Below are positions 1 through 54,807 of a stretch of 54,807 nucleotides of DNA, piece after piece. Source of the stretch: Calcarisporiella thermophila CBS 279.70. Its lineage: Eukaryota > Fungi > Calcarisporiellomycota. A program made the position numbers and the translations under genes. The stretch covers positions 8,193 to 62,999 of the forward strand of contig NW_027192197.1 of NCBI RefSeq assembly GCF_041956535.1, written 5' to 3'. The notes beneath the pieces are model-generated. The model saw only the letters and a list, made by a program, of their open reading frames with translations, did no database searches and had not been told where the DNA came from. The number at the start of each line of letters is the position of its first letter. Within the stretch, counting starts at the first letter, position 1.

Positions 1-259
1 CACTTACTCTTAGTTTGTGGCTGCTGTCCACATGTTCAGAAATTGAGTCTTCATTATTGAAAAGATCGCTCCTACGAAAAGTACAAAGCTTACATCGGTT
101 TCACGTACAGGCTATTCACGACAACTACGATACACGCATATCGATTGAACGCCTATCTATCAAGGACCTATATCTCGTCATGTTAAGTCCATTGACATTA
201 ACTTCATGTAATATATGGAAATTAAATAAAATGTTTCCATTGATTGATCAAAAAAAAAA
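1..259 (+). mobile_element. tRNA-derived SINE family 1, copy a (5' end cut by window edge), poly(A) 250-259
   Basis: Colinear and highly similar to the body and tail of the full copy at 3448-3798; ends AATAAAATGTTTCCATTGATTGATC-(A)10. Confidence 0.85.
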
Positions 260-275
260 GCTTGGTTTTGGTGGC

Positions 276-859
276 CTTGGAGTGAGAGCCCACGAGTCAA
301 CCAAGGAAGACAGACTATTTGGAACAGACTACAAAACCATGGGCTACCAACGGGAAGTAGTGTCAACGGTCCATGATGCAGCAATTTGGATCATCTATCG
401 ATCAAGATTATCGATGATAATGGATAACGCACAACCAAGTGAAATAGCGCTCGCTGAACAACTAGGTCACGAAATGCAAAAAATCGTGAGGTCCAAATGG
501 TGATCAGCGTCCATAAAGGATAAGAAAGAAGATTTCCAAGAGCTTTGGTGTAAGGGAAGTTGGATACAAGTCCAAGGAGACGAAATATCCTTCAACCAAA
601 ACACTTAGCTCCAATACGACCTTGCCGAATACCCTACCACCCGCATTCTAGTTTTCCTTCTTTTTTTTTTCTTTCTATATTAGTCCATATTCTTTTCCTC
701 TCTTGTAATACCGTCCTTGAAAAATAGGATGGTATTCATACGATCAACCACTACTTACATGTATTTCTCCTGACAATTTTTTTTTTGAGAGTATTTCTCA
801 CGACAAGACACTATACTAACTTAAAAGGATACTTTTCAATAAAGATCCAAAAAAAAAAA
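276..859 (+). mobile_element. 5'-truncated L1/Tx1-type non-LTR retrotransposon, family A (ORF2 C-terminus + 3' UTR)
   Basis: Encodes HESTKEDRLFG..HDAAIWIIYRSR..KW, a typical ORF2 tail after the zf-RVT motif; poly(A) 849-859; 14-bp TSD TTGGTTTTGGTGGC at 262-275 and 860-873. Confidence 0.85.
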
Positions 860-1220
860 TTGGTTTTGGTGGCTTATTTTTCTTTTACACTTCTTTAAGT
901 TCTTGGGATGGTTTTATTAGTATATTTATTAGCTTACGGTTACGGTTAACATATTTTTCCTTGATTACCTCATTATATTTTTATTATCTTGTTTATATTT
1001 ATGTTTGTGGTACGTTATCTTTAGTATAAAAGGGAAACATCTTTGTTTACAATAAAAGTGTGCTATTTTGTTTTGGGATAGAACCGGATTACTTTACAAT
1101 CCACTCTGTGTCGTTTATTGGCCTTCTGAAGTGTTTACGGAAGGACAATCAAGAGCTTAGGGATAGCTAGAGGATTGTCAGGATAGACCTTATTAGTCTA
1201 TTACTCGACGCAACAAATGC
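860..1220 (+). repeat. AT-rich non-coding repeat R; inverted copy at ~52648-53025
   Basis: Near-identical to the reverse complement of 52648-53025 (e.g. TTTAGTATAAAAGGGAAACATCTTTGTTTACAATAAAAGTGTGC in both). Confidence 0.9.
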
Positions 1221-1283
1221 TACGGGAATGACGGGATTTCTTATAGACAGTCTTAACTGCGCCATAAAAAAAATACTTTTTTT

Positions 1284-1589
1284 CGTAAAAGGCACGAAAA
1301 AGACGAGAGATAGAGCTATTCCGAAGAAGGTGGTGCAGTCGGGGAGCGGTAATAGAAAGTTCGGATAGAGCAAGACTAAAACTGGAGTGACGAAGCAACC
1401 CTTCCTCTCTCCCAATCCGCTCTTTCCCTCCTCCCCTCCTCTTTACTTCATACCTTTCACCAAATACCCGATTACTATATACATCTAATTTACCCTTTAT
1501 TCCCCCCTTTCTTATTTCATTGTAATCATTAAACTCTTGTAAGCTACGGAAACTAATAAAAGTCTCCGTTGATTGATCAAAAAAAAAAA
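1284..1589 (+). mobile_element. Short 3' fragment of non-LTR retrotransposon family E (tail partner of SINE1)
   Basis: Reads KARKRREIELFRRRWCSRGAV..*, homologous to the end of ORF 1667-2272; poly(A) 1579-1589; TSD TACTTTTTTT at 1274-1283 and 1590-1599. Confidence 0.8.
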
Positions 1590-1601
1590 TACTTTTTTTA
1601 C

Positions 1602-2551
1602 TCGTAGAATACTCCACCCGACAAGGACGTCACTTCCGGCGCAACGGCTCTCTAGAGCCGAACATATTGGTGCCTCAATCCTGGCCAGAGGCTGGATCTA
1701 CACCCGAGGATTGGAAGAAAATCTGGACTTCCGTCCACAAACGACCCACCCTCCCAAAACACCGTGCGCTACGCTGGCGGATTCTTGTGGAACGAGTGAC
1801 CACTAACTCGACATTTCCTGGTCACGACCCGAAGTGCACCCGATGTAACGCCTCGAGAGACACAATTCGGCATACTTTCTTCGAATGTCCTGAACTCACA
1901 CCAGTGTGGCAATGGGCGGAGAGGTGCATCGTCACCATCACAGGCCCTCGGAATACTCCAGTGCTGACTGCTCGCAACCTCATACTAGGAGACCTCACGG
2001 AATCCTCGAGAACAGCGAGACACGTAGCCCGAATTACTTTTGACTCGGTGTTGTGGCAAATCCACCGAGATCGGATCGCCTTTCATTTCGAAAGCACCCG
2101 AGCCTCACCCGAAATAATCATCAACCAGGCCAAACTAGATATTGAGGAAGTGATAGGAGCCGAACTAATCCGAGTACGAAAAACCCGGCAAATCGAACAG
2201 TTTCGAAGAAGGTGGTGTAAGCTGGGTGCGGTTAGAGAAGGAGCGATCGGAGCGGCACTGATACTGGGATAACGCAGTAACCCCTACCTTATCCTCTTCC
2301 TATCCTCTGCTTCCATTTGTTTACTACCCACCCCACTTCTAATGTTATCCTTTGATATCCACAGTTAGTTGAGTTTCACCATCCCTTACCTATTTGAGCT
2401 GAAAGTCGATATGACCAACATATCATTTGGATCTACGATATCACCCAAAGCTTTAACTTTGGCTTCCCTTTCACTTTATTGCTTATAATAATGTAACAAT
2501 TGTATTTTAGAGTCTTCCTATACAATAAAGACTCGGCATTGATAAAAAAAA
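1602..2551 (+). mobile_element. 5'-truncated L1/Tx1-type element, family D, with zf-RVT ORF2 C-terminus (ORF 1667-2272)
   Basis: W..IW...RWRIL...CTRC-X6-IRHTFFECP...VWQW...LWQIHRDR: zinc-finger/cysteine region of L1/Tx1-clade ORF2; poly(A) 2544-2551; TSD TACTTTTTTTAC at 1590-1601 and 2552-2563. Confidence 0.9.
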
Positions 2552-2570
2552 TACTTTTTTTACCAATTTA

Positions 2571-3040
2571 ACCTGCAAGAATTCCTAGCTTCCCAGAAGA
2601 ACATGAAGTTCGACTTCAGTCCTACTAAATCGCCCACGCGCATCAATCATCCAACACGGAAAACTATCTCTAAGCCAAAAAGCTCCTCAAAGGCCAAGAG
2701 CCCCCCTAAAACTAAGGCGAAAGCTGCCAGAAGTCCCAACGGAACATGAAGCTTAGATATATATTACAACGACAGTAAATGTCACTCTCTTTCAGCACCT
2801 TTGCTTTCTGCTTATCAAACGATATGCGAGAGTAAAGAAAAATTTTCTATCTACATTTTACTATCTTACATACTCAACCATACAAATCAACCAACTCTAA
2901 CAATCTATCTACCTTCTTCTCACTTGTAAACCACTTTAAGGTAGGCTGGGGGCAGTACCCAGGTGATTTTGACGTAGAAATTACCCTACCGTTTTAACTG
3001 TATAGGATACTTTTCAATAAAGGTCCTTTGTTAAAAAAAA
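2571..3040 (+). mobile_element. Retroposon family C: basic K/S/P-rich ORF end (2573-2749) joined to a family-B-type tail (possible ORF1-only element)
   Basis: Poly(A) 3033-3040; TSD ACTTTTTTTACCAATTTA at 2553-2570 and 3040-3057; second copy on - at 53324-53581. Confidence 0.8.
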
Positions 3041-3447
3041 CTTTTTTTACCAATTTATGCACTACGCTAAACTTTAATCCTAGATATCCTAATTCCTTTG
3101 AAATTGCTTTTCTTTTCAATGCTTTTAATTGAGATTGCTTTGCGTTATCTTGTTATAATTCTATTGGTATGTAAGGTTGAGATTTTCCTTTATTGTAGTT
3201 TTATTGTTATATAAGGGGAGGACTTTATTTATCATGGAAAGGAAGGCGGATTAGTTTTTGAATATCGAGTAATAGTTTTGAAATTTATTGTCTCATTTTC
3301 TTTTAATAAAAAAATTTTTCTTTTGTTTCCTTACGTACAAATCTTCACGGTATACCCCTAAATTCACGTAACAGTAAACTGTTGGTCATTCTTCCTATTC
3401 CTTTTATTTTTGGTTTTTGCGTCCTTTAGGATATTTTTTTTTGGCCC

Positions 3448-3798
3448 GGGGGAGAGATAGTGTAGTGGACTATCCTTGGTATGCCGATGAGAACGGCGTG
3501 GTTTCGAATCCACTTCCCCCACCAGTACTTACTCTTAGTTTGTGGCTTCTGTCCACTTGATCAAAAATTGGGACATCATTATTGCAAAGATCGCTCCTAC
3601 GAAAAAGTAAAAAGATTACATCGATTTCACGCACATGCTATTCACGACAACAACGACACACACATATCGATTACACGCATATCGATTGCACGCATATTGA
3701 TCAAAGACCTATATCTCGTTATGTTAAGTTCATTGACATTAACTTCATGTAATATACGGAAATTAAATAAAAAGTTTCCATTGATTGAGCAAAAAAAA
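3448..3798 (+). mobile_element. tRNA-derived SINE family 1, full-length copy b
   Basis: tRNA-like head 3448-3524 with A box (TAGTGTAGTGG), B box (GGTTTCGAATCC) and encoded CCA; body; LINE-like tail; poly(A) 3791-3798; imperfect TSD AGGATAT..TTTGGCCC at 3428-3447 and 3800-3815. Confidence 0.88.
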
Positions 3799-3822
3799 GA
3801 GGATATCTTTGGCCCTTTCTTC

Positions 3823-4757
3823 CTAATCCCCCTTGTCGGTAACAAACACAATTTTCCTTTAACAAAATGTTCTATTGCAGGGATTGAGGCCACCGCTTAC
3901 ACCACCCAAGCAAAAGGTGTTCCCTAGGAATACCCAAAACAACTGCCCAGCTATCGCACAACTTTGGCAAAGGGTTGACGAGATAAACAGCCGAATAATT
4001 GGTATACCGCCACACGAATCCACGAGAGAAGACAGACTCTTTGGACGAGACAAACAAATAGACCAACGCTTCACCGAAGGGGTTGCTCTGAGCCACGACA
4101 TAGCCTTGTGGATGATATACCACTCAAGACTTGAATTAGTGCTGGACGATGTTCAACCCAACCCGGTAGCCATAACCAAGCAATTTGACCACGAACTACA
4201 GCGAGGAGTAAAGTCCAAGTGGTGGTTGGCATTGAAACAGGATCGGAAAAAAGACTTCATCGATAAATGGTCAAAGGGAATATCATAGATAATTCCGTGG
4301 TTTTTACCCAGGACACCTCTGAAGATCAAATCCCAGTCCTACCTCCGGCTTGAGAACCGCACCTAACCTCTCACTGCTGTATTTTAATACCATTTCCTTT
4401 ATCTCGCTTTTCCCTTTTTTTTCTTTCACTTTTTTAAATTTTCTTTTTCTTCATTATTTCATGTACTTAAGCAACTTATCTTAATACCGTTACACACAAC
4501 TTTTTATATCCCCCCCTCTTACAGTTATTCCTTTCCCCTTTTTTATTAAGCTAATATCTGTTTCCCTACTTTCCAAGCTCTTTCCTCTTCACCTTTTCTC
4601 TCTTCCTCTCACACATATACCTTTAGTTTCTTCCTTTCCCTTTTAACTTCCAGATCCTTCAAGGTAGGCCAGGAGTATTACCTGGATGATTTTGACGTAG
4701 AAGCCACCCTACCTTTTTAACAGGATAGGATATTTTTCAATGAAGGTCCTTTGTTAA
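3823..4757 (+). mobile_element. 5'-truncated L1/Tx1-type element, family B
   Basis: ORF 3875-4288 NCPAIAQLWQ..HESTREDRLFG..HDIALWMIYHSR..KWW; pyrimidine-rich 3' UTR; TSD TTTGGCCCTTTCTTC at 3808-3822 and 4762-4776; sister copy on - at 53596-54442. Confidence 0.88.
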
Positions 4758-5351
4758 TTTTTTTGGCCCTTTCTTCACTCCTATTTCATTATTCAAACAT
4801 ATCATATAGATTGGTGAAAGACAACTTAATTTAGAATAGAATAATGCTTTAGAGGTCAAAAATGTGAGTTTTTTGTTTAAAATATCATGTCCAGTGCATG
4901 CGAGCCCAAATATAAGCCCGCGTCCGGCCTCAGTCTCTAGGGCTAAAGACGCTATGAGAGTGCCAATATTAATGACTCAACACGGTGAAGATCATACCAG
5001 GTACGTTTCGCACCAAAACGAGGCCTTTCCGAGAGCTCCAATCCATTTTCACGTTTTCACTTTGGATTCAACACCATTTTCATCTTTTTCTTCAATAGTA
5101 GAGGTAAGAAAAAGAAAAATTAAACATGAAAACAAGGAATACCCTGACTATGCAATAAAAACAAAATAAAGGGTAAAAACCAAAAAAAAATTTAAACACA
5201 TGAAAAATTTCAAAAAGATAAAAAGAAAAAACCGGAAGAAGAAAAAAAAAAATAAAATAAAAACACATGCGTTCACAGAAGGGGGGAAAAAAATAATACA
5301 ATTAATAACAATAGTGAAAAAAAAAACGATTTTACACCTCAAATATGCCTG

Positions 5352-7631
5352 TTATTGCCCTTCTTGCTGTATCTGTTGCTGGTGCGGCTCCCGCTGTTGT
5401 TGCGCCTGCTGTGAGTGCACATGGTGCTGGTGTGCAACAGAGTTCGGGTCGACGACCCACGGCCGTGCTTTCGGATCGCTGGCGTAGTAAGTGCAGGCAA
5501 AGCGGTATACTCCAAGCGGCATATTGAGATCCTCGCGTTTCGCTCGCTCAACTCGTGCCTTGTCCTTCAGCTGTATATTGGTGCGCCTGGCCAAACGTCC
5601 GGTGCCATTGGGGCCATGGATTTTCAGAATGTCAACCCAATGCGGGCCTTGGACTCGATCGAGTCCATCCTCAAGGGCATGAATCTCATCGGCCGTCCAG
5701 AACTCGGCAGCCTTACGCTTCTTGCGCTGCTCCCGCTTGCGCCGTATGGGACTCGGTCCTCCCAGCGGGACAGAGGCGCCAGGAGACCCCACCGCAAGCA
5801 GTCCACCGTCGGGTGCCGGTGGCTGGGTGTTTCCCGTTGCCGAGTCGATGTCGCCCACCGCGACAGCATTCGAGTGCACATCTACAGAGCTTTCCTCGCG
5901 TGGCCGCGCAGAGCCCCTCGAGGTCCCCTCCCCGCCGTCCTCATCAAAGAACTCTGTTCCATTTCCGATGTCTCGGTCCGACCGGCGTCTTCGCCCAATG
6001 CTCTTGCGCCGTCGACGGTGTATGATTGGCGAAGGCGATTGCTGGTGTGGTGAGACTTGAGCTGTCTGTGGCTGTTGTTGCTGATCATTTGTCATCGCAT
6101 GGAGTTGGATCAGATGGGAGAGGGGGATCGGGTCAAGGGTAGCGATTTGTTGCGCGAGTTCTGAGTGGCCCAGTTGCTTGAACTGGTGAATGAACTGCGC
6201 CGCTTGCTCGGCGGTGAGTGCATTGACTCTGGAAAATAGCGGAGAAGCACAGGGGAAGGAGAGAAGAGGAAAAATGCATTAGTTGTGTGTAGAATGCGGA
6301 GGAGAGTGCGTGGCTGCGCCATCGCAGAGTACACTTACTCCTGCTGAACATTGCCATTGAGCGATGAAATGGAGAGTTGGGGCGGCTCCTTGCTCTCCAA
6401 TACCCTTGCCAAGGAGGGGCCCATTAGCCAGGGTTCTCCATGAATGAGGACGGCGCGCAAACTCTCTTGCATCTGAGCATCCCATGGATATGCGTTTCGA
6501 ACTCTAGATATCGTCAAACCTAGTATTTCCTTCTTCCTCTCATGGCACATTTCCAATAATCGTTTTGCATGCTCATTCAAATAGATAGAAGAGTGTTCAT
6601 CGCGCCCAAGTAAGGTGCGCACCGAGTCGGGGAAAAACCCCACACAATCCTCCTCGGTTATATCCTCAGACGAGTCGGTGCTATGCATGCAGGTTGCCGC
6701 CTAGAGGTGAAAAAAAAAGGGAAGGAATTCAACGCAAACCCTCCTCAAAAACACTCAGTTTTCTTGCCCAACGTTTACCCAAGTTTTAAGGTGCAAAACC
6801 ACGTTGTCCCATATATCCAAGTCCCATACCGCCTCAGGCGCCAGTCTAACAAGCATGTTCGCCGCCCATGCCAGTTGCTTTGCACTAATGTGGTTTGGAT
6901 CATCAAGTAGGCTGCCCCACACCATGGCAAGATTGGTGCGGAGCATTGGGACACGCGCTTCCGCCTCAAGCTCCCCATCAAAATTCCCTTCTGCAATTAG
7001 GATTTCAATAGGGTAATGATTCATTTTAAAATCTATGAAAAGAAATTGTGTCATTGCGATTCAACATGGCAAGTATACACCATCAGATCGGATCGGATAG
7101 GTATAGCTTACTTTCAAAATCCTTCCACGCTTTCATCCTTCTAAGCTTAACCAGCTCCCATGCCATGCGCTCCTCCTCTCCTTCCGTCCCTTGTCCCGAG
7201 TGATTCATTCTCCGGGTCTCTTGTATTAGTGTTGATAACGCCATATGCGCGTGATAATCGAGAAGCCGTAGATTGGCTCGCCTCGTCTCCATGGGCTCAC
7301 TCCGATCGTACGCGAACCAATCATTGGTTTCGCCCCCACTCCCCCCACCATCAGGGCCGCGCTCCTCTGTCCTGGAATCTGTATCCACGACCAAGAGCAG
7401 ATCTTGCTGTGGATTGCCCGATGCCGATGGTGGCGACTGCTGTATCATTCCGCTAAGCCCCGGTTGGTTATGCAGTGTGGTGGTGGCTGGTGCGGTGGGA
7501 TCTTCGGAGGTGGTCAAGGTGTGCTGACGAGGAGAAGTTTGAGACTCAGGAGGCTGTGAGGAAGAGGGTGACATATTAGACTTAGAAAATGAGTCGATGC
7601 GGGGTTGACGAGACTTTGGCATCTCGAGCAT
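5352..7631 (-). CDS. TBF1: Tbf1/TRF-like telomeric repeat-binding factor with C-terminal telobox Myb domain (4 exons: 7631-7112, 7032-6779, 6700-6339, 6228-5352)
   Basis: WTADEIHALEDGLDRVQGPHWVDILKIHGPNG..RTNIQLKDKAR matches the fungal Tbf1 Myb domain; four ORF pieces join in frame across GT..AG introns. Confidence 0.8.
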
Positions 7632-7883
7632 GGATAGGAAAAAAAAACTTTTTCTCTGCCCTCACCGATTTGGAAGTATCGATCGACAAGTGAGAGATTG
7701 AGAAGGGGAGAGTGACGATGCAATCAATAGCTAAAGCGTATAATGGCGGACAGCGTTCGAGACCGCTATGCGTGATTGAATATTCTAATGGATCTGTGAT
7801 AAATTAGGGGTACCCAGCTGCTTATGGCAACGTTCAGCTTCTCATCGAGATGGAAGGGTGCTAACCAAGAGGGGACGACGCTT

Positions 7884-7931
7884 CTAGGTTAGGTTTTTCT
7901 CCAACATTCCAAGCCAAAGCGTATGACGTCA
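7884..7931. promoter_or_regulatory. Divergent promoter with telobox-like CTAGGTTAGGTTT (7884-7896) and perfect CRE palindrome TGACGTCA (7924-7931)
   Basis: Motifs seen directly between divergent start codons at 7631 and 8008; function inferred. Confidence 0.4.
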
Positions 7932-8007
7932 CGCTGGGAGTTCAATTGCTTCGATATTTTTTTAACACCTCGGTAAAGCTGTTTTTCTTCATTCGCACAT
8001 CTCTATT

Positions 8008-8295
8008 ATGACGGAAACTGTATATAGCTCCTCCAACGCTGCCGAAGTAGAGCGGCTGGAACGCTTTGTGCGTGAAGACACGGCTGCCGAGTACGTGATC
8101 GACCCCCAGTTTACTCCAAACCCAAACGAGAAAAATAAGGGAGAGGTGTGCAGAAGGTTAAGCAATGGCCAAACGCGATGCCTCCGCATGGAGCTAGACC
8201 CGAGAGAGATGTTTTCACAAATGCAGCGTCTCGGCTTCTTTTGCGCTCTTCCATTAGATCCCTCGCAAACCCATATGGAATGTCGACGGGTTTAG
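8008..8295 (+). CDS. Small 95-aa intronless protein of unknown function (4 Cys)
   Basis: Clean ATG-stop ORF with coding-like composition, flanked by AT-rich UTR-like sequence. Confidence 0.7.
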   Translation: MTETVYSSSNAAEVERLERFVREDTAAEYVIDPQFTPNPNEKNKGEVCRRLSNGQTRCLRMELDPREMFSQMQRLGFFCALPLDPSQTHMECRRV

Positions 8296-8610
8296 ATCGC
8301 TTTTGTTTTACATTTTATCCCCTTAAAATGCTTTATTTTTTTTTTCTTTTTTACAAATGTAAATTTCAACCATTCTTTTTCCTTCGATCAACTTATTTAT
8401 TCTTGCGCACTTACCTTCGAAACCCAGAACTTTTTTTTGATGTGAGTGTTTTTCTTTTTTAATCTCGGACCAAAAAATTAGGAGGCACCTCTATTTCTCA
8501 AAGGGTGGGATGAATATGCGAATATACGGTTTTTGATCGAAGATAAATGTCCAAACGTTTTATTTTAAAAGTACACTAGAGCAAAGAAGCCCGGTCTGAA
8601 AGACGAAAGC

Positions 8611-10583
8611 TCATTTTAGCATCTCGCTCACTTTCGCTTTGAGGAGCTCCCGCACTTCCGTCAACTCAACCCCCGTCTCTAGACGCAACCAATGCCCCCC
8701 CATATTTTCCATTAGGCTCAATTTGCACCATTGTGGTACAATATCTGCCAGCATCTTGATGTGTTCGACCACCTCCGCTTCAGATTGGAAAGAATAAATA
8801 AATAAACACAAAAATTACGTATTAGCCCTGCTAGACCAGAAATATGGGGTTGGGGGGGGGTGCTTAGCCGGCCTTACCTTCCGAGAGCGGCAAGCTCTGG
8901 CTTTCGGATATCTTATTCGCAACATATCGAAGCCCAATCGCACTCTTCCGGTGAGAGGCGAAAATGTAAGCGATGGAGTCGGCCATCGCTGGGAGCCGAG
9001 AGACCATCGCGCGCTTCCTCACCTCCTCCGTGGAGGTTGCAAACATGGACTGCTCGTGCTTGCGGCGCTCTTTCTCACGGATGCGCTCGAGAAGCGCCGA
9101 GGCCCGAGAGCGCGTGCTGGTCGATGGCTTCTCTCCGCCCCTTTCTGCCGCCGTCTTCTCCGTCACCTTGGTCGCCTGCGCCACCTTCGCCTCCTGCTGG
9201 TGTGTTCCTAGCCCCTCCCGAGGTTTGTCCGAGACTGGTCCTTCTTCACCCTTGATGGTCTCCCTGAGCACCCTTTCAACTCTCGCTGGCAACTCTCCCC
9301 CGCCCCCGACTACATCCTCGAGGCCAACGCGCGCCTTCTCCACGCTGGGCAGGCGTGCTGCCGCGATATCCTGAACGCGCTCCAAGTCAAACCGGGGGTG
9401 CCATCTTTGCATTGACATTCTTCTGCTCTCGGCTTTCCAGCGGACAAGCTCCGACTTGGTGAAATGTCTCTCGAGAAATGCATCGTGCTCCTTCCACACC
9501 CTTGCTATTAGCCGGTCCCTTAGGGTTTGTAATCTTCCCTCCACCTGGTGGCTTGAGATCGCCAGCCTCACGCTCGTGCTAGACACCTCACGCTCGCTGC
9601 CCTCGCGCTCTCCTGCATCGGTTGGGATGTCAATAGTGATCGAGTTGACGCGCTTTCCATGAAGTACTATTTGCACGGCACAGAAGACAAATGCCTCAGG
9701 ATAGATGCTCTTGATGCGGGCGATATCCTCCAGCTCCACGTTCCTATGTATTTGGGCAATTTGAGTTTTAATGCGGGTTCCATCACACTCAGCTGACTAA
9801 AACACCATACCGTCGGCACATGTTCTCTATATTCTTCTTGATCTGGTGGAACACCACCGTCTTGTGCTGTGCACGCAGGAAAAAGACGTTCTGCTGGAGA
9901 GCATCGAACACCCGTAGAAGACGCTCATACTTGCGAGGAAGGGGGAGCTGGGACCTTATGGAGGCGGGCAAGTCGGGTGTGTTGGGTATTGCGGGGGCGG
10001 GAGATGCTGGATCAGTTGCTGAGAGAGAAGTGGATTTCGATTGGGATGCGGGATGTTGTTCGAATGAAGAGGATTGGAGGACTGGCGAGTTATGAGAAAT
10101 GATGGAAGCGTGGAGAGTTGAGTCTGCTTCTGCAGCCAACGGGATTTCTTGTTCTGATTCTATTTGCTTTTCTAATGCGGGATTTCTCCTGTCCTCTTCG
10201 GATAAATCATTTGTCTGCTCATCGCTATTATTCTCGTTACTGATTTGGGATTCGTCAGCTTTTTCCGGCTTCGACTCCTCTTTCTTGCGCTCCTAAAAAT
10301 TTCCGGTCCATCAATCCTACATCGGTGCCAAAAAAAAAGTGAGCCGCTTCACCCACCTCTACCTCTTCCTTGCCTCTTTCAACTCGACATCGTCTGGTTC
10401 TCTTTGCGATTGGTTCCCGAAATTCTGCCGCACGCTTCGGGGCCTATCCATGGCAACATTAGCAAATACTCTGGGTCAACTTCTTCTCCAAGCGGCAATC
10501 AATGAAAAGCATTAGACTACCTTGGTGGCATTGCTGAGGCCCTTGCTCTTCGAGACTGGCAAGAAAGCTTTGATTCCATCCAT
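8611..10583 (-). CDS. CDT1: DNA replication licensing factor Cdt1 (multi-exon)
   Basis: LPLPRKYERLLRVFDAL..F.QIKKNIENMCRR..LEDIARIKSIYPEAF and RWHPRFDLERVQDI (Cdt1 geminin-binding domain); C-terminal winged-helix piece EHIKMLADIVPQWC. Confidence 0.88.
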
Positions 10584-10602
10584 TAAATAGTATAGGTATA
10601 AA

Positions 10603-10675
10603 ACGCGTAAAATAGATTAAGGAGTTTATAAAAACATGAATGTCGCGAAAAAAAAATTCGGTGAAATCGACGCGT
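10603..10675. promoter_or_regulatory. G1/S elements upstream of CDT1: MCB ACGCGT (10603-10608, 10670-10675) and SCB/E2F-like CGCGAAA (10644-10650)
   Basis: Three CGCG-core motifs within 100 bp of the start of a known MBF/E2F target gene. Confidence 0.55.
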
Positions 10676-11041
10676 TTATTTGGTCGAGGGCGCAGTCGAT
10701 AAATTACGCACAGCTCCACGATTCACCCTGGGAAAGGAAACGTGGCTCGAGGAGATCATGGCCACCCGCTCCCCACTGACCGTGCTAGGGTAGGAGTTAG
10801 GAATGACACAGTCATTTATTACGTTAAAATAACGATAATCTGATTCAATTTACAGTATAAAAGAATATAGGGGAGAAGAGGATGAATATTAAAAGGGAAA
10901 AAAAAAGCAAGACGTTCTCTATGTACAGTTCAGAGGTAGAAGGTGAAATAGGAGAGAGAAAAACACATACAAACACATTAAAGCCAGTTCCAAGCCTCTA
11001 TTCCCATTAAGCAAGTAAAAAGTAAGCGTCATTAGAGGGGG

Positions 11042-11740
11042 TCAAGGGGGGGATGGGATGGGCCCGAAGCCATTCTGCGTCTCCGCTCTCTCTCTCTCCA
11101 TGACCTCGATTTTTGTCCGTAGCTTCAGGTTTTCCGCCTCCAAGGCGGCCACCTGCCGCTCGAGCGCCTCCATCCGCTGCATCTTCTTGATGCGCGATCG
11201 CCGGGCGGCCTCGGTATTCCGCTGGCGTTTCCGGCGCATCGCCTCGATGACCGCGGGATCGTTTGGATCCCGATATCGGAGTGGTATACGCGATTTTTGC
11301 ATGGTAATGGGTGACATAGTATTTGTGTTGCTGGGGGCGGCGGCGGCGGCGGCGGCGGCGACGGCAGAGGAGGAAGCGGGGGGGTTATAGGGGGGGACGA
11401 CTTGCGCCAGTAGGTTGTGATGAGAAGGGGGGACCTCGGCAGCCGAGTGGGGAGCGGCGGGAACCGCCGTCGACATCGGGGCGGAGGTGATGCTGGGGGG
11501 GTGCAGATTGAGGATGTTGTGGGAGGGGGCGGCGTGGGGAAGGGGGGAGTTGTCGAAGAGGGGCTGGGAGAGGTCGATTCGTTCCTCGACGGATTCCGCG
11601 TCGGAAATGGGGCTGAAGAGTAATGATTCGAGCGAGGCATGCTCATGCTTCATCGAGGGGTGCATTGGGGCGGAGGTGGGGAGGAGAAGATCTTTGATAA
11701 AGGGGATGATATCCATATCACGCTGATTGAACATGTTCAT
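11042..11740 (-). CDS. Gcn4/CpcA-like bZIP transcription factor (intronless)
   Basis: KRQRNTEAARRSRIKKMQRMEALERQVAALEAENLKLR basic region and leucine zipper; first ATG at 11740; (GCC)n poly-Ala tract. Confidence 0.85.
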   Translation of the reverse strand: MNMFNQRDMDIIPFIKDLLLPTSAPMHPSMKHEHASLESLLFSPISDAESVEERIDLSQPLFDNSPLPHAAPSHNILNLHPPSITSAPMSTAVPAAPHSAAEVPPSHHNLLAQVVPPYNPPASSSAVAAAAAAAAPSNTNTMSPITMQKSRIPLRYRDPNDPAVIEAMRRKRQRNTEAARRSRIKKMQRMEALERQVAALEAENLKLRTKIEVMERERAETQNGFGPIPSPP

Positions 11741-12279
11741 CTTTGCTCGTGTGCGCACTCGGCTCCCGAATTTTCAAATGGAAGGATGCAAGAGCTAGAA
11801 GGAATTCTGGGCAAGAGAGAGAAAAAAAAAAGGAAAAAGCGGGAGGGGAGCTGCGCTAATTGTAATCATTTATAGCACGCAAATCAGTAGCGTGGCGGTC
11901 TTTTTTGACATCTTGTTACTTGCCTTAATGTTAACGGATTTCAACCGTCCACCACCACACTAGGCCGACGACCTTACAGGTCTCCTAGAGAAAACAGAGA
12001 AATAAACTAGGTTTTTTACTGCGTAAAAAATGGCGGAGAACGCGGGCCCATGTTGGCTGACAAATTTGATTTTCCTAATTAAGGCAACCGCGCCCCATCG
12101 CGTCCGGACCCAAAATAAAACAAGAAGAAAATCCCACGAGACGGACCAGAGACCCACCGCAGAAAAACATGGTTGCGCAGTATACAAGCAATAGGCGAGG
12201 GGGGAAAAATCGAAAGCCGCCCGACGGCCGTAATTAACAGGGCGGAAAAAAGCATAAAAAGAACAAAATAAGGAAGCGA

Positions 12280-14482
12280 CTAAAGCGGAGCCAAGAAGGT
12301 CGGTTGAATTCTCCGCCGCTTCCCACTGGCCGCCACTCCCTCTTTTCCCGAGATTTGCTTGCACGCTCGGCCAACATCTCCGTGATTCATGCGAGGCTCG
12401 CCTCCACTCACCGGCGTCGAGGGAAACCCTCCCTGGCCTTGTGCCTGCAGCCGCTGCGGCGCTTGTGCTTGTGTCTGGGGCGGGCCATAAGGTTCGCCCA
12501 GCTCCCCCGAGTCAAATGACACAACCGAGCAGAAGCCGTCCGTGGAGCAGAGGAGCAGAATTCTTCCATCCCGCGACCTAGCATGGTTTTGAGTTAATGG
12601 TGATAATCGATTCCTAAATTAGCCGCCGCACGTTTTGTATTTCCCTCCTCGCGCTTAACATCTCGGCAGTGAGCCGTCGACTTACCATGCAACGTCGGTG
12701 ATGGTTGCGTAATGCAGGTTCCCGATCATGGCCAGCGCCCCCTGCTGCTGCGTGTCGTAGACAAAGACCGCGTCCTGCGTGGCGACGGCATAGACCATCC
12801 GGTAGGGGAGCTCGCACCATGCGCCGCACTCCTCGCGAAGCTTGAAGCGCACGGGATTGCAGCGCACCGCGATCGAAGGGCGCCGGTGTCCTGGGAGGTG
12901 GGCAATCGGCTGTCTGTTGAGGGGCCAGCCACAGGGTGCATCCATTAGTCCAAGGTATGGGGAGGCCACACACATGAAACCGCTTACCGATGGAGGCCGG
13001 ATCGCGGGTAAATATACACCGTGTTTCTTAGGTCCTCCTCTCCACGGAGATCGCTCGGCTCCCTGTAATGCCCTGCCGGCGTCAGAAGAAACGCCCCGTC
13101 GGGCGTGAAGGCCAGCCGTCTGAAGAAGGACATGAGGTTTTCGTCGTAGTAGATTCGCTGGGTGCTCTTGTGCGGGCGCGGCTTCGGCGCGGAAGAAGGC
13201 AGGGTGTCAGCTGCTGGCGGCGGGGTCTGCTCCGTTCCGGAGGACTCTGTGCCAATCACGGGAGGCAAAGGGGTGTCGTTGGCGGGAGGCTGCACCTTGG
13301 CTTCGGCGGGCTTGGCCTCGTTGCTCGAGGGGGGTCGCATTTGCTCCAACTTCGTGCTCTTGCTCACGCTTCGAAAGGAAAGCGAGCCATTCGGGCTCGT
13401 GGTATACTCGTAGATTCCGACCGACCTATCAACGGAGGAAGAGGGTTAACCTAAGAGCGCCGACAAATGCACAGCTAGAATGGGAAGGATGCCTGTCGCT
13501 GCTCTGGGTGGCCACATATTTCCCCAGGGGATCCCAGGCGACTCCCTGGATATAGTGATGATGATCGGCAATCACGTGGATGCACTTGGCTGCTCGTGAT
13601 GAAAGGGAAAAGAGACATGGATGAGGCTCCTTTGATGCGGGGTGGGATAGACAGGCTTCGTGAATTCGCTTTACCTTGCTTCACGTCCCATATACGTGCT
13701 GTATTATCGATCGACCCACTAATTATATAGTCGCCACAGGGCGACCATGCAAGATCGTATATATCTGCTAGCGAGCCCCTATACACCCCGGGGGGGTTAA
13801 TGAGGATCCAGCTCCAAGGAGAATCCAAGCACTTTACCTGAGAATACTAACTATTTTCCATGTCTCATGCTCGATGTCAGCGTCGCCCGACTCGAGCAGC
13901 GAGTTTTTCGAGCTTGCGTCGGCCTGTGTCCACAATATAATACTTCCATCTTGAAAAAAAATAAAACACCGCATCCATGCCCAAATAGCTTAATATTTCG
14001 GAAGAAACCCTAAAACACCCAGACTCAATACTGACCATCACCTGCGGACGCTAAAATTTCGCCTAAAGAATGTAGATGCTGATTTGAGCTTTACCACCCC
14101 CACTACCACCCTTCAACACCTATTAGTACCTTCGGGTGAAAATCTCACCACGTTCACCGCGGCCGCATGCCGATTCAGGGTGGACCTATATTCTATGCGA
14201 ATGTCCGCATCGTTCTCCTCGCCCGTCCTGACGATACGCCATATCCGCACCGTATTGTCTCCTCCCGCTGTTGCTAAGCGGTCTCGTCCGCCCTGCGGAT
14301 CGAGATCGACGGAGAAAATGGGCTGCATTTCATGCCAATGGATCTGAAGAGGCTAGCCAATGGAAGATGACGCGTCAATTTCATTCGATGGGGACAGATT
14401 TCAGCGCGAAAAGCCTCTAGGCCTTATAGGCCGTACGATCACTGCATTCATCGGGAAAATGATGGATTACCTTTACTTTCAT
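12280..14482 (-). CDS. CAC2: Chromatin assembly factor 1 subunit B (p60), WD40 protein, multi-exon
   Basis: MKVK|[38 protein letters not shown]; [20 protein letters not shown]; [11 protein letters not shown]; [12 protein letters not shown]; C-terminal B-domain-like [10 protein letters not shown]. Confidence 0.92.
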
Positions 14483-14769
14483 GGCAGAAATCTTCTTGTA
14501 TCGGTACGATTTGCCGCGTAGGGACTTTTTTTTTTGTAAATTTATGTCAAAAGGGCAACTGTTCGCGTTATTTTACTGCGCCACATTTCATTTCAGTTCA
14601 TTTCATACAGTTATGTTCATATAAGATCACACAGGGTGTCTCGTAAGGGGAGGCGTGAAACGCCCGATTTATTTTCCACAACATCCACATTCTAAGATTG
14701 ATAGAGACAGCAAGATCCAATCGGTGAGGATGCGTTTGAAATTAACTGAAAAGACAAGAGCGAAAGGCA

Positions 14770-15480
14770 GTGGTTGCGCAAGAGAGGGGGGGGGGAGGTT
14801 TTGGAGGTGGGTAGCCCCTGTGGATCAAACCTAACCTCGTGAGGGTTAGGTCGGAGCGGGTAAGAACTATTTGCCGGCGTCTTATGATGCTCTGCAAAAC
14901 CCCTCTTCCAATATTCCCTCGCTTTAGCTCCACCCGCTCAAAGGCCGCCGGTTATCCGCTGAAACCGCATTCCGCGCCAAAGCGTTTCCAAGCCAAGAGG
15001 GCTCATCATTGGCATCCGTCCCTTGGCCGACGGCCATTTTCTCGGGCCCGGGGTCCGTTTTATTTTGTGGATGGGGGGGCATTACGCCACTCTCCGCATT
15101 TTTAGGCTTTGCCATGGTGGGATGGACTCCAGCCATAGCACAAGGAATTTTAACCTAGCCGCCCGGTAAAAATGGGTTAAAAAGTCGAGCCCCGAGATTT
15201 TCTTCGCCCGCCCGACGCCGTTTGTCCCTGGCGAGATCCTTAATCCACAGCAAGGTTTGTGCACGAGTCCAAGGGGTTACATTCGAGAGGGCGAGCCGGA
15301 AGGGCAAAACGCGGCCCAAACTCCGGTCGCCGCCGTGTCCCCTCCATTCGCGGACGAGTGTTGTACGGAGATTCGTTCATGTTTGTTCGGGATGAGCGGG
15401 CCGGTCGAAGGGCAAGCACCCGTGCCTTCCATTTGGGCACAGGCTTGTACCATCGCCGACCACGGCCCATTTCTGTATCC
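14770..15480 (+). ncRNA. Candidate large structured ncRNA (telomerase-RNA-like)
   Basis: No credible ORF; many long helices whose G-U pairs favour the + strand; long-range closing helices 14811-14825 with 15243-15280; AACCTAACCT just inside; Sm-like ATTTCTG after the last hairpin. Confidence 0.5.
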
Positions 15481-15635
15481 AACCATTTTATAAGGTCCAG
15501 CGACCACGGAGAGAGGAAATAAAAAAAAAAAGGAACAAAAGTCTACAATGAGATGATGAAGGCCGAGAACGCAAAGCAAGACAAACTAAAAAAGAGCATG
15601 TACAGATAAAGTTTTGTTGAGGGGGGGCCCGTTCT

Positions 15636-16367
15636 CTACACGAATCGGAAGCAGTCGCTGCTGACGTAGTAGTTTCCAGGCTTCTCGGGGATGGGCGAGA
15701 GTATAAAGGTTTGCGAAAAGAGTCGCGGTCTCTGCTCATCGCCGTATTTGACGCTTCCGTTCACGATCACCACAATGCTACTTGTGCCCTGTGCATTGAT
15801 TGAGGCTGGAGCCATGAGGAGCAAGATGGCCGTCAGTTAGGGGAGGAGGGAGAGGGGAATGGAGAGGGTGAGGAAAATGAAGAAATGGGTCCCTTACATA
15901 TGATTGGGTGACAATCAAAGGTGTTCACCTCGTGGGATGTGCTAGGAAGCTTAACCAGAAAATCAGAGAAGGGCGTCACGCCCGAATATGCATTACCTAA
16001 GAGTGAAAAGAAAAAGAAGGGGGAGGATGTTCAATTCCAAAGAGCAAGAGGATCGAAAAAAAAAAAACTCCCACTATACCATTCCAGAGAATCGCAGAGT
16101 CATCGCGATAGAATTTATTTACTAGCTAATTGAGAAAATGAAATAAGTGGAAGGGCTCCAAGGGGATGAGGATGGGGGATGGCTTACTCCGCGTTGATTA
16201 TCATAGAGTCGGTAATAAAGTTCCACGAATTGCTCAGCCCCTTTGGCCGACACATCGACAAAGGATTTCACCTGCTAAAGAGGAATTCAGTCACGATGCC
16301 GGGGAGAGGCGGGAGGGGGAGGTCTGAGCACAGGCTCAGCAGGAGATCCACTTACCTCCACAGACAT
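15636..16367 (-). CDS. NXT1: NTF2-related export protein Nxt1/p15 (5 exons)
   Basis: SAKGAEQFVELYYRLYD..FYRDDSAILWNGN..LPSTSHEVNTFDCHP..VNGSVKYG..FSQTFIL..YYVSSDCFRFV*. Confidence 0.85.
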
Positions 16368-17465
16368 GTCTGCCCAACGATGACAAGGATCGATGGAGCA
16401 GCCCGAGCCGGATTCACGTAATGGAAAATATTGTGACTGGCTTGAGGCTTGGGTGCGAGCCGGGTCTCCAAACGACGATGGGTGGCAAAACAAGAGCACA
16501 AGTTTGTTAGTAGATTTTAGGCTGAGATGCAAAGGCGGCCAAAAATAGCCCCCCATTACATCTTGCTCTGCCCTCCGGAGGGCAGCGTATGGTTCCACCC
16601 GGCTAACCTACCTCGCCTGTGTCTCCTCTGACTCCAACCTCCCCCCACTACTATCCGGCGAAGGTTGCAACGACCACGGCCTCTGGATTCGCGGCTGCGC
16701 GCATGCGGCTCCGCCCAGCATACCACACGGCCGTTACCCGCAGCCGAAGCAAGGTGCATGCGGCTGCAACGCCAGATTTCACTCGACATTTCTCCAGGGC
16801 GGGCCAGGGCCACACAATGCACTGGCCTCCAAGTTTGCTAACCCGCCCGATTTTAAATTACAGCGAACTCAAACCCAAAGTTTGATGGGGAGGAGGGGGG
16901 AGGCGGTGCAAGGGCCGCAGACCGAGCAGGGATGGCAGCCGTCCTTCTCTCGGCCGCAGAGCCCAGCCAAACTCCCCGCCGACAGCCGGCAGGAGCACTC
17001 GGCCGGGCAGCCCGTGGCCGCGGCCGTCCGGCCTTCATCTCTGGTGGCGATCCCTCGGCCGCTTTCTATCAAACCCTTTTCGCCCAATCCCGTCGCGGCT
17101 CCCCCTTAGACTAGACTTTTCCTCCTGAGCGAAGAAATAAAGTTTTTCAGAAGCACCAACGCTCCAGGTTTTTTAAGCTCCCTCATCATCCCTCCCTGCT
17201 CGCTCTTTCTCTCTCCCCCTTTCGTTACCATTTGGATGGCTGATTGATTAGCGGCATTAGGAGGTGAGCAAATTAACCCCCCAGCCGAATCCCCACCCCC
17301 GACGGAGAAGTGCGTCCCCCCCCCCCCCTTCCATCCTCATCGTTGGAGTCTTTTTTTTTCTCAGCGGCTGCTCTCCCCCTCTGTTCTAACCCCTCTTCCT
17401 GCCATTGCCCCCCCTCCCCTCTGCTTGAACAGACTACCCAGCTGTTACTACGAAACCACATCGCT

Positions 17466-18401
17466 ATGCATCAGACCCCCTACGATCCAAAGCTCTCCGC
17501 CCAGAATGTACCGAGGACGCTAGGGTAATGCCCGGTGCCGGAGATGCCCACCCCCCCCCCCCCGGGGCCATGCCCAGGACGAGGCTAACGCGTGTATTGC
17601 TTGTAGGCAGCTGAAGTATAGTTTGGAGGTCGTCCAGCAGCCACAGCGATGTCGCATGTGCGGATTCGGCGACAAGGTGAGCTCCCCGCTCCACGCGGTT
17701 GAAACTAGGCTGACTAATGGCAATGCGTAGGACCGCCGGCCCATCACCCCGCCGCCCATCGTGCGACTGCGGATAGTGGACGCCGTGGGAAACCCCGTCG
17801 AAATCAAGTACATTTTTGGCCGCTTCGCCCCCGCGCGGGCCCGCGGGCTAATCACTAACCCCTTCCTCTCCCCCTTTCTAGGTCCCAAGACACGTCCTTC
17901 TTTATCGCCATTTGTGACCTTTGGTCGGTCGACAAGTCAAAGCAGCAGAACCTGGTGCTCCACCCGGCCGCATACTCCGAGCGCGAATACACCTCCACCC
18001 GCAACCTCATCGGATCCCTGGTGTCCTCCGCGCTGAAGCTGCACGACCTCGATGGCAAGCTCGGGATCTACTTTGTCTTTCAGGACCTAAGCGTACGAAC
18101 CGAGGGCTCCTTCCGGCTCAAATTCTCCTTCGCCGAAGTCGGCGGCCACGAGGCCGTCAGCATGGGCGTGTCCAGGGTCCACGCCGAGATCTTCACCGAC
18201 CCCTTCACCGTGTACTCGGCCAAGAAGTTCCCCGGCATGCTGGACTCCACCCCTCTGAGCCGCTGCTTTGCCCGCCAGGGGGTCAAGATTCCCGTGCGGA
18301 AGGATCAGCGGCGGAGAGCGTCGGGGAAGGAGGGGGCGGACGATTCGGAGGAGGAGGAGGAGGAGGAGATCGTGGAGGAGGAAAGAAGGGCCTCTGAATG
18401 A
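17466..18401 (+). CDS. Velvet-domain regulator (VelB/VosA-like), 4 exons
   Basis: [93 protein letters not shown]. Confidence 0.93.
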
Positions 18402-19136
18402 GCCTCGGCGACGCGCCGTCTCCCCCCCTCCCCCCTCTCGCCCCCGCTTTTCTTTGCTATATAAGCGTTTATCCTAACGAACTAACCAACCATTGTTGCA
18501 TCCCCTCCCCCTATATATTCTATATAATTGCATTGCTTCTATCTTATCCTATATCTTTTTCTTTATATATTGTGTGTTTTAATGAGATTTCCAAAAATCT
18601 TCCCCCTCCCCCTTCCCCCAACCCTTGACTCCGATTTCTCATGCTATCTTCCTTGCAGTTCTACTCTCTACATTGCCCTCGAACTTTGGCTCATTCCATC
18701 TCCGCTTTAACCATGTCTCCCATCCTCTTCTCTTTTCTCTCTCTCTCTCTCTCTGTCTTTCTGTCTCCCTCTCCCCCTCTCATTTCCACCCACTTTTGTT
18801 TTTCTATTACACATTTTTTTTTTATTGAGAATGGTATATAAAATGAAAGAAAAAACGGCCAAATAGTGTAAGCTTCAGATAGTACAAACGAACAGCTAAT
18901 ATATAGAGAGAGAAAGAAAGTAGAGTCAATCGAAGAAAAAAACCCAGTTAAATTACACAAAATAGCATAGCAAAATTAAAAAGTAGAGAGGGATAGGGTA
19001 AAGGAAATGCGGAGGATTAAAAATGCAAAAAAAAAACACAAAAGCAAGTTTATAGTATACAGCGAATAATTTAATATCGGATAGTGTGTGTGTGGTGGGG
19101 GGAGGGGAATAGAGGTAGGAGAGAAGAGCCAATCGT

Positions 19137-20217
19137 CTAGGCCGTCTGCCGTACCCGCTTCACGGGCCGTACCACCTCGTCGCCTTCCTCGTGGTTCTCG
19201 GCATCCGTGTCTACCTCCGAGTCCACCAGCTCTGGCATCAAAAGGGTCCCACTCACAGATCGAAAATGCGCGGCATAGGGCGTGAGCGCGACGGAAAGCG
19301 GATGGTCCTTGTCGTCGTGCTGCTTCAAGACCGGCCGCTCTAGAGCCGAAATCACCCGTGAGATGTATCCGCGCAGCAAGGCTCGGAGGTGATCGTAGGG
19401 ATGTTTCTCACGGAGCTCACTCTTCCTCTCCTCCGGCGTAAGGTCAGGGTGGGGTGCCATGAACTCGGTCTTGTATTCGTGGAGTTGGCCGAGAAATTTG
19501 CGGCGAGCGTCGGTTTTAGCAAAGAGAAGATGGTGGTCTGCACGGCGAAGCGCAGCCCCCTCGGGGACGTGATCATGGTCATCCTCGTCTTCCTCCTCCT
19601 CCTCCTCCTCATCATCATCATGCTCTTCTTCTCCCTCCTCTTGCCCCTCCTCGTGCTCCAACTCCTCCTCCTCTTCTTCCTCCTCCTCCACCTCTCCATA
19701 GGCAAAAACATCTATCACGTCCTTGGGGTTGTCCAATTTTTCTATTGCGCCCTGAATGACTAATTCCAGCAGCACAGCATACCATTCCTCTAAGGTTCCG
19801 CCATCCTCTCCAAGATGGCGATCCTGCTCCAGCATTTCCCGTGCCTTAAGGGCAGACAGCCTTAAAAACGAAGGGATAGCTTCGGCGGCCGTTTGCCCAT
19901 CGAGGTGCCCGAGAAGATGATAGCAGAAGAGACGCTGCGCGGTGCTGGGGGGAAGGTGGATTGTGGAGCTGGAGTTGGAGAGAATGCCTATGATCCCAAA
20001 AAAGCTCGAATGTCAGTAGGGCGTATGAAGAGACATGTCGACACCAGGCATACATACCGTCGATTATGAGCTCAACCTCCTTCCGCTTTATATCTTCACC
20101 TTTAGAGCCGCGGTTGAGTCGCAAATGCACTCCCACATCGAGCAGATAATCAAGAATCTGCTTTGTAGAGGAGGAATTGTGCGGATGGGATCGTTTGTTT
20201 GAATTCATGGAGAGCAT
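19137..20217 (-). CDS. Hypothetical protein with long acidic (E/D) tract, 2 exons
   Basis: ATG at 20217, GTATGT donor near 20057, then a long open frame continuous with ORF 19137-19835; family not recognised. Confidence 0.7.
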
Positions 20218-20665
20218 GTGTTCTAAGATCTGAATTTTGGGTGAGAAAAAAAATAATTAAATCAAAAAACTGAGAGCAATAATAACAACAATAGGTTTGG
20301 GGTTAGACACAACATTTTTCCCTTTGATTTTGCAAGAGATAAAAGCATCTCTGTTCCGACTCAAACCGAAGATTTTCACTATTGTGCTGCGGCAATCTCT
20401 GATATCATCTGAACCGAGGAGGGATTGGGCCGGGCAGAACCTTATTTCCCTGTTCCTGGGCGGCATCCAAATTGGATAAAACTTCAAAGAAAAGTCTTGG
20501 AAATGGTGTTTTCTACAGATTCTTTCTATTTTTTTCTCTCGCATTTCCTCATTCCTCTCCCCTTTATAAACCCTTAGCCTGCGCTCCTGCCTCACTACTT
20601 CTACTGTTTCATTTCAGCACCCTTCTCTCTTCTCTAGTTCATTTGCCTTCTGCCGTACAATCACC

Positions 20666-21314
20666 ATGGGCTTCCTTGAAGAGCTCAAGTCACTTAACTT
20701 TTCCATTTACGCGCAATGGTGAGTGCCAATGTCTAATGGAGCCAAGCTGGAGCTGTCTATGCTAACCCTTCCCTGCTTTGCTGCGATTACGCTAGGGTCG
20801 GTATCCTCTCCGCGATTTGTAAGTCCTGGAATGCGGTGGTGTCTGCTTTCATAACTCCCCTTTCTAAATTCCGATTCTGTGTCTAGTGCTAGTTATTTTC
20901 GGTATTCTTGCGGTGGTGACCGGGGCCAACATCGTCTTTGGCATCATTGGACTGGTGTTAGCAGCCATCCTCTGCTTTATTGAGATTCCATTCTGTCTAC
21001 GGGTAATAATCTGATGCCCCCTTGGCTGAACCTCTTGCGACTCATGGAGCGCTAATCCTATTCACTCCATTTTGTAGTGGTGTCCCGTCAGCGAGCGCTT
21101 CCAGGCCGGCATCAAATTCTTCGAAAACCACTTCTTCCGCGCCGCACTCTACCTTGTGTTCGCGGTGGTGATCTTTCTGTCCCGGTTCCTCGGTAGTACG
21201 GGCCTCATTGCCGGGGGAGTCACCCTGCTCCTGGCCGCGGTCTTCTATGCCGCCGCCGGATTCATGAAGCAAGAGCATGCGGCCTCGAGCTTCACGGGTG
21301 GGCAAAGCGTTTAA
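20666..21314 (+). CDS. TVP18: Golgi membrane protein Tvp18 / Flower family (4 exons)
   Basis: MGFLEELKSLNFSIYAQWVGILS..FIEIPFCLRWCPVSERF..FRAALYLVFA. Confidence 0.88.
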
Positions 21315-21511
21315 CTGTGTATATTCTAGCTAACCTTGGAGTGACTGTTTCGAGTTGTATAGTTAGCCTCCCCATATTTATCCCTCTGTGTAATTATTTC
21401 ATATCCTCTGCCTGTGTCTATATCTTTATTGCGTTCAGTTCAATCATCAATGAAAGCACTTTTCCCCTTTTCTGTTCGAATCCGGCCATCCCCATATGAA
21501 CCAATCCATCC

Positions 21512-21935
21512 CAGTGATAAGCCAAATCGGGCTTGAAATTTTGACTTGTACCCCCCAAGGCGGGTACAAGATGGTACTCGATAGCTTGTCTTTCCCCAGC
21601 CTATCGTGGCCTGATTCGAACCACCGTGGTTTTCACAAAAGGCAATCTCCAGACCCCCATTGTTCTGATGACACTAAGCAAAGTAAAAATCGGTCGGAGA
21701 TGAAGTAGACATCTTTCAGATCTATCACTAACGCCGGCCGAGAAGCCCCCTTTTACTGGAAAATTCCCCCCTTCAAAACAAAGCTTGTACTTCATCCAGG
21801 GAAGAAGAAGGGCGGTGGCTGAATATCCCACTGCAAGTGGAAGCAAAAAATGACTTCGTGGAGAATTTCTATTGCCAAGGGGCTCACTTGAAGAGGAAAC
21901 CACAGAGTCTCTGAAGACTGGCCCGATTGGGGACT
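21512..21935 (+). ncRNA. Candidate ~410-nt structured RNA with pseudoknot, identity unknown
   Basis: 11-bp terminal helix 21522-21533/21920-21930 plus several internal helices and A-rich loops, between two convergent genes; strand less certain. Confidence 0.45.
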
Positions 21936-22144
21936 AAATTTTCATCTCTTCATAACACTATGGTATTGTCCTAAAATTTCGGTGGCCACAAATCCCTTTC
22001 TACCCAGGAAGGGATGCTGCAGGTGGGGAGAGGATGAAAGGTAATGTAGTTTTACTGACTGACGCATATTTAACATGGGGGAGAAGGGGGGGGGGGGAAG
22101 AAGACAGACGCATTATTATTAAATAAAGCCAAGAACTCATAAGA

Positions 22145-24212
22145 TTATAGTTTTCCGATGTATTCTCTCGCCTCGGCAGTAAGACGGTACATTTCCTCGT
22201 TGTTGTGGTCGGTCGGGGTCCGATACAAGAGATCGTGGATGCTCTGGCGTCGTGGTCGACGCCGCCTCCGCCTCCTGGATGGCCGAACAGTTTGGGGGGT
22301 CTGCTCCGTCTCGGCTTGGTTGCTCGTGGTCACGGTCGTTGAAATGTCATCCTCTCCCTCTTCCGGCATAACCACGACCACACTCTCCTTCCTCCGCACC
22401 CCCTCCAACCTCTCACCTCTTGCCTCCGCCATCGACGTCTGCTCCGCCGGTTCAACCGCTTCGCTTGGCTCGTCCACCTTCTCCTTGCGACCGCCTTGTT
22501 TGCTCACTGCGCCCTCTTCTTCCATGGGCCCCGCTTCTAGTCCCTCCATTCCTAGCTCGTCGTCCAACTGGGGCCATGTCTCTTTAGTGCGATGATTAAT
22601 CACCCCGGGCACGGGTGGAATTCCCTCTCTCATTTCTCTCTCCGATTCCTTCTCCCTCTCCTCCTCCACTACCCCCTCGTCTTTAGCGAAGCCGGTTCGG
22701 TTGGGAGAGAAAGCCCCCGACTTGGTCGTGGTCATACTGAAAGACCCGAATTCCATGTAGTCCATTCGGCCCATCAGGACTTTGCGCACAAACCACGTCC
22801 TGAATCCTCCCCGCGGGTCATCCGCGTAGCGCTCGATAAAGTCCCAGCGGATTTTTCTTACGGAGTTGGATACGGCAGGATCAATGAGAAAGGCTAAGCA
22901 GTTGAAGACGCCTACATTGTGCCAAAGGGAGGGAGGGGGGGGGGTTCGTTTGAAGAGAAAAGCCGGTGAGCAAGAGAGTTGAAATAGAAGTCCTCTTTCT
23001 GTGAGCGTTTAGTTGTGCTTACCAGGGAGATCGGTAGACGCATTCCCCGCGATAGTGAGGATAAAGATAATGCGGTCGTTGACCTGCCAGTAGATTTCGC
23101 TGGCAATGAAAACCGACTGCGTTATAAACGGGATCAGCGGATACGCGAGGATACGCACGATGACCTGGTTGATGGCCAAACGTGTTCGCCGGTGCATGGC
23201 AGAGAAGTGCCCCGAGGTATCGCTCAGGCCCGAGGAGTCCAAGTGGCGCTTGAGACTCCGGTTCTCCCGGATGATTTTCGCCACGACCATCCCCACCACA
23301 ATGTTGCAGTATATAATACAGATGACCACGGGCACGATGAAGGTAAACTAACGTCCAGAGAGGTAAGCAATACGGAATAGCCCAACGTTTTCCTCCTCAT
23401 CCACAAGCCTGCACCACTACTCACCACTTCCCAGAGTTTGCTGCTCAGCAGGTGGCTGTTCTGGTACCAGCAGAAGCCCTGTGCCCTGTCGAATCCGAAC
23501 CGACCCGCGGCGAATGGAATCACGGCGAACAACAAAGAAAATAGAAGCGACCCGAAATAGTAGATCCAGCCCTCCATCCACGGCTTAAACTGTCGCTCCA
23601 TCAGCACAATCCACTGAAGATTCACGGCAATAGCTACGCTGAGAAAGAGATACATATGCGTGGTAAACACAATAAACATCACAATGAAGCTACACCCAAA
23701 GCTGTCTGAATTTCCCCCCGCACCATCACCCGAAATAAAAAAGAAGAAACATGCAAGAAGTCAGCATTTTCGGCTCTCCATTCATAGAATCCGAGGAGCA
23801 GAGCACAGTTACCGGAGGCATTCTTAAATGTGTAAACGTAGATGCCGGCCGATTTCGCAATGTCGCAGATGGATATGGCAAGATTAAGGCGTAGACTCAC
23901 ACGGTCGACGAATTTGCGGTCATAGAGCCAGAGCAAGAAGGTGAAGAAAATGACCACGCATCCTCCAATGATGCTCAGGATATTACAATAGACTATTTCA
24001 GCAAGGTAAAAATAAAGTATTGGAATCAGCAAGCAGGATACTCCACACAAGCTAGGGGGTTAATGGCGCGGAAAAAAAAAAGATTCACCATTGACTTGCA
24101 CCGCAATATGGTTGTAGTATGGATCCGAAATGGAGAGATCAGGAATGGAGTCATCCTGTGACTTCTCAGCAAATCTTCTAATGATATGGGCTAATGCCCC
24201 CGTAGTCAGCAT
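22145..24212 (-). CDS. 7-TM G-protein-coupled receptor, cAMP-receptor/Git3-like, multi-exon
   Basis: DRVSLRLNLAISICD; LSVAIAVNLQWIVL; FGFDRAQGFCWY; RILAYPLIPFITQ; seven hydrophobic segments and a long C-tail. Confidence 0.85.
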
Positions 24213-24829
24213 TTTATGGAATATTCATAAAGCAATAATGGGGGCGAAGCATGCAAGTAGCAAAAGAGTCTAGAGACGTGAATGTGGGATAGTGAAAAAA
24301 AAAAGGAAGAGCACAGCCAAACTGGGTCTCGTTCGCCAACATTTTATTCGGAATCAAGGGAAAACGGCCAAAAACAACGGTCGAAAGGAATTGCCATTGG
24401 CTGATCACGATCACTGAGTGGCTAGAGCGTTTCATTATCACACATATATAACCTATGCAATCCATAATTTTCCTGCACCGCCGGGCTATTGGGGGATTTG
24501 CGCGGCAGGAGAAACCTAACCTAGCCAAGCCATATTAAATTCTTGAGTTGAAATAAAGCTTCAGAACCCATTTCGAATGCCCATTTTTGGCACTGCGCGT
24601 GGAAATAAACATTCTCGATGCAAAAGAAGGCGGGAATAAAATTGGGCGTTTGCGATTTCATCATCTGATCTCGGAGTATAATTTTTGTTGAGTGGGCCCT
24701 AAGCCTAGTGTGAGGGTAGAGACTATATAAAGCACGGGTCAATTCTTCTGTTTTTCCCCTACACAAAAGAAACCCGGTTTTTCCACCTTCTCTTCTTATT
24801 ACCAACACCGCAAAAGCCCTCCCATCAGC

Positions 24830-25507
24830 ATGGAACTCCACAACCGCCGCAAGGTCATGCTCTGCTATGACAACTCTCCCCAAGCCAAGAAACTTGTTCC
24901 TTGGGCCATCGAGAACGTCCTCATGAGCGGCAAGGACCACTGTGTGATTGTCAGTGTCATCACCGATGACTACAGCGGTAAACCATGCTCCCATTCTGCC
25001 TAGAGCGTCTTAGTCCCTTACCCTTCTGCTTGCGTATATGTTATAGCCTGGCTCTCCGAAGGCAATATTGAAAATGCTAATGACGCCGACTACCTGCGTA
25101 CTTGCGTCAGCGAAATCCGGAACCGCGGCGAAGAGGTTTTAAACCGCATTGCAAAGGAAATTCGCGACAAGAAAGATGTATGTAGTTCTACTCTGGTAGT
25201 CCTTCTGTCCAACTCTCTGGTGGACTTATTTCGCTTTATTTGCTAGGTAACAACCCAGGTTGTCATCCTCCATGGCGACCCCCGCGAGGAAATAATGAAC
25301 TACGCCAAGGACGCGCATGTTAACCTGATGGTAGTGAGCTCTCGCGGTCTCGGCTACTTCGAGAGGTAAGTTTGCCTTTTCACTCTCTGTCAAGCTCGGT
25401 TCACCCAACTAATAGGATGGCATGGATTTAGGAAACTTTTGGGCAGCGTCTCGGAGTATGCTATTCGCCATGCCTCTTGCTCTGTTGTGGTGGCAAAACT
25501 GCACTAA
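24830..25507 (+). CDS. Universal stress protein (UspA domain), 4 exons
   Basis: RKVMLCYDNS..WAIENV..GDPREEI..LMVVSSRGLG..LLGSVSEYAIRHASCSVVVAK. Confidence 0.9.
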
Positions 25508-25761
25508 AAGAAAAATACATTGAATTATAAAAGTTTAAACAACTCCACCGGATCATTTGTATATATGCCCTTTCTACGAGGAAGCTTTTTTTGTAATAAA
25601 ACTCCTTTGGCTTGATTCAACTTCCGAGCCCTTTGAAGATACTACTGGGCAAAATTTTACGTATTTACTTTGGGTCTGAAATCACAGCAGTCACGCACTT
25701 GGCTATTATTTTCCTTGGTCCTTCCTTTTGCTATCCACCATTCTAGATCAAGGTCTCCCTG

Positions 25762-27090
25762 ATGTCAACTCCCAATGGTACAAACGGGGCGCTGACGGTC
25801 CGTCGCGACGCTCCAACCACCGTACGCCCGCAGTGGCATGCTCCTTGGAAGTTGTTGCGCGTCATTAGTGGGCATCTAGGATGGGTGCGCTCCATTGCCG
25901 TTGAGCCTGGTAACGAATGGTTTGCGACGGGTGCAGGAGATCGTATTATCAAGGTGATATTTTGCCTCCTGCGCGATGCAGAGGAAAAAAAAATAGAAAT
26001 AGTCGACAAGATCCGGTCATTTCATTTTTGAAATTAATCTCCATTTCCTTGGATTATATTTTTTGGACTTTAGATTTGGGATCTTGCCTCCGGAACCCTG
26101 AAGCTTTCTCTCACAGGCCACATCTCAGCGGTACGAGGCCTTGCAGTTTCGGATAGACATCCTTATCTCTTCTCGTGCGGCGAGGACAAGCAGGTTAAAT
26201 GCTGGGATTTGGAGCAGAATAAGGTCATCCGCCATTATCATGGACATTTGTCGGGCGTGTATTCATTGTCACTGCATCCAACCCTGGATGTTTTAGTTAG
26301 TGCGGGGCGTGACGCGGTTGCTAGGGTGAGAATGCTATCCTGTTTTGATTTAGTTTACAGCGAATGGTATGTTCATCGTTGCTTTTATTTGGCGTGCTAC
26401 AGGTTTGGGACATGCGTACCAAACAGTGTATTCACGTCCTTGAGGGGCACTCCACTACAGTTGCCGACGTCAAATGTCAGGAAGTGGATCCGCAGGTCAT
26501 CACTGCCTCGATGGATTCAACAGTGCGACTTTGGGATCTTGCTGCGGGCAAAACCATGACCACCCTAACCCACCACAAGAAGTCGGTGCGTGCCCTTGCG
26601 CTCCATCCGACCAAATTCGCGTTTGCAAGTGGCTCTGCGGACAACATCAAGACTTTCCGGTGTCCTGAGGGGACTTTTATCCAAAATCTGGAAGGGCACA
26701 ATGCCATCGTGAATACTTTGAGCATCAATGACGATGGCGTCGTGTTTTCTGGCGGTAACTATGACGACCTCCTTTTGATAGTATTATTTTTTCTTTTCTA
26801 TCCGGAGGCTAATGTCTATTTGGGATGGCTGATATTTAGGCGACAACGGATCCATGTGTTTCTACGACTGGAAATCCGGATACAAATTCCAGACGATGCA
26901 GACAACGGTGCAGCCAGGCTCTCTCGATTCCGAAGCAGGCATCTTCTGCTCCACATTCGATAGGACAGGGCTGCGCCTGATTACGGGCGAGGCGGACAAG
27001 ACCATCAAGATTTACAAAGAGGATGAAGATGCCACGCCAGAGACTCATCCTATTGATTTCCAACCTTCATTGCTGCGAAGGAGATACTAG
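25762..27090 (+). CDS. PRP46: Pre-mRNA splicing factor Prp46/PLRG1 (WD40), 4 exons
   Basis: [78 protein letters not shown]. Confidence 0.95.
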
Positions 27091-28604
27091 TCACCCATTC
27101 TTTCTGTTACATTTACGTTTTTTCTTTTCCCTTTGCTCGAGCTTTTCTCTATTGTGTATTTTCGTTTGTCAACTTTTTTTTTCAATACATTTCCCTACTT
27201 ATTATACAATCGTTCAGCAAAATCCAACGGCCAAACACCCCAACTCTCCCCTTCACCAAATTTTAAGGTGAAACGAAGAGAATAGAGCAATTGTTCTTGG
27301 CAGAAAGAGTACTGCAAAATTTGGTGGGTATAGGGAGAGAAGGCGTCAGAGCAAGAAGGCTAGGAATAGTGGTCTAGTCCAACCTCCATAGCGTATCGGT
27401 CTTTCGTCTATTCGTGATCCTCAGTGTTTACGCGAGGATCAGCAGAAAAACTCCGAATAAAGTGATTACGATCCGCGCTAAACTCTCAAATCCAACCTCT
27501 TCTATGTCTTCATAGCTCACCTTAGAAACGCTCCAAAATATAACGTTATCTTCTTGTTTGCGCACGATTGTCGATAAGCGCCTGGAATTTATTTACTCTT
27601 CCGCAAGCCAATGTGTCGGCGCAAAACTGAGACTGAGTTCTTCTATTATAGTCTCTACCCCTCTGTCATTTGTATTTAGGTACCTGATTTTGGTTTTCAG
27701 TATATTGCTGGTACTTCCCTTGGTTGAATCCTGCATAACTCCTAATTGGGATTCTGTTTTTTATTTTTAGTGTACTTCCACTTAGTTATAGATAGTAGCA
27801 TATACTCTTATCAATATATATGCTCGATGAAGAGGGGTATACTTTCTCCTGTGAGGTAGCAAATACACTCCATTCTCTTATGGCTATCCAATGATCACAA
27901 GCTCCGCTCGTCTTAAGAGAGGCACATAACAAATACTTGACAAAGCAATCGACTCTGTCTTGCGGGTGTAGCTGAAAGGCTTCCACTTGATTTCACATCG
28001 ATCCGGATCTAATGCCAGCCAAGAAACGCTCACTGGGGAAGGACTACTGCCATTGGCCTGGTAAAGACTATGAATTCTCGGAGGCACCCAAACTAAGCGT
28101 CCGGAAACGACGCGACAGATTGGCCAATCTTTCCACGTCAACCTTAGTCTAACACAAGCCGTAGCTTGAGCAGTGCAAATCTTTCAGAAATACGCCGAGA
28201 TTGAATATGGTCACCAGCCAATCAAATGCCTCGCGAGGTACCTTGCTATTCAGACGATGCTCGATATCGATAGCATTGCCTAGTGTTAAAAGCAGAAATG
28301 GTCAAGTTATATAGAACAGATTACCAGAGGAAGCGCTTCCCTGCGGTGATCAAAGCTGGAGGAAGGAGAAGCGGGGGCGAAGGGAATTGCGTGTGCGTAT
28401 ACACGCCGTGCGGTTAGCTTACGCGTGTATTAGGTTACCATTCGGGCATAGCTGATACAGGTGATACAAAACTCTGTTTCTTACTCTTTTCAAAGTTATA
28501 TCTTGTCCCCCGCGAAATATATAAGGCGAAGAGCCATACCTAAGAAAATCGTAGCATTTAATATTTCTCGCGCATTATTCTATATTCATTAATCCATTAA
28601 CCTA

Positions 28605-31600
28605 ATGCCGGAGGATAAGAAGGTCACCCTGACAATTGAAAAGGAGCAATCGAAAGACTTTGAGTCACTAAAACAGGCAGAAAGAGGGAAATTAACGAGC
28701 AAGCTTCTTGGCATTTGGTGGAGAAGAAAAAATACCCAGGAGGTAAAGGCCAGAGTGCCCTATATTCAGCTTTACCGGTATGCGTCGAAATTGGACAGAT
28801 TCTTGATAGTGTAAGTGGAAAATCTTCCACCCTTCTTTCCATTCTATGCTTATCTCAAGTGGTGGGGGGGGGGGGGGAGTGCTCTGTTACAGGCTCGGTA
28901 TCATTAGCAGCATTCTGGCTGGTATCACGCAGCCATTGGTAGCCGTCTCGTTCGGTAAACTCGTCCAGAACTTCACCTCGAATTCAAATCCCCAGACCAA
29001 CTCTCAAGGGATGACGGAGGCTATCCTGATCCTCCTTTGGTTCGGGATTGCTCTCGTCGTCACGTCGTATGCATCCATGTGCTTATGGACACTGGCAGGT
29101 GAGAACCAGGCCAAGGTGATTATCTAGCTTAGATACTCTCTCATTCGCAAAGCCGGGCCTAACCCTTTTGACATGCGGTAGCGTATCCGCGAGCTCTATT
29201 TCCACGCAATTCTCCGTCAGGATCAAGGCTGGTTTGATCAGGCTGAGTCCGAGTCGCTCAACTCCCGTCTCGCCTCGGACACCTTCCTGATCCAGGAGGG
29301 GCTTTCCGACAAGGTTGGTCTCGTCATCCAGAATACGACCGAATTTGTTACCGGCTTTGTTGCGGCATTTGTCTTCGGGTGGAAATTGTCAGTGGTGCTA
29401 CTAGTTGTGGTGCCGTTGCTTGGCATTTCGGTATACTCGATTACCAATGTGATCCAGTTTGAGTCTCAGAAGGCGCAGAATGCCTATTCGACCGCGGGCT
29501 CCATCGTTGAGCAAGCCGTGTCGGGTATCCGCACGGTGGCCGCCTTCTCGTTGCAGTCGCGGTTCATCAATTCGTACGAGGAAAAGATTGACTTTGCCTA
29601 CCGCGCCGGGGTGAGAAAAGCCCTGAAATCTGGTAAGATTGATCGAGGTTGCGAATAGGTTAACCCTGTTCCTAATCCTGCTGGTTTTCTTGTAGGGGCT
29701 TTCCTGGGATTGGTAATGTTCACCGTCTATGTCAGCTATGCCATAGGATTCCTTTACGGTGCTCACTTGATCTCTCAAGGGGCCATGGGTGCCCCTGAGG
29801 TCATGCAATCCTTCTTTGCCTTGCTCATTGGGGCCTTCTCTATTGGGTAAACGAAACTTTTTCATATTGTTAGACCTGAAATGAAGTATTAATGATATTT
29901 AATGGGACGATGATCAGTCAAATTGGGCCCAACTACAAAAGTCTTGTTGAGGCACAGGTAGCAGCTCATAAGATCTTCGCGACTATCGATCGAACGCCTC
30001 CGATAGATTCGCTTCCCCCAGCAGACGACAGCGGCCTTACACCTACCAGTTGCACAGGGACTATCACGCTCCAAAATGTCCACTTCAGCTATCCTACCCG
30101 CCCTGACGCTCAAGTTCTTCGTGGGATCGACCTCACCATTCCAAGTGGGAAAACGGTCGCTTTGGTAGGAGCCTCTGGAAGTGGAAAATCGACCATCATT
30201 CAGCTGGTGCAGCGCTTTTATGACCCCAATGCAGGAAGCATTCGCATTGACGGGATTGATCTGCGGGAGCTGAACGTGCGATGGTTGCGAAATCAGATTG
30301 GGATCGTGGGGCAAGAGCCTGTACTCTTTGACGATACGATTCGCAACAATATTGCCCTAGGCGCGCGCAACCGAAATCCGACCCAGGAGGAGCTGGAAGA
30401 GGTGTGCCGCAAGGCTAATTGCCATGAGATGATTTCCAAACTTCCTCAAGGCTATGACACTCTCGTTGGCGAGAAAGGATCCCAGCTCTCTGGCGGTCAA
30501 AAACAGCGCATTGCCATCGCAAGAGCCCTGATCCGCGATCCATCCATTTTGTTGCTTGATGAAGCGACCTCGGCGCTGGATACCAAGTCAGAAAAACTTG
30601 TCCAGGAGGCTCTGAAGGCGGCGGCTCTGGATCGCAGCACGATCATCATTGCCCACCGGCTCTCCACCATTCGTGAAGCAGATTTGATTGTCGTCATGGA
30701 GAAAGGCAAGATAGTCGAGCAAGGATCCCATGATGAACTCATGGCAAAGCAAGGTGCCTATATGTCTTACGTAAATAAGCAGCTGCTCAAGACACACGAA
30801 TACAGTGGCATAACGACTGAGGCCTCCCCTCCAGGCAGCGATGACAGTCGCAATGATGAATCCTCGGAGCCAGAGTCGGATTTGACAAAGCAACCAACTA
30901 TTGTCGTCAAAAGCAAACGTAGCCCGGTGTTTGAAAGTAAAGAGGAGAAGAGACCTCTTTTAAGGATTGTGAAAATGATGGCGTCAGACTGGAAATATAT
31001 GGCAGCCTCGGTATTAGGAAGCGCCGTTGTAGGAGCGGTAAGAAGAGCATATGAATGCTTGTGTTTGGGGTATAATCTTAATCTTTTTGCTGCTTATATA
31101 GATTCTTCCTGCACACAGTTTGCTACTTGGCCGATTGTTCGATGCCTTTGGCAAGCCGCCCGCACAAGTGGAGGGCGCCTCAAGGACTTGGGCGTTGATG
31201 TATTGTGAGTTTTGATTTTGCAAAACCGACGTTTTTTTTGGATGTTATGACAACCATTTTTTCTCTTTATTACATAACAATGACCAGTTGTGTTGGCCGT
31301 AGCATTTTTGATTGCTGGGTTTTTCAAAGATGGGGTTATGATGTTCTGTGGAGAGCGACTAGTGCGACGCTTGCGTTCTCGTATCTTTCGCAATCTTCTC
31401 CGCCAAGAAATCGCCTTCTTCGATGACCCGGCCCATTCCACCGGTGCGCTTACTGCGTCCTTAGCCAAAGATGTCACAGCCGTTCAAGAATTTCCCAACG
31501 CCTTTTTCGTTGACGGAGGGAGAACGGTGGCCACCTTAGTTTTTGGATTCGTTGTAATGTTCAGCAATGGATGGAAGCTGACGCTCTATCTTCTAGCTTC

Positions 31601-33108
31601 GATGCCTTTTGTCGCTTTGACTATGGTGTTCCAAGTCAAATCTCTCCAGGGGTACTCTTCAAGCCTTTATTTTATTGCCGACTTCGAGGAGGATCTCATG
31701 TCTCCATTTCTCTGTTTCATAGATTCTCTGGAAAAACAAAAAAGGAATATGCACTCTCTGGTAAAATTGTTGGCGAGGCTATCCGGGGGATTCGTACCGT
31801 AGCATCGCTTGCGGCCGAGGACGTCTTCGAGAAGAAGTATATTGGTATGATAGAGACTAGTAGAGGCTTTTCCATACACCTTGTGCTGAATGTACTCGTT
31901 TATTAGACTGTAACCGAAAGCCACACCGCGCAGCTCTCATGCAGGCGTATGTGGCTTCCATCGGCTATGGACTTTCTCAAGGCTCTCAATTCTTCATCTA
32001 TGCCCTCGCATTTTACCTCGGCTCGCGCCTCATCGCTTCGGAGGAGATGACAAACCAGCAGGTCTTTACCGTGGCATTTGCCGTTGTGCTAACTTCCTTT
32101 GGAATGAGCCACCTCTCGGCACACATGCCCAAGGTCGTGAAAGCCCGCCAAGCCGCAATCAACTTGTTCGAGCTGCTTGATAAGACGACGACCATTGACC
32201 CCGAGGTGGATGGAAAGCTCGAGGGTCCCGCACCCGGCACTGCAGCACTACAAAATGTAACATTCGCATATCCAACAAGACCGGAGATCAACATATTTGA
32301 GAACGTGTCATTGGATATTCAGAAGAACCTAAAGATTGCTCTGGTTGGCCCCAGTGGGAGCGGAAAATCGACCGTGATCGCGCACTTGCTGCGGTGGTAT
32401 GATACCACATCGGGTGAAGCCCTGGTTGAGGGAGCCAATGTTCGGCATTGGCAGCTAAATGCAATGCGCCGTAGGCTAGCGCTGGTGGGACAAGAGCCTG
32501 TCCTCTTCGACTTGACAGTGCGGGAAAATATCCTATATGGGTGCGGCGAGGATGAAAAGGTCACTCAGGAAGACATCGAGAAAGCAGCAACCAATGCCAA
32601 TATTCATCACTTCATCACTGGACTGCCCAACGGCTATCATACTCGAGTGGGTGAGAATGGCTCCCAGCTCTCGGGTGGACAGAAACAGAGGATAGCCATA
32701 GCGCGCGCGCTGCTGCGGAACCCGGAAATTCTGTTGCTGGATGAGGCGACCAGCGCGCTGGATTCGGAATCAGAGAAAATGGTGCAGGGCGCATTAAATA
32801 ATGCCATGATTGGACGAACCACAATTGCAATTGCTCACAGGCTCTCTTCGATTCAAGATGCGGATCTCATTGGTAAATAACTTTGCGGAGTAAGCTTTGC
32901 TCTTTAGGGAGATTCTAACTATGAATTCATTGACAGTTGTTCTGAGAGAGGGTCGTGTAGTAGAGAAAGGGTAAGTATATGCTGTTTTCCTGCTTTCTCT
33001 TTTCGTCTTATTCATCATTGCCCCACGCTTTCTAGGCAACATAACGATCTCATTGCTCGAGGAGGCGTCTATAGCGAACTAGCTAACCAGCAAAACTTAG
33101 CATCGTAG
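28605..33108 (+). CDS. Full-length ABCB/MDR1 (P-glycoprotein-like) transporter, multi-exon
   Basis: Two TMD-NBD halves with GASGSGKST/GPSGSGKST, LSGGQKQRIAIARAL and LLLDEATSALD motifs. Confidence 0.95.
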
Positions 33109-34027
33109 AGTCTGTCTGCCTTTTTGTCTCGTGAGGAATACCAAAGAGCATTAGGAGAGGAAGCACTAATTATTTTATGTATCTTTTTGTATTTTATTAT
33201 TCTTCAAGGATATACATGTATTCAGGATTTAGATGAGGATTATCTCTACTTTTATTTTCAAACTGCTGCCATGATTTTTTATTCACATTCATTATATCTG
33301 TTTTTATTTTTCAATTTGATCCCTTACGGACTAAGTGCTCTAAACAATAAAGTTCATAGGCCACAAATAAAAGTTGTAAATTCACTTTCAGCGGTTGAGC
33401 AACTTTGGCTAAGAATCTAAGAATGATTTTCCAAGCATTTTCCACAAGGATTCGGGCGAATGGAATATTGCGTAGAAGGCTATCTGGGTTGAAGGAACGT
33501 CTTATACTACAATTGGCTTCTCTATATCACGTAGACTTGGATGCTATCTCATAATGCAAGTGGAATATCCACTAGAATAATATACATGCTTTTATCCTAG
33601 TGGAAGCAGCAAGCAAAATCAAAAGAGGATATTATATGCTCTCAGCACTCTGGAGCATACCCATGCGGGTCTGTAATAAACCAGAGCTTGGGGAAGTTCA
33701 TTCTTTTAGCCTTGTGGAGGGCTTACACGATCATAGAGAATCAGTTACAGCAAGATATTTCGAAATCTTCTCTTATGGCATTGGCATTTGAGTTGGAGAA
33801 GCTTTCCAGTTGATCCAGCATGCTTCCATTTCGTCGCGATTTTTACCGAACTTGTTTACGACTCTTGTCGCCCATGCTCGTTAAATCATTGTTTTATTAG
33901 TTCTTTATTGAAAAGTATTGTGTACAAAACAAGGTCCAAATGTAAAAAATGACAAAAAGTAGCCGATGAAAGCATATACAACAGCAAAAAATGACAAATA
34001 AATCAACAAGATAACACGCCGCCATCA

Positions 34028-34686
34028 TTATCTGTCCTCCTTCTTCTCTCTATCCTCTTCCGTGTCACTCTCTCTATCCTCGGCTGCATAAAGTTGTGTG
34101 TACATTCGCACTAACGATCCATAAGCAACCATATCACCACAGCGCATTAAATTCGCAGCATCGCAGTTAAGAGGGCTGCTTGGCTCTGGGTGGGCAAGTA
34201 AGAGCTGGATGGCGGTGCAGGTGGTTGCTAATGTCCACGCAGGGGACCACGCCGTTTTCAAAATGTCTAGGCAGATTTCACCCGTCTAAAAGCCAAAAGA
34301 AGGACGGTCAAGTTAGTCTTACCTTTTGACACAAAGGTGGTGGTTAATAAGGATGACACGTACCTTGAAATGAATGTTTGGATGACATATCTTGGTGATA
34401 AATCGGACACTAGGAGGGTGGATAGGGTACGTTCTTGGAACTTCGATTCGCAGCTCAAATATGCCTCCTATATTTAAGAAAATGGCACTTAGCCTAAACA
34501 TGTCAATGCTGCTTTGTCAAACGTCGACTCACCCTCATAAAGCGAATCCCTCTGGCCACGTAGGACAGCCTTCCATACCAGAAGATCATCATCATTGATG
34601 GGCGAAAGCTCCAGTAAATCGGGATTCTGTGGATCCGCTTGAAAGTCCCGGAGTTCTTTGAGAAGTCGCCTTGACACCGCGTCCAT
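34028..34686 (-). CDS. PEX4: Ubiquitin-conjugating enzyme E2, Pex4-like (3 exons)
   Basis: [67 protein letters not shown]. Confidence 0.82.
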
Positions 34687-35513
34687 TGCTTACAAGTACA
34701 AAACAGATATAAAATAGAAAACTATACTGTCAATACCAAGTGTGGGATATAATAATATCGGAGGTTAATTAAAGGGATGCTTTTAGCAGATCGACATAAT
34801 TCTCGTGAATTCTTTGTCGAGAAGAAGTTGTGAGCACCTCTCTCATATGCTAAAAATTCATGCCGGTAAAAACTTTGGGGGAATTTTGATGGGGGGAGAG
34901 GCGCAGCATTCTTAGAGTGCCTTAAAACATCCAAATTAAACCGGTATCCACAACCTAAGCATTGCCAACTCTATACGAACACAGTAGAGCGGTCCAACTG
35001 GTACCAGGCCGTGAGCCGATGGATTATTATTTTTTCCCCCTCAGTTTGAATCGGTTCCATAATGTGTTAGCACTCTGTTCCTCACCAAAAATACTTCAGC
35101 TCTTCTCATATGCCGAAATATTCACGTGAAGAGAACTTAGTGCCTGATTATAACGAAAACATAGGATTATGAAAATTTTAATATTCAATGAGAACCTTTT
35201 CCCTATTTTAATCTAACCGCTTATTTAATGTTCTTTTTCTTTTTTAACTTTGATGTTTACTCTTGATATGTGCCCTGTGCCGTTGGAGGGCTCGAGTAGG
35301 AAGCTACATCGCAGCCGCCTCAGGTGCTTATCCAACTACAAAAAACTATCTTTCACTGCGGCGCTACTAAGTGATGTTCACGCCAAACTTTGTGTTTATA
35401 AGCAATCTGACAGATATACCACCATGAAAAAAAAAAAAAACCGTTGACGTCCCTAATTTCCCCCCCAAAATTTTCCTTGACAAGGACGCCGTTTGGGGTC
35501 ACCTTGCGTAGCA

Positions 35514-35587
35514 GCTCGTGTAGCTAAGTTGGTTATAGCGTGGCGCTAATAACGCCAAGGTCACAGGTTCGATCCCTGTCACGAGCA
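35514..35587 (+). tRNA. tRNA-Ile(AAT)
   Basis: Acceptor GCTCGTG/CACGAGC, anticodon arm TGGCG-ctAATaa-CGCCA, T loop TTCGATC, T-run terminator downstream. Confidence 0.95.
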
Positions 35588-36291
35588 GATCATTTTTTGC
35601 AGCGCAATATATCTTTACATTACTCTATTTTCTCTAATATTATTGTATTGAAATATTCTCTCGAAAAGGAAACTATTGCATTGTTTAAATTACAACTCAA
35701 GGATTTTCATTTGGAACAGATTGGAGAAGGTCAGCTTGCATCAGTTCCCTTTTCTGGTACCGAGGCAAGTGGGAAGGTGTGGCAAGTAAGCGAGTTGGGG
35801 GATAGTGTGATAGCACCGGATATTGAAAATCGTCTCGGATTCAAATTTGAATGGGGTTGAATGGTGTTTTGTAGAGCTATTTTCTGGTGTACAGCGAGCC
35901 TTTTTTTGTTTTATTTTTTTTCCAACCTCTCGGCATAAGCAGCAGCATTTTTTGAATTTGGGATTTCGATTTATCCTTCATGCACTTGCACTCATTCCAT
36001 TCCTTTGTTCATTATTTAATGATATTTGCATGGAAAAGGCTTTAAAATCACAAATCTTGCACGCGATTCCTACGATTTCGATTGTCGTCATTGCCAGCGG
36101 TAATACTTCCCCTCTAAGTTTTGCCATTCGCTTATGCTTAACTGGTCTCTTTGCCCAATAGTCATTAACGACGAGCTGTTCTATGTACCCTATGTCTTTC
36201 TAACTAATTCTAGTATACTTCATATCACGAAGCAAAGCGTGTGCACCACCTGTGTGTCCATCAAAAATTACCTAGTATCTGTCGCAAAAGT

Positions 36292-37757
36292 ATGGGGTTT
36301 TCGGTCATTTCTTCGTGGGAACCGTAGGATTTAATCCTTCATGCATTTCTATTAGGGCATTTTTTCCCGTCGGGATCACCAGGTGCTTGTATTCGAAGAA
36401 GCTTTCCGTTACGTCCTTTGTACATCCAATCTTCTCACCGTCTCGAGTGGCCGGTGCACAGGCCCGCCTAAACTAGTATTGCACCAGAGACATGCCGGAG
36501 ATGCGTTTATCATCCTGGGAACGGCTGCGGGGGTTGCAACATTGGGCAGACGGCCCCTTGGAAGAATGCTCTTTCCAGGGGTGTTATACTGCGCCTATTG
36601 GTATATACGTCGGAAGCGGAAGCAGAATTTGCGAAAAATGGCATTAGGGAAAGCACAACAAGTGGTAGAGCAATGTCAACAACTGGAGGTCGTAGTGGAC
36701 AAGAGTTTGGGAATCGTGCGAAAGCTAGAAAGTGCTGCCAAGCATCAAAAGTATGCATTTATGTAAAGTATTTCTACCACAACGGCCCTTAATCTGATTT
36801 CTCCAAAACTGTAGCTTTTCCCTTTCGCCCGGCTCGTCACTCTCGTATTACTTTCTTTTCCCCTTACAGCGCCAGGTGTTTCTGCGCATGACGATTTTCC
36901 TCACGCTCCAGCGGTGGTATGCCGATTTCAACGCAGCACTTCGTGTCCTTGCCCCCTTCACTGACAAGAATTATTTGCGCCGTCTGCACAAAATTTATTC
37001 CCTTCCCTCGATCGATCCCACCCTGATCTCTTTCCTCCTTGAGCGCGGAATGGAGCCGGGTAATTTCAGTCATTTATTCTGGGTAGTAAAAGTGAAGCGT
37101 TGCGAATGCTTGTGCTCGTTTTTGGCCACAAAGACAGCAACTACAAAAGAGCAGGAAGATGAAGCGTGGGTCGTTCTGGTGGAAAGAATGAATATATTGA
37201 TTAATTCCATGCGAGAAATGCATGGCGCTCTGCAAGAAGCTAATGGCGAATGGGAAGAGCGGCTGGGTGAACTAGAAGAAGAGGAAAAGCAATATGGGCG
37301 CGTGTACGGGCAGAGTGCAATATCGTTAGATCAATTTATGAGAGATGTAGAGATGAAGTTGAAGAAATACGAAGAAGGTGAAGAATGGATTAGCGCAGGC
37401 TCTCGAGGTAAACCTTCTACTCTTTTTGCCACCCATTAGATACGCATTTGCTGATTCAAAATTGCAGATTTCGTGGATTCCTGGCCGGCCCACTTGGATT
37501 CCACGCAAAAACGAGACTCTCTCGGTGTTTCCTCATGCCATCAGGATGTCTTCCTGCGCAAAACCACCAACGCCTCTACGCTGGAGGAAGACATCGATGT
37601 CGATGGCAATGAAATCCCACTATTGTCTTGTGGTGCGAGCGAGAGCGACCCAGATTCATGTCGAACAACCATGTATATTTCGGACGGGACAATTCCATTA
37701 ATGAAGGAGTTTGCCTATGAGAAAAATAGGCGGGAATCTTTGACATTACTCCACTAA
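36292..37757 (+). CDS. Hypothetical membrane protein, possibly vezatin/myosin-binding family (multi-exon; ends approximate)
   Basis: FEEAFRYVLCTSNLL followed by two hydrophobic segments and coiled-coil-like sequence, resembling fungal vezatin-domain proteins; ORF pieces separated by GT..AG introns. Confidence 0.5.
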
Positions 37758-38357
37758 TTTTTCTTTATTAAAAAACCAGGCTGGACGGCTATTTAATTCT
37801 CTCTTTCTTCTCTCTACCTTCATAATGCGTTAAAGCATTCATCTCTCCTAGTTAATTCGCCACCCTATTTTACTATTTAACTATTCCCCTCATTATTACC
37901 TTAGTTGCCTAGTTATCATTCGTATCGTATAGTCTTGGCCTAATTGGAATTTGGGACCTGTAGATTTTACCTGAAATATATCGAGTATCATTATCTGAAA
38001 TTCCTCGTGAAAATTTCCTGACGCGTTTTCTTTATTTTGATTTTTCGCGACACAGGCCTTCACAGCTCTTATTTTATTTCAGTTCCCTGTCATTCAGAAG
38101 CGCACAGAGAGTAAATTAATTTTGGCACAGTGTAATAATCAATCTAGGAGGTATGTTCGCCAATTGCTTTAGTTCATGCGTTATCAGATATTGGATTGTT
38201 TTTAGGACCAATCTATGGCTTCCTTTTTGTCTTTGCTTTTTATATTGAGTTGAATTAGAGGAATTAAAGAATCGACGCTGGTATCACTCATCCTCCCCTC
38301 TGTTGGTTACTAGGTCATCAACTTGATAATTGTAATTAATCGTGGAAACTACGCGTC

Positions 38358-41346
38358 GTGATGTACGATTCACCGCACAAGCAATCTCCTGATAAACGGC
38401 CCTTTCTCTCCTCCCCTCTGCGTATGCGCAACGCCGCAAAAGCTGCAACGCTTACCTTCGATCCAGCTTCTATGCCACCCGTCAGTCCCATGCGAAACAG
38501 GGCATCAAATGTGCACGTGCACTTGAAAAGCGATGACTTGAGTGGTAATTCCTCTCTTATTTTTCCTAATCTTGCCAATATTTGGCTGACCCAGCTTGGT
38601 TTTTTTAAATTCTTTCCACGCGTAGATCTTCTGGAGAACGTATTAAAGTCTCCCCCATCACTGACTTTTTCACCCACAAAATCTCCCGCAAACCCCTCCC
38701 CCCAAAGGCTCTCTTTCCCCAAACTTAATATCCAATCCCCAACCCAAGCAAAGCTTGGGCCATCTCCCTATTCCCCTTCCTCGCCCAAAGTTGGGATGCT
38801 TACCGGCCCAGATGCAGTCCACCCTTCTGCCCTGTATCAAAACATAGCTATTGAGTCGGCCTCGCCTCTAGCCAGAGTGGATGGATATGGGTTGACTGGA
38901 TCGCCCTCTCCTGGATCCAGGCCGCTACTAAATCAATCTCCGTTGGCAGCCGGGTCACCGCTCAAAGGAAGATCATCAGTAGACTCTTTGGGGTTCCCCA
39001 AATCTCCTCTAGGGAAATCACCCTTAGGCAGAGGGGGTAAATCATCTCCTCTGGCGCCTATATCCCCATTAGCAAGCTCGCCACTAACTGCACGTAACCG
39101 ATCTCCACTTGGGCCTGGATCGGATCGAATCGTGCCCCGGATTTTGAGGTTCGATGTTGGCGAGGATGAACCGGAGATAGATCGTACTGTGCCTGATGAG
39201 GAGAAGGGTGTAGAGGGCTTTGGGGTCGGTTCTACGGAGAAGAAGGAGGAGCAGCAGCAGAGACTAGATGAAGCAGTAGATGAAATTGCAAAGGAAGAGA
39301 AAGAGCAAACCCTGATGATCGATGAAGCAGATCGTGATGCTATGAAGGATGGAATGATAATCGAAGGAGAGGTGGCTGAAGAGGAGAGTGAGGATGTATT
39401 CGGAGGGTCGAAGTTGGAAAATACGAGGGTGGAAGAGGTGGCTCTGGAGAAAACCTCTCATCCTGAAGAAAAGCCGAATACAGTTCAGGTAAAACATTCT
39501 CCATCTCTACCACTTTTAATGGAGGGCTCTGGCGATATTAAGCTTTTTTGTATCGATGGCTTCATAGGTGCCGAGATTTTATTTTCCCAGGGAACCCGAC
39601 CTTGAGGAAAAGTCAAGGCAGATCAATGATCTCTTGGTAAGGCCAATGTTCTCTTTCCTGAAGACATCTGCTATTTTTAAATCCTTATACCTTTAACGAT
39701 GGTCTTCTTATGTTCTCAACCCAGTCGGAAGTCCGGAATCTCTTCCGGGGCCGCAAGCTTAATGACGTCCAATTTATACAAGTCACAAAAGCATGCCGTC
39801 TCCCGCGCTATATCAGTTTTGCCCTCTTCCGAAAGATTGGCGACTTGTCAGGCAACACTACCGATTTCGTGACCTATCCTGATTTTGCACACGCTTGGCC
39901 CCAGATTGCTGCAGAGAGCATAGATGATGTTTCTCTCGTATTCAATATCCTTCGTCGTGGCCCCCATCTGACGCCGGATGATTTCCTTCCAGTGATGGAA
40001 GACATCGTATTCAACCATCCCGGGCTTGAGTTCCTAGGGGACAATGCAATATTTCAGGAGCGGTACGTGGAGACGGTGGTATGTCGAGTCTTCTATGAGG
40101 CGCGGTGCCCCTCCGAGCGAATGAATCTAATACAGTTCCGACGATGCGGATTTTTCGGAAAGCTGCGACGTCTCGAGCATGGCGACGACCTAAATATTGT
40201 AAGTGTGACCCTGTGGGGCATGCCCCTCCAGCCATGGGATTCCTCCCCGTATACGTGTGAATGGGCCTACTGACCAATCTATTCGTTTCCCATTGGATAA
40301 TCTTCTAGACTGGCGACTTTTTCTCGTACAAACATTTCTACGTCATCTACTGCAAGTTTTGGGAGCTAGATACCGACCATGATCTTCTCATTAGCGAGGA
40401 AGATCTCCGCCTCTATGGTGGCTGCTCTCTTACCCCACGAATAGTGAGACGCATTGCCACAGGATTTGGAAAGGGGGGGACTTTTTGTGGAGTGGGCGGA
40501 AAGGAAGAGGCCGAGATTACAAAGATGTCCTATTTGGATTTTGTCTGGTTCCTGCTCTCGGAGGTTGATAAGAGTACCCTCACGGCGATCGAATATTGGT
40601 TCCGGTGCATGGATGTGGACGGGGACGGAGTGCTGAGCATGTGGGAGCTGGAAATGTTTTTCGAGGAGCAGATGGCGCGGATGGAATTCATGGGGATGGA
40701 GGTGGTCAAGTTCGAGGACTGTTTGTGCCAGATGTAAGTTAGGGTTTTCTGGTGCTGCCATTTTTATTTGCTTTTGCCCGTGTGTCTATTTGTCAGTTTA
40801 TTTCCATGCTTGCCTGATGGCCTGCTTGCTTGCATGCTTCCTTGCTATGGTTCATTTCCCATATACTTATGAATCTGCCTATTTAGGATGGATCTCGTCA
40901 ACACAAAAGATCAGGTCACTTTGCGCGACCTGGTTCGCTGTAAACAAGCCGGCGTCTTCTTTGACATGTTCTTTAATCTTACGCGGTTTATGGCTCACGA
41001 GCATGCACACCACCATCGGCGACTGCGCAAACGGCAGCTGGCGACGGCTCGACGGCTGCGAGGCGAGCCCATTGACGAGGGGTACGAGAGCTTTGGAGAT
41101 GGCGAGACGATGAGGTAGGGAATATATCGCCTGCAACGCTTTTGCCAGAAAACCTCTGCTTGAAGGGTGGACTAACGCCTCTTTGCTTCTAGTGATTGGG
41201 AAATTTATGCGGAGATCGAGTACGACAATCTCGTTAGTAACAATGAAGCCGAGATCTCCTGGGAATTTGAGGGATGCGAGGAAGGGAAGGCTGAGGAGAG
41301 CGATGGGTACTATGACCAAGAGGGTGGCGATGTTTTTAGCGTGTGA
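38358..41346 (+). CDS. PP2A regulatory subunit B'' (PR72/PR130 family, EF-hand) with SP-rich N-terminus, multi-exon
   Basis: VPRFYFP; HPGLEFL..FQERYVETVVCRVFY; FFSYKHFYVIYCKFWELDTDHD; AIEYWFRCMDVDGDGVLS. Confidence 0.92.
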
Positions 41347-41988
41347 ATAACTTTGTTGGCGGACTCTATCGCCAACCCCCATTCGTCCATTGTCTATCGT
41401 ATATTACTCTATCCTAATTATTATTTTTTATTACCATGTATGTGATATATATCCATCCTCTTCCCTCCCCCTTATCATTCTCTCTCTCTTTCTCATCCTC
41501 GCAATCCATTCCCGCCTCCTTCTCTCCTCATTGTAAGCTGTTTCTGTCGAACATATGACCTCGATATTATTTCTTAACAAGTATATTTGATCCGAGCGGA
41601 TTAAGACCGTGGAGAAGAAATATATATATATATAAAGCGAAAAAGAAAAATAAAATAAGATCACGATGAAAACTAATGGAAGGGATGGAAAATAAGAAAA
41701 AATATACAAGATAGGAGAAAACGCCTCATTAGATTTTTATAAGGACTCCAATCGAGGTAGGAAGAGGAGAAAAAAAAAAAGATTACATACACCCTTAGAT
41801 TCGAGCTTCTGAGAAAATTAAAAAAGAGTATAAAAAGGGAAGTGAAGGGGGGGAAATGAAGAGGAGGGAAAAACAACATGAAGGGAAAATCCCTCCAAAA
41901 AAGTAGGGAGAAAATAAAAGCCTATATCAGAGAGCCTACTATTCAATAGTAACGTCTCCCATACACAACCCAAACATGCGACAGAGTC

Positions 41989-42641
41989 TTATGCCTCTTG
42001 GTAAAAGTGCCTCAAATAGACCTCGGCTTGCTTGTATTCACGCTTCACCTGCTTGAGCAGATTGGTCACTAGCTGCAGCGCCTCCTGTTCTCCAATGGTG
42101 GTGGTGCCGGTAGCGTCTTTGAGGTTGCCGTTGTGCTGGATCTTTTCACAGCTAGCCTTGACCTTGGTCAGTCCTAGTGCGGCCGAGCTTCCCTTGAGGA
42201 AGTGCCCTAGGCGCGAGAGCGCCTCAAGGTCCTTTTTCTCCCTGGACAGAGCAAAGAAGGAAGATAGAAAAATTGGGGTCAACCAAGGGCCAAAGGGGAA
42301 TGCAAATGCAAAGCAACATACAGTGAATTGTCCATATCCTTGAAGGTAGCTTGAGCCTGATCGAAGTAGTCCCACACGATGCTTTTGCTAAAGTCGCGCT
42401 CGTCGTCATCGTCCATCTCCAGGAGTTGATCGAATGTGGTCCGGTCGATTATGTCTTCATCGCCGCCTCCATCCAAATCACTCGCTTCATCGAACTCTTG
42501 GGTCTTGGGGTCCTTTTCGCTCTCAGACAAGTGCTGAAACTAGACGAGCAGGGGGAGGGGTTGAGAATACGGCCCTGAACATTCCAAAGAGGGAGGCATA
42601 GGCAGAATGCAGGGTACTTACCGCAGCTTGGACAGAGCCAT
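41989..42641 (-). CDS. YPD1: Histidine phosphotransfer (HPt) protein, 3 exons
   Basis: IDRTTFDQLLEMDDDDERDFSKSIVWDYFDQA..LSRLGHFLKGSSAALGLTKVKASCEKIQH. Confidence 0.95.
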
Positions 42642-44757
42642 GTTCAGATATTGATGTCATCGTGGAGCTTGCTTACCGAGCTGTTATTGGAGTGACTGTT
42701 GGGATTTCCCTCTTCCAAGAGAATAGCTCAACAGAGCGAGGGGGAGGGGTAGGGGGAGATTAATGAAGAAAATGGAAAATAAGGCAGGAAAAGAAAAATA
42801 AAGATAGAAATAGAGTTTGAAAGCGCAATGCTCAAAACCTCCTTTTCTTAACACGAATGTTAAAAAACAAACTTTGACAGAAAACGAGAAACGCGGAGAA
42901 ACAGCCAAAAGAGAAAACTGAGGACACCCAAGTGAGCCTTTCAAGACGTTTTGAAACAGGGAATCAACAAAAGAAGGATTGAGCGATGAGAGCGTCTGTG
43001 TAAAACGGATGAAAAAAATATACATGCCCGGTGACATCATGGCTGCTCTTAAGCAGGGAGGCTTCAGACGCGCCTTCAGAAAAGCCATCAAAGTCAGAAA
43101 TCGAAAGGGCAAAAGGGTGAAACAACCAATATCGAGAATGACAGCCCAGTTTTCCATGTTCATCCTAGACGGTGAGAAGGTACAAAAATTCGATTTAGAA
43201 ACGGAGAGTTCTTCTATTTTTCCCTTAGGATGGAGAGCTCGGGCGCGGCTCTATGAGCACTCCCAGCATAGGAGGAAGGCACGCGGAAGAGCCCAGCCGA
43301 AGCCAATATACCCCAACCACCTAACCTAAGCTCCCTTCTCATAAGCCGTGGGGCTTTCTACGGGCTGCGTGATCCCCCGCGAGTTGACGGCGAAAGGCAG
43401 AGAAACATAAAATAGATAAACAAAACAATATGCGGGCTGTTTCAACAGCGGGAGGGCTCCTTTCCCATCCGCAGCTTCACCGGGTAAACAAGAAAAATGC
43501 CTCAGGCCATTGTGCATAGCCTCATTCCCCCTCATGCTTCCCATAAGAGGCCTTGCTGCTTACTGCATCTTGGTTTGGGCCTATGGCCACTTCCGGGTCC
43601 AGGGTGTCGCAAGCTACCAAGTTTGTGCACAAGGTTCAATGGAATCGTTATGGATCGAATCTCCAGTGCTAAATCTCATGGTTTCACTGGCTGAGACTGA
43701 ATCCGATTTGGACTGGACTCGTCTCATAGATCGCCGATAGGCCACATTCTAGGGTTGGACGGCGCAGTCTGAGGCACTCTAGGGCAAACTAGGCTACTTG
43801 TTTCTTTTCAGGTCAAGATTAAGTCTGTCTCTATTGAATTCTCTGGCCAGCCACTTCAACGTAGTCGATGCATCTCAACGTTCGTCATGGCTTACTCTAC
43901 TGATTAATGACTCAAACCCTATTGAGCTGAAACCTCCGGCGCCATTTCTTGAGCCTTAGGGATGAATTGGCAGTCTTAACTTTTCTGCGCCTGATGGCTC
44001 TATAGACTTTGTCACGAAACTTCCGCGTACGGCATTGTCACGATGCGATTCTGATGATAGCAGACAGACTAACATAAGGCGCTATGTATCCATCTGCACT
44101 TTCTGCCTGTTCACACATCCTCCCAATTGACGGAACAATGCGGTTGACTATTCAAACTCCAACATCGCCATGATCATTCCTTCGATCGGAAAAAAAGTGT
44201 GCGTGTTTGGTATGCTTATCTACTCTGACCAGAATCGCATCAAGGCCATCTGGAGTGCGTGGGAGTTTCGTAAAGTCCATGGAGGCTTTTTCGCTTTCCC
44301 TTGCTTGGTATGCGTAGGGAGAAAGGGGACTTTTATGGTCTCAGAGTTACAATTATTGCAATGCCATTGGTGCCGCACACTAGAGGCACTTTTTTCCAGG
44401 TTGATGAATGAGCTTAGAAAAGTATCGATTCAGTGTGCCAGGAATTTCACTTAAAACAACGCAGTTAAAGCTCAAAAATTGGTCAGCAGCCATGGCCTTC
44501 CTAGTGTCTCCACCGGTTGTGATTTCATATGAGCCAAAAATATGTTTATTATTTTTTCGAATCTTCCTTGAATACAGTTTTCCTGTTTGCACCTGACCAG
44601 GAAGATGAAAGCACCGCAGCCTCGATACAATAAGTCTGACGAACATCGCTTGGAGAATCTGGGTATAAATTAGCAAGTACGTTCTATCTATCCACCCTAA
44701 GCTACACTGGATTAATTTGCAGTTGCAGTATGTACGGATTGAATTGCACCGGCAACT

Positions 44758-46221
44758 TCAAAATAAAAATAAAATTTGCCCGGCTAGCGCAGCTGTGGCT
44801 ATTAACATGATGGAGATTAATCGATGTTTAAATGTATACAAAGCACCAAGAGCCATAAGAAAGATGATAGCGGAGAGTGAGCTGTATACACCGGAATCAA
44901 GTGGAGTATTTGAGCTAACACGATTAACAGATACAAGAGTGTTAGGATGGATAAGGATCGCAGACTTTGCCAAATCCGCGGCAGAAATGCCAATTATCCC
45001 CACGATAGCGGCCGTAATCCCCTCGAAAAAGGAGGAAAGGAATGTATTGTTCGCCAGCTTCTCGAGAAGGCGATGGCCCATCAACGTGAGAAGGAAGCAC
45101 GGGATAAAGATTCCAACCGTCATTAAAATCGCACCGGCAAAAGCAGTCCCCAAGCCGCCATGCACCTGTCCTCCCTGGAATCCAATGAAGGTGGAGAAGA
45201 TGACAAGGGGAGCGGGAAGCACATTGGCTAAGGCAATTCCATCCAAGAACACCTTTTCGCTAAGCCAAGCCCCTCGAATGACGGCTTCCGCTTGCACAAA
45301 GGGGATAGCAGTGTAGGCGCCTCCGAATGAGAGCGAGCCAGCCACCAGTCCTAGCGCAAACAGGTTGCCGAGGTCGGGCGTGGGGGTGATTCCGAGGGCA
45401 ATGGACACGGGCGAAGGAAACCCTTTGAAAACCACGTAGAGTATGAAGCCCACATACTGGAGCACAATGAGCGCAGCTGCGATCCAATAGAAGCGACGGC
45501 TCCAAAGCATGTAAAAGATCCCCAGCACTCCTAGGGTAATAAAGAAATTGATGCGAAGCACTGACTGTAATGCGGAGAGAAAGGCCAGAAAGAGGAGTGC
45601 GTTGTCGAACGCATTTGTTTTCGATGAGATGAACGAGTGGTCGGCGATCTTGTGCACTGCTCGAACCACCATAGCGGCGGCGACGGGTTTTAACGCTATG
45701 AACGATGCAGTGAAGTAGGGATTTTCAACCGTTCCAAGGGTATATAAATAACTGAGCGCCAGCATAAGTATAAAGCCCGGGAGCAAAAAGCCCAGACCGG
45801 CAAGGAATCCTCCAAACCAACCCCCTGCCAAACTACCAAAATACATGCAAAGCTCAGCCGCTTCCGGACCCGGAATCATCTGATAGATCCCGTATGCTCT
45901 ATTGTAGCGGCTAACGGAAATCCACTTGTCCCGAATCACTAGCTTATCCTTCAATAGCGCAATCTGAGCAATAGGACCTCCCCACGCATGAATACCGAAT
46001 TCAAACAGAAAGAGGCGGAATATTTGTGCGTAAGAGAGATGAGGGATGTTGGTCTCATCTTTGAGCTGCTCCGAAGAACTGGTCTCACCATCTGATGCAG
46101 TTTTCTCTACCCCTTCAGGGATAGAAACTCTTACCCCATCCCCACTTTCCCCAGCATTGGGCCCAGCGACGGTTACTGTGTCACTTAATATGCCAGAATT
46201 GTTGTTAGCTAGCGATGTCAT
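44758..46221 (-). CDS. chrA: Long-chain chromate ion transporter (CHR family), intronless
   Basis: AWGGPIAQI, QMIPGPEAAEL, SFGGAYTAIPF and LPAPLVIFSTF CHR motifs; likely start 46221 because a TATA-like element at ~46298-46306 lies downstream of the ORF-track ATG at 46323. Confidence 0.9.
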   Translation of the reverse strand: MTSLANNNSGILSDTVTVAGPNAGESGDGVRVSIPEGVEKTASDGETSSSEQLKDETNIPHLSYAQIFRLFLFEFGIHAWGGPIAQIALLKDKLVIRDKWISVSRYNRAYGIYQMIPGPEAAELCMYFGSLAGGWFGGFLAGLGFLLPGFILMLALSYLYTLGTVENPYFTASFIALKPVAAAMVVRAVHKIADHSFISSKTNAFDNALLFLAFLSALQSVLRINFFITLGVLGIFYMLWSRRFYWIAAALIVLQYVGFILYVVFKGFPSPVSIALGITPTPDLGNLFALGLVAGSLSFGGAYTAIPFVQAEAVIRGAWLSEKVFLDGIALANVLPAPLVIFSTFIGFQGGQVHGGLGTAFAGAILMTVGIFIPCFLLTLMGHRLLEKLANNTFLSSFFEGITAAIVGIIGISAADLAKSAILIHPNTLVSVNRVSSNTPLDSGVYSSLSAIIFLMALGALYTFKHRLISIMLIATAALAGQILFLF

Positions 46222-46796
46222 AGTCTCCTCCGTTCGCTTTCGCACGTGGTTGAGGGTGACAGTCGCGTTTTGAGGAAATCTGCACGAATTTCGATGACTA
46301 TTTATAGTAGACCGGATAGCCATTATGGTGGTGGCTTGTTAGTTTTGATCTGCTTGGATAGTGGCGGTTTTTAGACCAGTCAATGCCCGTCTTCGTTAGT
46401 AGTGAGCACAAAATCCTGGAAAGCACGCAATCCAAAGTATTCTTTCTATCAAGGATTCAAGCTCAAGGCAGAAAATAGGTGGTTTGAAAGGCTTTGATAA
46501 AAACTATTTGATTTCGCGTCACAATCGAGAATAATGTCTATCTTTAATTTAATATGCCCTAACGAGGTTACAAATATATCCTAATCTTAATTGTTTTGGC
46601 CTCTGCGATGAATCAATCCTGGTCAACATCTAAACAGGGCTACGCACGATTGATTTGTTAATTTTGACGGTTTTGTTTACAAACAATGATGGCATTTCTG
46701 CTTTTAAATGCGCTAGTAGCCACTGCTGACATCATGTTCCCACCGTTTCTTTCAGTCTCCGAATGAAGCCTATTGTAACCTTTCGGAGCAAAAAAG

Positions 46797-46868
46797 TGGG
46801 ACGTGAGAGACTCGAACTCCCAACCTTCCGCTCTGGAGGCGGACGCGCTACCATTGCGCCAACGCCCC
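46797..46868 (-). tRNA. tRNA-Trp(CCA)
   Basis: GGGGCGT/ACGTCCC acceptor, TCCGC-ctCCAga-GCGGA anticodon arm, GTTCGAGTC T loop, T6 terminator. Confidence 0.95.
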
Positions 46869-46914
46869 AATCTTGCGCTGTTCATGAGGTATATCTGTTG
46901 GGATTATTGTGTCA

Positions 46915-47100
46915 AAACTAACCAGTGTAGCCAGCTAAGCCACAAAATATCTCTATTCTTATCTTCTCAATCATCAGGTACAACCAACAATATGAGGACA
47001 TCGCATTCCGGTTTGTCTTATAAACAGATCTACTTATAGCAATCAAAGGACAATGGATACTGGCACAGAGAAAAAAAGATGAAGAAAGTTTTAAGCAGAA
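46915..47100 (+). mobile_element. Degenerate non-LTR ORF2 C-terminal fragment (family F) just upstream of tRNA-Trp; ends approximate
   Basis: ATGAGGACATCGCATTC..ATAGCAATCAAAG..AATGGATAC matches the reverse complement of 50730-50840. Confidence 0.65.
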
Positions 47101-47892
47101 ATGAGGAAAGAGCACGATAATCCTGATCCATGGCAGCCAAGAGGTGGCTTTCGATCTCGAGGAAGCAACTATATAGGATTCAATAAATAATCCATAACTA
47201 AAAAAAAGCCACAAGTTATTCGAGACCTAGTTGTTTAGGGGCACCAGAGCCAAACTACTAGGTTGCGGGTTCAATCCTAGCTGACGATACCCTCTCAAGA
47301 GAGTTTGCCAAGTTTTTCTCAGAGATCAATGCTTATTAATAGTATAGCAATAATCAAGGAATAACATGCGACTACGAAATTAAGCAGCAATCATTCTCAG
47401 AGAAAATTCAATTACAAAAATGGGAGGCTAGCATTCATGTAATTCATGTGTAATTATGACGTATAAACTTACCATTCTAATTCCCTCAGATAAAAATTAC
47501 AAAGTAGAGGTAGAAAAATTACCTCGTGGATAATCTCAAGAGGTTGGTTTGGTATGCTTTTGGTCTTTGATTCATTAGCAGTAACATAGGGCTTCTTTAT
47601 TTCTATACTAAAAACAGTGCAGATTTATTTTTAAACACAATGCTAGCTAATAATATATAATAAATCGTTATAAATGATCTATGACTAACTAACGAGGTAA
47701 TATGTGCTTTAGTATCAGGAATAATACTAAGCAGCTCTTGACTTTCAAATTTAGTATACTCTATTTAGGCTTTGATAAAATCAAATCAATGTTTAATGCT
47801 TGTTGAAATATATTGCCACAAGCGCTTGCAATGACAATTGGGCCAGCAACTGGATATCTACTAAGGATCGGGCATTCAAATGAAATATCTAT

Positions 47893-48420
47893 TTAAATAT
47901 CTCCTGTATTCCCTCCCGGAACACCCTCTGGGTCTCCACCTGGAATTCGGCCTGGCTCTTCTTCTAGAGTATTTTCTGGACTAACTTCTTGCATACATTC
48001 TTGTGAGCTATTCCCTCCCGGAGCACCCTTTGGGTTTCCACCTGGAGTACGGCCTGGACCTTCTCCTAGAGTATTTACTGAGCTAACTTCTTGCATACAT
48101 TCTTGTGAACTACCCGCAGTATTTTCTTGATTTTTGCTTTGAGTAGGTGCTCGAGAAAACCCAAAAATTCCTCTTCCAAGAAAGGGAAATGGTGAAAATG
48201 GGAAAAGAAACGAACCTGTCCCAGCAGGGGGTTCCAAGGGAGCGTCGGAAGTAGAGCTTAAAATACCCGTGTTCACGTTTGTGTTTGCACTTGAATCTCC
48301 ATTGGAGCTAACACCTGACGCCTTACATGATTTTGACGAAGATGCACCCTGCTGTCCGATCGGGAGAGCCAAACTCATGGAAGACAAAGCAAGGGCAGTG
48401 GCAAAGAGAGAGAATCGCAT
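47893..48420 (-). CDS. Small secreted protein (175 aa) with a 34-aa tandem duplication
   Basis: Signal peptide MRFSLFATALALSSMSLALP; two copies of SSQECMQEVS..NTL.E.PGR.PGG.P.G.PGGN; TATA-like element at ~48500. Confidence 0.8.
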   Translation of the reverse strand: MRFSLFATALALSSMSLALPIGQQGASSSKSCKASGVSSNGDSSANTNVNTGILSSTSDAPLEPPAGTGSFLFPFSPFPFLGRGIFGFSRAPTQSKNQENTAGSSQECMQEVSSVNTLGEGPGRTPGGNPKGAPGGNSSQECMQEVSPENTLEEEPGRIPGGDPEGVPGGNTGDI

Positions 48421-49004
48421 GGTGATATTTTGTTCAAAGATATTGGATAAATAATACGAAAAACTTGATGGTTGAAAATTTGTTAGAAGTGTTCTTGGGT
48501 ATTTATAGTGTATTGTGTTCTACAGTAAAGTGCTTTCCTACCAATTCCATTCATCAACTTATCGACAAATTTGGAATCCTCTCCACATTTGGGTTTCTCC
48601 TCAAAATAGAGAGGATTGATAAGGGATATTTCGTGATGATATCAGGGTAGCTTGCCTACATTTCTCGGCATATCTCAAAAGGGCATACCGCCAAAGATTT
48701 TCGGCCATCACACAACATATAAGAATCCTCTTCTCATAGAGAGGGACAAAATTGAACATAGGCTATATCCATTTATATTTTATTGTACTGTAAATACTTC
48801 TTAATAGAAAAATAATATGCACGAGCGGAGCCACTATGAAAAAAGGAGTGGATTTACTTTTCTTTTTGGTTCACGCACTGCCCTTGTTATAAATGCTACT
48901 TCTTTCATACTATGGCTATTTAAATATTCTTTTTGGAAAAATTCTTTTGGTGAATAATTTAGCAGTTTGATATATTACCATAAAATGTTCATTTTTCGTT
49001 TTAT

Positions 49005-49420
49005 ATACACCAGGGGATCTCCTAGGTACGCTCTCGTAGCGATTAACAATGTACGACTTATCCATGCGTTTCCACATATACCCTATCTGCTTCATAAATT
49101 CTTCTTATCCTTTGGTCTTATGGGATTCGCTTGGTGTTTTCTCTTCAGGATACTCTACATGTTCTCAATCGGGTTCAAATCGGGTGAGTGAAAAGTTTGT
49201 TCTAAGTTTCTTATTTCATTTCTTCGTAGCCACTCTTGGATTGATTTGACAGCATATGAAGGAACGTCGTCGTGTTGGGATATAATATCGTCTTGGCTGA
49301 TCCTGTAAAAACCAGGCGTTCCAAGAAAACCCTTCTCCAATATGCTCTGATGCATCGTTGTGTTCATTCCGCCTCGAGTACGGTTAATATGCTCAACTCC
49401 TTGTTAAGTGATGCACCCCT
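49005..49420 (-). mobile_element. Tc1/mariner DNA transposon remnant; ends approximate
   Basis: QHDDVPSY (degenerate QQDNAPCH) and HSPDLNPIENM, the DDE transposase signature, in ORF 49155-49367. Confidence 0.8.
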
Positions 49421-49429
49421 GTACCACAA

Positions 49430-49583
49430 GAGCCTCTTTACCATTTTTCGTGGCTAGAATCACACTAGGAAATAGTAATAATAAAAGATACAGGCACAAT
49501 TGTACTAGTGGTGGCAGATGGATTTGAACCTGTGCCGTCGGAATGGCACTGAGGAGCACTTGCGAATAAGCTTCTCCACCCCC
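49430..49583 (-). mobile_element. Degenerate tRNA-headed SINE relic (family 3, head related to SINE2)
   Basis: Minus strand GGGGGTGGAG..GTGCCATTCCGACGGCAC-AGGTTCAAATCC..CCACCACTA: same layout as the SINE2 head. Confidence 0.5.
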
Positions 49584-49599
49584 TAAGTAATTAGCCCAG

Positions 49600-50350
49600 T
49601 TTTTTTTTGTTAGAAAGGCCTTCATTAAAAAAATACTTTTCAATCAAAAATGTTAAAAGGGGATAAAACAACGAGGGGACAAGTAAGCTGAGTAGAGTGC
49701 GAAAGAAATAAAGGAGAAAGTGAATAACGTTCATATTTTTTCAAGCATATAAAAAAGAATAAATATAAGAGAAAAAGTACGGGAATATTTATATATAATA
49801 TTAATAAATTCTGTAACAGAGTAACATATAACGAAAAGACAAATTAAGTCTATAAATTCAGGAAAGAATAGGGTAAAGAGGGTAGGACATTCGGTATAGT
49901 CGCACTAGAGTTAGGTGTTTTGGATGAAGGGAATCTCGTCTCCTTGGACTTGTATTCAACTTCCTTTATACCAAACCATTTGAAATTCTTCTTTTTTTAT
50001 TTTCTAAGAACACAGACAGCCATTTAGACCGCTTGCTTTTTTACAACTCATGTTGTTCTACAAGTGCTATTTCACTTGCTTGGGCATTGTCCATTATTAT
50101 CTCTGTTCTGGATCAATAGATTAACCGGATTACTGCATCATGAACTGTCGTCACTACTTCTCGTTAGTAGGCCATTTTTTTGCTATCTGTTCCAAATAGT
50201 TTATCTTTCATGGACAATTCATGGACCCGCATTCCAAAAATGTGACAGACGTAACTGTCCATTGCTTGCCATAACTGATTCCGGGCCGGGCATTCCAGGC
50301 AGGCATGGGTTATGAATTCCACTGTGTTGGCTGTGCGCCGTTTGCAAGCA
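49600..50350 (-). mobile_element. Degenerate non-LTR element, family A-like
   Basis: Poly(T) 49600-49608; reverse complement encodes IQVQGDEIPFIQNT*, matching the ORF end at ~560-608; decayed C..H....CP motif near 50290-50345. Confidence 0.8.
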
Positions 50351-50477
50351 TTGGATTATTTTATCCACTTTTAGTGACAATTCTTGTCACCAAACTGTGT
50401 TTCAAGAGTCTCTATCTTAATATCTTGTATTTAAGTTCACTCTACCGCCTCTTCCAGTAAGTAATGAACTCGAGGAA

Positions 50478-51000
50478 TTTTTTTTTCCTCTTTACCAAGG
50501 ATTTTATTAAAAGGAATCTTATGTATATGATCATTAGGGTAGACTTCTACGATAAAATCGCCCAAGTAATGATTCTGGCCTATTTAGTCGAAATTTAGTG
50601 TAAAAATGAGATGTCTTTGGGTGTGGAGCTAGTGAAAGGACTAGGCTTAGCCCGAGCTGAAATTATTATGCATGTTGTATCCTTTATGGGGAGTACACTT
50701 AGTATTGCGAGTACCTCTGATGTGTTGAGAAATTTTCTTCAACTTTTTTTCCTTTGTACTTGTATCCATTGGTCTTTGATTGCTATGAGTGGGTCTGATA
50801 AAAATATACACCTGAATGCGATGTCCTCATGTCATTGGTTGTCAATGACAATTGCGACTCTTGTCTTATGTATACTCCAGAACATGATGTCGTGTAACAA
50901 CATGGAGATTTGTCGAACTTTGCCTTGTGTCTCCTTGTGGAATCCGAAGTGTTTCTCATTCTTTCGCATATTTGTCCAGGACTTTTCGAGGATCTTTTGA
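50478..51000 (-). mobile_element. Degenerate non-LTR element, family F
   Basis: Poly(T) 50478-50486; HDIMFWSIHKTR equivalent to HDIALWMIYHSR; diverged copy of the structured tail (TAGGCCAG..GATTTTATCGTAGAAG..CCTA). Confidence 0.75.
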
Positions 51001-51047
51001 CGGAGCCTGTCAAACCACCTCCAAAGGTGTCCCCTACGTTTATTTGG

Positions 51048-51441
51048 TTTTTTTTTTTGAAGCTACGGATCTTTATTGAAAAGTGTCCTCATGTAGTTAA
51101 TCGTTGAAGGTGAATCAAAGGTAGTACGCCTTTGTGCAGATTATAGCCAATTGATGGCAGAAGTTATAGAAAAATTAAGAAACAGTAATAGTAGAATAAC
51201 CAGGCACGATAAGATAGAGGCGGAGGAACCAGATACGACAGGACGGAGAGAGCGATTGTAGTGAACTAGTCTGGAAAAGACAAAGGCAATACTAATGAAG
51301 AACATAGACACAACAAGCAAGACACAGAATCAGTGGAGAGTCCAGACACATTTTTTGTGCTGGTGGGGGTTACGGGATTCGATTCCGCGCCATCTCGATG
51401 GCACCTAAGAGTGCTTACCCCTAAGTTACTCCAACCTCTCC
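51048..51441 (-). mobile_element. tRNA-derived SINE family 2
   Basis: Head GGAGAGGTTGGAGTAACTTAGG..GGAATCGAATCCCGTAACCCCCACCA; unique body; tail AGGACACTTTTCAATAAAGATCC shared with family A; poly(A) 51048-51058. Confidence 0.75.
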
Positions 51442-51451
51442 TGATAGTTGC

Positions 51452-51793
51452 TTTTTTTGATCATTCAATGGAAACTTTTATTTATATTCCATATATTACA
51501 TGAAGTTAATGTTAATGGACTTAACATAACGAGATATAAGTCTTTGATCGGTAGGCGTGCAATCGATATGCGTGTAATCGAAAGGCGTGTATTGATGTTG
51601 TCGTGAATAGCACGTAAGTGAAATCGATGTAATCAGTGTATTTTTTCGTAGGAGCGAACTTTCCAGTAATAGTGACTCAATATTGATCAAAGTGGTCACG
51701 AAATAATAGTAGTGCTGGTGGGGGAAGTGGGATTCGAACCCACGCCATTTCATTCGGCATCCCTGGGATAGTCCACTACACCATCTCTTCCCC
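51452..51793 (-). mobile_element. tRNA-derived SINE family 1, full-length copy c
   Basis: Reverse complement colinear with 3448-3798; perfect B box GGTTCGAATCC; imperfect TSD CTCTCCT(G/A)AT(A/T)GTTG at 51436-51450 and 51793-51807. Confidence 0.88.
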
Positions 51794-51880
51794 TCTCCTA
51801 ATTGTTGTTGACACCCATGTGACTGCTATTTTATTTTTTCTATACAAAAATTTAAGTTTTCTTAATTTTTCCGATCAAGG

Positions 51881-51952
51881 GGTTCTATGGTGTAATCGGT
51901 AGCACCCAGGACTTTGAATCCTGTAACCTGAGTTCGATTCTCAGTGGAACCA
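51881..51952 (+). tRNA. tRNA-Gln(TTG)
   Basis: GGTTCTA/TGGAACC acceptor, CAGGA-ctTTGaa-TCCTG anticodon arm, GTTCGATTC T loop. Confidence 0.95.
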
Positions 51953-52647
51953 CATAATAAGAATATGTTATTCTCTTTTTGCAGTTTATTAGCACTATAC
52001 TATGGACTGGCTTTGAAGGAACTTTGATTTTTCATGAGTATTTTCGTTAATAAATTCAAACTCATTGACCCGCTCAAGAGTCAAAATACCATTTGGATCT
52101 AATTGAATAACGTCTTTTTAAAAAGGAAAACTCAGCTTCTACTTTAGTATAGCTTCTGTCCTACCTTAAAGAAATAAAAGAAGGAAGAGAGAACAAACAA
52201 AAAATATATAACAAAGGGCTTAACCCCCCCCCCCCCAATAAGTAACCAATAGGGCATGAGAAAAAATTAAAAAAAAAGCAAAGAAATTAATAAGAGCGAT
52301 GTGTAGGGGCGTCTAAAAATTGATTTTATATTTTAATTTTAATGTTACGTCTTTACTACTTAGAAAGACCTCTAATGAAACGCAATAGTAACATAAGAGA
52401 GTAAAAAGATTGACACGATAGAGTGCCTATAGTAAATAGCACATTATAGTTGGACGTGGTACTCTCCGATGTCTTAAGCAGTTTGAAAATAATTGGAAAA
52501 CATTTGAGATAAAAGTTAGAGAGAAGCAGTTCTTTGTTCAGATCTTTGAAAAATTAATCAGGCGAGCAGGTCACTGGACAAGCGGCGAAAACCCAAATTC
52601 CATACAATAAATACAATGATATATAATTATACTTTGCCTTACAAAAA

Positions 52648-53025
52648 TGTTGCGTCGTATAGCAGTCTAATAAGTTTCTATCTCGACAATCCTTTAGCTA
52701 TCCCTAAGCTCTTGATTGTCCTTTCCTAAACACTTCAGAAGGCTAATAAACGACACAAGTGGGTCGTAAAGTAATCCGGTTCTATCCCAAAACAAAATAG
52801 CACACTTTTATTGTAAACAAAGATGTTTCCCTTTTATACTAAAGATAACGTACCACAAACATAAATGTAAACAAGATAATAAATATATATAATGAGGTAA
52901 TCAAGGAAAAATATGTTAACCATAACCGTAAGCTAATAAATATACTAATAAAACCATCCCAAGAAATATATCCATCCCAAATCTTAAAGAAGTATAAAAG
53001 AAAAATAAGCCACCAAAGTCAAGCC
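52648..53025 (-). repeat. Repeat R, inverted copy of 860-1220
   Basis: Direct sequence match; carries a small extra duplication (CCATCCCAA twice) absent from the left copy. Confidence 0.9.
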
Positions 53026-53323
53026 TCCTTTCCTCCTACTTCGCCATAATTCCATATTGTGCCAATTCTCCTCAAAACAAATTTTAAGTTCGAGAATGGA
53101 TAACTAGGTGATAGTTGACTAGATACTGGTTTATTCACAAAAAGAACTCCAAAAGAACTCCCTAGAACTCCCCAAAACTAAACTATATAAGTTATAGGAC
53201 TATTTATACACTTAAAATATCTAAGTTACGTAAATAAAAACAAGTTTGGCGTTATTAAAAACATCCGAAGGCTAATAATACGGTTTCTCGGTTGTAATCT
53301 GTTGAAACGCTGAAGTATGTCAC

Positions 53324-53581
53324 TTTTTTTTTTTCAACTAAGGAAACTTTTTATTGAAAAGTCTCCTGTACAGTTAAAACGGTAGGGTAACTTCTACGTC
53401 AAAATCACCTGGGTACTGCCCCCAGCCTACCTTAAAGTGGTTTACAAATAAGAAGAAGGTAGATAGATTGTTAGAGTCGATTGATTTGAATGCTTGAGTA
53501 TATAAGATAATGAAATGTAGATAGATAAATTTTCTTTACTCTCGCATACCGTTTGATATGCAGAGAGCAAAGGTGCTGAGA
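53324..53581 (-). mobile_element. Retroposon family C, 3' fragment
   Basis: Matches 2790-3040; poly(T) 53324-53334; TSD GCTGAAGTATGTC at 53309-53321 and 53583-53595. Confidence 0.88.
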
Positions 53582-53595
53582 GGCTGAAGTATGTC

Positions 53596-54442
53596 TTTTT
53601 TTTTTTTAAACAAAGGAGCTTTATTGAAAAGTGTCCTATCCTGTTAAAAAGGTAGGGTAGCTTCTACGTCAAAATCACCCAGGTAATGCTCCTGGCCTAC
53701 CTTGCAGAATTTGGAGGATAGACGGAAAAAAGGAAGGAAGAAAAGGATTTAAGTGTAAGAGGAAGAGAGAAAAGGTGATGAGGAAAGAGCTAGGAAAGTA
53801 TGGAAACAGCAATTAGCTTAATAAAGAAGGGGATAGGAATAACTGTAAGAGAGGGGGGATAAAGGTTGTGTGCAATGGTATTAAGATAGGCTACTTATGT
53901 ACATGAAATAACGAAAAGAAGTGAAGGATTGAAAAAGTAAAGGAAGAGGAAAGAAGGAAAAAAAAAAAAGAAAAAGTATGGAAAAGAACGTTAGAGGAGA
54001 TGGTATTAATATACAGCAGTGGAGGGTTGGGTGCAGTTCTCAAGCCCAAGTTGGGGCTGGGATTTGATCTTCAGAGGTGTCCTGGATGAAAATCACAGAA
54101 TCATCTATGATGTTCACCCAGTTTCCCCTTGACCATTTATCGATGAAGTCTCTTTTCCGTTCCTGTTTCATTGCCATCCACCACTTGAACTTTATTCCTC
54201 GTTGTAGTTCGTGGTCAAATTGTTTGGTTATGGCTACCGGATTGGGTTGGACATCATCCAGCACTAATTCAAGTCTCGAGCGGTATATTATCCACAGGGC
54301 TATGTCGTGGCTCAGAGCAACCACTTCGTTGAGGCGTTGACTTATTTGTTTGTCTTGTCCAAACAGTCTGTCTTCTCTCGTGGATTCGTGTGGCGGTATT
54401 CCAATTATTCGGCAATTTGTCTCATCAACTCTTTGCCAGAGA
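53596..54442 (-). mobile_element. 5'-truncated L1/Tx1-type element, family B
   Basis: ORF 54040-54324 nearly identical to 3875-4288; poly(T) 53596-53607; TSD AGAGGCT(G/A)AAGTATGTC at 53579-53595 and 54440-54456. Confidence 0.9.
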
Positions 54443-54807
54443 GGCTAAAGTATGTCACGTGATTAATGGCTTAATTTGACCGCAGCTATTATAACACGAT
54501 TCTAACCCAAAATTATGTTATGTGGAATTTAGGAAATGTGGAGAAATAGCACCGAAAATCTCAAACTTGATAGGAACTTGTTATTAATTAGAATAAAAAG
54601 GTTAAGCCTTATATAAGAATAAGCAAACAGATAGATGGAAATAGTAGAATAGATAGAATGGTATAACAAAGGAAACATTTCACATATCACGTAATATTTG
54701 TCAAAAAGTGAATAGGGTAGAACAAAGGTGACGCTCAAATTAAAGAATTGGTCTTCCAAAAATTAGATGAAGAGATTAGATTTGAAATAAAAGATTAGTT
54801 TTTTTTG

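Follow-up and report, generated by a model that had tools for sequence, protein, structure and literature searches.

Does the GC-rich DNA between CAC2 and NXT1 in the thermophilic fungus Calcarisporiella thermophila CBS 279.70 encode a telomerase RNA, or does the telomere-like motif at its edge belong to a neighbouring promoter? The question was raised by an original prediction, made from the letters of a 54,807-nt stretch of contig NW_027192197.1 (hereafter the window, with position 1 as its first letter), which read about 700 nt at 14770-15480 as a candidate telomerase RNA or other large RNA. Searches of the literature returned no characterised telomerase RNA for Mucoromycota, Zoopagomycota or early-diverging fungi, and the sole claim found concerns an unverified, ciliate-like telomerase RNA candidate in Lichtheimia (PMC4133162). 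If true, a Mucoromycota telomerase RNA would link the telomerase RNAs of animals with those of Dikarya and would show the origin of TTAGG in a fungus; with none characterised in Mucoromycota, there are no models against which the candidate can be matched. The most likely reading of the locus, to which we give about an even chance, is that a telobox element in the promoter of CAC2 lies next to a GC-rich spacer with no assigned role. The evidence for this reading, and for the RNA genes that compete with it, is set out below.

The interval between CAC2 and NXT1

The interval is bounded by two genes on the minus strand, CAC2 and NXT1, which were searched one exon at a time. Its principal features are the following.

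14128-14352, minus strand: exon 2 of CAC2 (CAF-1 p60), matching residues 7-78 of Chromatin assembly factor 1 subunit B (E 5.9e-15)
14472-14483, minus strand: putative exon 1 of CAC2, ATG AAA GTA AAG (ATGAAAGTAAAG; MKVK), followed by a GTAATC donor
14782-14812, minus strand: G-run, C/T-rich when read in the direction of CAC2, separating the telomere-like box from the CAC2 5' region
14852-15480, no strand assigned: GC-rich spacer (GC 0.57), single-copy and non-coding, from the CAC2 promoter to the NXT1 3' end
15636-15803, minus strand: final NXT1 exon, including the stop codon (15636), matching NTF2/NXT1 homologues; the gene converges on the candidate stretch

Since the alignment of CAC2 exon 2 starts at residue 7 of human CHAF1B, only about four residues would be missing upstream, and the mini-exon that encodes MKVK would supply them. 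Taken together, these two elements place the probable CAC2 start codon at 14483 on the minus strand. The search with the last NXT1 exon returned homologues of 57-62% identity in Piptocephalis, Jimgerdemannia and Entomophthora, and the NXT1 loci of these three fungi were neither syntenic with the present one nor in possession of a convincing template. A bZIP neighbour in the window matched only itself, and protein and DNA scans of metagenomes gave no matches.

The candidate stretch occurs once in the genome. Its GC content is 0.54-0.60, whereas the promoter and introns nearby have 0.40-0.46, and the value for the spacer at 14852-15480 is exon-like and the same as that of the U1 and U2 genes, although the spacer is non-coding. 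Pfam searches with the open frames of the stretch produced zero matches, a protein-level search of the same genome with these frames found zero paralogues, and the frames lack the periodicity of GC over codon positions that real exons of the window show. The original prediction had likewise described this DNA as non-coding and GC-rich.

Several smaller features were observed in the same region. An A-rich tract occupies 15517-15545, downstream of the candidate. A weak C/D snoRNA look-alike lies at 14882-14963 on the plus strand, with a C-box-like AUGAUGC and a CUGA about 75 nt off; its flanks are without a proper terminal stem and it had zero Rfam matches. A plant-type telobox-like word, AAACCCTAAAA, is found at 14006-14016 (plus strand), about 110 nt below CAC2 exon 2, and may be there by chance.

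Telomere repeats, teloboxes and the palindrome upstream of CAC2

Pentameric TTAGG repeats of the arthropod type are unusual among fungi. In this genome, short and highly regular (TTAGG)17-21 arrays stand in the correct orientation at six contig ends (the 3' ends of C4 and C67 and the 5' ends of C10, C13, C38 and C87). Single or double TTAGGG variants occur only at the base of two telomere arrays, and arrays of four TTAGGG number zero anywhere in the genome. A TERT gene is present on contig C15, at about 207,000-211,650.

Copies of the corresponding C-strand motif are also abundant away from the telomeres. The genome contains 336 copies of the 10-mer AACCTAACCT, compared with 160 for the control, and an estimated 230 or so of the 336 are interstitial; the 12-mer AACCTAACCTAA occurs 188 times against 22, roughly half of these being telomeric and about 100, again by estimate, interstitial. 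The hexamer-type AACCCTAACCCT shows no enrichment over the whole genome (5 versus 10 for the control). The window itself holds 3 telobox sites where 0.47 are expected. The exact class VAACCTAACCTB is depleted, with 35 sites versus 77 for the control. The sites that bear most directly on the function of the motif are listed here.

14828-14837, plus strand: proposed template AACCTAACCT (5'-AACCUAACCU-3' as RNA), two TTAGG complements that match the telomere repeat
14844-14851, minus strand: inverted box, ACCTAACC on the minus strand, in the sense of CAC2 and about 365 nt upstream of its ATG
7887-7895, minus strand: box in sense orientation, 255 nt upstream of the ATG (7631) of a putative Tbf1-like gene (5352-7631)
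24513-24521, plus strand: box in sense orientation, preceding an ATG at 24831 by 318 nt; TATAAAG at about 24724
C15:212137-212148, minus strand: TERT box TCAAACCTAACCTG, in sense orientation and located about 490 nt before the TERT start codon
C10:154666-154862, C10:185671-185867 and C16:551888-552083: U2 snRNA genes, whose promoters carry the box downstream of the PSE and upstream of the TATA box

In all three U2 genes the sense strand carries TAACCTAACCTA at about -64 together with TATAAA at -37, and the telobox is absent from the promoters of U1, U4, U5, U6 and U3. The CCTAA box was considered as the PSE of snRNA genes and rejected, as it is confined to the U2 genes and the general PSE is TCCCAYAWY. 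Near position 152,505 of C10, about 55 nt of an inverted copy of the U2a promoter run into an N stretch of at least 850 bases, which probably conceals another U2 copy. Sites outside the U2 genes that combine a box with a TATA element are followed by no Rfam family and resemble mRNA promoters. The TERT box has flanks nearly identical to those of the candidate and sits in an AT-rich, 1-kb intergenic region. The original prediction had itself mentioned, as a point against a template, that the motif occurs in promoters, and the boxes upstream of the U2 genes, TERT and other genes bear this out. Because the CCTAA motif recurs in promoters, finding a telomere-template motif in this genome says little for the presence of a telomerase RNA.

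With the CAC2 ATG at 14483, the minus-strand box next to CAC2 (14851-14844) takes up the same geometry relative to the start codon as the other promoter boxes. In this genome teloboxes are enriched outside the telomeres and lie upstream of genes, in sense orientation and at promoter distance. We suggest that the palindrome AACCTAACCT-N6-GGTTAGGT, together with the adjacent G/C-run, is a telobox-type upstream promoter element that would serve the divergently placed CAC2 and would presumably be bound by a Myb-type, Tbf1/Teb1-like factor. The G-run, which the original prediction had regarded as a leader and which includes G10 at 14786-14795, may then act as a promoter tract at 14782-14812. The 630 nt to the right (14852-15480) would be spacer reaching to the NXT1 3' end, with helices of the kind expected by chance from its composition. 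The promoter boxes share the pentameric CCTAA form with the telomere repeat, and the two seem to have changed together to this form. Motif enrichment and box position at other promoters are direct observations, as is the lack of a folding signal described in the next section.

Several features of the locus fit less well with a CAC2 promoter element followed by spacer. The inverted box pair is unique in the genome within a spacing of 20 nt and so is not a standard promoter layout, and both half-sites of 14828-14851 deviate from the usual TAACCTAACCTA flanks. A plain spacer would be expected to have a GC content near 0.40-0.46 rather than 0.57, and this reading leaves the exon-like GC of the non-coding stretch unexplained. 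In addition, the site has the strongest flank helix among the 35 VAACCTAACCTB sites, and the plus strand of the candidate folds better than the minus strand by about 21 kcal/mol, a mild preference that the original prediction had anticipated from its G-U pairs. The last two points concern RNA structure and lead to the alternatives in which the stretch is transcribed.

The candidate stretch as a source of RNA

The original prediction held that the stretch pairs extensively, and this claim did not survive comparison with shuffled sequence. A 721-nt fold gave z -1.85 on the plus strand and +0.73 on the minus strand (20 shuffles), whereas U1, U2, U3 and U5 from the same genome gave z -2.3 to -6.1. 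For 14852-15480 the values were -0.78 and +0.76 on the plus and minus strands (dinucleotide shuffles), for 14657-15480 the plus strand gave +0.17, and none of the 150-nt windows on either strand fell below -1.9. The predicted helices of the candidate are no better than those of shuffled sequence. Rfam models produced zero matches in the region, both at the gathering threshold and, over 13500-16500, at E values up to 10, so that no other known RNA family claims the stretch, a possibility that the original prediction had asked to be checked; the telomerase model RF00024 had zero matches over the whole genome.

Promoters were compared with a model of the snRNA type built from 14 snRNA and U3 genes. 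In these genes a PSE (WWTCCCAYAWY) is followed by TATAAA 37-40 or 48-55 nt later and, about 37 nt further on, by the RNA start, and an A-rich element (AAAARAAAAAGAG-like) stands 10-25 nt beyond the 3' ends of the snRNA and U3 genes. When left out one at a time, the real promoters scored 11.8-25.7 bits, with U6 as the exception at 8.7. A PSE-like element at 14580 with TATAAG at 14620 was rejected as a promoter of this type for the candidate, since the pair reaches 7.0 bits, a score exceeded by more than 25 random sites of the window. Screening the genome for TCCCAYA-N27-46-TATAAA returned 65 sites versus 106 for the control, and 58 unassigned sites, checked for a rival telomerase RNA, included only weak, AT-rich cases (L119 and L141).

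Among the alternatives to the promoter element, the one that survives best places another non-coding RNA of no known family on the plus strand within about 14890-15510, with the box as its promoter element and outside the RNA. At the other loci inspected, the C-strand form of the box is the sense form and lies upstream of a gene, and the plus-strand copy here points rightwards into a GC-rich, non-coding stretch. The A-rich tract at 15517-15545 resembles the element that follows the 3' ends of snRNA and U3 genes. Against this, the TATA box that the U2 genes place 16-17 nt past the motif is absent, and the stretch offers neither a PSE and TATA composite nor a folding signal nor an Rfam family. 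On balance such an RNA gene is unlikely, but it is a better candidate than the two readings that follow.

The telomerase RNA gene itself would yield a plus-strand RNA of about 650-850 nt with its template at 14828-14837. In addition to the template, it would comprise the following elements.

14811-14825, plus strand: 5' strand of the claimed core-enclosing or template-boundary helix, ending 2 nt upstream of the motif
15243-15280, plus strand: 3' side of the proposed long-range helix, pairing with 14811-14825 and closing about 420 nt downstream
15097-15182, plus strand: possible U/A-rich H-type pseudoknot of 8+10 bp, with U5/U4 and A5/A4 tracts
15289-15468, plus strand: three predicted 3' hairpins (z -1.91; on a rerun, -1.78 on the plus and -1.28 on the minus strand)
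15469-15480, plus strand: AUUUCUG (weak Sm-like site) overlapping GUAUCC (poor splice donor), both off consensus

In this scheme the boundary helix would close on 15243-15280 around a pseudoknot at 15097-15182, and a 3' domain of three hairpins would lead to the weak Sm-like site. All the sequence features described in the original prediction were found where it had placed them, among them the helix strands GTAGCCCCT (14811-14819) with AGGGGTTAC (15272-15280) and CTGTGGAT (14818-14825) with ATCCACAG (15243-15250), the inner pairs GAGCGGGT (14854) with ACCCGCTC (14932) and CTCGGG (15041) with CCCGAG (15191), and the hairpin TTTTAACCTA/TGGGTTAAAA at 15148-15182. The predicted fold recovered the hairpins at 15289-15331 and 15398-15468, and AACCTAACCT at 14828-14837 does contain the two TTAGG complements.

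Several points favour a telomerase RNA. The telomeres consist of (TTAGG)n at six contig ends with no TTAGGG arrays, TERT is present, and 14828-14837 is complementary to two copies of the genome's own telomere repeat, where a template calls for at least 1.5; the site could therefore template the true repeat, and the interpretation passes the main test that the original prediction had set for its refutation. Another template site, at about 1,072,174 of contig C7, was discarded, as it offers only the 7-nt TAACCTA. The locus is single-copy and non-coding and has the GC content of U1 and U2, and the plus strand is mildly favoured. However, the motif is common, with some 230 interstitial 10-mers by estimate, and is used in promoters. 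The original prediction had noted that the inverted copy GGTTAGGT at 14844-14851 can pair with the putative template, and the two would form a perfect 8-bp hairpin that locks the template.

The helix adjacent to the motif is seen in both the MFE and the centroid folds of 14805-15285, and it comes first among the 35 sites of the VAACCTAACCTB class. The site is also the GC-richest of that class without a long open frame, and because the best flank helix and the highest GC coincide, the two measures are not independent. Among 41 random, unselected genomic AACCTAACCT sites the flank helix ranks 3rd, its energy being tied to GC content; measured against these genomic controls, the helix does not reach significance. 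The original prediction could fix neither a canonical pseudoknot nor a P6.1. An H-type pseudoknot can now be proposed, in which CAUUUUUA (15097-15104) would pair with UAAAAAUG (15167-15174) and UUUUAACCUA (15148-15157) with UGGGUUAAAA (15173-15182), with the U and A tracts noted above; the window has pseudoknots of at least 17 bp at a density of about 0.16 per kb per strand, which corresponds to a p of roughly 0.05-0.1. The failure to find P6.1 stands, as the plus strand of 14600-15600 holds no 4-bp stem with a NUNGN loop of this type. Vertebrates and ascomycetes share P6.1 and budding yeasts are without it, so its absence does not exclude a telomerase RNA.

At the proposed 3' end, the prediction of an Sm-like ATTTCTG overlapping a donor-like GTATCC at 15469-15480 proved right as to presence and overlap, but both motifs are weak and off consensus. 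The donors of the NXT1 introns read gtaagt, gtaagc, gtatag and gtaagg. A CAG about 20 nt past the donor-like site is too close for an intron, and no usable intron follows the donor. With folding at the level of shuffled sequence, unlike the snRNAs of this genome, no promoter of the snRNA type and no telomerase match in Rfam, we consider a telomerase RNA gene at this locus improbable. Equally improbable is its fuller form, in which a compact, roughly 700-nt RNA, the first telomerase RNA of early-diverging fungi (Mucoromycota), would template TTAGG without a P6.1 and keep its template in a hairpin until TERT binds.

Finally, an extended 3' UTR or read-through of NXT1 on the minus strand, or a decayed former coding exon, is likewise improbable: NXT1 points into the stretch from its stop codon at 15636 and the codon score of one minus-strand open frame, 14927-15136, is weakly positive, but the stretch has no Pfam match, no protein-level paralogue and GC that is flat over codon positions, and for a genome of 28 Mb a 3' UTR of 700 nt would be long.

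Comparison with known systems

The core of telomerase RNA in fungi and vertebrates combines a template, a boundary helix, a core-enclosing helix, a triple-helix pseudoknot and a three-way junction with P6 and P6.1 (PMC3592445). The candidate resembles this core in its two-repeat template-like motif, in the predicted helix 2 nt upstream, in the possible U/A-rich pseudoknot within the loop and in the three predicted hairpins that come after. It differs from it in having no NUNGN P6.1, a self-paired template, folding at shuffle level and weak Sm and donor motifs. Compared with the snRNA and U3 genes of the same genome, the candidate is similar in GC content and in its A-rich tract downstream, and dissimilar in that its best PSE and TATA composite attains only 7.0 bits.

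The likeness to promoter teloboxes is closer. In Saccharomyces cerevisiae, Tbf1 marks the promoters of snoRNA genes, and plant promoters contain telo-boxes. Teb1 of Schizosaccharomyces pombe and Tay1 of Yarrowia lipolytica bind promoter sites of the TTAGGG type (PMC12449055). As with the Tbf1 and Teb1 teloboxes, a telomere-like box is enriched outside the telomeres and lies on the sense strand in Calcarisporiella, where it precedes snRNA and housekeeping genes, TERT among them, by some 50-500 nt. Unlike those teloboxes, it is the pentameric CCTAA that is enriched here and not the hexameric form, and the inverted pair upstream of CAC2 is unique. The more solid result of this analysis is that the telomeres and the promoter teloboxes of this fungus, including the U2 and TERT boxes, are both pentameric, CCTAA/TTAGG. 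This shared form points to a putative co-evolution of the telomere repeat with a promoter-binding factor.
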